This document shows, one piece after another, positions 1 to 64,000 of a stretch of DNA of 64,000 bases. The notes below the pieces were generated by a model. The model had not been told where the DNA came from. It worked only from the letters and a program-made list of their open reading frames with translations, and ran no database searches. The DNA is taken from assembly GCA_002787815.1 (NCBI GenBank), contig PCUY01000075.1:11406-75405 (forward strand), given 5' to 3'. The translations under genes and the position numbers were made by a program. The stretch is from Bacteroidetes bacterium CG12_big_fil_rev_8_21_14_0_65_60_17. GTDB lineage: Bacteria > Bacteroidota > Rhodothermia > Rhodothermales > UBA10348. Position 1 is the first letter of the stretch, and each line of letters starts with the position of its first letter.

Positions 1-465
1 GTGGAGTATCTGGACAGTCCCCTTATTGTGGTCCGGGTTGGACAACACCAGATTGTGTATTCGGAATTCAACCGGTGGGGCGGCAGTCTGGAGAGCGGGG
101 TCATGCGCGCACTCGAGAGCCACCTGGAAGCACTTGCCCCTCTGGAAGGCGTTGCCACCGCGCCGTGGGACCCGCGGGCAGGCCACGACTATCTGGTACA
201 GATCCATCTTCTGGGCATGGAGGGGCTGGTGCCGGAAGCCGGGGCCGGCGCGGAAGGTGCTTCGCGCCTACTGGCATCTTGGGAAATCATCAGTCCGATC
301 GATGGAGCCGTTCTTGTTCGTGGAAGAACCAACCACACCACAAGCGGCTGGACGGCCGGAGACTACAACGACCTGGTAGGCCGGTTCGATGCCGGGCTGT
401 GGGAGCTGTCTCGCGATCTGGTGGCGGCGCTTGCAGCCGAGCGGGCATTGCTTCAGCAGGAATGA
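1..465 (+). CDS. pqiC: PqiC-family / ABC-type transport auxiliary lipoprotein, 5'-partial
   Basis: YLDSPLIVVR...EFNRWGGSL resembles the PqiC motif YLDRPQIV...RWAEPL; C-terminal helix YNDLVGRFDAGLWELSRDL; ORF runs off the window edge. Confidence 0.7.
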   Translation: MEYLDSPLIVVRVGQHQIVYSEFNRWGGSLESGVMRALESHLEALAPLEGVATAPWDPRAGHDYLVQIHLLGMEGLVPEAGAGAEGASRLLASWEIISPIDGAVLVRGRTNHTTSGWTAGDYNDLVGRFDAGLWELSRDLVAALAAERALLQQE

Positions 466-577
466 GTATTCTGCTTACCCGAAAAGAAGTCGCGTGACTT
501 CCTGGCCGGGAGCACCGATCGCATATCCTGTTCCGTGTACCCACTCACATTACGGGCAGGCTTGCCAGCGACGCATC

Positions 578-2419
578 ATGAACACCTCTACGACACGTAA
601 CTCACCCATTCACTTCCCTCCCGTCCTGCGCGCTGTACTCATGATGGGCTTAACGATCGCGATGACGGCCCAACTGGTGTCGGCACAGTCGCCTGCCCCG
701 GTAGATCTGGGGGCAGCTGCCAATTTCGGCGTTCTGGGCGGCTCGACGGTAACCAGTACAGGGGCCACAGCCATTTCGGGTGACCTGGGACTGAGTCCAG
801 GGACGGCCATTGACGGGTTTCCCCCGGCCACGGTGACCGGGACCATTCATATCAACACACCGGAAGCTGTCAACGGGCAGGCCGATCTGACGACGGCCTA
901 CAACGATGCGGCCGGCCGCTCGACGAATCCCATAACGGTGGCAGGCAATATCGGCGGCCAGACCCTGCCTCCCGGCCTCTACAAATCACAGACGTCTCTC
1001 GATGTGTCTTCCGGGGATCTGACCCTCGATGCCCAGGGAGACGAGAATGCGGTCTGGATTTTCCAGGTGGGATCCACGCTCACCACAACCTCCGGTCGGC
1101 AGGTGATCCTGACGGGCGGAGCACGGGCCTCAAACGTGTTCTGGCAGGTCGGCACATCGGCCACGATTGGCACGACATCGGCATTCGTCGGGTCCATTCT
1201 CGCCGATCAGTCCATTACTCTGGAAACCGGAGCGACGCTCAACGGCCGCGCGCTCGCGCGCATTGGCGCGGCCTCGCTCGACGGTAACAGTGTCACCGTC
1301 CCGGGAAATGCGCCCCCCCCGCCGGCTGAGGAGGTGACGTTGACGCTTCCGGTTACCGGCACGGAGCCGCATGGGCCCATAGCGCTCCCGGTAATGACGA
1401 GCGACATCGCGGACAAAGGCGTGCGCTCGTATGAGTTCAATGTGGGCTTTGACCCGGGAATCATCACGCTCGACGGCGTGAATACCGTTGGAACACTTTC
1501 GGAGGACGCCGTGGTCACGATAGATGCGACGTTTGGCAATATCACTGTCGCCGGAGTCAGAGCCACCGACTTCGCTGGCAGCGGCGTACTCATTTACCTT
1601 ACCGGTACGTCGGGTAGTTCAGGCGAAACCGATCTGCTCTTTACCGAGGTGACCTTCAATGAGGGAGCACCCGTCGGTATTGGCGTTGACGGACATATCA
1701 GGGTGTCCACGGCCCAACCTGTCGATCCGGTGACGTTGACGCTGCCCGTAACAGGCGCAGAGCCCCGTGTCGGGATTGCTCTCCCGGTGCTTACGGGAGA
1801 CATTGCCAACAAGGGCGTACTCGCGTATGACTTCACAGTTGGCTATGATACGGACGTCATCACGCTCGACAGCGTGAATACGGTCGGTACGCTTTCCGAG
1901 GATGCCACGGTCACGGTCGACACGACGGGTGGACGAATTCATGTGGTTGGATTCAGGAACACCCACTTCTCTGGAAGCGGTGTACTGGTCTACCTGACGG
2001 GCACGGCGAGTGATGCAGGAACGACGGATCTTACGTTCACAAGTCTTACGCTGAACAATGGCACGCCCGAGGGCATTGGCGTTGACGGAAATATCCAGAT
2101 CACCGTTGGTGTCGCCAACGAGGATGAAGCGGCGCTTCCTTCCGCGCTCGTGCTGCGGGGCAACTACCCCAATCCGTTTCGCTCCTCGACCCGCATTTCT
2201 TTCGACCTGTCCCAGGCAGCTGAGGTGCAGGTAGAGGTCTTCGACATGCTCGGTCGCCAGGTGATGGTGCTGCCATCCACACCGATTCCGGCCGGAACTG
2301 ACCAGGGACGCCGCCTGGATGCGTCTGCGCTGTCGACAGGTACGTATCTGTACCGGGTCATCGCGATTTCATCCACCGGTACGCAGGTGACGTCCGGTCA
2401 GATCTCACTCGTCAAATAG
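578..2419 (+). CDS. Secreted ice-binding protein: DUF3494 domain + two cohesin domains + T9SS C-terminal sorting domain
   Basis: ATG 578 with signal peptide ending VSAQ; DUF3494 motifs LGAAANFGVLGGSTVT, AYNDAAGR, LPPGLY, LTLDAQGD, WIFQVGSTLTT, NVFWQVGTSATIG; two 132-aa repeats with a cohesin pattern (LPV...YEFNVGFDP...GSGVLIYL); CTD GNYPNPF...VFDMLGRQV...GTYLYRV. Confidence 0.9.
   Translation: MNTSTTRNSPIHFPPVLRAVLMMGLTIAMTAQLVSAQSPAPVDLGAAANFGVLGGSTVTSTGATAISGDLGLSPGTAIDGFPPATVTGTIHINTPEAVNGQADLTTAYNDAAGRSTNPITVAGNIGGQTLPPGLYKSQTSLDVSSGDLTLDAQGDENAVWIFQVGSTLTTTSGRQVILTGGARASNVFWQVGTSATIGTTSAFVGSILADQSITLETGATLNGRALARIGAASLDGNSVTVPGNAPPPPAEEVTLTLPVTGTEPHGPIALPVMTSDIADKGVRSYEFNVGFDPGIITLDGVNTVGTLSEDAVVTIDATFGNITVAGVRATDFAGSGVLIYLTGTSGSSGETDLLFTEVTFNEGAPVGIGVDGHIRVSTAQPVDPVTLTLPVTGAEPRVGIALPVLTGDIANKGVLAYDFTVGYDTDVITLDSVNTVGTLSEDATVTVDTTGGRIHVVGFRNTHFSGSGVLVYLTGTASDAGTTDLTFTSLTLNNGTPEGIGVDGNIQITVGVANEDEAALPSALVLRGNYPNPFRSSTRISFDLSQAAEVQVEVFDMLGRQVMVLPSTPIPAGTDQGRRLDASALSTGTYLYRVIAISSTGTQVTSGQISLVK
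1334..2110 (+). repeat. Internal tandem duplication encoding two cohesin-like domains (offset 396 nt)
   Basis: gtgacgttgacgct begins both copies (1334, 1730); shared peptides VTLTLPVTG.EP, ITLD.VNTVGTLSEDA.VT.D.T, GSGVL.YLTGT, GIGVDG.I. Confidence 0.85.
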
Positions 2420-2427
2420 GCATCCAT

Positions 2428-2574
2428 ATGCTCGAATTCATCGTAATCGTCCTCGTCGTCCTGTGGCTTCTGGGTATTGTCACCTCGTCCACCATGGGCG
2501 GGCTCATACATATCCTGCTCGTCGTCGCTGTCATCGTCGTGCTGCTTCGATTCATCCAGGGCAGACGTACTTAA
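2428..2574 (+). CDS. lmo0937-family (DUF5670) small membrane protein, 48 aa, absent from ORF track
   Basis: Manual translation MLEFIVIVLVVLWLLGIVTSSTMGGLIHILLVVAVIVVLLRFIQGRRT; carries the family motif LWLLG...GGLIHILLV.A. Confidence 0.9.
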   Translation: MLEFIVIVLVVLWLLGIVTSSTMGGLIHILLVVAVIVVLLRFIQGRRT

Positions 2575-2597
2575 TGACTATTGAACGGGCACTTAAC

Positions 2598-2819
2598 ATG
2601 AAAGAAACAAAGATTGCTGCCGTCGTTCTGATCGTAGCCGGTATCCTGGGGCTTGTGTACGGAAGTTTTTCGTATACGAAAGAAACCCACGAAGGAAAGC
2701 TGGGACCGATAGAGCTCTCGGTCAAGGAGAAGGAATCGGTCAATGTTCCGGTCTGGGTTGGCGTGGGGGCCATTGTTGCCGGCGGCGCACTCCTTCTGAT
2801 CGGGGGCGGTAAGCGGTAG
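2598..2819 (+). CDS. Small two-TM membrane protein (DUF3185-like)
   Basis: MKETKIAAVVLIVAGILGLVYGSFSYTKETHEGKLGPIELSVKEKESVNVPVWVGVGAIVAGGALLL; alternative start ATG 2574 overlaps the upstream TAA. Confidence 0.75.
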   Translation: MKETKIAAVVLIVAGILGLVYGSFSYTKETHEGKLGPIELSVKEKESVNVPVWVGVGAIVAGGALLLIGGGKR

Positions 2820-2903
2820 CGCACGCCAGTTGTGGGCTTTCTATTTTTCAGTGTGGCGAGTGACACTTTGAGCGGCCACTGTAGACACTGAAGATGGAAT
2901 CCG

Positions 2904-4031
2904 ATGATCCGTTTCAATCGCAATGAGCTCGCCGGTGCGTTCGGTGACATGGGCACCGATGTGCCGCTCATTGTCGGTATGGTGCTTGCGGCTGGTCTGG
3001 ACGGTGCGAGTGTGCTCATCATGTTCGGTGCGCTGCAGGTGGTATCGGGCCTCATCTATCGCATGCCCATGCCGGTACAGCCGCTCAAGGCCATGGCGGC
3101 GCTCGTGATTGCCCAGCAGGCGACCGCCGGCATGCTCTACGGCGCGGGGCTCGCCATAGGGATCGTCATGCTGCTGCTGGCCATTACGGGAGGACTCGAC
3201 CTGCTCGCACGCTGGATTCCGAGGAGCGTGGTGCGCGGTATCCAACTCGGGCTCGGCCTGCAACTCGGCCTTGTTGCCCTTCGACAATTCATCCCAGCCG
3301 ATGGCCTGCCCGGCTATGTGCTTGCGGCCGGCGCGTTCGTCGTGACCATCCTACTGCTTGGCAATCGCCGGTTTCCTGCCGCACTGCCCGTTGTGGCGCT
3401 TGGGCTTGTGTATGCTGTTCTGTTCAATATGGATGCGTCGCTCGGCGATCATTTTGGCCTCCACCTGCCGGTCGTGCACGTGCCCTCATGGACCGACATC
3501 ATGGCAGGTTTCGTAGTGCTCGCGCTTCCCCAAATTCCGCTGTCGCTTGGCAACTCCGTGCTTGCCACGCATCAACTCTCCGAGGATCTGTTTCCGGGGC
3601 GTGGTGTGTCGGTGCGCCGGATCGGGATTACCTACGGTATCATGAACCTTATCAATCCGTGGTTTGGTGGCATTCCGACCTGTCACGGATCGGGCGGCAT
3701 GGCAGGCCACTACACATTTGGAGGGCGCACGGGTGGATCGATTGTTCTCTACGGCGCTGTCTTTCTTGTTACCGGGCTGTTTTTTGGCAGCGGGTTCGAT
3801 CTGGCGGCCGAGGCCTTTCCACTTCCCATGCTGGGCGTCATCCTGTTTTTTGAGGCACTCGCCCTCATGTGGCTCATCCGGGATGTAGCGCCCTTGCGTG
3901 CGGAGTTTCCGGTGACACTGCTAGTTGGTATCATCTCCGTTGGACTGCCATACGGATACGTGATCGGGCTTCTCGTGGGCACGGTGCTTGTCTACCTGGG
4001 CCGCCGCATCCAATTGGTCCAAGGGCCGTGA
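2904..4031 (+). CDS. Putative molybdate/sulfate transporter (MOT1 family)
   Basis: ELAGAFGDMGT and PMPVQPLKAMAA motifs, plus second-repeat PTCHGSGGMAGHY.FGGRTGG; polytopic membrane protein. Confidence 0.85.
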   Translation: MIRFNRNELAGAFGDMGTDVPLIVGMVLAAGLDGASVLIMFGALQVVSGLIYRMPMPVQPLKAMAALVIAQQATAGMLYGAGLAIGIVMLLLAITGGLDLLARWIPRSVVRGIQLGLGLQLGLVALRQFIPADGLPGYVLAAGAFVVTILLLGNRRFPAALPVVALGLVYAVLFNMDASLGDHFGLHLPVVHVPSWTDIMAGFVVLALPQIPLSLGNSVLATHQLSEDLFPGRGVSVRRIGITYGIMNLINPWFGGIPTCHGSGGMAGHYTFGGRTGGSIVLYGAVFLVTGLFFGSGFDLAAEAFPLPMLGVILFFEALALMWLIRDVAPLRAEFPVTLLVGIISVGLPYGYVIGLLVGTVLVYLGRRIQLVQGP

Positions 4032-4196
4032 AGCGAGGCCAGAAATGGTCAAAATGCAAGCCATGAAGGAAGAAACAGTCTGGCCCGGTTGGATGTGACG
4101 TCGCCGCAAGCCAGAAGTCGGCGCGCAGACCGGGCGGCAGCGCGTACCAAACCGCCGGGTAAGCACCTGTGATAAACAACCCTGCCTGCACAGCGT

Positions 4197-4718
4197 ATGC
4201 CGAAAGTCATGAACGAGTCGTTTTCCCATACCACTTCCCATGCCACGGCCTGGCCCGACATGGTGCAGAGCGCGGCCGGTGCGCTGACCGGTATGGACGG
4301 GGCCGGCGGATGGCCCGTCCAGGAGCGCCTGTCGGCATTCTTTTTCATGCTGCTCGACGCCCTGGAAGGGGCAGGGGTCCATGCATCCACTTTCAACAGG
4401 GAAGCGTCGGCATGTGCGTCGGATTTCCACGTGGCGCTGCGTGAGCAGCTGGTGGATGTGTTGGATGCGGTCGATGTTCCTGGTGTGAACCGCCTCGTGA
4501 CAGATTCCGCGCCGTCCCGGTTCGCCGTGGCTGAAATACTGGTTCAACTTCTGTCGACATCGCTGGCCGATGCCTCCGACAATCGCGAGCGCTCGGCGGC
4601 CCTGGCCGACAAGTCGTTGGCCTGGGCGGCGGCGCTTATTGCCAACCCGATCCCCGCCCGGACCCTGGACGTGGTGCGCTACGCCATGGAAGCTGGTTAC
4701 CTGCGGTGGAAGCCATGA
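4197..4718 (+). CDS. Protein resembling the C-terminal domain of Bacteroidota TetR-family regulators, without an HTH
   Basis: All-helical; ERLSAFFFMLLDAL and DASDNRERSAALADKSL...LDVVRY recall the TetR C-terminal domain that usually precedes ABC1 kinases; TGA overlaps the next ATG (ATGA 4715-4718). Confidence 0.5.
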   Translation: MPKVMNESFSHTTSHATAWPDMVQSAAGALTGMDGAGGWPVQERLSAFFFMLLDALEGAGVHASTFNREASACASDFHVALREQLVDVLDAVDVPGVNRLVTDSAPSRFAVAEILVQLLSTSLADASDNRERSAALADKSLAWAAALIANPIPARTLDVVRYAMEAGYLRWKP

Positions 4719-6076
4719 CAGAACACGAGGACGGAGAGGGCTCGGGGTCTCCGCCCGGCGGAGCACGGCAACGGGGAATGATAGCGGCCAGAACGGGACT
4801 CAAAGTCGGGGGTAACTACGCACGATACCTGTCGCGCCGGGCGACCGGGGCTGACAGGGACGAGGCGCGGGCCGATCTCCACACCCGGAATGCGGAGGAC
4901 CTATTCACGGAGCTCTCAAAATTGAGGGGTACGGCCCTGAAAATGGCGCAGGGGCTCAGCATGGAGCCCGGCATGCTTCCGGGGCAGTTTGCCGACATCC
5001 TGTCGAAGGCGCAGTATGAGGTGCCTGCGATGGGTCCGGCCCTGGTGCACCGGCTTGTGGCGCAGGCATTCGGTATGCCGCCCCAGGAGGCATTTGCCGC
5101 GTTCGACCTCACGGCGATGGCGGCGGCCTCGCTTGGCCAGGTGCATCGAGCGCGCCTGCACGACGGGACAGATGTGGTGGTCAAGGTCCAGTATCCGAAT
5201 GTGCGGGAAAGTGTCGATTCGGACCTGAAAATGGTCCGCGCCCTGGCTGGCCGATTTGTGGATCTGCACCTTCTCGATCCGTACGTCGAGGAAGTCCGCG
5301 AGCGCATGATGGAGGAGACGGACTATATCAACGAAGGGCGCAATATCGAGCAGTTCGCTGCGCGCTATGCCAATTCATCGATCGTGACGCCGCGCTGGGT
5401 GGAAGCGCGCACGACGGAACGCGTGTTGACCATGACGCACGTGGACGGGCAGCATCTGAAGGCATTTCTCGCCACGGAGCCTTCCCGGGAGCGGCGCAAT
5501 CACTTCGGGCAGCTGCTCTGGGATACAGTGCACGAGCAGGTCGCTTCCGACCATCTGTCGGTGCATGCCGATCCGCATCCGGGCAATTTCCTGTTCCGGG
5601 AGGACGGCACGCTGGGATTGCTGGATTTCGGGTGCATCAAAGTCTTTCCACGAGCATTCAGGGACCATCTGCTGGGCCTGTATCGCGCCCGGATGGCAGG
5701 AGACACGGCGGCGCAGAAACGGGCCTACGAGGCGCTCGACATGCTGCCGGCGGACCTGGACGGGGAAGAACGTACGTATCTGATGGAGATTCTGGATGCC
5801 TTCGGCGGCATGATCCAGAGCCTCTACGAGCAGGATATGTACGATTTCAGCACGGGAGAACTGCTCTCCCGGTTCCAGGACATCATGCCCCGGTTGACCG
5901 GGCGGGAGGCGTTCCAGCACCGCCGGCCCGTGGGATCGCATCATTTCGTCTTTGTGAATCGCCTGCTGGTTGGTCTGTTCAGCATGATGACGCAGCTCGG
6001 GGCCCGGGTGGACGTCAGGCATGCCCGTCGCTGCCTGGAGCAGGTGCGCCCCGATTCACTCATGCCGGTCGGATAG
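4715..6076 (+). CDS. AarF/ABC1/UbiB-family atypical kinase
   Basis: KLRGTALKMAQ, AAASLGQVHRA, VVVKVQYP, HADPHPGNF, LLDFGC motifs. Confidence 0.93.
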   Translation: MTEHEDGEGSGSPPGGARQRGMIAARTGLKVGGNYARYLSRRATGADRDEARADLHTRNAEDLFTELSKLRGTALKMAQGLSMEPGMLPGQFADILSKAQYEVPAMGPALVHRLVAQAFGMPPQEAFAAFDLTAMAAASLGQVHRARLHDGTDVVVKVQYPNVRESVDSDLKMVRALAGRFVDLHLLDPYVEEVRERMMEETDYINEGRNIEQFAARYANSSIVTPRWVEARTTERVLTMTHVDGQHLKAFLATEPSRERRNHFGQLLWDTVHEQVASDHLSVHADPHPGNFLFREDGTLGLLDFGCIKVFPRAFRDHLLGLYRARMAGDTAAQKRAYEALDMLPADLDGEERTYLMEILDAFGGMIQSLYEQDMYDFSTGELLSRFQDIMPRLTGREAFQHRRPVGSHHFVFVNRLLVGLFSMMTQLGARVDVRHARRCLEQVRPDSLMPVG

Positions 6077-6104
6077 GGCCCGATCGGGTTTGACAATAAG
6101 GAGA

Positions 6105-6145
6105 GCAGGGCCGAGATTGATGAGTCCCACCAATCTCGGCCCTGC
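6105..6145. repeat. Perfect 15-bp inverted repeat with 11-nt loop immediately upstream of ATG 6147
   Basis: gcagggccgagattg (6105-6119) / caatctcggccctgc (6131-6145). Confidence 0.9.
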
Positions 6146-6146
6146 C

Positions 6147-8600
6147 ATGCGTTTTACCCCTTGCCAATCCTTCTTTTTTTTCGCTCTTCTATCGTTTGTT
6201 GCTGTTTCCGCCGTGCTGATGGTGCCGCCGGCCACTGCGCAGTCCGGCTCCTTCGGCGCGGCCGTCCACGTGGATAATGACATCCTCTTTGCCGGCGAGC
6301 CAAACACCTACTTCCGCGAAGGCTCGGTGTATGTCTACGCCAGCCAGGGCGGCGACTGGGTCCAGACCGACCGGATCACGTCACCGGATCCGGAACGCGC
6401 CGACGGGTTCGGAACGGCCATTGCCCGTACTGGCAACACGTTGTTCATTGGCCAGAAAGCGGGGCCGTTGCACATTTTTGAGCAGTCCCAGGGCACGTGG
6501 CGCCATGCGGGCCGGCTGACAGGTCCCGGTACGTCGGGAATTGACCCCGGCTGCAACTCATACGGCTATTGTGAGACGACCTTTGGAATCACGCTGGCCG
6601 CCGACGGCGACTGGCTGTTCGTGGGCGCAACCGGTGAGCAGCCGCCAGCGGGTCGTGGCCAGGAGGCACCCGCCGAGGAGCGGGGCGCGGTGCATGTCTA
6701 TCACCGCGGTGCGGACGGAACGTGGACAGCGCACTCCCGTGTGCAGGCTACAGGCGCAGCGCCCGGGGATCATTTCGGCGCTCGCATCCATATGGCACGC
6801 GGGCGGGCGCTCATCAGCGCGCCGCGCTGGGGAGATACAGCGGCTGGTGTCGATGAGACCGGGCGCGTCGTGGAGTTCGCGCTGCGTAGCGGCAAGTGGG
6901 AGGAAGTGGGCAGCCTGCCGATTCCGGCGCATCCGGCCGCACACAGCGGGAGCGCGCTGGCGGTCGATGGAAATGAGGTATATGTGGGGGCGCCGGGCTG
7001 GGAGGAAAGCCGCGGCGCGGTGCTTCGATTCCGGCGCCCGGGCGTGGATGGTGCGTGGACGGCGGCCGGGAGGATCAGTCTCGGAAGCGGCGAGACAGGG
7101 GATAGATTCGGCAGCGGCGTAGCCGTGTCAAACGGTGTCCTCTGGGTGGGGGCGCCGACCGAGCGGGCCAACGAGATCGGATCGGTCTATGTATACGGGC
7201 GTGAGGCCGACGGGTCGCTTTCCTACAGTCCGGAGCGTATCCAACTGGAAGAAACCGTGGAACGCGACAATTTCGGAGCGCACATCGTGGCTGCCGGCGC
7301 ATCTGTGGTCGTGGATGTACCCGGAATGCATCACCGGGCAGGTGCTGTCATGGTATACATCGGCGGTGCGGACGGCGGGGCGGACGCATCTCCCGGGACA
7401 GGGGGCCGGATGCTGGTCAGCCCGCCCGATGCGCTCGGGGCCATGCTCGGAGAGCGCCGCGAGTGTGACGATGGTAAAATAGGACCATTTGACTGCAGTG
7501 AGGTTGAGCTGCTTTCCTTCATTCCGAACTCCATCCTGCGCGATGGTGACTGGGCGCGCGGCGTGCGCACGAATGACAACTGGGGATGGACCGATCCTGA
7601 GACCGGGCGCGAGTATGCGCTCGTAGGCCGCAACGATGGGACGTCGTTCATTGATATCACCGATCCTGTGAATCCGGTGCTGATTGGCGATTTGCCAAAG
7701 CCGTGGGGGACGCCGCCGACGCAGCTCTGGCGGGACATCAAAACCTACAAGGACCATGCGTTCATCGTGGCCGACGGGGCCGGGGACCACGGCATGCAGG
7801 TGTTTGACCTCCGGCGGCTACGTGACGTTGCGAATCCTCCCGAGGTTTTCGAGCCCGATCTGCACTATACCGATATTGCCAGCTCGCACAATGTGATCAT
7901 CAACGAGGAAACGGGCTATGCCTACACGGTCGACCGGCAAACGTGTGGCGGGGGGCTCTACATGATGAACATCGAGGAGCCGCTGAATCCGGTTTTCGAG
8001 GGGTGCGTCACCGGGGAGACGGGCACGCACGATGCGCAGTGCGTCATGTACCAGGGGCCCGATACACGCTACACGGGCCACGAAATCTGTCTCAATTCCA
8101 ACGGTCGCACGTTCGATATCGCAGATGTGACCGACAAGGACAATCCGGTCACGCTGGCGACGGCGTCGTCCCCGAACGCCGCGTACATCCACCAGGGCTG
8201 GCTCACGGACGATCACCGGTATTTCTACCAGGACGACGAATCGGACGTGGTGCGGGGTAATGTTGAAACAACCCGTACGCTCATCTGGGACCTTACGAAC
8301 CTGGAAGATCCCGTTCTTACGAACGAGTTCATGGGCTCCATGCCGGCCAGTGCGCACAACCTCTATCTGAAAGATGGCTTTGCCTACCAGGCGAATTACC
8401 GCTACGGCATGCATGTGCTCGATATTGCCGACCCGGAAAATCCCGTCGAAGTCGGCTATTTTGACACGTCACCCTACCAGGAGGGGCCCGGATTCAGCGG
8501 TGCATGGAGCACGTTTCCGTTCTATAAGAGCGGCACGGTGCTGGTCACGAGCCTCCAGGAAGGGCTTTTCGTGCTCAAGAAAAAAGACGTGGAGTTCTGA
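6147..8600 (+). CDS. Choice-of-anchor B family protein with N-terminal FG-GAP-like repeats
   Basis: Signal peptide; repeated FG.AVA...LFVGA units; C-terminal part with NDNWGWTDPETGREYAL, WRDIKTY, HDAQCV.Y.GPD, YIHQGWLT.D, HNLY, GAWSTFPF; start could be 6120. Confidence 0.88.
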   Translation: MRFTPCQSFFFFALLSFVAVSAVLMVPPATAQSGSFGAAVHVDNDILFAGEPNTYFREGSVYVYASQGGDWVQTDRITSPDPERADGFGTAIARTGNTLFIGQKAGPLHIFEQSQGTWRHAGRLTGPGTSGIDPGCNSYGYCETTFGITLAADGDWLFVGATGEQPPAGRGQEAPAEERGAVHVYHRGADGTWTAHSRVQATGAAPGDHFGARIHMARGRALISAPRWGDTAAGVDETGRVVEFALRSGKWEEVGSLPIPAHPAAHSGSALAVDGNEVYVGAPGWEESRGAVLRFRRPGVDGAWTAAGRISLGSGETGDRFGSGVAVSNGVLWVGAPTERANEIGSVYVYGREADGSLSYSPERIQLEETVERDNFGAHIVAAGASVVVDVPGMHHRAGAVMVYIGGADGGADASPGTGGRMLVSPPDALGAMLGERRECDDGKIGPFDCSEVELLSFIPNSILRDGDWARGVRTNDNWGWTDPETGREYALVGRNDGTSFIDITDPVNPVLIGDLPKPWGTPPTQLWRDIKTYKDHAFIVADGAGDHGMQVFDLRRLRDVANPPEVFEPDLHYTDIASSHNVIINEETGYAYTVDRQTCGGGLYMMNIEEPLNPVFEGCVTGETGTHDAQCVMYQGPDTRYTGHEICLNSNGRTFDIADVTDKDNPVTLATASSPNAAYIHQGWLTDDHRYFYQDDESDVVRGNVETTRTLIWDLTNLEDPVLTNEFMGSMPASAHNLYLKDGFAYQANYRYGMHVLDIADPENPVEVGYFDTSPYQEGPGFSGAWSTFPFYKSGTVLVTSLQEGLFVLKKKDVEF

Positions 8601-8603
8601 CCC

Positions 8604-8846
8604 ATGGAAGACGAATTCGAACTGGAGGTAAGCTCGCTCAGCCGGAAAATCACGGTCGACGATGCGTCCGTTGATGTCCAGATCTATCGGGGAGGGGGAA
8701 GCGGCTGGATTCTCGAGGTGGTCGATGCGCATGGCACATCGACACTCTGGGACGACCCGTTCAAAACCGACACGGAAGCCCTCGAGGAGGTCGAAAGGAC
8801 CATCCGCGAGGAAGGGATTGATGCGTTGATTGGCGATCAGCCATGA
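8604..8846 (+). CDS. Small acidic hypothetical protein (80 aa)
   Basis: Clean ORF between two coupled genes; GWILEVVD..GTSTLWDDPF.TD.EAL pattern; 21 D/E versus 6 K/R. Confidence 0.75.
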   Translation: MEDEFELEVSSLSRKITVDDASVDVQIYRGGGSGWILEVVDAHGTSTLWDDPFKTDTEALEEVERTIREEGIDALIGDQP

Positions 8847-8847
8847 C

Positions 8848-10092
8848 ATGCGGTTAGATCACATCTCGCTCACTGGTTTCCGGGCGCACGAGGCGACAGC
8901 GGTCGATTTCGAAAACGGCATGAACCTGCTTGTGGGGCCGAACGGCGCGGGCAAGACAAACCTGCTCGAAGCCGTCCATGTGGCGTGCCTCAGCCGAAGT
9001 TTCCTGACGCACAACGACCGCCACGTACTCCGGCGAGGCGCCGACCACTATGCAGTCGAAGCCCGGTTCACGTCGGACGCCGGCCGGGAAATCCGCGTCC
9101 GCGTGGCCTTCCAGCCGGGAGCGGGCAAGCGCGTTTTTGTCAATGGCGCGCAGGTGGAGCGGCTGATCGACCTGGTGGGCCGCGTCCCCGTGGTGGTGTT
9201 CGCGCCCGACGACCAACGCATAACGGCCGAAGGCCCGGACGAGCGGCGGCGGTTCCTGGACAGCCTGCTCTGCCAGTCGAGCGGCACGTACCTGGATAAT
9301 CTGGTGAATTACCGCCGCACGCTTAAGCAGCGCAACGAGTTGCTTCTGTCGGCGCGTCGCCGGGGTGTGTCTGTGGATGCGGATGTCCTGGCATCCTGGA
9401 CAGCCGAGCTCGTGCGACACGGTGCGCCTCTTGTGGAGGCGCGACGGGCCTTCGTGGTCCAGTTCAACCACTACCTGGAGAAGGCGTTCGGGCGCATTTC
9501 GCGCGTGGCCGAGCGTCCGTCCATACGGTATGAACCGTTTCCCGGCATGGAGACGGATCGGCGGGACGTTGCCGATGCGCTCGGCGCGGGCCTTGCACGC
9601 ACGGCCCGCGCCGAGCGCCAGCGCGGATCGACGCAGGTCGGGCCGCATCGGGATGAGCTTGACATGCTGCTCGACGGGCATCTGGTGCGCCATTACGGGA
9701 GCCAGGGCCAGCACCGAACGTTCGGCATGGCACTCAAGCTTGCCCAGTACGACTACCTCTGGGAGCGGCTCGGTGAGCGACCCGTACTGTTGCTTGACGA
9801 CGTGTTCGACAACCTGGATCCCGGGCGCATTGGAGCCTTTTTGAACATACTGCAGTCCGACGCCGTTGGACAGAGTATCACGACCGCTGCCCGGCGGGAA
9901 ATCGTGCATGCCCATCTGCCCGGCGGTCCCTGCCGGACACTGGATGTGGCGCCGGGAGGGCAGGTGGACGTGGCGCCGGGAGGGCAGGTGGACGTGGCCG
10001 GGGACGAACCGCTGTCGGGGGACGAACCGCTGTCGGGGGACGAACCGAGCGCGCCGGCCGCAAAAGGCCCTGAAACAGAACGATCCGATTGA
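8848..10092 (+). CDS. recF: DNA replication and repair protein RecF
   Basis: Walker A GPNGAGKTN, GPDERRRFLD, GPHRDEL, GSQGQ signature, LLLDD Walker B. Confidence 0.95.
   Translation: MRLDHISLTGFRAHEATAVDFENGMNLLVGPNGAGKTNLLEAVHVACLSRSFLTHNDRHVLRRGADHYAVEARFTSDAGREIRVRVAFQPGAGKRVFVNGAQVERLIDLVGRVPVVVFAPDDQRITAEGPDERRRFLDSLLCQSSGTYLDNLVNYRRTLKQRNELLLSARRRGVSVDADVLASWTAELVRHGAPLVEARRAFVVQFNHYLEKAFGRISRVAERPSIRYEPFPGMETDRRDVADALGAGLARTARAERQRGSTQVGPHRDELDMLLDGHLVRHYGSQGQHRTFGMALKLAQYDYLWERLGERPVLLLDDVFDNLDPGRIGAFLNILQSDAVGQSITTAARREIVHAHLPGGPCRTLDVAPGGQVDVAPGGQVDVAGDEPLSGDEPLSGDEPSAPAAKGPETERSD
9943..10047 (+). repeat. In-frame tandem micro-repeats in the RecF C-terminal tail (24-nt unit x2, 18-nt unit x2.5)
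   Basis: Encodes DVAPGGQV DVAPGGQV DVA GDEPLS GDEPLS GDEP. Confidence 0.85.
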
Positions 10093-10126
10093 AAACAGAG
10101 TACACCCACTCATCTGAAGTACCATC

Positions 10127-11635
10127 ATGATACGCATGCATGCCCACAGACTGGCTACGCTGGTCGTCCTCCTGCTCATCGGTTTCGGCGCAGCAGGGTG
10201 CGCCGTATCTACCAATCCGGTAACCGGAAACAAGCGCGCCTATGCGTACACCTGGCAGGAGGAAATCGCCATCGGGCGCGACGCGGATCCGCAGATCGTG
10301 GCGCAGTTCGGCAAGTACGGGTCCGATGAGCTTGAGGCGTACATTGATTCGCTCGGGCAGGCGCTGCTCGAGGTGAGCCACCTGCGGCGGCCGGGAGCGG
10401 ACCCCGAGTGGCAGGCGACGCCCTTCACATTCCGCGTACTCGATTCCCCGGTGGTGAACGCATTTGCCCTGCCGGGTGGATTTGTGTACGTGACGCGCGG
10501 ACTGCTCGCGCACCTGAACAACGAGGCCCAGTTGGCGGTCGTGCTGGGACACGAAATCGGACACGTGGCGGGCCGGCATGGATCGAAGCGCGCCATGAAC
10601 CAGATGTTCGGCCAGGCAGCGGTGCTGGCAGGAGCTGTCGGTGGACAGGCACTCTTCGGTGGGAATGCGGCGCAGAATGTATTGGGGCTCGGAAGCGATG
10701 TGGCGAATCTGATGTTCCTCTCCTATGGCCGGAATGACGAGCGGGAATCGGACGATCTGGGCGTGGAATATGCCTCACTGCTCGGGTACGATGCCGCCGA
10801 AGGCTCGGCGTTTTTCCGCTCACTTCGTCGCATGTCCGAAAAGTCCGGACAGGAAATACCGAGTTTCATGTCGACGCATCCGGATCCGGGTGAGCGCGAG
10901 CAGACCATTCAGCGCCTGGCTGCCGAATGGGCGGCGCAGGTACCGGGCAGTCGGCTGCAGGAGCGGCACTATCGCCGCATGACAAACGGCATTGTTTGGG
11001 GCGAGGATCCCCGCCAGGGATTTACGCGCGAGGGCATGTTCTATCATCCCGGACTGGCCTTTCAGTTTCCGGTGCCGGGCGGGTTCCGCATTATCAACCA
11101 GCCCTCACAGGTCGTACTGGTGTCGAGCAACGAGCAGGCATTCGTGATTTTCTCTATCGAGTCGAAGCATGCCACGGCCCGCTTGGCGGCCGATGCGTTT
11201 GCCGCGCAAGAGGGAATGACGGCTGTCACGAGCAGCCGCGCTGCGTCGACAGCGCTTCCGGGGTGGGTGGTGACGGCGACCGTTGCGCAACAGAACGGGC
11301 AGGAGCTCCGCGTCCGCGCGCACTATATCGAGTACAATGATCAGGTCTATGCGTTCACTGGAGTGGCCGCTGCTGCCGACTTCGATACCTGGAAAGGGCA
11401 GTTCGAATTGTCATCGAACAATTTCCGGCCGCTCACCGATCCGAAGGTACTGGCGACCGAACCCGTGCGCGTCTTCTGGCAGCAGGCGGCATTGACTGGA
11501 ACGTTCCAGTCGCTCGTTCAGGATACGTTGCCCGATGGGGTGGCGGCAGATGAGATGGCCATTGTGAACCAGGTGAATCTGGGCGACACCATTCCGCGCG
11601 GAACGCCTATAAAGCTCCTTCGCCAGGGGGAATGA
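10127..11635 (+). CDS. M48-family zinc metalloprotease lipoprotein (BepA/YfgC-like) with C-terminal extension
   Basis: Lipobox GAAGC; VNAFALPGG, HEIGH (HExxH), YGRNDERESD, STHPDP. Confidence 0.92.
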   Translation: MIRMHAHRLATLVVLLLIGFGAAGCAVSTNPVTGNKRAYAYTWQEEIAIGRDADPQIVAQFGKYGSDELEAYIDSLGQALLEVSHLRRPGADPEWQATPFTFRVLDSPVVNAFALPGGFVYVTRGLLAHLNNEAQLAVVLGHEIGHVAGRHGSKRAMNQMFGQAAVLAGAVGGQALFGGNAAQNVLGLGSDVANLMFLSYGRNDERESDDLGVEYASLLGYDAAEGSAFFRSLRRMSEKSGQEIPSFMSTHPDPGEREQTIQRLAAEWAAQVPGSRLQERHYRRMTNGIVWGEDPRQGFTREGMFYHPGLAFQFPVPGGFRIINQPSQVVLVSSNEQAFVIFSIESKHATARLAADAFAAQEGMTAVTSSRAASTALPGWVVTATVAQQNGQELRVRAHYIEYNDQVYAFTGVAAAADFDTWKGQFELSSNNFRPLTDPKVLATEPVRVFWQQAALTGTFQSLVQDTLPDGVAADEMAIVNQVNLGDTIPRGTPIKLLRQGE

Positions 11636-12032
11636 GGACAGCTTCGCCGCCCAGTGCGGTCTTTTTGCCCATGTAAATGTAGACCTTCATGCGGATATGC
11701 CGGTACTTTTCAATTTTTTCGGCTACCCGGACTTCCACGGATATGGTAGATCCGACGGGGACGGGCCGCAGGAAGCGGCAGGAAATGGACACAGCGACAC
11801 TGCCGGGTCCCGGAAAATCCCGCCCCAGGGCCTTGGAAATGATGCCGAGCAGGAACGTCCCGTGTACGATGGTTTGCCCGAAACGCGTATTGCCGGCATA
11901 TTCGGCATCGATATGGATCGGGTTGTCATCGCCCGTCAGCGCCGCGTAGGTCCGAACATCGTCCTCGGTGACGGTGCGCTCAATGATGTGAGACTGTCCA
12001 ATTTCAAGTGCTTCGTACGTGTTCGGGTTCAT
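11607..12032 (-). CDS. MaoC-family dehydratase (R-specific enoyl-CoA hydratase-like)
   Basis: YAALTGDDNPIHID, FGQTIVHG, FPGPG, FLRPV.VG. Confidence 0.92.
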   Translation of the reverse strand: MNPNTYEALEIGQSHIIERTVTEDDVRTYAALTGDDNPIHIDAEYAGNTRFGQTIVHGTFLLGIISKALGRDFPGPGSVAVSISCRFLRPVPVGSTISVEVRVAEKIEKYRHIRMKVYIYMGKKTALGGEAVLIPPGEGAL

Positions 12033-12221
12033 GTATATGGAATGTAGATGGAGTGCCTGCTGTGGACGGGAAATTGAAAAAGCTGGGGATACGTCATCTT
12101 CGAGAACAGTGTTTCATGTTACGTCACCGAGCGGGGGCGCGGCTTATCCCGTAGCAAATGCCGGTCTTCGTGCACGCAAGGCCGCACGCTTGGCACACTT
12201 TCTGCTCCCACTACACGGTAT

Positions 12222-13037
12222 ATGACCATCACATCGAACACATATCGGGTTTTTACTTCGCGGGTTCGTTCTTCGGAACGCCGCCAACCAGTAGCCGCAC
12301 TGACGCTCTGGATGGTCACATGGATGCTTGCTGCACTGTCTGTGGCAAGTGGGCAGAGCACGGGTGCGGGCGCTGGTGATGGTGTGGCCACGGGGGTCGT
12401 AATGGTTGACGACTTCGAGGCGCATGACGTTGGAACGGTACCCGGCGGCTGGAGCTATCTTCACAAAAAGAAAATTGTCCCCCTGACCGAAGAGTTCATG
12501 CGGCCGCGCGAGCGGTTCACGGTTGTCAAGGACGGCACGCGCCAGGTACTACGGGCCTACTCCCACAATGAAGCCGTCCACATTTCGCTCGTCAACGGCG
12601 AGAGCCGCCTGGACTGGGACCTGGAAACGCATCCCGTCTTGGCCTGGGAATGGAACGCCCGCAAACTGCCTCCCGGTGCGCGTGAGGACCAGGATCAACT
12701 GAATGATTCCGCGGCGGCGATCTATGTCATATTTTCCATGGACGGGTTTCTCGTCAAACGCCCAAAAACCATCAAATACGTGTTTTCAAGTTCGCTCCCC
12801 GTGGGGACGGTCGTCTCGTACGGCAAGCTCAAGGTCATTGTAGTCTCGGATGGATCCATGGCGGATGCCGGGTGGATCCGCGTCGAGCGGGACGTTGCCC
12901 AGGACTATCGAACCGTATTCGGTGACGAGCCCCCCCGAAGACCACTATCCATCCGCCTCTGGAGCGATTCCGACAATACGGGCGCAGAGGCTGAGGTCGA
13001 TTTCGACAACATCCGACTCATTCCCGCCTCCAGATGA
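12222..13037 (+). CDS. DUF3047 domain-containing exported protein
   Basis: Signal peptide; LAWEW...LP, DSAAAIYVIF, W..VERDV..DY..VFGD, SDSDNTG. Confidence 0.85.
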   Translation: MTITSNTYRVFTSRVRSSERRQPVAALTLWMVTWMLAALSVASGQSTGAGAGDGVATGVVMVDDFEAHDVGTVPGGWSYLHKKKIVPLTEEFMRPRERFTVVKDGTRQVLRAYSHNEAVHISLVNGESRLDWDLETHPVLAWEWNARKLPPGAREDQDQLNDSAAAIYVIFSMDGFLVKRPKTIKYVFSSSLPVGTVVSYGKLKVIVVSDGSMADAGWIRVERDVAQDYRTVFGDEPPRRPLSIRLWSDSDNTGAEAEVDFDNIRLIPASR

Positions 13038-15583
13038 CCAGACCAAGCCGCCTGCTCGTTGACCGGGCGTTCAATTTTCTTGGATCCTGCGTCGGAGGTG
13101 TGGTGACACACGCCACGTGGGTGGTCATCGTTGCCCTCGCCGTCACGGCCGGAAGCCTGATGCTGGCCAAGAATCTGCGCATCGATACGGACCTGGCCAA
13201 CCTGATTCCATCCGACTACCCGAGCGCGGTGGCCCTGGAGCGGCTGCGAAGCACAATCGGTGGCGAGGCGGAGGCGGCCGTGGCCATAGAGAGTCCGTCG
13301 TTCGAGGCGAACCTGGCCTATGCTGAAGCACTCATTCCCCAGGTGCTCGGCCTTGTTCGGGCCAGGACAGGTGAGCCTTTTTTCCAGCGGGTGGATTTCC
13401 GGAAGGATGTGACCTTCCTCAAGGACAACGCCCTCTATTTCGCCACGCCGGCAGAACTCGACATGCTTGAGGACTGGCTGCGCACGAAGATCGAGGATGC
13501 GAAGCTCGAAGCCAATCCGTTCATGTTCGACCTCGAGGACGAGGATGACGACCGGGCCGCTGAACAGGACTCCGTGGGCGAGGAGCTCAAGGCGGTCTAC
13601 GAGCAGATCGTGTCGAAGGAGTATCCGATTTCGGCCGACAGCACGACGATGGTACTTCAGTTCTTTCCGACCAATACGTCGTCAGATATCGCCTTCATCC
13701 GGGATGCCTACATGGCGCTCGATTCCGTTACGGCCGCACTCGGACCTGCGAACTACCACGCGGACATGGAGATCACAACGGCGGGGCGTCTGCTTCGGCA
13801 CATGGTCGAAGTGGAAACCATCCAAGAGGACGTGCTCTCTTCCTTTGGCAGCGGTGCAGGTGCCGTTCTGCTGTTCGTCGTTCTGTATTTCATGTACAAG
13901 GCCTACGTGGCGCGGGTGGGCCATGTGTGGTCGACGCGCGTCTTCGTGACGCAGCTCCTCAGGGCTCCGTCGATGGCGCTCGTGATCGGACTTCCGCTTA
14001 TCATGAGTCTCTCGTGGACGTTCGCTCTCGCCTGGCTCGTGCACGGCACGCTCAACCTGATGACGTCGACGCTCGGTCTCGTTCTGTTTGGGCTCGGTAT
14101 TGATTTCGGTATTCATTTCTATGGGAGATACGCCGAAGAGCGCTCGGATGGTCGCTCGGTGCTCGATGCTGTCCGTGTCACGTTCCGCAGCACGGGGCAG
14201 GCCATAACCATCGGGGCGTTCACGACGTCGTTGGGACTTTTCGTACTCGTTCTGGCGGATTTCAAGGGCTTCTCGCAGTTCGGGTTCATCGCCGGCAGTG
14301 GCATCCTGTTTGCGCTCGTGGCCATGATATTCGTGCTTCCGGCGCTGCTCGCCGTATTCGAGCGCATGGGTCTGCTGAACCTGTCCATTTCCGGGCGCAA
14401 AGCCGACACCGATGGGCGCAACCGCCGAACGACCTTTCCAGGCTGCCGCATTGCGCTCTACGGAAGCGTTGCGGCTGTCGTTGTGGCACTCCTGCTGGTC
14501 GGTCGCGTGGGATTCGAATACCGCTTCGGGGAGCTGGAGCCCGACTATGAGGAGTATGAGGCCCGCCGGTCGGTGGTCCAGAAAGTCTCCGACGACAGAC
14601 GCAACCGGAATCCGGCCTACGTTATTCTGGATCGGCCCGAGGAGGTTCAACCTGTCATCGATGCCCTGCGGGAGCGCATGGCCGCCGATACGCTGAGCCC
14701 CACGATTGACCGTGTGGAGTCGCTCCAGGACCGCTTTCCGTCAACGCCCGAAGCTCAGGCCGAGCGGCTGGCCCGTCTTGACGACATACGTACCCTGCTG
14801 TCGGACCGGTTCCTGGAGCGGGAAGAGTCGGAGGACTTGGACCGGCTGCGCCGGGCGGCTGAGACGCGTCGTCCGATTTCCCAGGATGAGGTGCCGGATT
14901 TCCTGCGGGAACAGTTCACGTCCAAGAATGGTGAGCTGGGCAATTTTGTGATCATCTACCCGCGCGAAGGGCTGTCCGACGGTCGCAAATCCATGGCTTT
15001 CTCGGAAGACGTGGGAACCATCGTAACTGCGCGCGGGGACGTCTACCATGCCGGTTCCACGTCGCTCGTGGCGGCCGACATGCTGAAGCTCATGCAGTCC
15101 GAAGCGCCCTGGATGATACTGGCAACGCTGCTCATAGTGATGGCGCTCATGTACGCCAATTTCGGGTCGGTCAAATGGATGTTCCTTGCCCTTTTGCCGC
15201 TTCTGGTGGGTATTCTCTGGATGTTGCTCCTGATGGAGCTGATGGCCTTCAAGCTGAACTTCTACAACCTGATCGTATTGCCGGCGGTACTTGGAATTGG
15301 AAACGACGCCGGTGTTCACCTTGTGCATCGCTACCGGGAGGAAGGCACGGGGAGTATCATGCAAGTGCTCCGGTCAACGGGAGAGCATGTCACGATGGGG
15401 TCACTCACGACCATGCTGGGCTTTGCGGGGCTTTTGCTGTCGTTTCACCCGGGACTGGAGTCAATCGGGCTGCTTGCAGTCATCGGAATCGGATCAACGC
15501 TTGCTGCGGCGCTTGTATTCCTGCCGGCACTCCTTCAACGACTGGAAATGCGCGAACAGGTGGCGGAGAGCGCAGACAGATAG
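13034..15583 (+). CDS. MMPL/RND-family transporter (HpnN-like)
   Basis: Two repeats, each with a TM4 motif (GLGIDFGIHFYGRY; GIGNDAGVHLVHRY); about 12 TM helices; start overlaps the DUF3047 stop (ATGA). Confidence 0.92.
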   Translation: MTRPSRLLVDRAFNFLGSCVGGVVTHATWVVIVALAVTAGSLMLAKNLRIDTDLANLIPSDYPSAVALERLRSTIGGEAEAAVAIESPSFEANLAYAEALIPQVLGLVRARTGEPFFQRVDFRKDVTFLKDNALYFATPAELDMLEDWLRTKIEDAKLEANPFMFDLEDEDDDRAAEQDSVGEELKAVYEQIVSKEYPISADSTTMVLQFFPTNTSSDIAFIRDAYMALDSVTAALGPANYHADMEITTAGRLLRHMVEVETIQEDVLSSFGSGAGAVLLFVVLYFMYKAYVARVGHVWSTRVFVTQLLRAPSMALVIGLPLIMSLSWTFALAWLVHGTLNLMTSTLGLVLFGLGIDFGIHFYGRYAEERSDGRSVLDAVRVTFRSTGQAITIGAFTTSLGLFVLVLADFKGFSQFGFIAGSGILFALVAMIFVLPALLAVFERMGLLNLSISGRKADTDGRNRRTTFPGCRIALYGSVAAVVVALLLVGRVGFEYRFGELEPDYEEYEARRSVVQKVSDDRRNRNPAYVILDRPEEVQPVIDALRERMAADTLSPTIDRVESLQDRFPSTPEAQAERLARLDDIRTLLSDRFLEREESEDLDRLRRAAETRRPISQDEVPDFLREQFTSKNGELGNFVIIYPREGLSDGRKSMAFSEDVGTIVTARGDVYHAGSTSLVAADMLKLMQSEAPWMILATLLIVMALMYANFGSVKWMFLALLPLLVGILWMLLLMELMAFKLNFYNLIVLPAVLGIGNDAGVHLVHRYREEGTGSIMQVLRSTGEHVTMGSLTTMLGFAGLLLSFHPGLESIGLLAVIGIGSTLAAALVFLPALLQRLEMREQVAESADR

Positions 15584-16797
15584 TTCTTCGCAACACGCTC
15601 CCATGAGAACGAGTCGGTGACATGGGTTCGTGTGGCGCGGGACAGTTTTCGAAGGGCATCCCGGTCGGCCTGCAGTGCGCGAATACACTCGGAGAAGCCC
15701 GCTGCGTCACCGCTCTCCACGAAATAACCGTTTCGGCCGGGGGAGATCACTTCCCGAATGCCTTCGAGGTGGGCCGCAATGGTGGGCAGGCCCAGCAGGC
15801 CCGCTTCCAGCATGACAATACCGAATCCCTCCATGTCGCCAGGAACCGGGATGTTGGGCATGACGAACAGATCAGCCGTGCGGTAGAGGTCGACCAGTTC
15901 CCATTCATCGAGACGTCCCAGGAGGCGTACGCGGTGGGACAGGTTTGCCTCGGTGACGGCGCGCTCAATATGCTCGCGTTCCGGACCTTCGCCCCCGAGC
16001 CAGAAATGCACCGTGTCCGGAAGCAGGGGCATGACCTCGCGGATGAACCAGGCATATCCTTTGCGCTCCACATGGCGTCCGACGCCGCAGAGAAGCATGG
16101 GATCGGGTGCTCGGTCGGACGGTGACCCGGGAGAGCGTGCGTGGTTTGATGGGACGTGCCGGGTCGAGCGGAAAACGCGTTTCCAGTCGCGCGAGATAAA
16201 TGTAGGGCTCTTTTTGAGCCCGTTGATGACCGGTGTGAACCGCCGAATGTTTACGCCATTGTGGACTACATGGAGCTTGTCCCGGGGGAGTCCGCGGTCC
16301 AGACAGGCCTGGCCTGTAGCACTGCTGACCGGCAGCACGAGATCAAGTCGCGCGAAAACGCGGCGGACCATGTGCTGATAGATGGAGAGCGGCTTGGTAA
16401 TGTCCCGACCGTGCACGACCGAGGCCAGCATGACACCCTGGTGCGCACCACCATTGCGTCTGTTCTCCAGTGAGTGTGATGTCGAGCGACCCAGAAAGAG
16501 CACGATCAGTGCCGTCACCATGCTGGAAAAAAGCACGACGTCCACTTCTCCCCGACGAACAAGCCTGCGAACATGTAACAGCGTGGTCAGAAGAAACGGC
16601 ACAATACGCCAGTGAACCCACTTCCACGTGCTTACCAGGGCGTGCACATCGTAGGAGAAGGGCTCACCATCGGGCCCCCGGCCGCCGGTGGCAACCAGTG
16701 CATGGTGCAGTTCGGAAGCAACACGCTGCATGCCCCCGATATTTTCGAGCGGATGATCCGGGGGCGGGAAGGAATGCGTGACAAAGAGTAGACGCAT
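15535..16797 (-). CDS. Glycosyltransferase family 4
   Basis: Start MRLLFVTHSFPP (ATG overlapping the upstream TGA); GGMQR, GRHVERKG, EGFGIVMLEA (Ex7E). Confidence 0.9.
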   Translation of the reverse strand: MRLLFVTHSFPPPDHPLENIGGMQRVASELHHALVATGGRGPDGEPFSYDVHALVSTWKWVHWRIVPFLLTTLLHVRRLVRRGEVDVVLFSSMVTALIVLFLGRSTSHSLENRRNGGAHQGVMLASVVHGRDITKPLSIYQHMVRRVFARLDLVLPVSSATGQACLDRGLPRDKLHVVHNGVNIRRFTPVINGLKKSPTFISRDWKRVFRSTRHVPSNHARSPGSPSDRAPDPMLLCGVGRHVERKGYAWFIREVMPLLPDTVHFWLGGEGPEREHIERAVTEANLSHRVRLLGRLDEWELVDLYRTADLFVMPNIPVPGDMEGFGIVMLEAGLLGLPTIAAHLEGIREVISPGRNGYFVESGDAAGFSECIRALQADRDALRKLSRATRTHVTDSFSWERVAKNYLSALSATCSRISSR

Positions 16798-17945
16798 CAG
16801 TTTTTTTCCTTGAGGAGACGATCGTAGCAGTCGTTCAGTCGTCCCAGAATGACCGGCCAGGAATATTGCGTAGAGCGCTCCCTCGCCGCGCGGCCCATGG
16901 CCGCGCGGCGAGGGGTGTCGCGGATGAGTTCGCATACGGCCTGCGTAAAATCTGCCGTATCCCTCGCGCGGCACAGGATACCGGTTTCGCCGTCCCTGAC
17001 AAGGCTCTTGCTGCCTACGGCATTGGCACAGACCGTGGGCAGACCCGATGCCATGGCCTCGAGCGTGACGTTGCCAAAGGTCTCTGTCTCGCTGGGGAAC
17101 AGGAAGATGTCAGACGACGCGTACGCCTCGGCGAGCGCATCTCCCGAAAGATGTCCGGTGAACGTGGCTTGCGGCAACATGCTGCGCAGGTTATCCTCGG
17201 CCGGTCCGGCGCCGACAACAAGCGCCCTGACCGGGACGCCTTCGGCCTGGACGGCCTGGATTACGCCAGCGTACACGTCGGTTCCTTTTTCAATGACCAG
17301 TCGGCTGATGAACGCCACAACCACGTCGTCGTCCGAGAATCCGTGCCGCTGGCGGAACGCCACCGAGCGGCGGTCGGGGTGGAAGATGTCCGTTTCGACG
17401 CCGCGTGGCCAGAGCTCAACGCCATCATGTATACCGTGCGAGCGGAGAATATCTGCCATGGAGGGTGTCGGGACGTAGATATGTGAACATGACCGGTAGG
17501 ATGAACGCAACCATGCCCACATGAGCGGCTGCATCCAACCCATGCGGTAATAATCAAGATACGAACTGAAATGCGTATGGTAGGAAGCAACGATGGGCAG
17601 GCCGCGCCTGTGGGCCCACGCGCGCGCCTGGGTGCCTGCCAGGTCGGGTGTGGCAATATGCATGATGTCGGGGCTGAATGCGCGGAGCCGTTCCCTGTTC
17701 TGGCGGGAGAGGCCGAGGGCAACCCGGTACTCGGCCCGACCGGGGATGGCAACAGAGGGAACCGGTTCCAACTCGCCCTGGTGTTCAAGCGCCGGTTTCG
17801 AGGTGGTCGGGGCAAGGACGAGTACGTCTGCCCGGCCCTCAAGCAGAAAGGCTACCAGGCGGTTCAGCGTCAACGAGACGCCGTCCGCAATATGGTTATA
17901 CGCGCCCGTGTAGAGTGCAATCCGCTTCTGTTCGTGTGCCATCAT
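16797..17945 (-). CDS. Glycosyltransferase family 4 (MgtA/PimB-like)
   Basis: DGVSLTLNRLV, SYHTHFSSY, LWPRGVET, ETFGNVTLEAMASGLP. Confidence 0.9.
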   Translation of the reverse strand: MMAHEQKRIALYTGAYNHIADGVSLTLNRLVAFLLEGRADVLVLAPTTSKPALEHQGELEPVPSVAIPGRAEYRVALGLSRQNRERLRAFSPDIMHIATPDLAGTQARAWAHRRGLPIVASYHTHFSSYLDYYRMGWMQPLMWAWLRSSYRSCSHIYVPTPSMADILRSHGIHDGVELWPRGVETDIFHPDRRSVAFRQRHGFSDDDVVVAFISRLVIEKGTDVYAGVIQAVQAEGVPVRALVVGAGPAEDNLRSMLPQATFTGHLSGDALAEAYASSDIFLFPSETETFGNVTLEAMASGLPTVCANAVGSKSLVRDGETGILCRARDTADFTQAVCELIRDTPRRAAMGRAARERSTQYSWPVILGRLNDCYDRLLKEKN

Positions 17946-20791
17946 GAGAGAAGGGGCATCAGGTAGTGGCCCGTGTGGCTCTCCTCTGACCGAGCAATTT
18001 CTTCCGGCGTACCCTCGGCCACCAGGAAGCCGCCGCGCACACCGCCCTCGGGTCCCAGGTCGATCACGTGATCGGCACACTTGATCACATCCAGGTTGTG
18101 CTCCACGACAAGGACCGAGTGCCCTTCGTCGACAAGCGCCTGGAAGGCCTGGAGCAGTACGCGGATATCATCCATGTGGAGACCGGTTGTAGGTTCGTCG
18201 AAAATGTACAACACCCTATCCCGGGTACTGCGCCGCATGTGGGTCGCCAGCTTGACCCGCTGCGCCTCCCCGCCGGAGAGTGTGTTGGCGGGCTGCCCCA
18301 GGCTCAGGTAGCCGAGGCCTACATCGCACAGTACCTGCAGCTTGCCCGCCACCGGCACCTCGTCCACGAAGAACGTGACCGCTTCCTCGATACTCATCTC
18401 GAGCACATCGGCAATGCTTTTTCCACGGTAATGAACTTCCAGGATGTCCTGTTTATAACGCTTTCCCTTGCAGGCCTCACACTCCAGGTAGAGGTCGGCC
18501 AGGAACTGCATTTCAATCTTCACGACGCCCTCCCCCTGGCAGGTTTCGCAGCGCCCACCCGGGACATTGAAGGAAAAGTAGCCGGGTTTGTAGCCACGGA
18601 TCCGGGCCTGGTAGGTATCGGCGAAGAGCTGACGGATGCCGTCAAATGCCTTGACATAGGTTGCCGGGTTCGAGCGCGGGGAGCGCCCAATGGGCGACTG
18701 GTCAATCATTTCGACATGATCAATGAGCTGATGGCCACGCAGGGCACTGTGCCGTCCGGGCCGCTCATCATCGGCGAGTGTGCCTTTGAGCCGGGCCAGT
18801 GCCCGGTAAAGCGTATCGTTGATGAGCGTGGATTTTCCAGATCCCGATACGCCCGTCACACAGACCACCATTCCGAGCGGGATACGCACGTCGATCCGTT
18901 TGAGGTTGTGCGCGCCGGCACCTTCAATCACAATTTCATCGCCCTCACGGCGGGGCCGCCGCTCGGCCGGGACCGGAATGGACTTCCTGCCCGAGAGGTA
19001 GGCGCCCGTGAGCGAATCCGGGTTGTCCATGATGTGTGCCGGTGGGCCCTCTGCCACCAACTGCCCTCCAAAACGGCCGGCACCCGGACCGAGGTCCAGA
19101 ATGTAGTCGGCGCGCCGCATCATGTCGGGGTCATGCTCCACGACGAGAACCGTATTGCCTATGTTTCGCAGGTGCTCCAGAATGCCCACCAGCCGATCGG
19201 TATCGCGCGGGTGCAGCCCTATCGATGGTTCGTCCAGAACGTAGAGGCTTCCGACGAGGGATGAGCCCAGCGACGTGGCCAGGTTGATGCGCTGCGATTC
19301 TCCTCCTGACAGCGTCTGCGAGAGGCGGTCGAGGGAGAGGTAGGTAAGCCCCACATCCACCAGGTATTGCAGTCGCCGCCGGAGTTCGTCGAGTACGCGC
19401 CCGGCTACCGCCGCCTGGTGCTCACTGAGCGTCAGCTCCTCAAAGAACGCGTGGGCGTCCGAGATGGTCAGTTCACAGACCTGACCTAAGTGCATACCGC
19501 CGACGCGGACGTACAGGGCATCGGCCCGGAGGCGATATCCCCGGCAGTCCGGGCACGGAGAATACCCCCGGAATCGGGCATGGTAAATGCGGTAATGCAT
19601 TTTGTATTTGCGCGACTCCAGGTAGTCGAAGAAGCCGTTTATTCCGATGTAGTCGGCTTTTCCCTCCCAGATCAGATCGCGGTGATTCCCGTCCAGTTCC
19701 GAGTATGGCACGTCGATGGGAATGCGCTCGTCCGCCGCCACGCGGATCAGGGCGCGGAAATGCTGGCTCCAGGCATCGGTCCGGAACGGTGCAATGGCCT
19801 GTTGCCGGATGGACAATCCCGGATCGGGAATGACCAGATCGGGATCAATGCCCGTCGTGCGACCGAAACCCTGGCAGCTCGGACAGGCACCGAGCGGCGA
19901 GTTGAAAGAGAACAGGTGAGGCGTTGGCTCCGTGAATCGGATGCCGTCCCGTTCAAAATGCCGGCTGAACACGTGCTCCGTGTGACTTCCGCGCGCCCGC
20001 AGTTGGACGTAGCCTCCACCCTCGGAGAACGCCTGTTCCACGGAGTCTGCCAGACGCGACTCCGCCTCCTCAGCAGCATGTTCCGGCGACACGATGGCCC
20101 GGTCCACCAGCACGCGGATCCGCTCCCGGGCAACACGGAGCCCTTCCGGGGACGATTCATTCAGATCCACCATCTCCTCGACAGCCCCTTTTTCCGCCTG
20201 CTTCTGCGTGGGCAGCACGAGGATGCGGAAAAAGCCCCGCCGCAGCAGGCTTTCCAGCTCCTGGCGCCGGCTGACGCCTTCGTGGTCCGGCAGGGGAAAC
20301 GTGACATAGACACGGGTGCCGGGTTCAAAAATCCGGGCTGCCTCCTGCGCCACCGAACGGGGCGTGTCACGCGTTACCGGTTCGCCTGAGACCGGCGAGA
20401 TCGTTGTGCCCACCCGGGCATACAACAGGCGCAGGTGGTCATGGATTTCCGTCTGGGTGGCGACGGTCGAGCGCGGGTTTCGGGACGTGGTTTTCTGCTC
20501 AATGGCAATGGCCGGCGCGAGACCCGATATCAAATCGGCATCGGGTTTGTCCATGCGTTCCAGAAACTGCCGCGCATATGCGCTCAGCGATTCGACGTAC
20601 CGCCGCTGCCCCTCGGCATAAATGGTGTCAAAGGCCAGGCTCGATTTCCCCGACCCGGATGGCCCTGTCACCACGACCAGGCGCCCCCGCGGAATGTCGA
20701 CACTGACCTCTTTCAGGTTGTGCTGTCGGGCTCCGCGGACGACAATGGTGCCGTGGGTTTTCCGGGGCGTGCTGTCAGTATCGGGGATCAT
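17942..20791 (-). CDS. uvrA: Excinuclease ABC subunit A
   Basis: GARQHNLK, GPSGSGKSSLAFDTIYAEGQRRY, LSGGESQR, GVSGSGKST, SFNVPGGRCETCQG, LSGGEAQRVKLA. Confidence 0.96.
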   Translation of the reverse strand: MIPDTDSTPRKTHGTIVVRGARQHNLKEVSVDIPRGRLVVVTGPSGSGKSSLAFDTIYAEGQRRYVESLSAYARQFLERMDKPDADLISGLAPAIAIEQKTTSRNPRSTVATQTEIHDHLRLLYARVGTTISPVSGEPVTRDTPRSVAQEAARIFEPGTRVYVTFPLPDHEGVSRRQELESLLRRGFFRILVLPTQKQAEKGAVEEMVDLNESSPEGLRVARERIRVLVDRAIVSPEHAAEEAESRLADSVEQAFSEGGGYVQLRARGSHTEHVFSRHFERDGIRFTEPTPHLFSFNSPLGACPSCQGFGRTTGIDPDLVIPDPGLSIRQQAIAPFRTDAWSQHFRALIRVAADERIPIDVPYSELDGNHRDLIWEGKADYIGINGFFDYLESRKYKMHYRIYHARFRGYSPCPDCRGYRLRADALYVRVGGMHLGQVCELTISDAHAFFEELTLSEHQAAVAGRVLDELRRRLQYLVDVGLTYLSLDRLSQTLSGGESQRINLATSLGSSLVGSLYVLDEPSIGLHPRDTDRLVGILEHLRNIGNTVLVVEHDPDMMRRADYILDLGPGAGRFGGQLVAEGPPAHIMDNPDSLTGAYLSGRKSIPVPAERRPRREGDEIVIEGAGAHNLKRIDVRIPLGMVVCVTGVSGSGKSTLINDTLYRALARLKGTLADDERPGRHSALRGHQLIDHVEMIDQSPIGRSPRSNPATYVKAFDGIRQLFADTYQARIRGYKPGYFSFNVPGGRCETCQGEGVVKIEMQFLADLYLECEACKGKRYKQDILEVHYRGKSIADVLEMSIEEAVTFFVDEVPVAGKLQVLCDVGLGYLSLGQPANTLSGGEAQRVKLATHMRRSTRDRVLYIFDEPTTGLHMDDIRVLLQAFQALVDEGHSVLVVEHNLDVIKCADHVIDLGPEGGVRGGFLVAEGTPEEIARSEESHTGHYLMPLLS

Positions 20792-20913
20792 CGGGAGTGG
20801 GGCAGCCTGCAGGGGGAGATCATCTTATGCACAGGGCGGCCTGTCTACGCAGCTACGGGTCCGAAAGTGCCCACGGTCCGGAAACGCCCGCCATTCTTGG
20901 TCGTTCGCCCCGC

Positions 20914-23058
20914 ATGACGTTCCTGAATCCTCTTTTTCTTCTCGGACTGGTGGCAGCGGGCATTCCGCTCGTGATCCACCTGTTCAACTTCAGGCGGCCT
21001 CGTCGCGTGCGTTTCTCAAGCCTGGCCTTCCTGCATGAACTCCAGAAGAGCACCATGCAGCGTGTACGTGTCAAACAGTGGCTGCTCCTGGCGCTGCGCA
21101 CACTGGCCATCGCGGCGCTCGTTCTCTCATTCGCCCGTCCTACGCTCGAGGGGGGCCTTGCCGGTCTCCTGGGTACGGGACGCGCCAGTGTCGCCATCGT
21201 ACTGGATAACTCCATGTCCATGACACTGCGCGATGCCGGCGGCAGCTATATGGAACAGGCGCGCTCCGTGGCGGCCGCGCTCATGGGTGATCTCGATACC
21301 GACGACGAGGTGTTCATTGTGCCGGCGGCGGGTTCGGCTCCGGGCTCCGGCGCGGGGGGAGGAAATCTGCCCCTGCGACCCGGCAGTGAGGCGCTGCATG
21401 CCATCAACGCGGTATCGGTATCGCCCGCGACCCATTCCCTCGCGGCCGCCGTCGAGAAAGCCGCCGCCCTGCTTGCCGAGCGGGACGTCCCCAACCGGGT
21501 TATCTACGTTGTATCCGATCTGCAGGCCTCGGCCTTCGCATCTCCCCGCATCACGGCCGGCAGTGAGAGCCAGATGCCACCCCGGGATGTACCGGCGGTG
21601 CTCGTGCCCGTAGGGGGGCAGGAGCAGCCGAACCTGGCCGTCTCAAGCGTCGAGGTGCTGAGCCGGATTGTGGCGCCGGGAGAACCACTGCGGATCCGGG
21701 CCACGCTCACGAACTACGGAGCATCTCCGCAGACCGGCGTGCTGGCGAGTGCATTCCTCGGGGAGGTGCGCGTGGCGCAGCAGTCGGTGGACGTTCCGCC
21801 GGGTGGATCGGCCCATGTAGACATGTCGCTCACGCCGCAGGATACAGGTTTTCTGCGGGGGAGGGTTGAAATTGACGATGGCCTCTACGAGCCTGACAAT
21901 ATCCGTCCGTTCTCGGTGCTCGTGCCCGAGGTGCGGCGCGTCCTGCTCGTGGGGAGCAGAAAACAGTATCTGGAACTGGCGCTGTCCAGGGAGCTGTCGG
22001 GCGGCGGATTCCGCTTTGACGTTGACACGATAGCGGAAGATCAACTCGCCGTGACACCGCTCGGGCCGTACAATGCCGTGGTGCTCTCCGGCGTAACCGA
22101 CATTTCGGCAGCCGAGCGCGACGCACTGGGCCGCTACGTCCGCAACGGCGGCGGTGTGGTTGTTTTTCCGGGAGATGCAGCGCGTACAGACGACTGGAAC
22201 GCCCTGCTCGCGGTATGGGATGCCGGCCGCATCGATGCTCCCGTGGGCGCGGTCGACAACGTGTCGGCAGCCACGTTCGACCGGGTATTCTCGGAGCATG
22301 TCCTGTTTGAGGGGCTTTTCGTGTCGGCCCAAGACGGAGAAGAGGTTCACCTGGAGCAGCCCGTCATTTTCCGGTACGTTCCGTACCGGCCGGGTTCGGC
22401 CTCCGAGCAGACGGTCATTTCACTGAGCGCGGGCACACCCTTCCTGCAGGAAATCAGGCATGGACAGGGAATTGTGCTCTTCTATGCCGTGGAGGCGGAT
22501 GTGCGGTGGAGTGATTTTCCGGTCCGCGGATTGTTTCTGCCGTTGATTTACCGCTCGCTCTACCATGTCTCCTCGACGGGTACGGTGATGGGGTCAAGTC
22601 TTGTCTCCGGTGGCAGATTGCAACTGCGCCTCGGGAATGTCGAAGGAAACGACCAGGTCGTGCTCAGGGGTGAAATGGGCGAGGAGCAGATCCCGCCCCA
22701 GCGCATGCTTCCAGGCGCGGTACTTCTGGACATCGATGGATCGCTGGTCACGCCGGGCATCCATGACGTGGTGCAGTCGGGCAGGGTCCTGAGGCAGGTG
22801 GTGGTGGAGCCCGATCCGGCGGAATCGGACCTGGCCGCGCTGGAGCCGGCTGCGGCGCGGGACCGTCTGGAGGAAATTACGCAGCCGGTATCCGTGCTTG
22901 ATCTGGCCACCGGTACGGCAGAAGCCCTGGCCGAGGGTGTTCGCGAGGCCCGCGCAGGTCTTGAGTTGTGGAACGTCTTTTTGGGCCTCGCGTTGCTTTT
23001 CCTGTTGGCGGAGATGGTTGTTGCATCCCAGTGGCGACCAGAAACCACGCCCTCTTGA
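20914..23058 (+). CDS. BatA/N-terminal double-TM domain + VWA + CARDB-like + glutamine amidotransferase-like membrane protein
   Basis: MTFLNPLFLLGL..AGIPLVIHL, FSSL.FL, LLLALRTL, VLDNSMSM (MIDAS-like), NLAV, ESDL, C-terminal TM ELWNVFLGLALLFLLAE. Confidence 0.85.
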   Translation: MTFLNPLFLLGLVAAGIPLVIHLFNFRRPRRVRFSSLAFLHELQKSTMQRVRVKQWLLLALRTLAIAALVLSFARPTLEGGLAGLLGTGRASVAIVLDNSMSMTLRDAGGSYMEQARSVAAALMGDLDTDDEVFIVPAAGSAPGSGAGGGNLPLRPGSEALHAINAVSVSPATHSLAAAVEKAAALLAERDVPNRVIYVVSDLQASAFASPRITAGSESQMPPRDVPAVLVPVGGQEQPNLAVSSVEVLSRIVAPGEPLRIRATLTNYGASPQTGVLASAFLGEVRVAQQSVDVPPGGSAHVDMSLTPQDTGFLRGRVEIDDGLYEPDNIRPFSVLVPEVRRVLLVGSRKQYLELALSRELSGGGFRFDVDTIAEDQLAVTPLGPYNAVVLSGVTDISAAERDALGRYVRNGGGVVVFPGDAARTDDWNALLAVWDAGRIDAPVGAVDNVSAATFDRVFSEHVLFEGLFVSAQDGEEVHLEQPVIFRYVPYRPGSASEQTVISLSAGTPFLQEIRHGQGIVLFYAVEADVRWSDFPVRGLFLPLIYRSLYHVSSTGTVMGSSLVSGGRLQLRLGNVEGNDQVVLRGEMGEEQIPPQRMLPGAVLLDIDGSLVTPGIHDVVQSGRVLRQVVVEPDPAESDLAALEPAAARDRLEEITQPVSVLDLATGTAEALAEGVREARAGLELWNVFLGLALLFLLAEMVVASQWRPETTPS

Positions 23059-23089
23059 TCCGGATCTGCAACCAGGTCCCAACTTCATC

Positions 23090-23653
23090 ATGATGTCAAC
23101 CATACATTCGGTCCTGGTCCTCGCCTTTCTTGGCGTTACGGCACTGCTTCTGGTCATCACGGTTATGCAGCGACTGCGTATCCGGGGTGTCCGGATGGAG
23201 TGGCGCGGACATCTGCCGCTTGGTTTCCCGCTGTGGCCGACTGTTTTCATGGGTTTTGTGGCACTGTTCATGGTGTTTGCCAACAATGCCTATCCGGAGA
23301 TCGGTTTTTCCGTCTATCTGGGCTATCTGACGGGTGGTCTCCTGTGGTTTTCTGCCATGGTAATGGCCAGGGGCGTCGTGGTCACCGAGTATGGAATTGT
23401 CCCGGGGACGGGGCGACCCGGAGATGCCGTGGCGTGGAGCCAGATCAATGACTGGTTCGAGGTCCGGGATGCGCGCCGTACCACCTTTGTTTTCATCTAC
23501 AACCGGTACGACAACGAGCGACGGCGACTGGACCTGGCGGTCCCCCGTATGCACGAGGACCGATTCCGACACATCCTGGCGCAGAAAATCGGTGACTGTG
23601 CCACACTGCCCCTTCCCACGCCCGCCGAGCGAAAGGCCATGGAAGGCCACTGA
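23090..23653 (+). CDS. Hypothetical membrane protein (3 TM + possible bacterial PH-like domain)
   Basis: Three hydrophobic segments followed by GVVVTEYGIV...VAWSQINDW. Confidence 0.65.
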   Translation: MMSTIHSVLVLAFLGVTALLLVITVMQRLRIRGVRMEWRGHLPLGFPLWPTVFMGFVALFMVFANNAYPEIGFSVYLGYLTGGLLWFSAMVMARGVVVTEYGIVPGTGRPGDAVAWSQINDWFEVRDARRTTFVFIYNRYDNERRRLDLAVPRMHEDRFRHILAQKIGDCATLPLPTPAERKAMEGH

Positions 23654-23674
23654 TCCCAATGGAAGGCTGACTGC

Positions 23675-25072
23675 TTGTACGAAATCCAGACTGACCGGCG
23701 GGAACGCGCCATACTCGTAGGTGTGCTGACACCCGGTGACACGCGTTTCGATGCCGATGACTCCCTGAACGAACTCGAACTGCTGGCCGACACGGCTGGT
23801 GCCGACGTGACGGATCGTGTCACGCAGCGCGTGGCCGCGGCCCATCCGGCGACCTATATCGGCAAAGGAAAGGTGGACGAGGTCCGGGCCATGGTCGCCG
23901 AGCGAAAGACGGACCTCGTCATTTTCGACGACGATCTGTCGGCCATCCAGCTCCGCAATCTGGAGCGCACACTCGAATGCAAACTGGTCGACCGCTCGGC
24001 GCTCATCCTGGATATCTTTGCGCGCAACGCGCGGACGGCAACGGCCAAAACGCAGGTCGAGCTGGCCCAGCTCGAATACCTGAGCACGCGGCTCACTCGC
24101 CAGTGGACCCATCTTTCCAGGCAGAAGGGTGGCATTGGAACCAAAGGACCCGGTGAAACACAGATCGAGACAGACCGCCGCCTTATCGGGCAGCGCATTT
24201 CGACGCTGAAAGACCGGCTCGACAAGATTGACCGCCAACGGACGACCCAGCGACAAGGTCGCGAGGAGTTTACCCGGGTCTCGCTTGTGGGGTACACGAA
24301 TGCGGGCAAATCCACGCTCATGAATGCGCTGGCCTGCGATGCGGAGGTTCTTGCGGAGAACCGCCTGTTTGCGACACTCGATGCAACCACGCGGACCGTC
24401 CAACTGACCACCAACAAGACCATCCTGCTTTCCGACACGGTCGGATTCATCCGGAAACTGCCGCACCGTTTGATTGAGAGCTTCAAGAGCACGCTCGACG
24501 AAGTACGCGAGGCGGACGCACTCATGCATGTAATCGATGCCACGCATCCAGGGTTCAGGGATCACATGCGTGTCGTCAACGAAACACTGGCCGAGCTTGA
24601 CGCCGACACGACACCGCAGCTTTTCGTCTTCAACAAGGTCGATGCGCTCCAGGATCTTGATGTGCTGTCGGAGCTCACCCGTGAGTTTCCGGATGGCGCA
24701 TTCGTGTCCGCGCGTCGGGGCATGGGGCTCGTCGAACTGGCAGACAAGTTGATAGGTGTGATAGAAGAGGATTTCGAGGACCGTGTGGTACTGCTGCCCG
24801 TCTCCGACCAGTCCGCCATTTCACACATCCACCGGATTGCGGATGTCAAGGATGAAGCCTGGCTGTATGCATCCCGCCCCTGGGAGGACGAAGTGATTGC
24901 CGTTGCGAGGTTGCATTTCCGCGTAGCCCCCCGCCATGTCGATGATCTTGATGATCTGGTAACGAAGTACCAGGATCTGCAGGTGGTTGAGGGTGTGACC
25001 GGTGGGGCGCCTGCAGGAAAAGACGGAAATCCAGTGGAAAGAGGTGGACGTACAGCGGAAAAAAGTGCCTGA
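23675..25072 (+). CDS. hflX: GTPase HflX
   Basis: GIGTKGPGETQIETDRR, GYTNAGKST, LFATLD, DTVGFI, NKVD; TTG start. Confidence 0.96.
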   Translation: MYEIQTDRRERAILVGVLTPGDTRFDADDSLNELELLADTAGADVTDRVTQRVAAAHPATYIGKGKVDEVRAMVAERKTDLVIFDDDLSAIQLRNLERTLECKLVDRSALILDIFARNARTATAKTQVELAQLEYLSTRLTRQWTHLSRQKGGIGTKGPGETQIETDRRLIGQRISTLKDRLDKIDRQRTTQRQGREEFTRVSLVGYTNAGKSTLMNALACDAEVLAENRLFATLDATTRTVQLTTNKTILLSDTVGFIRKLPHRLIESFKSTLDEVREADALMHVIDATHPGFRDHMRVVNETLAELDADTTPQLFVFNKVDALQDLDVLSELTREFPDGAFVSARRGMGLVELADKLIGVIEEDFEDRVVLLPVSDQSAISHIHRIADVKDEAWLYASRPWEDEVIAVARLHFRVAPRHVDDLDDLVTKYQDLQVVEGVTGGAPAGKDGNPVERGGRTAEKSA

Positions 25073-25089
25073 TGAACGGGTATCTTGCC

Positions 25090-25115
25090 AATTCAAACCG
25101 TGAATGGTTTGAATT
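25090..25115. promoter_or_regulatory. AT-rich palindrome, candidate transcription-factor operator upstream of the CBS gene
   Basis: aattcaaacc-gtgaat-ggtttgaatt, perfect 10-bp arms, no U-tract. Confidence 0.5.
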
Positions 25116-25175
25116 CGGGCCTCACCTGCAGAAACGGCACAGCGTTTGCCCTGTCAAAGATGTAGATTACCGGTC

Positions 25176-25835
25176 ATGTCTGTGGACGTACTCATAACAC
25201 ACGAAACCCCGCCACTGAGGCCATCGGACCGCGTTGAATACGCACTCGGTCTGATGATGGAAATGCGTGTCCGCCATTTGCCCGTGGTGGACCGGGAAGG
25301 AGGCCTCGCGGGAATCATCTCGGAAGATGACCTGCTCGGATCTACCGGCCCCGATTTTCTTGTGGAATCGCGTCTGCAGGCCCATCCGGTGCACGTCGCC
25401 CCCTCGGACCACGTTTTCGAGGTCACACGCGTCATCATGAACCATGGGCTTACCATGGTTCCCGTTACGGGCCGGGATGGGCGGTATGTCGGGCTCATCA
25501 AGCGTCATGATCTGTTCGAGCGCTTCGCCGCCATGCTCGGCACGCAATCCTCTGGTGCCATACTGGCGTTGGAGGAGGACAAACGCGATGCGGCGCTGTC
25601 CAGAATTGTATACCTGATTGAGCAGAACGACGTGCGTGTGCTCTCCCTTGCCACAGAGGAAATGCCGGACGATCATATCGGTATCACACTCAAGCTGAAC
25701 GTGCGCGATGCAACACGGGTGCGCCATATCCTGGAGCACAATGGATACCACGTCGTGGCCGCCTTCGGGGAGGATGAGGATTCGGACAGCCTCATGGACC
25801 GGGTCCAGGAATTCATGCGCTATCTGGAAGTCTGA
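25176..25835 (+). CDS. CBS-pair + ACT domain protein (AcuB-like)
   Basis: RHLPVVD..G.LAGIISEDDL; second CBS PVTG.DGRYVGLIKRHDL; C-terminal ACT-like LIEQNDVRVLS...ITLKLN. Confidence 0.85.
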   Translation: MSVDVLITHETPPLRPSDRVEYALGLMMEMRVRHLPVVDREGGLAGIISEDDLLGSTGPDFLVESRLQAHPVHVAPSDHVFEVTRVIMNHGLTMVPVTGRDGRYVGLIKRHDLFERFAAMLGTQSSGAILALEEDKRDAALSRIVYLIEQNDVRVLSLATEEMPDDHIGITLKLNVRDATRVRHILEHNGYHVVAAFGEDEDSDSLMDRVQEFMRYLEV

Positions 25836-25904
25836 GACACCTCCCGGCTGGTACGATGGAAGCATGATGTTGGGGCCGGAATTGCGTATATTGTCCGGAT
25901 ATAG

Positions 25905-27887
<1,983 letters not shown>

Positions 27888-27891
27888 GCGC

Positions 27892-28869
27892 ATGGATGCC
27901 GGCGCCAAACAGCTCGATTTGTCCATCGTGATTCCCGTGCTCGATGAGGAGGCGTCGATTCCCGAGCTTGCAGACCGTATTCGTGGTGTCTGTGACGGCG
28001 CCGGATTCTCGTTTGAAGTCCTGTTTGTGGATGACGGATCGACGGACGATTCATGGGACGTGATCTCGGCCATGCACGAGCGCGATGAGCGCTTTCTGGG
28101 CATCCGCTTTCGTCGCAACTACGGCAAGTCGGCGGCACTGGCCGTCGGGTTCGAGCGTGCAACGGGCGCCTATGTGATTACGATGGATGCGGACCTCCAG
28201 GATGACCCGGCCGAAATACCGGGTCTGGTGACGCTTCTTGAAAGCGGATATGACCTGGTTTCAGGGTGGAAGCGCCGCCGGCACGATCCGCTCTCGAAGA
28301 CCATGCCGAGTCTGTTTTTCAATTTTGTGACGCGTCGTCTGTCGGGTATTGGACTGCATGACTTCAACTGTGGACTGAAAGCCTACCGGTTGGAGGTGGT
28401 CAAATCGGTCCGCCTCTACGGAGAGTTGCACCGGTACGTCCCGCTGCTGGCAAGTTGGGAAGGGTATACCCGGATTGGCGAGAAGGTCGTCGAGCATCAT
28501 CCGCGAAAGTACGGCGAGACAAAGTTCGGGCTCGAACGATTCATAAAGGGTTTTCTGGATCTGCTCACGGTCCACTTCCTGACGCGATTCACGGCGCGCC
28601 CGATGCATTTTTTCGGGACGCTCGGAACGCTGGCATTCATGGGGGGCTTCGTGATCAGCCTGTGGATATCGATCGACAAATTATGGTATGGCAATCCGAT
28701 CGGGGATCGGCCGCTGCTGCTCCTGGGTGCGTTGTTGATCCTGGTAGGTGTACAAATGTTCACCGTCGGTCTGGTTGGTGAAATGGTGGTTGTACCGCGC
28801 ATGCAGCGGACAGCCTCGTATGGAATAGCCGAGGAAACAAAGGCAGCGGAGCGTGCCGAAAGCCCGTGA
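27892..28869 (+). CDS. GT2 polyprenyl-phosphate glycosyltransferase (ArnC/DPM1-like) with two C-terminal TM helices
   Basis: SIVIPVLDEE, FVDDGSTD, RNYGKSAAL, MDADLQDDP, DFNCGLKAY. Confidence 0.92.
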   Translation: MDAGAKQLDLSIVIPVLDEEASIPELADRIRGVCDGAGFSFEVLFVDDGSTDDSWDVISAMHERDERFLGIRFRRNYGKSAALAVGFERATGAYVITMDADLQDDPAEIPGLVTLLESGYDLVSGWKRRRHDPLSKTMPSLFFNFVTRRLSGIGLHDFNCGLKAYRLEVVKSVRLYGELHRYVPLLASWEGYTRIGEKVVEHHPRKYGETKFGLERFIKGFLDLLTVHFLTRFTARPMHFFGTLGTLAFMGGFVISLWISIDKLWYGNPIGDRPLLLLGALLILVGVQMFTVGLVGEMVVVPRMQRTASYGIAEETKAAERAESP

Positions 28870-30128
28870 CGCATCCCGACCAGAGCGCTCGGCGACTGGC
28901 CGTTGTTGGACCGTATCCTCCCTACCGGGGTGGAATTGCACAGTTCACGGCGGCGCTTCATTCGGCGCTCGAAGCGGAAGGACATACCGTGACGGGGATA
29001 TCCTTCTCGCGCCAGTATCCGGGCTGGCTGTTCCCGGGCAGGAGCCAGGAAGTCCCTACAGGAGCGGAGGCGGCCGCCCCCGATGCCCGGCGCCTGCTCG
29101 ATTCGCTGCGCCCGTGGACCGGCATTCGGGCCGCGCGGGCGGCCGCCTCGAGCGGTGCAACAGAACTGATATTCATGGTCTGGATGCCATTTTTTGCACC
29201 GCTTTACCTGCTGGCCGCCCGCGCGGCCCGAAACCGGGGCATGACAACTACCGCAATAGTCCATAACGCCCTTCCTCACGAAAAGCAGCCGCTGGCCCGG
29301 CCCCTGATGCGCGCCCTGCTCCGCCGGATGGATCGCATCATCACGTTGACACAGAGCGAGGCGGCGCGCTGCGGCCGGCTCGCAGGGCGGGACGCGGACT
29401 CCATCACCGTGTCGCCGCATCCGGTGTATGACCATTTCGGCGCGGCCATGGAGCCGGCCGCAGCGCGCCGCATACTCTCATGGCCGCCCGAAGGTGCCTG
29501 CGGGCTGCTCTTCTTCGGACTCATTCGGCGCTACAAGGGACTGGATCTGCTCCTGCGGGCATTGGGCGCGCTGTATCGTCGCAGCCCGGGTGCCCCGGAC
29601 TTCAGCCTGATGATAGCCGGCGAGTTCTATGAGAAAGAGCGCATGTACAGGGATCTTGTGGTCCGTGAAGGACTGTCGGACAAGGTGGAAATATGTGCAC
29701 AGTATATTCCGGATGGGGAGGTCGCTGCGCTGTTCTCGGCGGCTGATCTGGTGGTTCAGCCCTACAGGAAGGCGACGCAGAGCGGTGTCGTGCAGACGGC
29801 ATTCCATTTTGGCTGTCCCGTGGTCGTATCCGATGCGGGCGGACTTGCAGACATGGTGCGTGACGGTGAGGATGGCATGGTGGTCAGGTGGCGCGGCGAG
29901 AGTGAGCGCGGCGAGAGTGAGTGCGGCGAGGAGGATGAAACCGTATTCGTGGGCGCGCTTTCATATGCCCTTGAAAAAGCGCTTGAGCCCGAAACGCTCG
30001 ACCGCCTCACCCGTGGCGCCGTCGCAGCGCGTGGCCGTGCCACGTGGCCCGGATTCGCACGTCTATTCGCCCAGTCCGGAATATCCATGAACCCCTCCCG
30101 GTCACAGCCATGCAATATGACCCGATAA
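28866..30128 (+). CDS. Glycosyltransferase family 4
   Basis: GPYPPYRGGIA, VHNALPHE, FFGLIRRYKGLDLL, PYRKATQSGV. Confidence 0.9.
   Translation: MTHPDQSARRLAVVGPYPPYRGGIAQFTAALHSALEAEGHTVTGISFSRQYPGWLFPGRSQEVPTGAEAAAPDARRLLDSLRPWTGIRAARAAASSGATELIFMVWMPFFAPLYLLAARAARNRGMTTTAIVHNALPHEKQPLARPLMRALLRRMDRIITLTQSEAARCGRLAGRDADSITVSPHPVYDHFGAAMEPAAARRILSWPPEGACGLLFFGLIRRYKGLDLLLRALGALYRRSPGAPDFSLMIAGEFYEKERMYRDLVVREGLSDKVEICAQYIPDGEVAALFSAADLVVQPYRKATQSGVVQTAFHFGCPVVVSDAGGLADMVRDGEDGMVVRWRGESERGESECGEEDETVFVGALSYALEKALEPETLDRLTRGAVAARGRATWPGFARLFAQSGISMNPSRSQPCNMTR
29892..29930 (+). repeat. In-frame 15-nt tandem repeat (RGESE x2 + partial)
   Basis: cgcggcgagagtgag cgcggcgagagtgag tgcggcgag. Confidence 0.8.
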
Positions 30129-30952
30129 AAGACCGATTTGGACGCCTGGTTGCGGGAAGGACCTGGGCTACGCGATTGTTCTTCTTTTTCCTGCAAATGG
30201 TGTTTCTGCGGTCCTGGTACGTGCGCCGGGAGCTGCGACGCGCCGTGCAGAGAGCCGGATCCAGGCTCAGGGACGGCGAAAGGTGCATTGATGTACTGGA
30301 CGCAGGTACCGGATTCGGTCAGTTCTCCTGGTGGATGGCCCAGCGCTTCGAGCGCCTGTGCATAACGGCTGTGGATGTGAAAGAGGATTACCTGCAGGAA
30401 GCCCGCCGCCGCTTTGCCCATGCCCGGCTCGACAAGCGGGTCACGTTCAAGGTGGACGACCTCGTCGCACTTCAGGCAGACGGGCCGTTTGACCTGATTC
30501 TATCTGTCGACGTCATGGAGCACATAGAAGAAGATGAGCGGGTTTTCTCGCACTTCTTTCGTGTTCTGCGGCCCGAGGGTCAGGTAATCATAAATACACC
30601 CTCTGACCAGGGCGGGTCGGATGTGCACACCAGTGACGGGGAAAGCTTCATTTCGGAGCATGTCCGCGACGGGTATGCGCGCGCGGATCTGCGCGCAAAA
30701 CTGGAGCGCGCGGGTTTTCATGTGGACAGGATTGACTACACGTATGGAATGGCCGGATCGCTGGCGTGGAAGCTGGCCGTAAAAGTCCCCATGAGGATGC
30801 TGGGTGCGTGGTTCGGCTGGGTTGTTCTGCTGCCCCTATGGTATGCTGCCGCGCTGCCGGTCGTACTCGTACTCCACGCGGTCGATGTGAAGTTGACGAA
30901 CAAAACAGGGACAGGTCTGATAGCGGTAGCACACCGCCCACCGTCTTCGTAA
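30110..30952 (+). CDS. Class I SAM-dependent methyltransferase
   Basis: VLDAGTGFG motif I, DLILSVDVMEHI, LRPEG. Confidence 0.88.
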   Translation: MQYDPIKDRFGRLVAGRTWATRLFFFFLQMVFLRSWYVRRELRRAVQRAGSRLRDGERCIDVLDAGTGFGQFSWWMAQRFERLCITAVDVKEDYLQEARRRFAHARLDKRVTFKVDDLVALQADGPFDLILSVDVMEHIEEDERVFSHFFRVLRPEGQVIINTPSDQGGSDVHTSDGESFISEHVRDGYARADLRAKLERAGFHVDRIDYTYGMAGSLAWKLAVKVPMRMLGAWFGWVVLLPLWYAAALPVVLVLHAVDVKLTNKTGTGLIAVAHRPPSS

Positions 30953-31022
30953 TTTCCATCCCGGCGGTCCCATCCGTCTGAGCCGCCCGCATCCACCCGT
31001 CAGATCTCACCCCGGTATCACC

Positions 31023-32738
31023 GTGCAGACAAAATACATTTTTGTAACCGGGGGCGTCACGTCGTCCCTGGGCAAAGGCATCATCTGTGCCTCTCTCGGG
31101 CGGCTTCTTGAAGACCGCGGGCTGCGGGTTACCATCCAGAAGTTCGATCCCTACATCAATGTGGATCCGGGTACCATGAATCCGTACGAGCACGGCGAGG
31201 TGTATGTCACGGACGATGGTGCCGAGACTGATCTGGATCTGGGCCATTACGAGCGTTTCCTGGGCGTTCCCACGTCGCAGGCAAACAACGTGACGACCGG
31301 ACGAGTCTACCTGCAGGTCATCAACAAGGAGCGCGCCGGCGCCTACCTGGGCAAGACGGTCCAGGTCGTGCCGCACATCATCGATGAAATAAAGCATTGG
31401 ATGTTGAAGCTCGGTGAGACGGGCGATTATGATGTGATACTCACCGAAATCGGAGGCACCGTCGGCGATATCGAAGGGCAGCCGTACCTCGAGGCCATTC
31501 GCCAGTTGCGCTACGAGCTCGGTGTGAGAAACACGCTCAACATCCACTTGACACTGGTACCCTTCCTCGAGGCAGCCGGCGAGGTCAAAACAAAGCCGAC
31601 ACAGCACTCGGTCAAGACGCTGCTCTCGTTCGGCCTGCAGCCTGACATCCTGGTGTGTCGCACGGACAGGCCACTCGATACGGATGTGCGCCGCAAACTG
31701 GCTCTTTTCTGCAACGTCGACGCGGAGGCTGTCGTCGCGTCCCAGGATGCGGAATCCATCTACGAAGTCCCCCTGCTCATGCGCGAACAGGGTCTTGACA
31801 GCATTACAGCGCGGCTCCTGCGTCTGGATGAGGATTTCAAGGACCGCTTCGCCGATGCGCCGAATATGGAAGACTGGGTGGAGTTCGTTCGCCGCCTCAA
31901 AGAGCCCAGGAAGAAAGTCCGTGTGGCGCTCGTTGGCAAGTACGTGGAGCATCAGGATGCCTACAAGTCCATCAATGAAAGCTTCATTCTGGCCGGTGCC
32001 TGGATGGGTGTGCAGGTCGAAGTCCGGGAAATCCTCTCGGACCTGGTGACGCCCGAAAATGTGGATGAGTTGCTGTCGGACGTTGCAGGCGTCCTTGTGG
32101 CACCGGGTTTCGGCGAGCGGGGCATTGACGGTAAGATTGAAGCTGTCCGGTATGCACGTGAGAACGACATCCCGTTTTTCGGTATCTGCCTGGGCATGCA
32201 ATGTGCCGTCATCGAATTTGCGCGCCACGTATGCGGATGGGACGATGCGCACTCAACGGAATTCGATCCGGATACGGAGCACCCGGTCATTGATCTCATG
32301 GAAGATCAGAAGGCCATTGCCGAGAAGGGAGGGACCATGCGCCTCGGTGCCTATCGGTGCCGACTTTCCCCGGGCACGCGCGCCAGGGACATATACGGCG
32401 AGGACGAGATCAGCGAGCGGCACCGGCACCGGTATGAATTGAACAATGTCCTGCGCTACAAGCTGGTGGAGCACGGTCTGAGACTGAGCGGAATCAATCC
32501 GACCCGTGACCTGGTGGAAATCGTTGAGCTACCTGATCACCGGTGGTTCATGGGTGTGCAGTTCCATCCTGAATACCGGACAACCGTAGGGAGGCCGCAT
32601 CCGCTTTTCGAGTCGTTTCTGAAGGCCACGTTGGACCGGGCTGAGGAAACCGGGTCCACGTCGAAGCCCAAACCACCAAAGCGCCAGAAAAAGATTCACC
32701 TTGCCACGTCGCGACTGCTCAAAGGCGACGCCGAATAA
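31023..32738 (+). CDS. pyrG: CTP synthase
   Basis: TGGVTSSLGKG, KFDPYINVDPGTM, KTKPTQHSV, GICLGMQ, ERHRHRYE, QFHPE. Confidence 0.97.
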   Translation: MQTKYIFVTGGVTSSLGKGIICASLGRLLEDRGLRVTIQKFDPYINVDPGTMNPYEHGEVYVTDDGAETDLDLGHYERFLGVPTSQANNVTTGRVYLQVINKERAGAYLGKTVQVVPHIIDEIKHWMLKLGETGDYDVILTEIGGTVGDIEGQPYLEAIRQLRYELGVRNTLNIHLTLVPFLEAAGEVKTKPTQHSVKTLLSFGLQPDILVCRTDRPLDTDVRRKLALFCNVDAEAVVASQDAESIYEVPLLMREQGLDSITARLLRLDEDFKDRFADAPNMEDWVEFVRRLKEPRKKVRVALVGKYVEHQDAYKSINESFILAGAWMGVQVEVREILSDLVTPENVDELLSDVAGVLVAPGFGERGIDGKIEAVRYARENDIPFFGICLGMQCAVIEFARHVCGWDDAHSTEFDPDTEHPVIDLMEDQKAIAEKGGTMRLGAYRCRLSPGTRARDIYGEDEISERHRHRYELNNVLRYKLVEHGLRLSGINPTRDLVEIVELPDHRWFMGVQFHPEYRTTVGRPHPLFESFLKATLDRAEETGSTSKPKPPKRQKKIHLATSRLLKGDAE

Positions 32739-33402
32739 CGAGGCCCGCGCGACCCACGATGGGCCATGAGGGTTCCGGGCCCGGGCCTGGCGTCGGGCCC
32801 GGGCGTACCTTCAAGTCCGTGCGTGGTGTAGTTGGATCGGCAGCCGTGAGTATCAGGCGGTCTCCGTAGCGTTGCAGTCGACGTACGGTGAACTGCCTGT
32901 TCAGCGCATGGATAATGAGATTCCCGCCCGGAATATCGCCGGATGACTCGGGCCAGCCCACGATGATGTCGTGCTTCTGTATGCCGTCGCGCGCCATGCT
33001 GTCGTCGGGCATGGTGATGTACGCCAACGTTTTGCCCTCGGCCTCGGCCGGCAGCATCTGCCTGTCTACCCAATATCCTTCCCGGGGATCGGGCCAGCCC
33101 GCACCGCGCGGAGCGGCAGCTTCCGGTATGAAGATGAGCCGGTTGGCAGGCGCGTCCCCACGGCTCCCCACCACGCGGATACCCCTCGCCGTTCCTTCTT
33201 CCACGTCTACATGTCCCTTGCGCTCCAGCTGAGCAACGAGCTTGACGGCACTTGTAACGCTGCGTACATCGAGTCTGTTTGCCAACTCCCTGTATGTGGG
33301 AGAGCGCCCATCCTCTGCAATGTGTGTTTCAATGGCGCGAAGGGCATCCCGCTGCCGCGTACTGAGAGCGCTTCTGTCGGGTGCAACATGATCTCCAAAC
33401 AT
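32719..33402 (-). CDS. lexA: LexA-family repressor (winged HTH + S24 domain) with the catalytic Lys replaced by Arg
   Basis: LSTRQ...SPTYRELA..L..RS......LERKG....GTARGIR; A101-G102-W-P; DS135M; TVR174R where LexA normally has TVKR. Confidence 0.8.
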   Translation of the reverse strand: MFGDHVAPDRSALSTRQRDALRAIETHIAEDGRSPTYRELANRLDVRSVTSAVKLVAQLERKGHVDVEEGTARGIRVVGSRGDAPANRLIFIPEAAAPRGAGWPDPREGYWVDRQMLPAEAEGKTLAYITMPDDSMARDGIQKHDIIVGWPESSGDIPGGNLIIHALNRQFTVRRLQRYGDRLILTAADPTTPRTDLKVRPGPTPGPGPEPSWPIVGRAGLVIRRRL

Positions 33403-33403
33403 G

Positions 33404-33419
33404 GTGTAAATATATACAC
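33404..33419. promoter_or_regulatory. Candidate LexA-type operator 1, GTGTA-N6-TACAC
   Basis: gtgtaaatatatacac, 1 bp from the lexA start codon. Confidence 0.7.
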
Positions 33420-33434
33420 TTTTTATTGTGACAG

Positions 33435-33450
33435 GTGTACTTATATACAC
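33435..33450. promoter_or_regulatory. Candidate LexA-type operator 2, GTGTA-N6-TACAC
   Basis: gtgtacttatatacac, 31 bp from operator 1. Confidence 0.7.
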
Positions 33451-33459
33451 TAATTTACG

Positions 33460-33492
33460 TTATGCACACGTTATAAACTCGTTATCCACACG
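33460..33492 (+). promoter_or_regulatory. Array of three DnaA-box-like 9-mers with 11-bp period
   Basis: TTATGCACA-cg, TTATAAACT-cg, TTATCCACA-cg; the first and third match TTATNCACA. Confidence 0.7.
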
Positions 33493-33553
33493 GTAAAATG
33501 TCAAAAAGCGACCTCATCCGGTTGAAAACGAGCTTTTCCGTGACAGAGTGGCC

Positions 33554-33581
33554 TTGACTTTCGGACTTAAAGATGTACATT
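33554..33581 (+). promoter_or_regulatory. Sigma70-type promoter of the mraZ/dcw operon
   Basis: TTGACT-N16-TACATT. Confidence 0.6.
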
Positions 33582-33590
33582 AGCTGTATG

Positions 33591-33610
33591 GTGGGGAAAT
33601 GTGGGGAATA
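33591..33610 (+). promoter_or_regulatory. MraZ-binding direct repeats
   Basis: GTGGGGAAAT GTGGGGAATA, 10-bp period just downstream of the -10, like known GTGG/TGGG MraZ boxes. Confidence 0.7.
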
Positions 33611-33700
33611 CTCCCATGTCTGGTTCACATGCGACCAGACGCACATGCACGCCCACCCACACCCACGTACACATGCCAAACGGCATTTCGATTGCACACC

Positions 33701-34150
33701 ATGGCTCGTTTCAAGGGACAGGCTGAATACTCCGTCGACGCCAAAGGACGGGTTGCCATTCCGGCCAAGATGCGGGCCGCACTGAGTCCGGATGCGCAGC
33801 AGACATTTACGCTGACGAAAGGCTTTGAGCAGTGCATCTACGTGTACCCTCTCGACGAGTGGCGCATCCAGGAGGACAAGCTGGCCAGACTCAACAGTTA
33901 CGATCGGGAGTCGCGGCTGCTCGTGCGCATGATGCTCATGTGGGCCGAGGAAATTTCGCTCGATGGTCAGGGACGCGTATCCGTTCCCCGGACGCTCTCC
34001 GATTACGCAGGACTGAAGGACCGCGCGCTGATCATTGGTGCCATTGACCGAATTGAAATCTGGGATCCGGTCGTCTTCGAGGACTACCTCGCCGGGGCGT
34101 CCTCGAATCCTGAGGAGTTGGCTGAGCGCGTCATGGGGTCGGGACCATGA
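33701..34150 (+). CDS. mraZ: Transcriptional regulator MraZ
   Basis: FKGQAEYSVDAKGRV.IP and second repeat LDGQGRV.VP; IGAIDRIEIW. Confidence 0.95.
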   Translation: MARFKGQAEYSVDAKGRVAIPAKMRAALSPDAQQTFTLTKGFEQCIYVYPLDEWRIQEDKLARLNSYDRESRLLVRMMLMWAEEISLDGQGRVSVPRTLSDYAGLKDRALIIGAIDRIEIWDPVVFEDYLAGASSNPEELAERVMGSGP

Positions 34151-34171
34151 CGCTACGCGCGGGCAATATCC

Positions 34172-35107
34172 ATGCTTGATTACGCTACGCCATATCACGC
34201 ACCTGTTCTTTGTCATTCTGTTGCTGACCGACTCATCACGGACCCCGATGGTGTGTATGTCGATGCGACGCTGGGCGGAGGAGGACATACGCACGCGCTG
34301 TTTGATGCGCTGGGCGACGAGGCGCGTGTGATAGGCCTGGACCGCGATCCGGAGGCACTCGAAACGGCCACGGCACGGCTTGAATCGGCTGGATACGGCG
34401 ACCGGTTCATGCCGGTACGAGGCACGTTTTCAGACATGGAGGAAGTGATCCGGGCGGAGGGCCTGCAAAGCGTATCCGGCATCCTCATGGACCTGGGCGT
34501 TTCGTCCCATCAACTGGACGACGGGCAGCGGGGCTTCAGCCACCGCCTGTCAGGACCGCTCGACATGCGCATGGACCAGACGAGCGGCGAACCGGCTTCG
34601 GCATTCCTGGACAAGATGGACGAGGCTGAACTGGCCCGCGTGCTTCGTGTCTGGGGGGAGGAACCGATGGCCGGACGAATGGCACGTGCCATTCTGAGGG
34701 GGCGCCCCTTGCGCAGTACGACCGATCTGGCCGACGTCATCCGCGAGGAGGTGCCGCCGCACAAGGTTTCCAAGTCATTGGCTCGCGTTTTCCAGGCTCT
34801 GCGTATCGCCGTCAACGGGGAAATGGACGAATTGCGGCGCGCACTGGAGGCTGCCACAAGCCTGGTTGCTCCGGGCGGGCGACTCGCCGTCATCAGTTAC
34901 CACTCGCTCGAGGACCGACCCGTGAAGCGCTACCTGCGCAGCGGCCATTTTGACGGTGAAATCCGTCGGGACCTGTACGGCAACGCGCTCTCTCCCTGGC
35001 GGGACGTGACGCGGGGCGCCATCATGGCCGATGAAACGGAAACAGCAACGAACCCGAGAGCCCGGAGCGCGCGACTGCGCGTTGCCGAGCGCACTACCTG
35101 CACCTGA
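34172..35107 (+). CDS. rsmH: 16S rRNA m4C1402 methyltransferase RsmH (MraW)
   Basis: HAPVL, DATLGGGGH, DLGVSSHQLD, FQALRIAVN.E, ISYHSLEDR, NPRARSARLR. Confidence 0.96.
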   Translation: MLDYATPYHAPVLCHSVADRLITDPDGVYVDATLGGGGHTHALFDALGDEARVIGLDRDPEALETATARLESAGYGDRFMPVRGTFSDMEEVIRAEGLQSVSGILMDLGVSSHQLDDGQRGFSHRLSGPLDMRMDQTSGEPASAFLDKMDEAELARVLRVWGEEPMAGRMARAILRGRPLRSTTDLADVIREEVPPHKVSKSLARVFQALRIAVNGEMDELRRALEAATSLVAPGGRLAVISYHSLEDRPVKRYLRSGHFDGEIRRDLYGNALSPWRDVTRGAIMADETETATNPRARSARLRVAERTTCT

Positions 35108-35130
35108 CCCAACGTGAATAGATCCTGATC

Positions 35131-35688
35131 ATGGCCAAACGCCGAAGCATATCGACCCGAACGCGTTCGAAAACGAAACGCACCGAGACGAGTGCGCCCT
35201 CGAAGCGCACGGCGCGCTTTGTGAAAGCGTCGAGCGCGAAGCAGAATGGAGCCACACGGTCCCGTGCAGTCCGTGATGAACCGGCGCGCGCGGCCCGGCC
35301 GCGTACGCGCAGCCGCCGCACCGCGGCCGTCAGGAATCCGGAAGAGGTAACCTGGAAGGACCTGGCCACCGACAATGAAAAAGGACGCTCGGCGGCGGGT
35401 CGCGCCTCGACCGTCATGGGCGGCGTCTCGACGGTACGGTTCGTTGCTGGCGTCCTGGCCGTGCTCGTCCTGGTAACGCTCTACGTCGGACACGTCCATG
35501 CCACACGCGGGCTGACACAGGCTGTACAGGAACTGCGCCGTGAACGGCTCGAACTGCAACTGGAGCTCAATCGCGTGAGCGGGGATTACGAACGGAAAAC
35601 CGGACACACGAATATTGCCTCCCGGGCCCGGGGGCTCGGTCTGGTGGAAGCCGTCCCTGAAGGCAAGCCCATCGTTGTCGATCCATGA
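35131..35688 (+). CDS. ftsL: Cell division protein FtsL-like with a long basic N-terminus
   Basis: Position between rsmH and ftsI; single TM, coiled coil (VQELRRERLELQLEL), IASRARGLGL. Confidence 0.7.
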   Translation: MAKRRSISTRTRSKTKRTETSAPSKRTARFVKASSAKQNGATRSRAVRDEPARAARPRTRSRRTAAVRNPEEVTWKDLATDNEKGRSAAGRASTVMGGVSTVRFVAGVLAVLVLVTLYVGHVHATRGLTQAVQELRRERLELQLELNRVSGDYERKTGHTNIASRARGLGLVEAVPEGKPIVVDP

Positions 35689-37700
35689 CGCCGCGCGACT
35701 CCATATCGTCCCGGATGTACGTGGTCGCGACGTTGATCACACTGTTGCCGGTCGTACTGGCTGCACGTGCCGTGCATATTTCACTCATTGACGGTCCGGC
35801 GCTGCGTTCCCGGGTGGAAACGCAATCCACGTCGAGCATATCCATTGCGGCCATGCGCGGTAGCATTGACGATGCCGCCGGCCGCAGCCTGGCGGTGAAC
35901 GTGAGGACCTGGACGCTTGCCGTGGACCCGACGACGAAGGCGGCGCGGGCGGACATGGCGGCCTGGAGCGCAGACATAGCCCGCGCCGCCAACCTCCCCG
36001 TTTCCAGCGTACGCCGCAAGATCGGGAACAGGAGCAGCACACAGTATGCCGTCATAGCACGGGGTATTGAATTGCCGAAGGAGCAGATGGATGCGCTCCG
36101 CGCCATGGATGGGGTCAGGCTCGAGGAGGGTTTTGACAGGAAGTACCATCATGGAACGGCGACAGCCCACGTACTTGGGCACGTGGACACGGACCTGCGG
36201 GGCATTTCCGGACTGGAACTGCTCTACGACGAGTTGCTGACCGGTACGCCGGGGCGCCAGGAAGTACGCCGCGACCGGATGAACCGCCGCTCATTCGATG
36301 TCGGCCTGGCGCGCGTCGAACCCCGGCACGGAGAATCGATTGTTCTCACGATCGATCTCGTCATGCAGGAAATCATGGAGCAGGAACTGGCCAGGGGCGT
36401 GGAGGCGGCAGGTGCCAACTGGGGCGTCGCCGTGGCCATGGATCCCCGGTCGGGGGCCATTCTCGGTATGGCCAACTGGCCGACGTATGACCCCAACAAT
36501 CCTGGTTCCCATCCGATGGCCGCACAGCGCAATCATGCCATCAACGACTTGATTGAGCCGGGCTCCACGTTCAAACTGATTGCAGCAGTTGCAGCCGTCG
36601 AATCGGGACGGATGTCGCTGGCAGATACGGTCGATACCGGCGTCGGCGTGGAGGTGCGTAGCGGCTATGAACTGCGGGACACGCACATGCTTGGACGCGT
36701 TACCTTCCGCGAAGTCATCCAGGAGTCCAGCAATATCGGCATGGCACACATAGCCGATCGACTCGACCGCGGTCGCTTCTACGCCTATGCCCGGGATTTC
36801 GGGTTCGACCAACCAACCTGGGTTGACCTTCCCGGAGAGGAATCGGGGCGTGTGAAGCACCCCGACAGATGGTCTGCCACTACACCCTCGGCACTCAGCC
36901 GCGGCTACGAAATACAGGTCACGCCATTGCAGATGCTGGCCGCCTACGCATCGCTCGCCAATCGAGGGGTGCTCGTTCGGCCATACGTGGTGCAGGCCCG
37001 CTACGACGCCGAGGGCCGTCTCGTGTGGCGGGCGGAAACCGAAGAGGTACGGCGCGTATTCACGCGCGAAACGGCCGAGGCCCTGATACCGGCATTCGAA
37101 GCCGTGGTGGACTCGGGAACAGCTACACAGGCACGCCTGGAATCGGTCCGCGTAGCCGGCAAGACCGGTACCGCGTCCAAATACATCAACGGCGGCTACT
37201 CCCGGACGCGCTACCGCGCCACGTTCGCCGGATTCTTTCCGGTCGAGGATCCCACGGTGGCGATGATCGTGATCATGGATGAGCCGCGCTCGAGTATCTA
37301 CGGCGGCGCGGTCTCTGCGCCGGTATTCCGCAATATCGCCTCGCGTTGGCTGTCGGCCTTTCCGCAGCTGGGTTCCGCGCCCGCTGTCGACGCGCCCGGT
37401 GCGGATGCGCCCACGCCCGACGTACGAGTGCCCGACAGAGCCGATCCCGACAGAGCTGATCTCACCGATCCGAGACCGGTCGTGGCGTCCCTGTCCGGGC
37501 AAACGGCGCCGGTCACCGAGGTCTCGCTGGAAGAAGGGCGCATGCCGGACCTGCGGGGACTCAGTGCTCGCCAGGCCGTGGCGCTCGTCATGAGCGCCGG
37601 TGGCCAAGTCACGCTTTCCGGAGAGGGCGTCGTGCGCGAGCAGTGGCCGGCGCCGGGAGCCGAAATGGCTTCGAGAGCAAGACTGGTGCTGCGGCCATGA
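35685..37700 (+). CDS. ftsI: Peptidoglycan D,D-transpeptidase FtsI (PBP3) with C-terminal PASTA domain
   Basis: RGSI.D, GLEL.YD..L.G, EPGSTFK (SxxK), SSN, KTGT; PASTA MPDLRGLS.RQA. Confidence 0.93.
   Translation: MTPRDSISSRMYVVATLITLLPVVLAARAVHISLIDGPALRSRVETQSTSSISIAAMRGSIDDAAGRSLAVNVRTWTLAVDPTTKAARADMAAWSADIARAANLPVSSVRRKIGNRSSTQYAVIARGIELPKEQMDALRAMDGVRLEEGFDRKYHHGTATAHVLGHVDTDLRGISGLELLYDELLTGTPGRQEVRRDRMNRRSFDVGLARVEPRHGESIVLTIDLVMQEIMEQELARGVEAAGANWGVAVAMDPRSGAILGMANWPTYDPNNPGSHPMAAQRNHAINDLIEPGSTFKLIAAVAAVESGRMSLADTVDTGVGVEVRSGYELRDTHMLGRVTFREVIQESSNIGMAHIADRLDRGRFYAYARDFGFDQPTWVDLPGEESGRVKHPDRWSATTPSALSRGYEIQVTPLQMLAAYASLANRGVLVRPYVVQARYDAEGRLVWRAETEEVRRVFTRETAEALIPAFEAVVDSGTATQARLESVRVAGKTGTASKYINGGYSRTRYRATFAGFFPVEDPTVAMIVIMDEPRSSIYGGAVSAPVFRNIASRWLSAFPQLGSAPAVDAPGADAPTPDVRVPDRADPDRADLTDPRPVVASLSGQTAPVTEVSLEEGRMPDLRGLSARQAVALVMSAGGQVTLSGEGVVREQWPAPGAEMASRARLVLRP
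37431..37460 (+). repeat. In-frame 15-nt tandem repeat in the FtsI linker (PDRAD x2)
   Basis: cccgacagagccgat cccgacagagctgat. Confidence 0.75.
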
Positions 37701-39145
37701 CACCAACCATCACATATACCGACATCCTTGAGCGGCTGCGTGCACACGATATACTGGTGGAGGCGAACGGTGCGCCGGCAGGCCCGCTGAGCGGCCGTGT
37801 GCAGGAAGACAGTCGGCACGTGACGGAAGGCGATACGTTCGTGGCCATTACCGGTACCCGACACGACGGCCTGCAGCACGTACCGGCGGCGCAGAATCAG
37901 GGTGCCGCCGTGGTGGTCGCGCAGACTGCGCCTCCTGGTGGAACTCCCGGTCCCTGGATCCAGGTCACCGACGCCAGACGCGCTCTTGTCGAACTGGTCT
38001 CGCTGTCGTTCCACGACCCGGGCAGCCGGCTCCGCATCGCGGCGGTAACCGGCACCAACGGCAAAACCACGACCGCAACGCTCGTTGCCGGCACGCTCAA
38101 TGCGCTTGGCTACAGGGTGGGCTTCGTGGGTACGACGGGCTACCGGTTCGATGGCCAGGTGGCGGAGGCCTCCCATACGACCCCATCCTGCGTTCGCCTG
38201 CACAGTATGCTTCACACGTGGCAAGGAAGGGGGTGCACCCATGCCGCCCTCGAAGCCTCAAGCCACGCCCTGGATCAGCACCGTCTCCGACCTGCCGATG
38301 TGGACGTTGCCGTGTTCACGAACCTGACGCGCGACCACCTCGACTACCACGGCAGTGAAGAGCAGTACCTGCGTGCCAAAAAACGACTTTTCGACGGCCT
38401 CTCATCGTCCTCCTGGGCCATAGTCAACGCGGCTGACGCCGCATCGAGCCACATCACAGCCGACTGCCGGGCGCAGATTGTCCGTGTGGGCATCGATATT
38501 CCGTGGGAAATCAAGGCGTCGCGGCTGGACGGACTCGACCTCATGATAGATGGACGCGCCTGCCACACGCGACTCCCGGGGAGGTTCAACGCATTCAACA
38601 CGGTCCTGACGTACGGCGCGCTGACGGCATTCGGTGTCTCGTCGACAGATGCAATCGGCGCGCTCGAAACGGCCGATCCGGCACCCGGGCGCTTCGAGAC
38701 GCTTCGCCTGAAAGGAGACCTCACGGCCATCATAGACTACGCCCATACGCCCGATGCACTCGCCCAGATTCTCGATGCGGTACGTGACGTGACGGGCTCC
38801 GAGCGGCGTCTCTGGGTGGTATTCGGTTGTGGCGGAGACCGGGACCGGGGAAAGCGGCCACTCATGGGCCGCGTGGCCGAGGAGCGCGCCGACCGGGTGG
38901 TCGTGACGAGCGACAATCCCCGTCATGAAGATCCTGAGGCCATTCTGGATGATGTCCTCTCGGGTATGCAGCACCCGGACCGGGCGCTCCGGGAGGTCGA
39001 CCGGACAAGCGCCATTGAGGAGGCCGTCCGGCGCATGTCGGCAGGTGACGTGCTGGTGGTAGCCGGCAAGGGGCACGAAACCGTTCAGGTCGTGGGCGAT
39101 CTGTCCATTCCGCTCGACGACAGACACATCCTGGAGGGGGCCTGA
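37697..39145 (+). CDS. murE: UDP-MurNAc-dipeptide--meso-diaminopimelate ligase MurE
   Basis: VTGTNGKTT, EASSHALDQ, TNLTRDHLDYH, DYAHTPDAL, SDNPR (mDAP-type), AGKGHE. Confidence 0.95.
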   Translation: MTPTITYTDILERLRAHDILVEANGAPAGPLSGRVQEDSRHVTEGDTFVAITGTRHDGLQHVPAAQNQGAAVVVAQTAPPGGTPGPWIQVTDARRALVELVSLSFHDPGSRLRIAAVTGTNGKTTTATLVAGTLNALGYRVGFVGTTGYRFDGQVAEASHTTPSCVRLHSMLHTWQGRGCTHAALEASSHALDQHRLRPADVDVAVFTNLTRDHLDYHGSEEQYLRAKKRLFDGLSSSSWAIVNAADAASSHITADCRAQIVRVGIDIPWEIKASRLDGLDLMIDGRACHTRLPGRFNAFNTVLTYGALTAFGVSSTDAIGALETADPAPGRFETLRLKGDLTAIIDYAHTPDALAQILDAVRDVTGSERRLWVVFGCGGDRDRGKRPLMGRVAEERADRVVVTSDNPRHEDPEAILDDVLSGMQHPDRALREVDRTSAIEEAVRRMSAGDVLVVAGKGHETVQVVGDLSIPLDDRHILEGA

Positions 39146-39149
39146 TACC

Positions 39150-40307
39150 ATGTTGTATTACTTCATGCTCTGGCTGGAAAGGACGTTCGAGCCCCCGGGC
39201 TTTCAGATTGTCCAGTTCACGACCGTCCGCTCGGCACTGGCCGCCATCACGGCACTGACCATTGCGCTGTTTGCCGGACGCCGCATCATCGGCTGGCTGG
39301 AGCGGCAACAGCTTGGCGAGCGGATCCGTGAGGGGGAACTGGCGGGCGCCGTGGACCACTCCCACAAAGCCGGTACGCCCACCATGGGCGGACTCATCAT
39401 CCTGCTCGGCGTGTTGGGCTCCACGCTGCTCTGGGGTGCCATTGCCGAGGTCTACGTATGGCTGATCCTCCTGGCCACGACCTGGATGGGCGCCTTCGGT
39501 TTCGCCGACGATTATATCAAGGTGGTTCGCCGAAACAAGAGCGGGTTGTCGGCCCGCATCAAGCTGGCCGGCCAGATATCGCTGGGCCTGATTGTCGGCA
39601 GTGTGCTCTATTTCCATCCGCAGTTCAGCGACATCCGGACGCTGACTTATATGCCTTTCATGGCGAATGAGACACTGGACTACAATGTGCTGCGCCATGT
39701 GGTGACAGGCATTGACCTCGGTTGGCTCATCTACATCCCGATCGTGACCTTCATCCTGACCGCGCTCTCCAACGCCGTGAATCTGACCGATGGGCTGGAT
39801 GGCCTGGCCGCCGGGGTCACGGGTATCGTGGCCGTTGGCCTGATTGCGCTCACCTACATTGCCGGAAACGCTGTTTTCGCCGACTTCCTGAACGAAATGT
39901 TCCTGCCCGGGACGGGAGAATTGACCGTTTTTGCGTCGGCCCTGGCCGCTTCCTGCTTCGGATTCCTGTGGTACAACGGGTATCCGGCGCAGGTTTTCAT
40001 GGGAGATACCGGCGCGCTCTCGCTCGGGGCCGCCGTGGGCACGATGACACTCATGATCCGCAAGGAACTCATCCTGCCCGTTCTCTGCGCGGTGTTCTTC
40101 ATGGAAACGGTCTCGGTGATCATGCAGACGACGTACTTCAAGGCCACGCGCCGGAGAACCGGTACCGGTGTGCGCCTTTTTCGCATGGCGCCCATCCATC
40201 ATCATTTCGAGGCGTGCGGCATCCACGAAAACAAGATCGTCGTGCGCTTCTGGCTCATCACGGCCATCACCGTCATTGCTGCCCTGCTCATTCTCCGCAT
40301 ACGATGA
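39150..40307 (+). CDS. mraY: Phospho-MurNAc-pentapeptide transferase MraY
   Basis: KAGTPTMGG, GFADDY, NAVNLTDGLDGL, FMGDTG, APIHHHFE. Confidence 0.96.
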   Translation: MLYYFMLWLERTFEPPGFQIVQFTTVRSALAAITALTIALFAGRRIIGWLERQQLGERIREGELAGAVDHSHKAGTPTMGGLIILLGVLGSTLLWGAIAEVYVWLILLATTWMGAFGFADDYIKVVRRNKSGLSARIKLAGQISLGLIVGSVLYFHPQFSDIRTLTYMPFMANETLDYNVLRHVVTGIDLGWLIYIPIVTFILTALSNAVNLTDGLDGLAAGVTGIVAVGLIALTYIAGNAVFADFLNEMFLPGTGELTVFASALAASCFGFLWYNGYPAQVFMGDTGALSLGAAVGTMTLMIRKELILPVLCAVFFMETVSVIMQTTYFKATRRRTGTGVRLFRMAPIHHHFEACGIHENKIVVRFWLITAITVIAALLILRIR

Positions 40308-41722
40308 ACGGACGCGTCCCACATATCGATGCGCGCACCGATCCGGGCGCCCGGCTCCCGGGCAGGATTACCGTCCTTGGCGCGGCGCGGAGCGGTCTGG
40401 CCGCGGCAGAACTCCTGTGCGCGCGCGGTTCGGACGTGTTCGTAAGCGAATCCGGACGCCTGTCGGACGAGGCCCGGACCATGTTGGCCCGACAGGGCGT
40501 CACCTGGGAAGAAGGTGGCCACACGGCCCGCTGCCTGGATGCGGACCTGATCGTGACCAGCCCGGGCATTTTCCCCCGGATACAGATACTGAGAGATGCG
40601 GACGCGCGCGGTATGCCCGTCTGGTCGGAGTTGGAGTTGGGGTGGCGCTGTTTCAAAGGGCGCACCATGGCCATTACCGGCACGAACGGGAAGACCACCA
40701 CGACGCTCCTGATTGCGCATGTTCTGCGCTCGGCCGGGCTGAACGCCCATGCATGTGGCAATGTCGGAACACCCATCAGCCAGGTCGTGGCACGTGGTGC
40801 GGGACCGGATGCCGTTCTGGTGCTGGAAGCATCGAGTTTCCAGTTGGAGCGGGTCGAGCGGTTCCGGCCGGATGTGGCCGTGCTCCTGCCCATCACGCCC
40901 GATCATCTGGACCGCTATGGCGGCAGCATGGATGCGTATATGGATACCAAAATGAACATGATCGCGCAGCAGACCGGTGCCGATTCGGTTGTCTATCCGA
41001 CGGACGACACGCGTATATCAGACCGTATCAGGACCCATCCCGGGGCCATGCAACCGCTTGGAATAAGCATGAGCGGGAGCCTGGCGCCGGATCCGTCCAT
41101 TCCCGGCCGTGTGGCCGGTTTTTTCGACGGAGAAGAACTCCTCCTTGCCACTGACCACAACACGGAACGACTCATGAACCAACAGGACCTGGCCCTCAAG
41201 GGCCGTCACAACGTCTACAACTCGTTGGCTGCGGCGGTGGCCGCGCGTGTGCTCGAGGTTCGAAGCGACATCATTCGGGAGAGCCTGTCCACATTCTCGG
41301 GCGTTCCGCACCGGCTCGAAACCGTACGCATCCATGAGGGAGTGACGTGGGTCAATGATTCGAAGGCCACGAACGTGAATGCCGTCTGGTATGCTCTGGA
41401 CAGCTTCCGGGAGCCGATTGTGCTCATTGCGGGAGGCCGGGACAAACAAGGTGATTTTACGGCGCTACAGGACCAGGTGAAGGCGCGCGTTCGGGGTCTC
41501 GTAACGCTCGGTGAGGCCGCCCAAGCCATTGAGGAGGCGCTGGGGGCATGCGTAGCCGACTGCGTCCGGGCCGCCGACATGCCCGATGCCGTACGCCTGG
41601 CAGGTCTTCTGGCGCGACGGGGAGATGTGGTCCTGCTCAGTCCCGCCTGTGCCAGTTTTGACATGTTCACCAATTTCGAGGAGCGCGGCGATGCGTTCCG
41701 CCGCATAGTAGCGGCACTCTGA
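40304..41722 (+). CDS. murD: UDP-MurNAc-L-Ala--D-Glu ligase MurD
   Basis: LGAARSG, SPGI, ITGTNGKTTTT, LEASSFQL, DHLDRY, NDSKATN, LSPACASFD. Confidence 0.95.
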   Translation: MNGRVPHIDARTDPGARLPGRITVLGAARSGLAAAELLCARGSDVFVSESGRLSDEARTMLARQGVTWEEGGHTARCLDADLIVTSPGIFPRIQILRDADARGMPVWSELELGWRCFKGRTMAITGTNGKTTTTLLIAHVLRSAGLNAHACGNVGTPISQVVARGAGPDAVLVLEASSFQLERVERFRPDVAVLLPITPDHLDRYGGSMDAYMDTKMNMIAQQTGADSVVYPTDDTRISDRIRTHPGAMQPLGISMSGSLAPDPSIPGRVAGFFDGEELLLATDHNTERLMNQQDLALKGRHNVYNSLAAAVAARVLEVRSDIIRESLSTFSGVPHRLETVRIHEGVTWVNDSKATNVNAVWYALDSFREPIVLIAGGRDKQGDFTALQDQVKARVRGLVTLGEAAQAIEEALGACVADCVRAADMPDAVRLAGLLARRGDVVLLSPACASFDMFTNFEERGDAFRRIVAAL

Positions 41723-41747
41723 TCTACCACCCGAGAACCGACGACTG

Positions 41748-42890
41748 TTGAAGATCATCACATCCATACAACCCGACGGCAGCCAGGCAGTAGACAAACT
41801 GCTGCTCTGGTCGGTCTTTGTATTGTCGGCGATCGGTGTCGTGGCGGTGTACAGCGCCATATCGTTCCTGGCCGATACCCGGGCGAACGGCAACACGGAG
41901 CGGTTTCTCGTCCAGCATGTGCTTCGGGTCGTATTCGCACTCGGCGTGATGGGAGTGTTTTCCATCATCAATTACCACGTGCTGGCCCGATTCGCACGCC
42001 TTGTCCTGTTTCTCTCGCTCGGCCTGCTGGTTCTGGTCCAGGTCACGGGTGTCGTCACGGGGGGAGCGGCGCGCTGGCTCGATATTGGGATTATCGGGTT
42101 CCAGCCGTCGGACCTGGCCAAGGTCGCCCTGGTGCTGTACGTAGCCGTTCTGCTGACCGCCAAGCAGGGGTACATCACGTCCTTTACCCATGCCTTCCTG
42201 CCCATTTTCTTCTGGATTCTGCTGACGGTGGCACTGATAGGTATCGATGACCTGTCGACGGCGGCGTTGGTGCTGATGTCGGTACTCGTTATGTGTTTCG
42301 TGGCGCGCGTCCCCGTTGTTCACATCGTGGCTGTGGGCCTGGTAGGGGTGCTGCTCGGATATGCACTGCTGCTCACCTCGCCCGCACGTGCAGCGCGGGT
42401 CGAGGCCTATACGGGAATGAAGTTGTTTCCGCATACGGAAGAGCAGAACGTGTTCTCCTCGCAGGGAGAGCGGTACCAGGTCGAGCAGTCCAAGATGGCC
42501 GTCGCGGCCGGTGGTCTTTTCGGAGTGGGACCGGGCAAGAGCACCCAGCGGGACTTTCTGCCGGCACCATACAATGATTTCATTTTCGCCATCGTGACCG
42601 AGGAGTACGGTCTCGTCGGCGCATTCTTGCTCCTGGGGCTGTTCGTGTTGATCCTGTTCCGGGGACTCTTCCGTGTGGCCCGGCACGCACCCGATCCTCT
42701 CGGCCTGTTCCTGGCCCTGGGACTCGTGGTCATGCTCACGCTCTATGCTTTCGTGCACGTGGGCGTAAGTGTCGAAGTGTTTCCGGTAACGGGGCTGCCG
42801 TTACCGTTCGTGTCCTGGGGAGGGACGTCCATGGCGGCTGGCGGCATGATGATGGGTATCCTGCTCAACATTTCGAGGCATATCGAATGA
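41748..42890 (+). CDS. ftsW: SEDS-family peptidoglycan polymerase FtsW
   Basis: GAARW, FQPSDLAK, PAPYNDFIFAIVTEEYG, GLPLPFVSWGG; TTG start. Confidence 0.93.
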   Translation: MKIITSIQPDGSQAVDKLLLWSVFVLSAIGVVAVYSAISFLADTRANGNTERFLVQHVLRVVFALGVMGVFSIINYHVLARFARLVLFLSLGLLVLVQVTGVVTGGAARWLDIGIIGFQPSDLAKVALVLYVAVLLTAKQGYITSFTHAFLPIFFWILLTVALIGIDDLSTAALVLMSVLVMCFVARVPVVHIVAVGLVGVLLGYALLLTSPARAARVEAYTGMKLFPHTEEQNVFSSQGERYQVEQSKMAVAAGGLFGVGPGKSTQRDFLPAPYNDFIFAIVTEEYGLVGAFLLLGLFVLILFRGLFRVARHAPDPLGLFLALGLVVMLTLYAFVHVGVSVEVFPVTGLPLPFVSWGGTSMAAGGMMMGILLNISRHIE

Positions 42891-44047
42891 CCAGCGAGGT
42901 GACATATGGCCGTGATGTTCGCGTGCTCATGGCAGGTGGGGGGACTGGTGGACACATCTATCCCGCCATTGCCATAGCGGACGCCATCCGGGAACTGCGG
43001 CCCGAGGCGCGGATTGCGTTCGCCGGCAGCCGTAACCGGATGGAGTGGGAGGCGGTACCGCGCGCCGGGTATCCCATTCACGAGGTGTCCGTGCAGGGCC
43101 TGAATCGATCGTTCTCCGTGGCCAACCTGCGCCTTCCTATCGTGCTCGTGCGCGGCTTTCTGCAGGCACGGGGCCTCGTCAAGGGGACCGGGGCCCAGGT
43201 GGTCGTGGGTACGGGTGGATACGTCGCCCTTCCTGTCCTGTTTGCTGCCCGGAGTCTGGGAACGGCCATCCTCATACAGGAGCAGAATGCCTATCTGGGC
43301 CTGACCAACAGGATTGCGTCCCGGTTTGCAGACCGGGTACATGTGGCCTTTACCGAGGCCGCCGAGGCACTGCGAGGCATACCTTGCCAGGTGAGTGGCA
43401 ATCCCGTTCGTGGCGAGCTCAAAAAGGTATCTGCGTCGAGCCGCCAGGAAGCACGCGTGCGGCTCGGGCTCGCCGACATGCGGCGCGTCCTGTTCGTATT
43501 CGGCGGCTCGCTCGGGAGCACGGCGCTCAACGAGGCCATGCTGCGGGCGCTGCCCTCCCTCCTGGACGATCCCGGCCTTGGAATCGTGTGGCAAACGGGT
43601 CCGTCGCGGCACGAGGATGTCATGGCGGAGCTTGAGGCAAAAACCTGGTGGTCCGCAGGAGCGGCACCCGGTCGCAGGATCCAGGTCGCAGCCTACGTAG
43701 AGGACATGGCCACCGCCTATGCCGCCGCAGATCTCGTCGTAGCCCGCAGCGGCGCGCTTACGTGCTCTGAACTGCTTGTCACCGGCCGCCCGTCACTGCT
43801 CGTTCCATCGCCGAACGTGACGGCAGATCACCAGGAGAAGAATGCGCGCAGCATGGAGCGGCTCGGTGCATCGGAGGTGCTGCCGGAATCAGCGCTCGGC
43901 GAATCGTTTACCGGCAGCATCCTGCATGTGCTTGGCAACCAGGCGGTGCTCGATGCCATGTCGACGGCGGCCCTGTCCGCCGCCAGGCCGCGTGCCGCAG
44001 AGACCATTGCCAGGGACGTCGTATCGATGGCGGAGGGTGAGGCATGA
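42887..44047 (+). CDS. murG: MurG GlcNAc transferase
   Basis: GGGTGGHIYPA, GTGGYV, QEQNA, FGGSLG, RSGA, HQEKNA. Confidence 0.96.
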   Translation: MTSEVTYGRDVRVLMAGGGTGGHIYPAIAIADAIRELRPEARIAFAGSRNRMEWEAVPRAGYPIHEVSVQGLNRSFSVANLRLPIVLVRGFLQARGLVKGTGAQVVVGTGGYVALPVLFAARSLGTAILIQEQNAYLGLTNRIASRFADRVHVAFTEAAEALRGIPCQVSGNPVRGELKKVSASSRQEARVRLGLADMRRVLFVFGGSLGSTALNEAMLRALPSLLDDPGLGIVWQTGPSRHEDVMAELEAKTWWSAGAAPGRRIQVAAYVEDMATAYAAADLVVARSGALTCSELLVTGRPSLLVPSPNVTADHQEKNARSMERLGASEVLPESALGESFTGSILHVLGNQAVLDAMSTAALSAARPRAAETIARDVVSMAEGEA

Positions 44048-45459
44048 CGACTCCCCGCCGACAACCGACCCTTGGACGCACGCGCCACATCCACATGGTG
44101 GGAATTGGTGGCATCGGTATGAGTTCGATTGCCGAGGTCCTGCTGGCCCGTGGTTTTGCCGTGTCCGGCTCGGACCTGGAGTCGAGCGACATAACACGCT
44201 CACTCGCTGTCCACGGCGCACGTATCCACCTGGGTCATGACGCTTCGCATGCCGAAGGGGCCGATGTGGTGGTCTATTCGTCAGCCGTCGATCCGGGTAC
44301 GAATCCGGAAACACAGTACGCCCGCAGGCATCACGTACCGCTGATTGGCAGGCCGGAGATGCTCGGCGAACTCATGCGCATGAAATTCGGGGTTGGCATT
44401 GCCGGCACGCACGGAAAGACCACAACGACGACCATGACGGGGCACGTCGTGGCTGCCGGTGGCTTTGATCCGACGGTGATCGTGGGGGGCAAGGTGTCGA
44501 CCATCGGCACGAACGCCGTATCGGGCAGTGGTGACATCATTGTGATTGAAGCGGACGAATATGATCGCACGTTTCTGCGCCTGACGCCGTCCATTGCCAT
44601 TGTGACGAACGTGGACGCCGACCATCTGGACTGCTATCGGGACCTGGACGACATCCGGGACGCTTTTGTGGAGTATGTCTCGCGAATCCCGTTTTTCGGC
44701 GCAGCCATCGTGTGTATCGATGACAAAGGTGTAGAGTCCATCCTTCCGCGGCTGGATCGCCGCACGGTGACCTATGGGACGTCGCACGGAGCCGATGTCC
44801 GGGCCGAACAGGTGGCGCAGGAGGGACGGTGGATGTCGTTCAATGTGGTACACCATGGACGGTTGCTCGGGCGTGCGCGGCTGAACGCTCCGGGACTGCA
44901 CAACGTCCGCAATGGACTTGCGGCCATTGCTACGGGATTGGAGCTGGGGATTGATGTGGAGAGTATTCTGCAGGGACTGTCCACCTATGAAGGTGTGCAT
45001 CGGCGCATGCAGGAAACAGGTGAAGTGGATGGCGTACTGGTGGTGGATGACTACGCCCATCACCCGGTGGAGGTCGAGGCCACGTTGTCTGCTGCTCGGG
45101 GATGCTGGCCTCAGAGGAGACTCCTGGCCGTTTTCCAGCCCCACATGTATTCACGCACGCAGCAGTTTGCAACGGCATTCGCGCGTGCGCTCCGGAGCGC
45201 CGACGTGGTTGTGGTAACGGATGTCTACGCAGCCCGGGAAACGCCGGAGCAGGGAGCGCGTGGCGATGTCATTGCAAACGAGCTCAGAACGCTTGGTCAT
45301 CCGGACGTGGACTGGGTGCCTCGGCGCGCCGATGTCGGACAGCACGTTTCGACGCGAACGCGCGCCGGCGACGTCGTCATAACGCTCGGCGCCGGAGACA
45401 TCTGGCGAGAGAGCCGGGCACTCCTGGAAATCCTGAAGCGGGAGGGGGTGACGGCATGA
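44044..45459 (+). CDS. murC: UDP-MurNAc--L-alanine ligase MurC
   Basis: HMVGIGGIGMSSIA, AGTHGKTTTT, EADEYD, DHLD, DDYAHHP.E, FQPH.YSRT. Confidence 0.96.
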   Translation: MTTPRRQPTLGRTRHIHMVGIGGIGMSSIAEVLLARGFAVSGSDLESSDITRSLAVHGARIHLGHDASHAEGADVVVYSSAVDPGTNPETQYARRHHVPLIGRPEMLGELMRMKFGVGIAGTHGKTTTTTMTGHVVAAGGFDPTVIVGGKVSTIGTNAVSGSGDIIVIEADEYDRTFLRLTPSIAIVTNVDADHLDCYRDLDDIRDAFVEYVSRIPFFGAAIVCIDDKGVESILPRLDRRTVTYGTSHGADVRAEQVAQEGRWMSFNVVHHGRLLGRARLNAPGLHNVRNGLAAIATGLELGIDVESILQGLSTYEGVHRRMQETGEVDGVLVVDDYAHHPVEVEATLSAARGCWPQRRLLAVFQPHMYSRTQQFATAFARALRSADVVVVTDVYAARETPEQGARGDVIANELRTLGHPDVDWVPRRADVGQHVSTRTRAGDVVITLGAGDIWRESRALLEILKREGVTA

Positions 45460-46190
45460 TGAAACGTATACGATACACGCTGTCAGCGGCGACGGTCTTG
45501 CTCCTGGCGGCCGGTGCGGGGTGGGGGTACATGCAGCTCATGGAAGTTCGCCTGGCAGACGTGGAGATCCGCGGCAGCCGCTGGTCAGATGCCAGCGAGC
45601 TCGAACAGCTGCTCATGGTCGACACGACCGATTTCATGTACCATCTGGACCCGGTGCTTCTGGCCGACCGTGTCAGGCGTCACGAGTGGGTTGCCGACGC
45701 CGACGTGGCGCGCCTTCCAAGCGGTCGGCTCGTCGTGGACGTTGTGGAACGCGAACCCGTTGCGCTGATTGTCAATGCGCACGGACTGCCGGAGCATTAT
45801 GTGGACCGGAATGGCTTCCGGATGCCCATTCCGGAAGGCGCGACCTATGATGTGCCCATTGTGCGCGGTCTACGCGACGCATTCCACCCCATGTCTCCTC
45901 TCGGGCATGACGCGCTGCGCAGCCTTCTGCGCGAACTCCCGGTGCTATCTGCCGACCTGGACGAAAGTATCTCTGAAATCATCGTGGACGGTCCGGATGT
46001 GTCGCTCTGGATGGTTCCCGCCGCCGCCGGGCAGGCCATCCAGGTGTCCCTTGGACAGCATGACATGTCGCGGCGGCTCGACGTGCTGACCGCATTCATA
46101 CAGCAGGAATCGCTGCATCCACCGGGTGTGCAGGTGCGCACGGTGGACCTCCGGTTTGAAAATCAGATCGTGGTAAAGAAACGAGAATGA
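45456..46190 (+). CDS. ftsQ: Cell division protein FtsQ
   Basis: Single TM, POTRA (HEWV..A.V.R...G.LVV.VVEREP), C-terminal VDLRFENQIVV. Confidence 0.85.
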   Translation: MMKRIRYTLSAATVLLLAAGAGWGYMQLMEVRLADVEIRGSRWSDASELEQLLMVDTTDFMYHLDPVLLADRVRRHEWVADADVARLPSGRLVVDVVEREPVALIVNAHGLPEHYVDRNGFRMPIPEGATYDVPIVRGLRDAFHPMSPLGHDALRSLLRELPVLSADLDESISEIIVDGPDVSLWMVPAAAGQAIQVSLGQHDMSRRLDVLTAFIQQESLHPPGVQVRTVDLRFENQIVVKKRE

Positions 46191-46191
46191 C

Positions 46192-47454
46192 ATGAATGAC
46201 AATATTGTTATCGGATTGGACATAGGTACGACCAAGGTCTGTGCTGTGGCCGCGACGGCGGATGAACTGGACCGCGTCAATATCCTCGGCGTGGGTGTGG
46301 CGCCGTCGGATGGTCTCAACCGGGGAGTTGTGGTCAATATCGACAAGACGGTCGCGTCCGTGCGGGAGGCAGTGGAGGAGGCGGCCCGTATGGCGGGAGT
46401 GAGTGTCCGCAACGTGATCGTAGGCATTGCAGGTGATCATGTGCAGAGTTTCCAGTCCCGGGGCGTGATCACGATATCCAATCGGGACGGAGAAATCACG
46501 GAAGCCGACGTGCAGCGCCTGCTGGAGGACACCACGCACGTGGCCATGCCGGCCGATCGGGAAATACTTCACGTCATTCCCCAGGAATTCATTGTGGATG
46601 GGCAGGATGGTGTGGTCGATCCGGTGGGGATGAGCGGCGTGCGGCTTGAGGCGAATGTGCACATCATTACGGGACTTGTGTCGGCGGCCAAGAACATTTA
46701 CCGCTGCATAGAGAAGGCAGGCTACCACGTGTCGGATATCGTACTCGAGCCCCTCGGCTCGTCGTTCGCCGTTCTGCATCCGGACGAGAAGGAGGTGGGA
46801 GTAGCCCTCATTGATATCGGCGGCGGCACGACCGATATCGCGGTCTTCGAAGACAACACCATCCGCCATACGGCCGTGGTGGCCGTCGCCGGAAACAAGG
46901 TGACCGACGACGTACGCAAGGGTCTCGGGGTCATGCGTGACCAGGCCGAGGCCCTCAAGTGCGAGTTCGGGGTAGCCAACCTGGAAATGGTGGAGGATGA
47001 GGAAATCGCCATCCCGGGTGTGGGCGGGAGGACGGAAAAACACATTGGACGCCACAGTCTGGCGCAGATAATACAGCCGCGACTCGAGGAAATCCTTGAG
47101 ATTGCCGCCATTGAAATCAAGCGGAGCGGCTATGGACGGCACCTTTCGGCAGGTGTTGTTCTTACGGGCGGCGGAGCACTCATTCCAGGAACGGATGAAC
47201 TCGCTGCCGAAGTGATGGGACTGGACGCCCGGATTGGACGGCCCATGGGGCTGTCTGCCGGTCTTGTCCAGGAAGTCAGTGATCCCAAATTTGCCACGAG
47301 TGTCGGGCTCGTCCTCTACGGACTGCGCCCGGAAGTGATCGGGAAGACCCCTTTCCGCACGGACTCGCTGGCACCGGGAACAGGCACGTCGGACGGTCGG
47401 GGTTTGACGAGCCGGATCACGAAAATCATGAAGGACTGGTTCAATGAACTGTAG
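46192..47454 (+). CDS. ftsA: Cell division protein FtsA
   Basis: [27 protein letters not shown]. Confidence 0.96.
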
Positions 47455-47534
47455 TCCCTCATACCGACACACCGGAACTGCTCTTTCCGGACAGCACGCA
47501 ATCAACAGCCACTTGTGAAGAACGGAGGTTCATA

Positions 47535-48794
47535 ATGGACTCAACATTCAGCACCCATTTTGCATTTGACGATGCACAGAATGAGGAAGCGAAAATATGC
47601 GTTATCGGCGTCGGAGGCGGCGGCGGAAACGCGGTAAACAACATGATCAACGAAGGTATCCAGGGGGTGGATTTCTATGCCATCAACACGGATGCCCAGG
47701 CTCTGGAAGCCAACCTGGCGCCATTCAAAGTCCAGGCGGGGCGCGGGCTCACCAAAGGTCTGGGGGCCGGTGCGCGCCCCGGGGTGGGTGCCGAAGCCAT
47801 AGAAGAGAGCCGGGCCGATATAGAGGATGCCCTGCGTGGATTCGACATGGTCTTCATCACCGCCGGGATGGGAGGCGGGACCGGTACCGGGGGTGCGCCC
47901 ATTGTCGCTGCCATCGCGAAGGAGATGGGCATTCTGTCGGTGGCCATCGTGACAAAGCCGTTCGAGTGCGAGGGGCCGAAGCGTCTGCGTTCGGCCGAAG
48001 CAGGAATTGACCTGCTCAAACAGCACGTGGATACACTGATCGTGATTCCGAACGAGCGACTCCTGGATATAGCCGAGGCCGGTACAACCCTGGTCGAGGC
48101 CTTCTCGAAAGCCGACGAGGTGCTCTACAATGCCACACGGGGCATTTCGGATCTGATCACCGTGCATGGACTGATCAACCTCGACTTTGCCGACGTGAAA
48201 ACGACCATGCGCAACGGTGGCACGGCGCTCATGGGAGCCAGTTCGGCAACGGGGGAGGACCGGGCGGAACGCGCGGCGCGCGAGGCGCTCTCGAGCCCGC
48301 TGCTCGATGGTCTTTCCATTGAGGGGGCACGCAATGTTCTGGTCAACATCACGGCCGGCCGCTCGCTCGGCATACGCGAGGCCACGGCGGCTACTCAGAT
48401 CATCCAGTCCGCTGCAGGCGATGACGTCGAGGTCATTTTCGGAACGGTCATTGACGATTCGATGGATGATGAGCTCCGCATTACCGTCATAGCCACGGGC
48501 TTCGAAAAGCAGGGTGCGCAACAGACGCGCCGTCGGCCCATGATACTCGGCCGCGATACGCCCAACGGGACGGTAGCAGAATACAAAGGTGAGAAAGCCC
48601 TCAGGAAACTGGATGAGCCGGCCTTCAAACGTCGCACGGACAAGGGCATCCATGTGGATGGCGAACCGGAGGGAGACGGCGAGTCGTCCGCAGGACGCGT
48701 CCGGCACCTCACGCCCACGGACCTGGAAAAATCGGCACGCATCCGGAAGGGAGACTCGGATGTGCCCGCATTCCTTCGCAAGATGATGGATTGA
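47535..48794 (+). CDS. ftsZ: Cell division protein FtsZ
   Basis: [20 protein letters not shown] tubulin signature, INLDFADV, C-terminal VPAFLRK; SD ggagg upstream. Confidence 0.98.
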
Positions 48795-48829
48795 ACAGGG
48801 TACCGTGTACGTTGCGTTGCCATGACATT

Positions 48830-48932
48830 CGAGCCACGAGGCGGACAGGTTGTTCGCAGATTGACCCCTGAGCAAGGTCGATCCTGATCCAGCTGTGCAC
48901 TGGCTGTTTGCCAGACTGGATGATGTGGTTCG
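48830..48932 (+). ncRNA. Candidate structured RNA (three-way junction) downstream of ftsZ
   Basis: P1 cgagccac/gtggttcg, P2 gattgacc/ggtcgatc, P3 atccag/ctggat with inner ctggc/gccag; two G-U pairs form only on the + strand; not assignable to a family by eye. Confidence 0.3.
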
Positions 48933-48937
48933 GTAGG

Positions 48938-48970
48938 GAGCGCCGCACCCCCTTGTGGGGTGCGGCGCTC
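48938..48970 (+). terminator. Perfect 14-bp GC-rich hairpin, possible dcw operon terminator or RNA 3' end
   Basis: gagcgccgcacccc-cttgt-ggggtgcggcgctc followed by gtatattt (weak U-tract). Confidence 0.5.
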
Positions 48971-48985
48971 GTATATTTGGACCCC

Positions 48986-50512
48986 ATGGTACTTCGAACC
49001 CTTTTTCTGCTGCCATTTCTTCTGGTACCGGGACTGCCGACGGCGTTCGGCCAGCTCGGCATCGTATGGGAAGCGCCTCCGTCGACGCATGCCGCCCTGG
49101 CGGACCTGGTCGAAATGCGCGTGCTCGGTTTCAGGGCGGTAAGGACGGGACCGGTCACGGATAGCCGGATTCTCGCTGCTGCCGACTCCATGGGGATGGT
49201 GCTCTATCGTGACATCGGATTCGAAAGGCTCATGCCGGGCGCCTGGGCCGATACGCTCCAGGCGGCTACAGCGCGGGTCGACGCCATCGCGGCATCGCCC
49301 TACGCCGGGTGGATCGGGCTCGGCAGTTGGACGGCGACGAATCTGCCAGCTACTTGTGCAACCATAGAGGCGCTGGCGCAACGTGTTCGCGATGCGGGCC
49401 ACAAGGCCTACTACGTGACCCCATTCATGCGGCGTGACCGGTGCAGTCACGTTGTGGATGCGGTCCTGGTCGATCAGCAGGATCACGCGGACCCGGATGT
49501 GGAACGAGCCGACATGGTGACGGTGGGGCTGGAGGTGGGTCCCGGCGGCGACATGGAGCGGCACCGGGCGGAGTTCACATCGCGCATCCTGGCCCTGTCC
49601 CGCGAGAGGGTTGTATTCATTCACAGGTGGCGCGACCAGCCGATGCGGGATCCGTGGATGAAACGGTACGGGTTGTACGACGAGGCGGGCAATCCGCGGC
49701 CTATGGTTGCGATGTTACGAGAGGCGCACCTCACGGGACAGCCGGTTTTTGCCCGCCAGGTGCGGGAGGACACTCCGAGCGCGACCTGGTCAGTCCTTGT
49801 CGGATGGCTGCTCATTGCATGCCTTGCCATGCTCCATGCGACATCGCCCCGGTTTCGCCAGATGATTCCGCGCTACTTCCTGGCGCACGGGTTCTACAGA
49901 AATGCGGTCCGGGAGGCGCGTGAGGTGCTTCCGCTTACGAGCACGGCGCTGATTTCCATTGTGGGGCTGTCCGCGGGGCTGATGGTCGCCGTGGTTCTCC
50001 ATGGGCTCCATGACCGGGCCATCGGAACGTTCGTGTATGGCCATCTGCCGGACGGGGCCATGGTGGCGGCGTCGGCGTTGATGCGTGCCCCGATCGTGCT
50101 CGTTGTCCTCTCGGGCAGTGTGATCCTGCTGGCCATGGCTGTCTGGATGAGCATGTGGGTTCTGGCGGTCGGCCGGCAACAACGGCTTCTGGCGAGTCAG
50201 GCCCTGATGCTGGCCGTCTGGCCACGCTGGCAGGCCGTGGCATTGCTACCCGTCGCCATGGTTCTCGGGCCTCCGGGTCTGACAGGTACGTGGACCCTGG
50301 CCGCGGCGGCGGTACTTTTTGTGGCCACACTGCTCTGGTCCGTTGTCCGGACGGCGAGTGACATGATGCGCGTCGCTCGTGTGCCGCGCCCGATTGCCGT
50401 ACTGCTGGTACTGGTAAATCCGGAAGTGATGTTCGTCATGGTCATTCTGACGCTCGCGACCATCAACTCATCCTACGCACGAATGGTCTGGGACCTGCTT
50501 TCGAGAAACTGA
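48986..50512 (+). CDS. Membrane protein with a degenerate GH2/clan-A TIM-barrel-like N-domain and a multi-TM C-domain
   Basis: DLVEMRVLGFRAVRT...AADSMGMVLY matches the GH2 barrel beta2-beta3 pattern; no recognisable WSxGNE catalytic motif; about 5-6 TM helices after PSATWS. Confidence 0.6.
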   Translation: MVLRTLFLLPFLLVPGLPTAFGQLGIVWEAPPSTHAALADLVEMRVLGFRAVRTGPVTDSRILAAADSMGMVLYRDIGFERLMPGAWADTLQAATARVDAIAASPYAGWIGLGSWTATNLPATCATIEALAQRVRDAGHKAYYVTPFMRRDRCSHVVDAVLVDQQDHADPDVERADMVTVGLEVGPGGDMERHRAEFTSRILALSRERVVFIHRWRDQPMRDPWMKRYGLYDEAGNPRPMVAMLREAHLTGQPVFARQVREDTPSATWSVLVGWLLIACLAMLHATSPRFRQMIPRYFLAHGFYRNAVREAREVLPLTSTALISIVGLSAGLMVAVVLHGLHDRAIGTFVYGHLPDGAMVAASALMRAPIVLVVLSGSVILLAMAVWMSMWVLAVGRQQRLLASQALMLAVWPRWQAVALLPVAMVLGPPGLTGTWTLAAAAVLFVATLLWSVVRTASDMMRVARVPRPIAVLLVLVNPEVMFVMVILTLATINSSYARMVWDLLSRN

Positions 50513-51453
50513 GGACCGGAGGCCAGGGTTTCTGCCCACACCCGGTCCGCATGTTCATGGAACGGCTGTTTGTGATGCATCCACCCGAAATGAAGAGCGA
50601 ACGGGGTGACCCACATGTAGTCGCCTTTGCCGGGCAGGCGTCCGAGGAGGGAAAGCAGGCTGTTGCGCAAGGTATCGGACGGGATACCGCGAAGGTTGCG
50701 TACGAAAGGATCGTTGTGATAGAGTACGCGCACGTTCCGGAACTGGGCATCGTGCTCCACATACCCCTTCACATAGTCCAGCTGGGGACTGTTGCTGCCC
50801 TGGAACCACGGTACAATGGGCATGTCGAGCGCACTGGCCGCCATGGCCATACTCCATTCGCAGCTTTCTTCGCTGCGGCCCTCGTTGAGCCGGCTCACGA
50901 AGTGGGTTTCCTGCTGCCTGTCCAGAAACGTGCGGGCAAGGCGACAGAAGTCGGCCGTGCGCTGTGTGTCCTGTGCGTAGATCATACCGGCCTGGATTCT
51001 GGGCAACCACGTCAAACCGAAGTGCTTCATGGTTTGACGGCGCCTGTCAAGTACCCAGTGCCACAGAAAGCCGACACCCTTGGGACCGCCGAAGAAGACG
51101 TCGGCCCGTTCCAGGCCGGTGGCGGTCAGGTCGAATGGAGAGAGCTGTTGCCAGAGGGCGTCCGGGTTGCGGCACCAGATCATGTCCACGTCGACGAAAA
51201 GGGATCGACCGAACGGCTTGAAGCGGTCCAGGTGGTGCTTGAACCCGACTATCGAGTGATGTGCTTCCGGCAGCACCTCGACAATCTCGAACAGGGAAGC
51301 GAGGTCTGTTTCCCGGAGACGATCTTTCTGGGACCGGCTGCAATAGAGCGCTACGGGCCGTTCGGGATCATGACGGCGTATGGACGCGAGCGAAGCGACC
51401 GCGTGGCGAAGATATTTCTCCGCCCCGTATGTATGCATCACATATCCTTCCAC
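50473..51453 (-). CDS. Putative GT-A fold (GT8-like) glycosyltransferase
   Basis: YLRHAVASLASIRRH and SPF-like KPFGRSLFVDVD (DxD), PRIQAGMIY; GTG start. Confidence 0.55.
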   Translation of the reverse strand: MEGYVMHTYGAEKYLRHAVASLASIRRHDPERPVALYCSRSQKDRLRETDLASLFEIVEVLPEAHHSIVGFKHHLDRFKPFGRSLFVDVDMIWCRNPDALWQQLSPFDLTATGLERADVFFGGPKGVGFLWHWVLDRRRQTMKHFGLTWLPRIQAGMIYAQDTQRTADFCRLARTFLDRQQETHFVSRLNEGRSEESCEWSMAMAASALDMPIVPWFQGSNSPQLDYVKGYVEHDAQFRNVRVLYHNDPFVRNLRGIPSDTLRNSLLSLLGRLPGKGDYMWVTPFALHFGWMHHKQPFHEHADRVWAETLASGPQFLESRSQTIRA

Positions 51454-51537
51454 GAATCCGGAGCTGACCCCCTCGCATTGACTGTCGCTCGGGCAAAACG
51501 CGTGTAGCGGCCAATTGTTCAGGATCCGCTTGTATGT

Positions 51538-52140
51538 TCAGGATTCAGAACGGATGCTGTCCAGTCGTTTGTTCAGACTGTTCATGAGCGAGTCGAATCC
51601 GCGTTTCCGGATGACTGTCTGGAAACTGCGGCTGTATCCACCCACCGTGGAGACGTCATCGAGGATGATATCCCGGGCAGTCCACTCGCCGCCCGTGCGC
51701 AGGAGGTCATACTCGACCGTGACGGGGATTTCGTCGTATATCGTGGTGGTAGTAACGCGGGCCGAGTCGCCGTCGACAGCGATGGCGTCATACGTGACCG
51801 AGGCCCGGTATACATCCAGATCGGACAGCGACTGGTGACGAACGATTTCACTGAAGACACGGACAAACCCGTCCCGCTGCTCGGGTGTCAGATCCTTCCA
51901 GAACGGGCCAAGGGCTTGTTTTCCCATTTCCCGGAAATTGATCACGCCATTGATCAGGTGCTGCAGTTCCTGTCGCTGACCCTCGGAAACATCGCCCTCC
52001 GGACCCAGAAGCGCCTTTATGCTGGCATCACGTTCCTCGAGCATTACACGGATTTCGTTGGACGTGGACTGGCTGGCGCCCGGGAAGGCGACAAAGACGA
52101 GCAGGGCGGCAAAGAAAAGTCGTTTCATGGATCGGTTCAT
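51538..52140 (-). CDS. MlaC/Ttg2D (HpnM-like) periplasmic lipid-binding protein
   Basis: Signal peptide; INFREMGKQALG..W..LTPEQR..FV..F, W..RDIILDDVS.V..Y...F...IRKRGFDSL. Confidence 0.88.
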   Translation of the reverse strand: MNRSMKRLFFAALLVFVAFPGASQSTSNEIRVMLEERDASIKALLGPEGDVSEGQRQELQHLINGVINFREMGKQALGPFWKDLTPEQRDGFVRVFSEIVRHQSLSDLDVYRASVTYDAIAVDGDSARVTTTTIYDEIPVTVEYDLLRTGGEWTARDIILDDVSTVGGYSRSFQTVIRKRGFDSLMNSLNKRLDSIRSES

Positions 52141-52175
52141 AATTCGGGAGGACATCTGGTTCAGTCGTGCTCAGC

Positions 52176-53621
52176 CTATTCCGCGTCAAGAAGCGTGCCA
52201 GATTCGACGAGCTCAAGAAGCGTCCCCGTTTTCTCATACAGTCGGAGCACAGTCATATTGTAGTTGAAAACGGCCTCATGCCGCTGGGCACGCAGCGTGA
52301 GGTTGTCCCTGACCGCCTTTACAAGGTTTTCCGTGTCGCCCAGATCCAGGTCGAAGTTGATCTGTTCGTCGAGTAACCACTGGCGACTGATTTTCAGTGC
52401 CTCCTCTCGCGAGGTCACCGCCTGCCGGGCTATGAGCACGTCACGCCAGGCTTTTTCCACCTCGAACAACACCAGTTGGCGGGCCGCATCGTGCTGGTAG
52501 CGGACTTCATCGTGCCGGGCCTGTGCCTGCTGTACACGGGATCGTGTCTGCGCCGCGTTGAGCTTGAGGCGAAGGCCGAGTCCTGTCTCAACGGACTGCG
52601 TGAGGAAGGGGTCTCCCACGAAAGGATTCCGTTGTCTATGGCGGTCAGCGGCGTATCCATACCGTGCCGTGACTCCAAAGAACAGTTTCGGGAAAAAGTC
52701 CGAGCGTGCCACGTCGACCAGGGCATCGGTGGCACGCTCTCCGGCACGCGCCCGAGCCAATTCCGGGCGGTTGTCGAGTGCGCGCTGCTGGTACGCTTCA
52801 AGCGGCTCGACGGGTGCTGAGATGGGCTTGAGCTGGACTTCAGCTACCGCCACGGTCTGGTTGTCGGGCAGGAAAAGCTGCCGGCGAAGCGCCGAGCGTG
52901 CCGTCCGGCGGGCCTCGCGTGCTTCGACGACGCGCTGCATGAACTCCTGCTCCGTAATCTGGACCTGGTAGAGGTCGGCCATGTCCACGTCTTCTGCGCC
53001 TTCCTGGAGCAGGCGGTCAATTTCGTTCTTTGCCTGAGCGACCACGTCTCCTGCCTCTCCCGTCAGGCGGAAGAGCTCCTCGGTGAGCAACAGGCTCCAG
53101 TAGAGCTCGGCGGTTCGCGAGGCCACTTCCAGTTCCTTCTGCTCCCGCACGGCGCGCTCCACGTCGATACCCGCACGCGCAGCCCGGATATTGCCGCCGA
53201 GTTCCCCCCACGTCCAGATGGGCTGCAGGGCCTCGACCTCCAGTCGATTGAACAGGTTCAGATTCTCCCAGTCGTTCCGGACGTCGGGGTCGAGGTAGAG
53301 TCGGTCGGTAGGTGTATTATTGGGGTTATCCAGGCCCGGCGTGGCGGAATGCGCCGACGTGGCCTCAAAATTGGTCAGAATTCGGCTGCTCTTGGCCAGG
53401 TTGTGCCTCGCCTTGGCAAAATCCACCCCGGCCTGCTCGGTCGCTACCTCGGGCGAAACGCTCAGCGCCGCACGGATGGCGTCATGGATGGATATGGTCA
53501 GTGTGTCGGATGACGGCTGTGCCATTACGGGACGCAGCCCCGCGAGCACGCCGACAAGCAGCACCGCGACTGCGGCCGAGAGGGCACATTGCACGGCTCG
53601 AGCGGGTCGAAACGGGATCAT
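52176..53621 (-). CDS. TolC-family outer membrane efflux protein
   Basis: LSIHDAI..AL..SP, QPIWTWG, AL.NRPEL, ARSDFFPK, EV..AW. Confidence 0.88.
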   Translation of the reverse strand: MIPFRPARAVQCALSAAVAVLLVGVLAGLRPVMAQPSSDTLTISIHDAIRAALSVSPEVATEQAGVDFAKARHNLAKSSRILTNFEATSAHSATPGLDNPNNTPTDRLYLDPDVRNDWENLNLFNRLEVEALQPIWTWGELGGNIRAARAGIDVERAVREQKELEVASRTAELYWSLLLTEELFRLTGEAGDVVAQAKNEIDRLLQEGAEDVDMADLYQVQITEQEFMQRVVEAREARRTARSALRRQLFLPDNQTVAVAEVQLKPISAPVEPLEAYQQRALDNRPELARARAGERATDALVDVARSDFFPKLFFGVTARYGYAADRHRQRNPFVGDPFLTQSVETGLGLRLKLNAAQTRSRVQQAQARHDEVRYQHDAARQLVLFEVEKAWRDVLIARQAVTSREEALKISRQWLLDEQINFDLDLGDTENLVKAVRDNLTLRAQRHEAVFNYNMTVLRLYEKTGTLLELVESGTLLDAE

Positions 53622-53728
53622 GGTAAACGGGGGCACGGGTTCACGGTGCGTAGTATGATAGTCATGATGGTCAGCTCATTTCCGGCAACGAGTCGATGAA
53701 CGCGGGATGTCAAAATTCGGTCCACAGC

Positions 53729-53759
53729 TTGACGGCTCAGTCCTCGCGGCGTAGCTTTG
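53729..53759 (+). promoter_or_regulatory. Promoter upstream of the cobalamin riboswitch
   Basis: TTGACG-N17-TAGCTT; the -10 extends to TAGCTTTG, which matches the Bacteroidota TAnnTTTG element. Confidence 0.55.
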
Positions 53760-53778
53760 TCCTGTTCTTTCGCATATG

Positions 53779-53981
53779 TCCGAGCAGGTGATTGGGCAGC
53801 ACGGTGTGCTGTCCGGTCATGGGAATCCGGTGCGCCTTGACAGGTTATTCCGGAGCTGTACCCGCAACTGTAAACGCAGAGGAGTGCGCCGTGAAATGCT
53901 CCCCACTGGAAAAATCCGGGAAGGGGATCGTGGAGCGCCTACTCCATCCAACTGCGTGAGCCAGGAGACCGACCTGTCGGC
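53779..53981 (+). ncRNA. Cobalamin (B12) riboswitch
   Basis: gggaatccggtg, ccggagctgtacccgcaactgtaa, ccactgg..ccgggaagg, B12-box gagccaggagacc; P1 ccgagcaggt/acctgtcgg; upstream of a BtuB-like receptor. Confidence 0.93.
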
Positions 53982-54083
53982 CTATGCCGTTGACCTCCGG
54001 GACCAGAGGTACGGGCAATCTTTCGAGTTCGCGCAGGGCGCCGCAGCAGGTTGTGGTGTCCGCAGCTGACGTCGCAGTGGGTG

Positions 54084-54114
54084 GCCTGTACTTCGTTGAG
54101 GTACAGGCTTTTTT
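54084..54114 (+). terminator. Intrinsic terminator forming the riboswitch expression platform
   Basis: gcctgtacttc-gtt-gaggtacaggc followed by tttttt, ending 1 nt before ATG 54116. Confidence 0.8.
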
Positions 54115-54115
54115 C

Positions 54116-56080
54116 ATGAATCCACTTGTTTGCACATGCCTTGGCGGCGGCTTGCGAGGAGCGCTCCGGATTGCAGGCGCGCTCCTCCTGGCCACCATGC
54201 TGGCGCCTTGTGTGCTCAAAGCGCAGGATACGCCGCCGAGCGAGTCGCCTCCCGCCCGCACCGATTCCATGCGCACCGTGGCGCTGGAGGAACTCGAAAT
54301 CACGGCAGAACGCCAGATGCATCTGACCCGGACGCGGCTGCAGGCGTCCCGCGTGCGCATGACCACCTTCCGGGATGCGGCCGACGCGCTTTCCACGGCG
54401 CTCGGCGTTCGCATGCGGCGATATGGCCTGACGGGTCTTGCCACGCTCGGCATGAGAGGGGGAGATGCAGCGCACACGGCCATTCTGCTCGGTGGAATGC
54501 CCCTGGTACACCCCCAGACCGGCAGCATGGATGTGTCCCTTATTCCGACGGCGCTCGTGGCCGATGCGCTGCTGAGCGCAGGCCCCTCGGAGTCGTCCCT
54601 CTCCATGGGGGGCAGTGTGGAACTGGAAGGACCAGCACGCGGCCGGGGTGATCGCAGCGAGCAGGCCGTGCATGCCCGGACGGGCCTCTGGGGGGAGCGG
54701 GGTTTTGGCGCAGACGTCACGGAAGTGCTCGGGACAGTCCGGCTTCGCATGGTGGGAGATGCCAGCGTGGTGGGTGGCGACTTTCCGTTCAGAAACGAAT
54801 TTCTCGAGGGCAGGCCCACCGTGCGGAGGGAAGGCGCCTCGCGCACGTGGGAAAGCGGTGCCGTTGTGCTCTCGAATGCGGGAACGGCCGACTGGCCATC
54901 GTGGGAGCTCATGGCGCTGGCAAGCCGCAGTGACCGGGGTTTGCCAGGGCCATCGAACGCCGGTCAGACCAATGCCTCCCAGGAAGACAACCTGTTGCGA
55001 CTCCAGGCCCGCATGTCTGACGGCATGCGGTGGACGGCGAGCGGAGCCTACACGCAGTGGAATCTCGACTTCGATCCGGGGCGCGGCGCGGCGCTCGGCG
55101 TATCGGCCTCGCACCTCACAGCGCGTACAGCCGCTGTCCACGTGGCTTCGGGCCACCGCACGCACTCGGCGCGCAGCGAGGTGCGCCCCTCGCTGCGCGC
55201 CGAATATACCGATGCCGCCGGTCACCGGGATTGGACTGCGGAGCCGGGCGTGGCCGCCACGCGCCGTGCCAATCGTGTGACGCTCGACGTTTTTTCGCGT
55301 CTTGTCGCGTCGAATCGAAGTCCCGTAGTGCCGGCCGCCGGGGCCACGGTTTCAGCACCGGTCCGGCTTCCCGTGGCGGGCCGGATGGAACTGGAAGCCG
55401 GTTTGTCGCGGACGGTGCGGCTGCCATCGGCCGGAGAGCGCTACCACGTACCCGGTGGGAATCCGGACCTGCGAGCCGAGCGCGGACGAACAGCACAGCT
55501 GTCGGTGGGCACACCCACCCCGATTGGCATGCTCCGCGTGACGGCGTTCCGGTCGCTCCTGGTGGACCGCATTCTCTGGAGGCCACTGTTTGCGGGTCCG
55601 GGGCTGCAGGTGTTTCACCCCGAAAATGTGGGGCGCGTCCGGTCCATGGGGATCGAGTGGGCGTTCAGCGGCGCAGCGCAGGGGGCGCGCGCGTCGGTGT
55701 CATGGCGCGCACGCGCTACGCACGTGCGCGCGGAAGACATCTCCGACGCGCGCGCCCCCAGCCACGGTCACCAATTGCGCTACACGCCCGTAACGAGTGC
55801 CACCGGCGAGGTTCGCGTGGCGGTCGGCGCCGTATCGGGCGGCATCACGTCCCAGTGGGAGACGCGCCGCTTCATCACGTCCGACGAATCGAGTTGGCTC
55901 AATGCCTACCACACCATGGAACTCGATGCCCGCGCCGACGGCCAAGTGCTCGGCGTGCGCATGGCCCTCTGGGTACGCATCCACAATATCACAAACACCA
56001 CATACGAAAGTATGCGGCTTTACCCCATGCCGCCCAGGCACGTCCAGGTCGGCATCCATATCAAGAGAGACAACCCATGA
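54116..56080 (+). CDS. btuB: TonB-dependent cobalamin receptor (BtuB-like)
   Basis: Plug RRYGLTGLATLGMRGG..AHTAIL.GGMPL; barrel GGNPDLRAERG, YPMPPRH; B12 riboswitch upstream. Confidence 0.82.
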   Translation: MNPLVCTCLGGGLRGALRIAGALLLATMLAPCVLKAQDTPPSESPPARTDSMRTVALEELEITAERQMHLTRTRLQASRVRMTTFRDAADALSTALGVRMRRYGLTGLATLGMRGGDAAHTAILLGGMPLVHPQTGSMDVSLIPTALVADALLSAGPSESSLSMGGSVELEGPARGRGDRSEQAVHARTGLWGERGFGADVTEVLGTVRLRMVGDASVVGGDFPFRNEFLEGRPTVRREGASRTWESGAVVLSNAGTADWPSWELMALASRSDRGLPGPSNAGQTNASQEDNLLRLQARMSDGMRWTASGAYTQWNLDFDPGRGAALGVSASHLTARTAAVHVASGHRTHSARSEVRPSLRAEYTDAAGHRDWTAEPGVAATRRANRVTLDVFSRLVASNRSPVVPAAGATVSAPVRLPVAGRMELEAGLSRTVRLPSAGERYHVPGGNPDLRAERGRTAQLSVGTPTPIGMLRVTAFRSLLVDRILWRPLFAGPGLQVFHPENVGRVRSMGIEWAFSGAAQGARASVSWRARATHVRAEDISDARAPSHGHQLRYTPVTSATGEVRVAVGAVSGGITSQWETRRFITSDESSWLNAYHTMELDARADGQVLGVRMALWVRIHNITNTTYESMRLYPMPPRHVQVGIHIKRDNP

Positions 56081-56113
56081 TCCACCCATCCATGATCCAC
56101 CCATCCATGATCC
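56075..56113 (+). repeat. 15-nt tandem repeat creating three in-frame ATGs (MIHPS MIHPS MI)
   Basis: ccatgatccacccat x2 + ccatgatcc; ATGs at 56077, 56092 and 56107. Confidence 0.85.
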
Positions 56114-57219
56114 GTACCAGAACCGTATTGTATTTTGTTTTCGTCCTGCTTCTTGCCGGCTGTGACCTGTCCGGCTCGGACGATGATCGGTCGGCCGCCG
56201 ACGTGGTCGTGGCGAACGGCGGCAATTTTTCAGACCAGAACGGGTCACTCAGCCTCATTGACCGGGCCGCCGGTAACGTCACATCCGGAGGCGACCTGGG
56301 CGGGTTCGTACAGGGTCTCAGGATCAACGATAACACGGTCCACGTGCTGATCAACACGTTTTCGGAGGGTCGCATTGACCTTTTCGAGCGGCGTGACGGC
56401 GCGCTGGAGCGCGTAAACCAGTGGACGGGCCTTACGGCGCCACGGGACGTGGCCTTTTTTGGAGGCCGCGCGTTCATTACCGGATTCGTATTCGGCGCGC
56501 CCGGACGGGTCCAGGTGGTCAATCCGGAAAGCGGCGCCATTGCTGCGAGTGTATCTGTCGGGGATGTGCCCGAAGGCCTGCTGGCTGTCGGGACGGGGGT
56601 ACTCGTGGCAAACAACGGCTCGCTGGGCAGTGGGCGCACGCTGAGTCACGTCCGGAACGAAGACCTCGAGGTGACGACGGTCAGCGTACCGTGCGACGGG
56701 CCGCGGGATCTGGCGCGGGTGCGCGATAATCAGATCGTGGTCGTGTGTACGGGCAAGACCGTGTTCAACGATGACTTCTCGGCCGTTCTGGAAGAGACGC
56801 CGGGTCGGGTGCTTCTGCTGGACGGTACGACGTTCGCTGTCCAGGCCGAGGCCGACTTGCCAGTGCAGGCGGGCAGCGCCAACGGAACGACCACGCTGGC
56901 GGTCTCGGACGCTACGGGCGAGGTCTTCGTTACGCTCACAGATGGGAGCATCCAGGTGGTGACGCTTTCCGGGCTGGCCTCCGGGACGCTCTCCGCCAGA
57001 ATCGTACCCGGGGAGGTGGAAGGGACCACCGGAATCAGTGGCATTGCCTATGATGCAACACGGGACGTCCTGCTCGTCGGCCGATTGGCCCGGTCCGGGA
57101 GTGGATTTCCGGATTTCACGGCCGCCGGAGAACTGCATGTAGTGAGCCGCTCGGGAGACGTCGTCGAACGCTTCACGGTAGGTCCGGCGCCGTCGGCCGT
57201 CGTGGTGCTTGAGAACTGA
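56077..57219 (+). CDS. Beta-propeller surface lipoprotein (BtuG/YncE/DUF5074-like)
   Basis: Lipobox LLAGC; VANGGNFS..NGSLS, PRDVAF, VG..PEGL, VAN.G, C-terminal VGPAP; start overlaps the btuB stop. Confidence 0.78.
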   Translation: MIHPSMIHPSMIRTRTVLYFVFVLLLAGCDLSGSDDDRSAADVVVANGGNFSDQNGSLSLIDRAAGNVTSGGDLGGFVQGLRINDNTVHVLINTFSEGRIDLFERRDGALERVNQWTGLTAPRDVAFFGGRAFITGFVFGAPGRVQVVNPESGAIAASVSVGDVPEGLLAVGTGVLVANNGSLGSGRTLSHVRNEDLEVTTVSVPCDGPRDLARVRDNQIVVVCTGKTVFNDDFSAVLEETPGRVLLLDGTTFAVQAEADLPVQAGSANGTTTLAVSDATGEVFVTLTDGSIQVVTLSGLASGTLSARIVPGEVEGTTGISGIAYDATRDVLLVGRLARSGSGFPDFTAAGELHVVSRSGDVVERFTVGPAPSAVVVLEN

Positions 57220-57253
57220 GACTCATTTGAATCGCAAGCAAAACGGGGACCAC

Positions 57254-57502
57254 ATGCGTATAGACCGCTGCATATGTCACGATGTGCTGTTTGAAGCGCT
57301 GCATCGGGAGGCCCGCCGGCATGGGTGCGCAACTGTCAACGAGCTCCAGGCGCACACGGATTTCGGCCAGGGATGCGGGCTGTGTCACGCCTATGTGGCC
57401 GAAATGCTTCGAACCGGGCAGACGGTGTTCACGGAGCTTGTCGAGCGTCCCGATCCCGGAACCGCTCCTGCAACATGGAAATGCCGTCAGGCTCACCAAT
57501 GA
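57254..57502 (+). CDS. BFD-like (2Fe-2S)-binding protein
   Basis: RCICHDV...FGQGCGLC (CxC...CxxC). Confidence 0.85.
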   Translation: MRIDRCICHDVLFEALHREARRHGCATVNELQAHTDFGQGCGLCHAYVAEMLRTGQTVFTELVERPDPGTAPATWKCRQAHQ

Positions 57503-59549
57503 TGGTGAGACGATCGTCGGCCTCGAGCACCGTGTTCGCGCCGGGAACAGCGCTCTGCGTGCCCCGGCGGATAAGGGCCACGATGGTACCCGTCGGGAAG
57601 CCGGCCTCGCGCAGGTGGCGCCCAATGAGCTCGGCGGTTTTCCCCTTTCCATTTAGTGTGAGCGTGAAGTAGCGGTCGTGGCGTAGCAGCGTTTCCCGTA
57701 GTTCCTGTTCTCCGTCCGCCGCGAGCCATTGTTCCAGAAAGTCCGTCTCGTCAATGCGACCGGCGATGTTGGCCAGTGTCCGAAGGTGCTTCCCGGGTGG
57801 CGTCTCCGGGCTGACCAGGAAAAAGATGGCGTGCACGGGGTCTTTCTTCTTCTCGGTATCCAGGTCAAGGCCCTCAGCGCAGCGAACCATGAGCAGGCGT
57901 GGTTCATCGATAATGGCGAGCCGTTGGTGGGGCAGGGCCGCCCCCTGGCTTACCGGAGTCAGTCCGTAGGCGTAGCCGTCCATGAAATTGGCTGCCAGTT
58001 CCTTCGACGTCAGCGGAACATGCGGGGCGATCAGGTCCGATGCCCGGGCCACGATATCCTTATACGGAATCCGCTCGTCCAGGTCCAGCACAATGGCATC
58101 GGTGACAAGTTTTTCAAAAGGCGACTCGTCCGTGATCCCCTTTTCTTTCAGGATGGAGCGCAGCTCGCCGTCGAGTCCCTCGTAGCGGTACTGTCCGAGG
58201 CGTGCGAACAGATGATAAATGGCACCTTCGCGCTCCACTTTGATGTTGTCCCGGACGTAGTAGTGGTACCAGAAGAGCCCCAGCAACATGATACCGGTAC
58301 TGACCACAATGGCCAACCATCCCATCTGGCTGATCAGTATGAAGGGTGTTACGATGCCCGTGATCTGGATCCACGGATACCAGGGGCTGCGGTAGGCCGG
58401 CACGTAGGACGGAATATGGCTCTCCCGCATGACGACCACCGATACGTTGACGAGCGCAAAGATCAACAGTTGAAATGCACTGGCCAGCTTCGCAATACCC
58501 TGCACATCAAGCACGACGATCACGAGAATCATGAGCGCAGCCGTGACCAGGATACTCCGGGTCGGGGTTCCGAATCGCCCTACCGCGGCCAGGCGCGGCG
58601 TCACCAGATGGTCCCTGGCCATGGCCAGGGGATAGCGGGAAGCCGACATGATACCGGCATTTCCAGTCGATGCGAACGCCGCGACGGCCGCGATCACAAT
58701 CAGGAGCAGGCCTGCCGGCTGCGGCAACCAGTCAAAAAAGCTTTCGGCGGCCGTGGCAACCGGTGTCAGGTCGCTTCGCAGTTGATCGGCATCGAGTACG
58801 GCAATCATGATGAACACGCCGACCACATAGATGAGCGTAGCTGTCGCGAGCGAGAGCATCATGCCCAGGGGGATGTTCCTGTCCGGGTTGCGCACTTCTT
58901 CTGCAACGCTGGCGACCTTCGTCAGGCCTGCGTAGGAGACGAAAACCAGTCCGATCGTAGCCAGAAGACCACTCACCCCGAACGGTGCGAACGGTGTGAA
59001 CTGTTTGGAGACCGTGTCCCGGCCAAGCGACACGACCTCGGCCAGCCCCTGCGCTATGAAAAACGCCAGCACGCCCACCATCACGACAACCAGAAACCGT
59101 TGCAACCCACTCGTTTCCTTGGCTCCGAAAATATTCAGCGCCGTGAACACAACCGTCAGGGCTATGGCCAGCGGCTTCACTGGAATGTCCACGAAGAAGA
59201 CCAGATAGGCTCCCATGCCGACGAGTGCGAACGAGCTTTTGAGCACCAGCGCAAGCCAGGTGCCTATGCCGCCAATGGTGCCGGCCAGGGGCCCGAGACT
59301 GCGGTCCAGGAAATAATAGGAACCCCCGGCGCGCGGCATGGCCGTACTCAGCTCTGCCATGGACAGCATGGCCGGCAGGATGAGAATGCCCGCAATGAAA
59401 TACGCCAGGACGGTCGACGGTCCAGCGCTTACGGTGGCAATCCCCGGCAGGAGGAAAAACCCCGAGCTGAACATGGCACCCGTACAAATGGCATAGACGT
59501 CGAACAGACGGAGGTCTTTTTTCAGTTTCTGCTTGGGCAACCTGGGCAT
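57429..59549 (-). CDS. APC-family amino acid/cation permease fused to PTS EIIA-like and TrkA-C (RCK_C) domains
   Basis: GAMFSSGFFLLPG, ELSTAMPRAGGSY, FVSYAGLTKV, SRYPLAM; EIIA GAALPH...HAIFFLVSP...HLRTLA.IA; RCK_C LIGRHLRE..FP.G.IVALIRRG...PG.NTVLEADDRLTIIG. Confidence 0.88.
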   Translation of the reverse strand: MPRLPKQKLKKDLRLFDVYAICTGAMFSSGFFLLPGIATVSAGPSTVLAYFIAGILILPAMLSMAELSTAMPRAGGSYYFLDRSLGPLAGTIGGIGTWLALVLKSSFALVGMGAYLVFFVDIPVKPLAIALTVVFTALNIFGAKETSGLQRFLVVVMVGVLAFFIAQGLAEVVSLGRDTVSKQFTPFAPFGVSGLLATIGLVFVSYAGLTKVASVAEEVRNPDRNIPLGMMLSLATATLIYVVGVFIMIAVLDADQLRSDLTPVATAAESFFDWLPQPAGLLLIVIAAVAAFASTGNAGIMSASRYPLAMARDHLVTPRLAAVGRFGTPTRSILVTAALMILVIVVLDVQGIAKLASAFQLLIFALVNVSVVVMRESHIPSYVPAYRSPWYPWIQITGIVTPFILISQMGWLAIVVSTGIMLLGLFWYHYYVRDNIKVEREGAIYHLFARLGQYRYEGLDGELRSILKEKGITDESPFEKLVTDAIVLDLDERIPYKDIVARASDLIAPHVPLTSKELAANFMDGYAYGLTPVSQGAALPHQRLAIIDEPRLLMVRCAEGLDLDTEKKKDPVHAIFFLVSPETPPGKHLRTLANIAGRIDETDFLEQWLAADGEQELRETLLRHDRYFTLTLNGKGKTAELIGRHLREAGFPTGTIVALIRRGTQSAVPGANTVLEADDRLTIIGEPDGISMLQERFRDRDARQAP

Positions 59550-59671
59550 ACGGGCCTTGTGTGGGTGATCTGTAGGGCGAAGGTACGCCGGAGTGCATTT
59601 TCAGCAGGATCGTGCGAGCCTTATACTCTGTCCTACTCTTTTCCGCTTTGTCGCACCGAGGGAATATACGC

Positions 59672-61735
59672 ATGAATGAGGGGCACTCAGGCACGTCAGA
59701 CGCCGCAGCCGCCGGCATGTTGCCGCTTGTGGTGTGGTTGACCTGTTTCGGGGTGTGCATTCCAGGCAGTCCCAGCGCGGCGGCAGCCCAATCGGCGACG
59801 GGCTGGCCGCCGGTTGTGACCTCACATGTCGCGCCGACGACGCATGTCCCGTCACGCGCACACCTGGCGCCTGGCGGGCACGCCGCCGCCGACCATTTCG
59901 ATGTTCTCTGGTACGACCTTGATCTGGATATTGACCGCAGCCGCGCCGCCGGGCAGCAGGAAATCCTGGGCCGCGTCCGCGTACAGGGCCGCGCCCTCAC
60001 CGCGCTCGATTCCATTCGAATGGATCTGTCCTCACACATGAGCGTGTCCAATGTGCGGGATGTGGCTCCGGGCGGGACTTCGCTGTCGTTCCGCCACGAG
60101 CAGGACATTCTATGGATACGGCGCCCGACGGCGACGCACGAGACCGTGCAGCTGGAAATAACCTGGTCCGGGACGCCTGTTCCCACTGGATTCGTCTCCT
60201 GGTCGTCCGGTACGCGATTCGGTGAGCCGTGGTACTGGACGCTCAGTGAGCCCTATGGCGCGCGTTCGTGGTGGCCGGCGGATGACCACCCCTCGGACAG
60301 GGCCGATTCCGTGCGCGTGCGCGTGCGCATGCCCACGCCCACACGGGTCGGCTCGAATGGCCTGCTCACCGCCCACGTGGATCACGGAGACGGAACGGCA
60401 ACATGGGAGTGGACCCATCGGTACCCCATTGCACCCTACCTCATATCGATCGCGGCCGGTACCTACGATGTCTACGAGCAGCGCTACATCCGGCCCGATT
60501 CGTTGGCCGCGGACCTCGGGGCGCTCTCCCTTCCGATCGTGCACTACGCCTATGCCGGATCGGATGCGTTCGACGGTATCGACGCGTTTTCAGGGTGGAA
60601 GCGGGTGTTGGATGTGTTCCCGGAACTCGAGTGGTGGTACGGTTCGTACCCGTATCCGGACGAGAAGTACGGCCACGCCCATGTGACATTCGGCGGCGGC
60701 ATGGAGCACCAGACCATGAGCTCCATGGGTAACATCGGCCTCAATCTCATTGTCCATGAACTGGCCCACCAGTGGTTCGGAAACGCCCGCACACTCGGCA
60801 GCTGGCGTGACCTGTGGCTGAACGAGGGTTTCGCCACGCAGGCGGAAATCCTGTACCTCGAAGCCCGGCAACCCACTTTCGAGGACGAATACAACTTCCT
60901 CTTTCCCCTGTACAGGGATCGCGCCCTGCAGGCCGAGGGCACGCTCACGCTCCAGGACACGCTGCGCGTCGACAACATGTTTGCATTTCCCCGCGTCTAC
61001 GGCAAAGGGTTCATGGTACTTCGCATGCTGCGTACCCTGCTTGGTGATGCAGCCTACCGACGCGCCCTGCAAACCTACATGGCTGCTTCTGACCGTCCTG
61101 CTACCCCCGGCGACCTGCAGGCGGCTCTTGAGGCCGAGTCCGGCCAGGACCTGGGGCCGTTCTTCGACGCCTGGGTGCATACCGGTTGGGGACATCCCGC
61201 GCTCGAGCACACCTGGAACGCGACGCCGGATGGCGCCTTCTGGGAGATGGATCTGACCGTGCGGCAGGTGCAGGAACAGGACGCCTCCAACATCCGTGCC
61301 TTCCCCATGCCGCTCCCGGTACGGATATCGCTGCGGGACGCATCTACCCTGCAGGAAAGTCGGCGCGACACGCTGCTCGTGCTCGACCGGCAGGAGGAAA
61401 CCTTCCGGATACGGATGTCCCAGGAGCCCGTGGGTGTCTCGATTGACCCCGAAAGAAAGTCACTCTGGGTAGATGCGGCGGCCACGACGTCCGTGGCCGA
61501 TGTGCCGGAAGCATCCACTCCGGTGGTTGACATTTTTCCGAATCCCGCGCGCCAACGTGTTTCCGTACGGATCGGTGCGCCGGGAGATGTGCTTGTTGTG
61601 GATGCCCTGGGCCGACGTATCAGCAGTCAATATCTTCCTGCAGGTACGCACCGGCTCGACGTGGGACACCTTCCCGCCGGGGTGTATGCCATTCGCGTCG
61701 GGTCATATTCACGCGCGTTCATGGTAGTCCGATGA
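59672..61735 (+). CDS. M1-family zinc aminopeptidase with T9SS C-terminal sorting domain
   Basis: SEPYGARSWWP..DHPSD, GGMEH, HELAHQWFG, WLNEGFAT, VYGKG; CTD IFPNPA...DALGR...LPAGVYAIR. Confidence 0.92.
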   Translation: MNEGHSGTSDAAAAGMLPLVVWLTCFGVCIPGSPSAAAAQSATGWPPVVTSHVAPTTHVPSRAHLAPGGHAAADHFDVLWYDLDLDIDRSRAAGQQEILGRVRVQGRALTALDSIRMDLSSHMSVSNVRDVAPGGTSLSFRHEQDILWIRRPTATHETVQLEITWSGTPVPTGFVSWSSGTRFGEPWYWTLSEPYGARSWWPADDHPSDRADSVRVRVRMPTPTRVGSNGLLTAHVDHGDGTATWEWTHRYPIAPYLISIAAGTYDVYEQRYIRPDSLAADLGALSLPIVHYAYAGSDAFDGIDAFSGWKRVLDVFPELEWWYGSYPYPDEKYGHAHVTFGGGMEHQTMSSMGNIGLNLIVHELAHQWFGNARTLGSWRDLWLNEGFATQAEILYLEARQPTFEDEYNFLFPLYRDRALQAEGTLTLQDTLRVDNMFAFPRVYGKGFMVLRMLRTLLGDAAYRRALQTYMAASDRPATPGDLQAALEAESGQDLGPFFDAWVHTGWGHPALEHTWNATPDGAFWEMDLTVRQVQEQDASNIRAFPMPLPVRISLRDASTLQESRRDTLLVLDRQEETFRIRMSQEPVGVSIDPERKSLWVDAAATTSVADVPEASTPVVDIFPNPARQRVSVRIGAPGDVLVVDALGRRISSQYLPAGTHRLDVGHLPAGVYAIRVGSYSRAFMVVR

Positions 61736-61753
61736 ACGCCCATCGCCTATATT

Positions 61754-61999
61754 TCAGCGGGCCGTCAGCGGCACGGTGTTGCCCTGGCAGTCGACCGTCT
61801 CACCCGGCTTGGGGCGCTGGGTCGGTGCATCGGAGACCGGAAGCGGGGGGTCACAGTCCTTCGGAACGTAGTGGGAGTGGTTCCCGTGCGGCACTTCCAT
61901 CCAGGGATCGGAATTGAACGCGTTCAGGGAGTCCATGAGGACGAACAGAAGAAACAGGCCCAACAGGGCAAGCAACCAATACCGGGTTTTTCCAGGCAT
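61754..61999 (-). CDS. Small membrane-anchored protein with a single histidine-triad motif (HxxHxH)
   Basis: MPGKTRYWLLALLGLFLLFVLM TM anchor, then WMEVPHGNHSHYVPKDC...DC; alternative start 62038. Confidence 0.7.
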   Translation of the reverse strand: MPGKTRYWLLALLGLFLLFVLMDSLNAFNSDPWMEVPHGNHSHYVPKDCDPPLPVSDAPTQRPKPGETVDCQGNTVPLTAR

Positions 62000-62036
62000 G
62001 ACCGAACTCACAGACTGTAAATGGGCCTGCACGCCC

Positions 62037-64000
62037 ATGGTGTGCACGGTGTTCCTGCGGGCACTGTGTGTGGGGTGCATTCTGCTGCTGGGTTGTGTCG
62101 TTTTACCGGGCATCTGCAGTGTGGCCCTGGCGCAGGATGGACATGCCGAGCCGGACGGACCCCAGGGATATATCATACGTGGTATTGTCCGTGACGCGGG
62201 CTCCAGGGTAACGCTTCCCGGAGCCAACGTGGTGGTTTCGGACAGCCTGGGACAGGTCGCCGCTGCTGCATCGACCGGGGACGACGGGCGCTATGCCCTG
62301 CGCGTTTTGGCAACCGGTCGCTATGCAGTGCAGGTCACCTTTGTCGGCTATGCGGTTTCCACCGATTCACTTCTGGTCGATGGGGAGGTGACCGAGCACA
62401 ATGTGCGTCTCCGGGCCGTGACGGCTTTCATGGACGAAGTCATTATCGAAAAGACATCGCAGAGCGATGAGGATTTTTCAGCCGGAATGACAAGGGTCGA
62501 TGCGAGCGATCTGCGGCGCGTACCGACGCCGGACGTGAGTTTCGATCTGGCGGGCTACCTGCAGTCCAGGCCCGGCGTGGTTACGACAGGCGACCGGGGC
62601 GGAGGACTCTTCATCCGTGGCGGAACGCCTACTCAGAACCTGATCCTGCTCGACGGTATACCTGTGTTCCAACCGTTCCACATCGTGGGCTTTTTCAGTG
62701 CGTTTCCGGCCGACAACATTGCCTGGGCGGACGTTTACGCGGGCGGATTTCCGGCACAGTTCGGGGGACGCATGTCGTCGGTCGTGGACATAGCCACGCG
62801 GAACGGTGATACGCACAACTACCGTGCGTCAGCGTCCATTGCACCCTTTCTGAGTGGCGTGCGGCTTGAGGTGCCCATGTTGCAGGAGCGGGCATCGGTC
62901 GTTCTGTCATTGCGGGAATCGGTCATTGACATCGTTTCAGAGGATCTTCTCGGTGAAGATCTTCCCTTCCGTTTCGGTGACAGGTTCGCCAAGTTCCATG
63001 CCCATCTGAATGCCACCTCGTCGGTCAGTGTGACCATGCTGCAGACCTTTGACGAGGGAAACCTGGACAGCACCGATGACGCGCTCTCCCGCCGATCCAC
63101 CTGGAAGAACGATGCCTACGGGGCGCGCTACAGGTACATTCCACCGGAGTCGGCCGTGATGACCGAAATCATGTTTTACTACTCGCGCCTGAGAAGTCGC
63201 TTCCGTGCGACACCCGATGATCTGCGCACGTCAGATATAGACGACCTTTCCATGCGGTTTGATTTCGTGTACCTCCTGGGTCCGTCCGAAGTCCGATTCG
63301 GCATGTTCGGTACGGCCAACTCATTCAGCTTTGACACGGGACGCAACAGCCGGGCGAACAATGGCGGCATGTCGAGTGGGGGGATGTTCGTGCAGTCTCG
63401 TATTGCCCTCTCCGACGCCGTCCGGATTGAACCAGGCGTGCGTCTTGAGGCCTTCTCGCGCGGGCAGGGCACCTCGCTCTCTCCCCGACTGAGGGCATCG
63501 TGGCAAATCGGCGGCGTGGGTGCGCGGCACCGCCTGAGTGCGGCCTGGGGCATGTACAAGCAGCAGCTCGTGGGTCTGAACCGGGAACAGGATATTTCGG
63601 ATGTCTTCACCACGTGGGCTCCCTCACCGGATTCCGACACCGTACCGGAGGCTACCCACCTGATCCTGGGATGGAAGGGGGTCGCTGCTCCATGGCTGGA
63701 GTTCTCGGTGGAGGCCTACCGGAAATGGTTGGATAATATTGCCTGGCCCGTTACAACGCGCGAATTGAACAGTCTGCCGGCGGCATCCACAGTCGACGGG
63801 ACAGCAGAGGGTGTGGACGTGGGCATGTCGGTCCGGACGACACGCGTGGGCGTCGACATCGGATACAGTCTGGCGCGGGTGGAATATCGAAGAGAGGCCC
63901 AGTTTTCGCGCAATTTCTTCCCGACGGGACTGACCCAGACCATTCGTGTAGATGCGCAGTCCTTCAATCCGCCCCACGACCGGCGACACCAGGTGAATGC
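62037..64000 (+). CDS. TonB-dependent receptor with N-terminal carboxypeptidase-regulatory-like domain, 3'-partial (absent from ORF track)
   Basis: Manual translation from ATG 62037: signal peptide ..VALAQ, IRGIVRD...LPGANV, TFVGY, DEVII, PGVVTTGDRGGGLFIRGG..QNLILLDGIPVFQPFH.VGFFSAF, FGGRMSSVVDI; I saw no in-frame stop in the part I translated and the ORF track reports none, consistent with a run-off. Confidence 0.88.
   Translation, partial: MVCTVFLRALCVGCILLLGCVVLPGICSVALAQDGHAEPDGPQGYIIRGIVRDAGSRVTLPGANVVVSDSLGQVAAAASTGDDGRYALRVLATGRYAVQVTFVGYAVSTDSLLVDGEVTEHNVRLRAVTAFMDEVIIEKTSQSDEDFSAGMTRVDASDLRRVPTPDVSFDLAGYLQSRPGVVTTGDRGGGLFIRGGTPTQNLILLDGIPVFQPFHIVGFFSAFPADNIAWADVYAGGFPAQFGGRMSSVVDIATRNGDTHNYRASASIAPFLSGVRLEVPMLQERASVVLSLRESVIDIVSEDLLGEDLPFRFGDRFAKFHAHLNATSSVSVTMLQTFDEGNLDSTDDALSRRSTWKNDAYGARYRYIPPESAVMTEIMFYYSRLRSRFRATPDDLRTSDIDDLSMRFDFVYLLGPSEVRFGMFGTANSFSFDTGRNSRANNGGMSSGGMFVQSRIALSDAVRIEPGVRLEAFSRGQGTSLSPRLRASWQIGGVGARHRLSAAWGMYKQQLVGLNREQDISDVFTTWAPSPDSDTVPEATHLILGWKGVAAPWLEFSVEAYRKWLDNIAWPVTTRELNSLPAASTVDGTAEGVDVGMSVRTTRVGVDIGYSLARVEYRREAQFSRNFFPTGLTQTIRVDAQSFNPPHDRRHQVN

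What the first reader, a model, noticed from the sequence alone, without database searches (positions are those of the whole stretch)
61754..62040. Minimal Pht-like histidine-triad protein in a diderm, head-to-head with a TonB-dependent receptor
Seen: an 81-aa ORF with an N-terminal TM anchor and VPHGNHSHYVPK (His codons within 61871-61888), followed by two Cys that could form a disulfide. It starts 37 bp from the divergent TonB receptor and ends 18 bp from a Zn-dependent M1 peptidase. Known: streptococcal Pht proteins use repeated HxxHxH motifs in the context VPHGDHYHYIPK to bind Zn and pass it to AdcAII. Inference: a single-module periplasmic Zn/Ni chaperone working with the neighbouring receptor, which would be an undescribed metal-acquisition pairing.
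Basis: partly seen in the sequence, partly recalled or inferred. Interest (0 to 1): 0.63.

Follow-up and report, generated by a model that had tools for sequence, protein, structure and literature searches.

The report
Membrane-tethered Pht-like histidine-triad mini-protein
This is a real, conserved 81-residue gene of Rhodothermia bacteria for a membrane-anchored periplasmic mini-protein whose three-histidine hairpin matches the zinc site of pneumococcal Pht proteins. It sits beside outer-membrane TonB-dependent transporters far more often than chance, so it is probably an undescribed envelope metal (most likely zinc) handler, but no metal binding has been tested.

Summary
Window 61754-61999 (-) encodes an 81-aa protein with a short N-terminus, one TM helix, VPHGNHSHYVPK and two Cys. 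It lies 37 bp from a divergent TonB-dependent receptor and 18 bp from a convergent M1 peptidase.

The gene is real:
- dN/dS is 0.06-0.2.
- 274 species-level relatives exist, confined to Rhodothermales and Balneolales.
- The three His are essentially invariant.

It is not a member of the streptococcal Pht family. It scores below the Pfam and TIGRFAM cut-offs, none of about 95 relatives meets the published Pht signature, and Foldseek finds no PDB match for a confident AF2 model. It does share the 18-residue His-triad hairpin with Pht (hhalign 96.5%, E 8e-10).

The receptor link is partly supported. A receptor is the divergent neighbour in about 48 of 88 informative loci. These receptors belong to at least four non-orthologous lineages, against a background of about 0.8% of genes. 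The other 40 loci lack it.

Exported Zn hydrolases also recur nearby (M1 peptidase, alkaline phosphatase, amidohydrolase). No Fur/Zur-like box was found.

Best reading: an inner-membrane-tethered periplasmic 3-His metal site, probably zinc, that serves envelope metal trafficking. This is an undescribed family with an untested function.

The parts
61754..61999 (-). CDS of the 81-aa mini-protein (stop codon 61754-61756)
   Evidence: Homologues of the same length appear. dN/dS is 0.055-0.2.
61928..61987 (-). N-terminal signal-anchor TM helix (residues 5-24). K4 and R6 lie on the cytoplasmic side.
   Evidence: AF2 predicts a helix at 5-24 with pLDDT >90. Relatives carry Pro or no small residues where a signal-peptidase site would be, so the helix is read as uncleaved; this is an inference.
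61862..61903 (-). His-triad beta-hairpin (residues 33-46: WMEVPHGNHSHYVP). H38 is at 61886-61888, H41 at 61877-61879 and H43 at 61871-61873.
   Evidence: AF2 strands 33-38 and 41-46. The His are invariant. This is the only part that aligns to Pht.
61757..61861 (-). C-terminal Pro-rich loop plus a second small hairpin (residues 47-81; family consensus KDRDPDVPxSxFPTxPPGPxERITPxGxIV). In this clade it is stapled by Cys49 (61853-61855) and Cys71 (61787-61789).
   Evidence: Family alignments. AF2 strands 67-69 and 75-77. Cys occur as 0 (210), 2 (71), 1 (5) or 3 (3) per domain in 289 unique domains.
62000..62036 (.). 37-bp divergent intergenic spacer between the mini-protein and the receptor
   Evidence: No Fur/Zur-like box above the shuffled control in 40 homologous spacers.
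62037..64000 (+). TonB-dependent receptor 1 (CarboxypepD_reg + Plug + barrel; 780 aa). It runs past the window end to about 64379 in window numbering.
   Evidence: Pfam. It is followed on the contig by a DUF4249-like lipoprotein, a second receptor and a DUF4249 lipoprotein.
59612..61735 (+). Convergent exported M1 zinc aminopeptidase with a T9SS C-terminal sorting domain. It is a neighbour, and it is not shown to belong to the system.
   Evidence: Pfam and NCBIfam. M1 lies within 3 genes in 28 of 96 loci.

Best explanation
The gene encodes an inner-membrane-tethered periplasmic mini-protein. It has a 4-8-residue cytoplasmic N-terminus, one TM helix and a compact domain of about 55 residues. 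The first beta-hairpin of that domain displays three invariant histidines (H38, H41, H43) in the same PHGxHxHYVPK arrangement that binds Zn2+ in streptococcal Pht proteins. The rest of the domain is a Pro-rich loop and a second hairpin, stapled by a disulfide in this clade. It is unrelated to Pht and matches no solved fold. No fourth metal ligand is conserved, so I infer an open, exchangeable 3-His site suited to picking up and passing on a divalent metal, most likely zinc. It would act at the periplasmic face of the inner membrane, downstream of TonB-dependent outer-membrane uptake. Shown: the gene is real, the topology logic holds, the His are conserved, the hairpin is related to Pht, and the gene is non-randomly adjacent to TonB-dependent transporters. 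Inferred: metal binding, zinc as the metal, and hand-over to or from a partner.
For: The gene is real and under purifying selection. The family has about 55 representative clusters in 1.84 billion proteins and 274 species-level genome hits, confined to Rhodothermales and Balneolales, in 42 of 401 genomes of the phylum. H38, G39, H41, H43 and P46 are invariant. The Pht hairpin relation rests. Three lines place the domain outside the cytoplasm: positive residues before the TM helix, Cys that come in pairs at five or more different position pairs, and fusion relatives that carry lipoprotein or signal peptides or FG-GAP repeats. The AF2 models are confident (pLDDT 94.7 and 93.7). A receptor is the divergent upstream neighbour in about 48 of 88 informative loci. 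These receptors come from a Rhodothermales TBDR1 clade, a TBDR2 clade, a remote Balneolales clade, a receptor without the CarboxypepD_reg domain (L043) and a convergent outlier (L052). Receptors are only 21 genes of a 2.9-Mb genome. In one lineage a TonB_C-like gene follows the mini-gene. Exported Zn-type hydrolases recur nearby: M1 peptidase in 28 loci, PhoA-type alkaline phosphatase co-directional at +1 in 3 loci, and Amidohydro_1 in 8 loci. The alkaline phosphatases, the amidohydrolases and most M1 copies show signal peptides.
Against: No Fur/Zur-like operator exceeds the shuffled controls in 40 shared intergenic regions. The own-genome upstream regions of the two ZnuA-like genes share no motif with this spacer that I could see by eye. 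40 of 88 informative loci have no receptor beside the gene, for example Rubrivirga, where it faces shikimate kinase, and Longimonas. The neighbouring receptors and DUF4249-like lipoproteins have no His-rich loops, and their substrate is unknown. The genome has a separate ZnuA-ZnuB-receptor cluster on another contig. Much of the receptor adjacency in Rhodothermales is a single inherited arrangement. In two-module relatives the second module has lost the His triad yet keeps the fold-defining residues, so the domain may have a role beyond metal binding.
Confidence: 0.5

Rival explanations
1. It is a periplasmic zinc metallochaperone or buffer for exported zinc hydrolases, and not a partner of the receptor. 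It would sit at the Sec exit face of the inner membrane and load Zn into newly exported enzymes such as the T9SS-secreted M1 aminopeptidase, PhoA-type alkaline phosphatase and amidohydrolases.
For: An M1 peptidase lies within 3 genes in 28 of 96 loci and in three different arrangements: convergent, directly divergent (L042), and divergent with one gene between (L047, L120, L125). Alkaline phosphatase lies immediately downstream on the same strand in L047, L120 and L125. Amidohydro_1 lies downstream on the same strand in 8 loci. The alkaline phosphatases, the amidohydrolases and most M1 copies show N-terminal signal peptides. An open 3-His site fits a donor role.
Against: Most of these hydrolase neighbours belong to one Rhodothermales synteny block, so the counts are not independent. 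M1 is never co-oriented in an operon-like way. Many loci have no hydrolase nearby (Balneolales, Rubrivirga, Longimonas). No such chaperone for Sec-exported Zn enzymes is established.
Confidence: 0.2
2. It would act as an envelope chaperone or sensor.
For: His3 sites also bind Cu(II) and Ni(II). In the Rubrivirga-type subfamily the usually conserved Glu of 'GERI' is Met or Gln, and Met is a typical Cu(I) ligand.
Against: No copper or cytochrome-maturation family appears among any recurrent neighbour cluster in 96 loci, in 2 Rubrivirga-type loci, or in the 25 most frequent of the 115 families matched by 87 further +/-1/+/-2 neighbours. No Met- or Cys-rich Cu motifs exist in the family. The only experimentally characterised carriers of this hairpin bind Zn (PMC3842936).
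Confidence: 0.12
3. It is not primarily a metal protein. It would be a small envelope accessory of TonB-dependent transport, for example contacting the receptor's periplasmic face or TonB/ExbBD through beta-strand addition. The histidines would serve structure or pH sensing.
For: The gene is adjacent to several non-orthologous receptors. A TonB_C-like gene follows it in L057. Second modules that lost the His triad keep the rest of the domain. The most extended conserved block is the non-His 'FPTxPPGPxERITPxGxIV'.
Against: The His triad, together with its Pht-identical non-ligand context (P, G, Y, P, K), is the most invariant feature of the family. Half of the loci lack a receptor. The TonB_C hit is at threshold (21.9 bits against a cut-off of 22) and occurs in one lineage only.
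Confidence: 0.13

Closest known systems
[quoted passage not shown]
   Same: It shares the 18-residue hairpin xVPHG(N/D)HxHY(V/I)PK, with three His in HxxHxH spacing and the same non-ligand Pro, Gly, Tyr, Pro and Lys. It is extracytoplasmic and anchored to the cell membrane. The inferred job is Zn capture and transfer.
   Different: It has a single triad, whereas Pht proteins carry up to five or six. It occurs in a diderm (Bacteroidota, class Rhodothermia) and not in Lactobacillales. The Pht first strand, with its [DEH]-G-hydrophobic start that Bersch et al. built from the Zn-site residues, and the Pht C-terminal helix are missing. They are replaced by a TM helix and a Pro-rich loop plus second hairpin. 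It scores below the Pfam and TIGRFAM cut-offs. There is no adjacent AdcAII/Lmb-type binding protein. It is 81 aa against 800-1100 aa.
Periplasmic zinc chaperones and capture proteins of Gram-negatives: ZinT, AztD, PA4063, Zcp (DUF4198)
   Same: The proposed role is the same: a periplasmic accessory that binds Zn through His ligands and hands it to a transporter (abstracts and text of PMC3842936, PMC6689063, PMC8561739 and PMC12663993 seen).
   Different: There is no sequence or fold similarity (no Pfam or NCBIfam hit; no PDB hit). It is membrane-tethered and not soluble. It is much smaller. It is not encoded with znuABC or aztABC. No Zur control is detectable.
Non-SusC TonB-dependent transporter plus DUF4249 'lid' lipoprotein pairs of Bacteroidota (BT2172/BT2173; bioRxiv 10.1101/2023.03.17.533168)
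   Same: The neighbouring genes are two such pairs: a CarboxypepD_reg-Plug-barrel receptor followed by a lipoprotein of about 290 aa. The second lipoprotein hits DUF4249 (28.9 bits against a cut-off of 28.5). The first is only similar to the second.
   Different: No small His-triad partner has been described for these pairs, and their substrate is unknown. The mini-protein is in the inner membrane, not the outer membrane.

Membership tests
Streptococcal histidine-triad family (Pfam PF04270) | Score at or above the Pfam gathering threshold (27 bits) | tested here: not met
   19.1 bits, E 1.3e-3. Only residues 36-48 match profile positions 24-36 of 52.
Streptococcal histidine-triad family (TIGR01363) | Score at or above the NCBIfam cut-off (33 bits) | tested here: not met
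   12.9 bits, E 0.04.
Streptococcal histidine-triad family (Bersch et al. 2013 signature, PMC3842936) | [DEH]-G-phi-x(12,16)-phi-[phi/A]-phi-x-H-x2-H-x-H-phi-phi, i.e. the first strand that begins with the [DEH] residue, plus the hairpin | tested here: not met
   The regex gave 0 full matches in 38 locus-encoded members and in all small representatives. True Pht proteins in the same hit list gave 2-6 matches each. Here E35 occupies a hydrophobic position, and the TM helix lies where the [DEH]-G strand should be.
Streptococcal histidine-triad family | HxxHxH followed by two hydrophobic residues (the core Zn hairpin) | tested here: met
   Present in 37 of 38 locus members and nearly all representatives. 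hhalign gives 96.5% probability and E 7.8e-10 over 18 columns.
Streptococcal histidine-triad family | Two or more triads per protein (the criterion Bersch et al. used) | tested here: not met
   There is one triad. In two-module relatives the second module lacks the His.
Streptococcal histidine-triad family | Three-stranded beta-sheet fold of the PhtA and PhtD triad domain | tested here: inconclusive
   AF2 gives the hairpin (strands 33-38 and 41-46) plus two short C-terminal strands. Foldseek against the PDB finds nothing with E<1 and no Pht entry.
Streptococcal histidine-triad family | Genetic linkage to an AdcAII/Lmb (ZnuA-family) binding protein | tested here: not met
   The two ZnuA-family genes of this genome are on other contigs. 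No ZnuA-family cluster appears among the recurrent neighbours in 96 loci.
Streptococcal histidine-triad family | Zn2+ binding by the three His | not testable with these tools
   This needs ICP-MS, ITC or a structure of the purified domain.
Zur/Fur-regulated zinc-uptake genes | A Fur-family operator upstream | tested here: inconclusive
   Best matches to four Fur/Zur consensus boxes in 40 shared intergenic regions equal those in shuffled controls. The Zur box of Rhodothermia is unknown. The genome has a single Fur-family gene.
TonB-dependent transporter plus DUF4249 lid pair (the neighbours) | Plug plus beta-barrel receptor followed by a DUF4249 lipoprotein | tested here: met
   Receptor domains. 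DUF4249 scores 28.9 bits against a cut-off of 28.5 for the second lipoprotein. The first lipoprotein is 25% identical to it (E 1e-9 to 1e-14) but has no Pfam hit.

The most novel reading that the evidence does not exclude
The family is a previously unrecognised class of inner-membrane-tethered periplasmic zinc 'hand-over' proteins. Its open three-histidine hairpin is the same hairpin that Gram-positive Pht proteins use on the cell surface, here without a fixed fourth ligand. It would receive Zn that enters through TonB-dependent transporter/lid pairs. It would pass the Zn to inner-membrane importers and to newly exported Zn hydrolases (M1 aminopeptidase, alkaline phosphatase, amidohydrolase). 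That would be a dedicated envelope metallation step in diderms.
Probability: 0.2. Interest if true: 0.75.

Novelty: new variant of a known kind. Interest (0 to 1): 0.5.

Why it matters
How zinc crosses the periplasm, and how exported zinc enzymes get their metal, is poorly understood outside a few proteobacterial chaperones. The Pht histidine triad has been treated as restricted to Firmicutes (PMC3842936). Finding the same hairpin as the invariant core of a separate, tiny, membrane-anchored family in Rhodothermia matters for two reasons. It would show that the triad hairpin is a portable metal-binding unit reused across the monoderm/diderm divide. It would also give a simple handle of about 55 residues for studying metal hand-over next to the still substrate-less TBDT-DUF4249 transporters of Bacteroidota. 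If it does not bind metal, it is merely one more conserved hypothetical protein.

Tried and rejected
(1) Longer ORF versions (TTG at 62227, ATG at 62038) were rejected because all homologues start just before the TM helix.

(2) Pht family membership was rejected on Pfam, TIGRFAM and PROSITE-type criteria.

(3) Foldseek of the full-length and soluble-domain models against the PDB found nothing significant.

(4) I looked for a functional link to the M1 peptidase as an operon partner. It is never co-oriented, and the gene downstream of the mini-gene varies between GNAT, amidohydrolase, alkaline phosphatase, a 4-TM protein and others.

(5) Zur/Fur box search. I inspected the upstream regions of the znuA-like genes, the fur-family gene and this spacer by eye. 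K-mer enrichment showed only TATTAT-like, probably -10, elements. Consensus-box scans did no better than shuffles. A Gibbs sampler timed out.

(7) His-rich loops in the neighbouring receptors and lipoproteins: none. There is no PDB sequence relative of the receptor.

(8) The N-terminal extension of the ArsP_1 permease upstream in L053 looked ZIP-like by eye, but Pfam does not support this.

(10) ZepA (PMC10957091) was checked and is unrelated.
Full report
OBSERVATION. The minus-strand ORF at window 61754-61999 translates to an 81-residue protein, MPGKTRYWLLALLGLFLLFVLMDSLNAFNSDPWMEVPHGNHSHYVPKDCDPPLPVSDAPTQRPKPGETVDCQGNTVPLTAR. The two Cys are C49 and C71. The start lies 37 bp from the ATG (62037) of a divergent TonB-dependent receptor. 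The stop lies 18 bp from the end (61735) of a convergent M1 peptidase ORF. It reaches an alternative in-frame ATG at 62038 that overlaps the receptor's ATG. Homologues show the start is at 61999.

IS IT A GENE? Yes.
- A word-index search found 12 proteins of 78-104 aa at 54-91% identity. They share an invariant block VPHGNHxH..PKDC.P.L...C.
- A profile search of 1.84 billion representative proteins gave 65 hits with E<=1e-3, about 55 of them small proteins of the same build.
- A scan of one genome per prokaryotic species found 274 relatives. The titles of the 80 loci returned name Rhodothermales, Balneolales, Salinibacteraceae/Longimonas, Cyclonatronaceae and a few MAGs labelled Chitinophagales.
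- In an even sample of the phylum the gene is in 42 of 401 genomes and 22 of 179 genera, all but one weak hit in the window's own class.
- dN/dS is 0.055 for the closest unsaturated pair and about 0.17-0.2 for more distant pairs.
- Every source that names these proteins calls them hypothetical.

ANATOMY. The wider family consensus is a short basic N-terminus, a TM helix, then F(D/N)xxPYxEVPHGxHxHYVPKDRDPDVPxSxFPTxPPGPxERITPxGxIV.
- In 59 diverse soluble domains H38, G39, H41, H43, P46 and P63 are invariant. F28, Y44, P59, G73 and V76 are nearly so. No acidic residue is invariant.
- AlphaFold2 gives confident models: pLDDT 94.7 for the full length and 93.7 for residues 26-81. They show helix 5-24, hairpin 33-38/41-46, a Pro-rich loop and a second small hairpin 67-69/75-77.
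- The Cys pair is clade-specific. Of 289 unique soluble domains, 210 have no Cys, 71 have two, 5 have one and 3 have three. The pairs occupy at least five different position combinations. Cys that appear only in pairs, at shifting positions, are the signature of disulfides, so the domain sits in an oxidising compartment.
- Three further points place the domain in the periplasm, tethered to the inner membrane. Positive charges precede the helix. Many relatives have Pro, or no small residues, where a signal-peptidase site would be. Fusion relatives carry a lipobox, cleavable signal peptides or FG-GAP repeats. This placement is an inference.

RELATION TO Pht. The similarity is real but short.
- Pfam PF04270 scores 19.1 bits (cut-off 27) over 13 residues. 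TIGR01363 scores 12.9 bits (cut-off 33).
- The family profile finds bona fide Pht proteins in the whole-library search through 5-6 repeated hits to profile positions 34-48. One example is P0056, E 6.9e-10, which Pfam confirms as a 7-triad Strep_his_triad protein.
- Against PDB sequences the top hits are PhtD 9P1V (E 3.3e-4), PhtA 2CS7 (E 4.9e-4) and PhtD 6CSL, each over 16-17 residues.
- Profile-profile comparison with an alignment of 17 Pht modules gives 96.5% probability and E 7.8e-10. It aligns only 18 columns, M34-P51 against 'FIVPHGNHFHYIPKSDLS'.
- The published structural signature of the streptococcal triad requires an upstream [DEH]-G-hydrophobic strand start, which Bersch et al. built from the conserved Zn-site residues and the surrounding sheet, plus three hydrophobic positions before the triad (PMC3842936). 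It is matched by 0 of 38 locus-encoded members and by none of the small representatives. The true Pht proteins in my hit list match it 2-6 times each.
- Foldseek finds no solved structure similar to either model and no Pht entry. The best E-values are 1.4 and 3.1.
- Conclusion: the protein is not a member of the Pht family. It carries the same His-triad hairpin embedded in a different small domain with no detectable structural relative. Whether the hairpin is shared by descent or by convergence cannot be decided from 18 residues.

GENE NEIGHBOURHOOD. On the window's contig the receptor is followed by a DUF4249-like lipoprotein, a second CarboxypepD_reg receptor, a DUF4249 lipoprotein, a GT2 glycosyltransferase and a class-IV aminotransferase. 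DUF4249 lipoproteins have been proposed as lids of non-SusC TonB-dependent transporters (bioRxiv 10.1101/2023.03.17.533168).
- I compared 96 dereplicated loci. A receptor is the immediately upstream, divergent gene in about 48 of 88 informative loci. Of these, 41 were called directly. In the other 7 my crude ORF caller picked the receptor's shadow frame; three of those were verified as receptors by other calls (9, 15, 25).
- The downstream gene varies: GNAT, M1 peptidase, amidohydrolase, alkaline phosphatase, a 4-TM protein of about 120 aa in Balneolales, and housekeeping genes.
- A tree of the receptors shows that the Rhodothermales upstream receptors form one orthologous clade (TBDR1). At least one locus in the tree (L107) has a TBDR2-type receptor there instead, and L020's neighbour is closer to TBDR2 by BLAST identity. 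The Balneolales upstream receptors form a very distant clade. A receptor without the CarboxypepD_reg domain is divergent in L043, and an outlier receptor is convergent in L052.
- Receptors are 21 genes in this 2.9-Mb genome, about 0.8% of genes. Repeated adjacency to at least four non-orthologous receptor lineages in two orders is therefore unlikely to be chance or pure inherited synteny.
- Against this, 40 informative loci have no receptor next to the gene. In several of them the mini-gene directly faces the aminotransferase or GT2 that flanks the receptor cassettes elsewhere. So the cassettes behave as an insertable unit.
- In Rubrivirga-type genomes the gene stands alone opposite shikimate kinase.
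- In one lineage with a two-module variant the order is receptor, then divergently the mini-gene followed by a TonB_C-like gene. The TonB_C hit scores 21.9 bits against a cut-off of 22.

WHICH METAL? There is no direct evidence.
- For zinc: the only characterised carriers of this hairpin bind Zn2+ and pass it to AdcAII (PMC3842936). Exported Zn-type hydrolases also recur around the gene: M1 aminopeptidase within three genes in 28 loci and in three arrangements, PhoA-type alkaline phosphatase immediately downstream on the same strand in three loci, and Amidohydro_1 in eight. The alkaline phosphatases, the amidohydrolases and most M1 copies show signal peptides. Most of these belong to one synteny block, so the support is modest.
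- Against or neutral: no Fur/Zur-like box scores above shuffled controls in 40 shared intergenic regions, and k-mer enrichment shows only TATTAT-like, probably -10, elements. The receptors and lipoproteins have no His-rich loops. The genome has a separate ZnuA-ZnuB-receptor-lipoprotein cluster elsewhere.
I could not reproduce that context in any neighbourhood I annotated. That covers all recurrent clusters, about 40 singletons, and a tally over 87 further neighbours in which no family occurred more than twice. My sample is biased to the closest 80 of 274 loci.

MECHANISM PROPOSED. This is inferred. The three His on one face of the hairpin form a metal site at the periplasmic surface of the inner membrane. 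The fourth ligand of Pht has no counterpart here, and no other side chain is invariant. The site is therefore probably completed by water or by a partner's residue. That makes it labile and suited to hand-over, not storage. The conserved 'FPTxPPGPxERITPxGxIV' surface, kept even in second modules that lost their His, is a candidate partner-binding face. I rate the parts as follows:
- Real periplasmic His-triad protein: about 0.85.
- Metal binding: about 0.7.
- Zinc as the metal: about 0.5.
- Functional coupling to the adjacent transporter: about 0.35.

NOVELTY. No paper in the searched library describes a Pht-type triad outside Firmicutes or a partner of this kind for TBDT-DUF4249 pairs. Bersch et al. 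found their motif only in Firmicutes. The family has no Pfam or NCBIfam model. I class it as a new variant of a known kind: a known metal-binding hairpin in a new family, architecture and phylum. It was already flagged once within this scan, in another genome.

LIMITS. Gene calling in the comparison loci was a crude longest-ORF method.

Noticed in passing
beyond the window end: G000 contig C82, L009:3685-7959 (about 64279-68553 in window numbering): Two tandem transporter/lid pairs follow the mini-gene: receptor 1, a DUF4249-like lipoprotein with no Pfam hit, receptor 2, then a DUF4249 lipoprotein. GT2 and a class-IV aminotransferase come next. In relatives that lack the cassettes the mini-gene directly faces the aminotransferase or GT2, as if the cassettes were inserted.
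   Followed up: partly
L055 (G128), L057 (G040); proteins P0021, P0025, P0028, P0034: Two-module variants of 124-197 aa. The second module keeps 'YYVP...FPTxxPGxGExIxPxGxV' but has lost all three histidines (for example GDVTYYVP). This suggests the fold has a role independent of the metal site. In L057 a TonB_C-like gene follows on the same strand.
   Followed up: partly
proteins P0059, P0065, P0071, P0077, P0070: The module also occurs fused to other domains. It lies after a lipoprotein signal in a 505-aa protein and at the C-terminus of secreted proteins of about 250 aa with unknown N-domains. It is also embedded in a 912-aa FG-GAP repeat protein.
   Followed up: no
G000 contig C63:9251-15055: A ZnuA-like binding protein, a ZnuB-like permease, a CarboxypepD_reg TonB-dependent receptor and a 185-aa lipoprotein lie in one direction. 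This is the genome's more conventional candidate zinc or manganese uptake locus, away from the mini-gene.
   Followed up: no
L047, L120, L125: In these Rhodothermales the mini-gene is followed on the same strand by an exported PhoA-type alkaline phosphatase. It is preceded, divergently, by an unknown 318-aa lipoprotein and an M1 peptidase.
   Followed up: partly
Balneolales loci L105, L111, L113-L115, L119, L121, L124, L128, L132, L135, L137, L141: A conserved 4-TM protein of about 120 aa (weak DUF2626 hit, conserved RKHxMH) lies 45-220 nt downstream of the mini-gene on the same strand in 13 loci. It is a possible operon partner of unknown function.
   Followed up: no
L053:3852-5822: A 656-aa ArsP_1-family permease with an N-terminal membrane extension of about 250 aa that contains His/Asp motifs lies immediately upstream of the mini-gene on the same strand (53-bp gap). 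Pfam does not call the extension ZIP.
   Followed up: partly
window 62036-62039: The receptor's ATG (62037-62039, + strand) and an alternative in-frame ATG of the mini-gene (62038-62036, - strand) overlap in the palindrome CATG. Homologues argue against use of the upstream start.
   Followed up: yes
window 57429-59549 (-): A 706-aa fusion of an APC amino-acid permease with PTS EIIA-2 and TrkA_C domains (Pfam). Another first-reader note already covers it.
   Followed up: no
window 53984-56080 (+): A third TonB-dependent receptor in the window (Plug + barrel, 698 aa) has an unknown 297-aa gene convergent on it. An OEP-family outer-membrane efflux protein and MlaC lie upstream.
   Followed up: no
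87 miscellaneous +/-1/+/-2 neighbours of family members (alignment A6): Two of the 87 are MarR-family regulators. Streptococcal pht genes are controlled by the MarR-type zinc sensor AdcR. I did not determine which loci these are.
   Followed up: no
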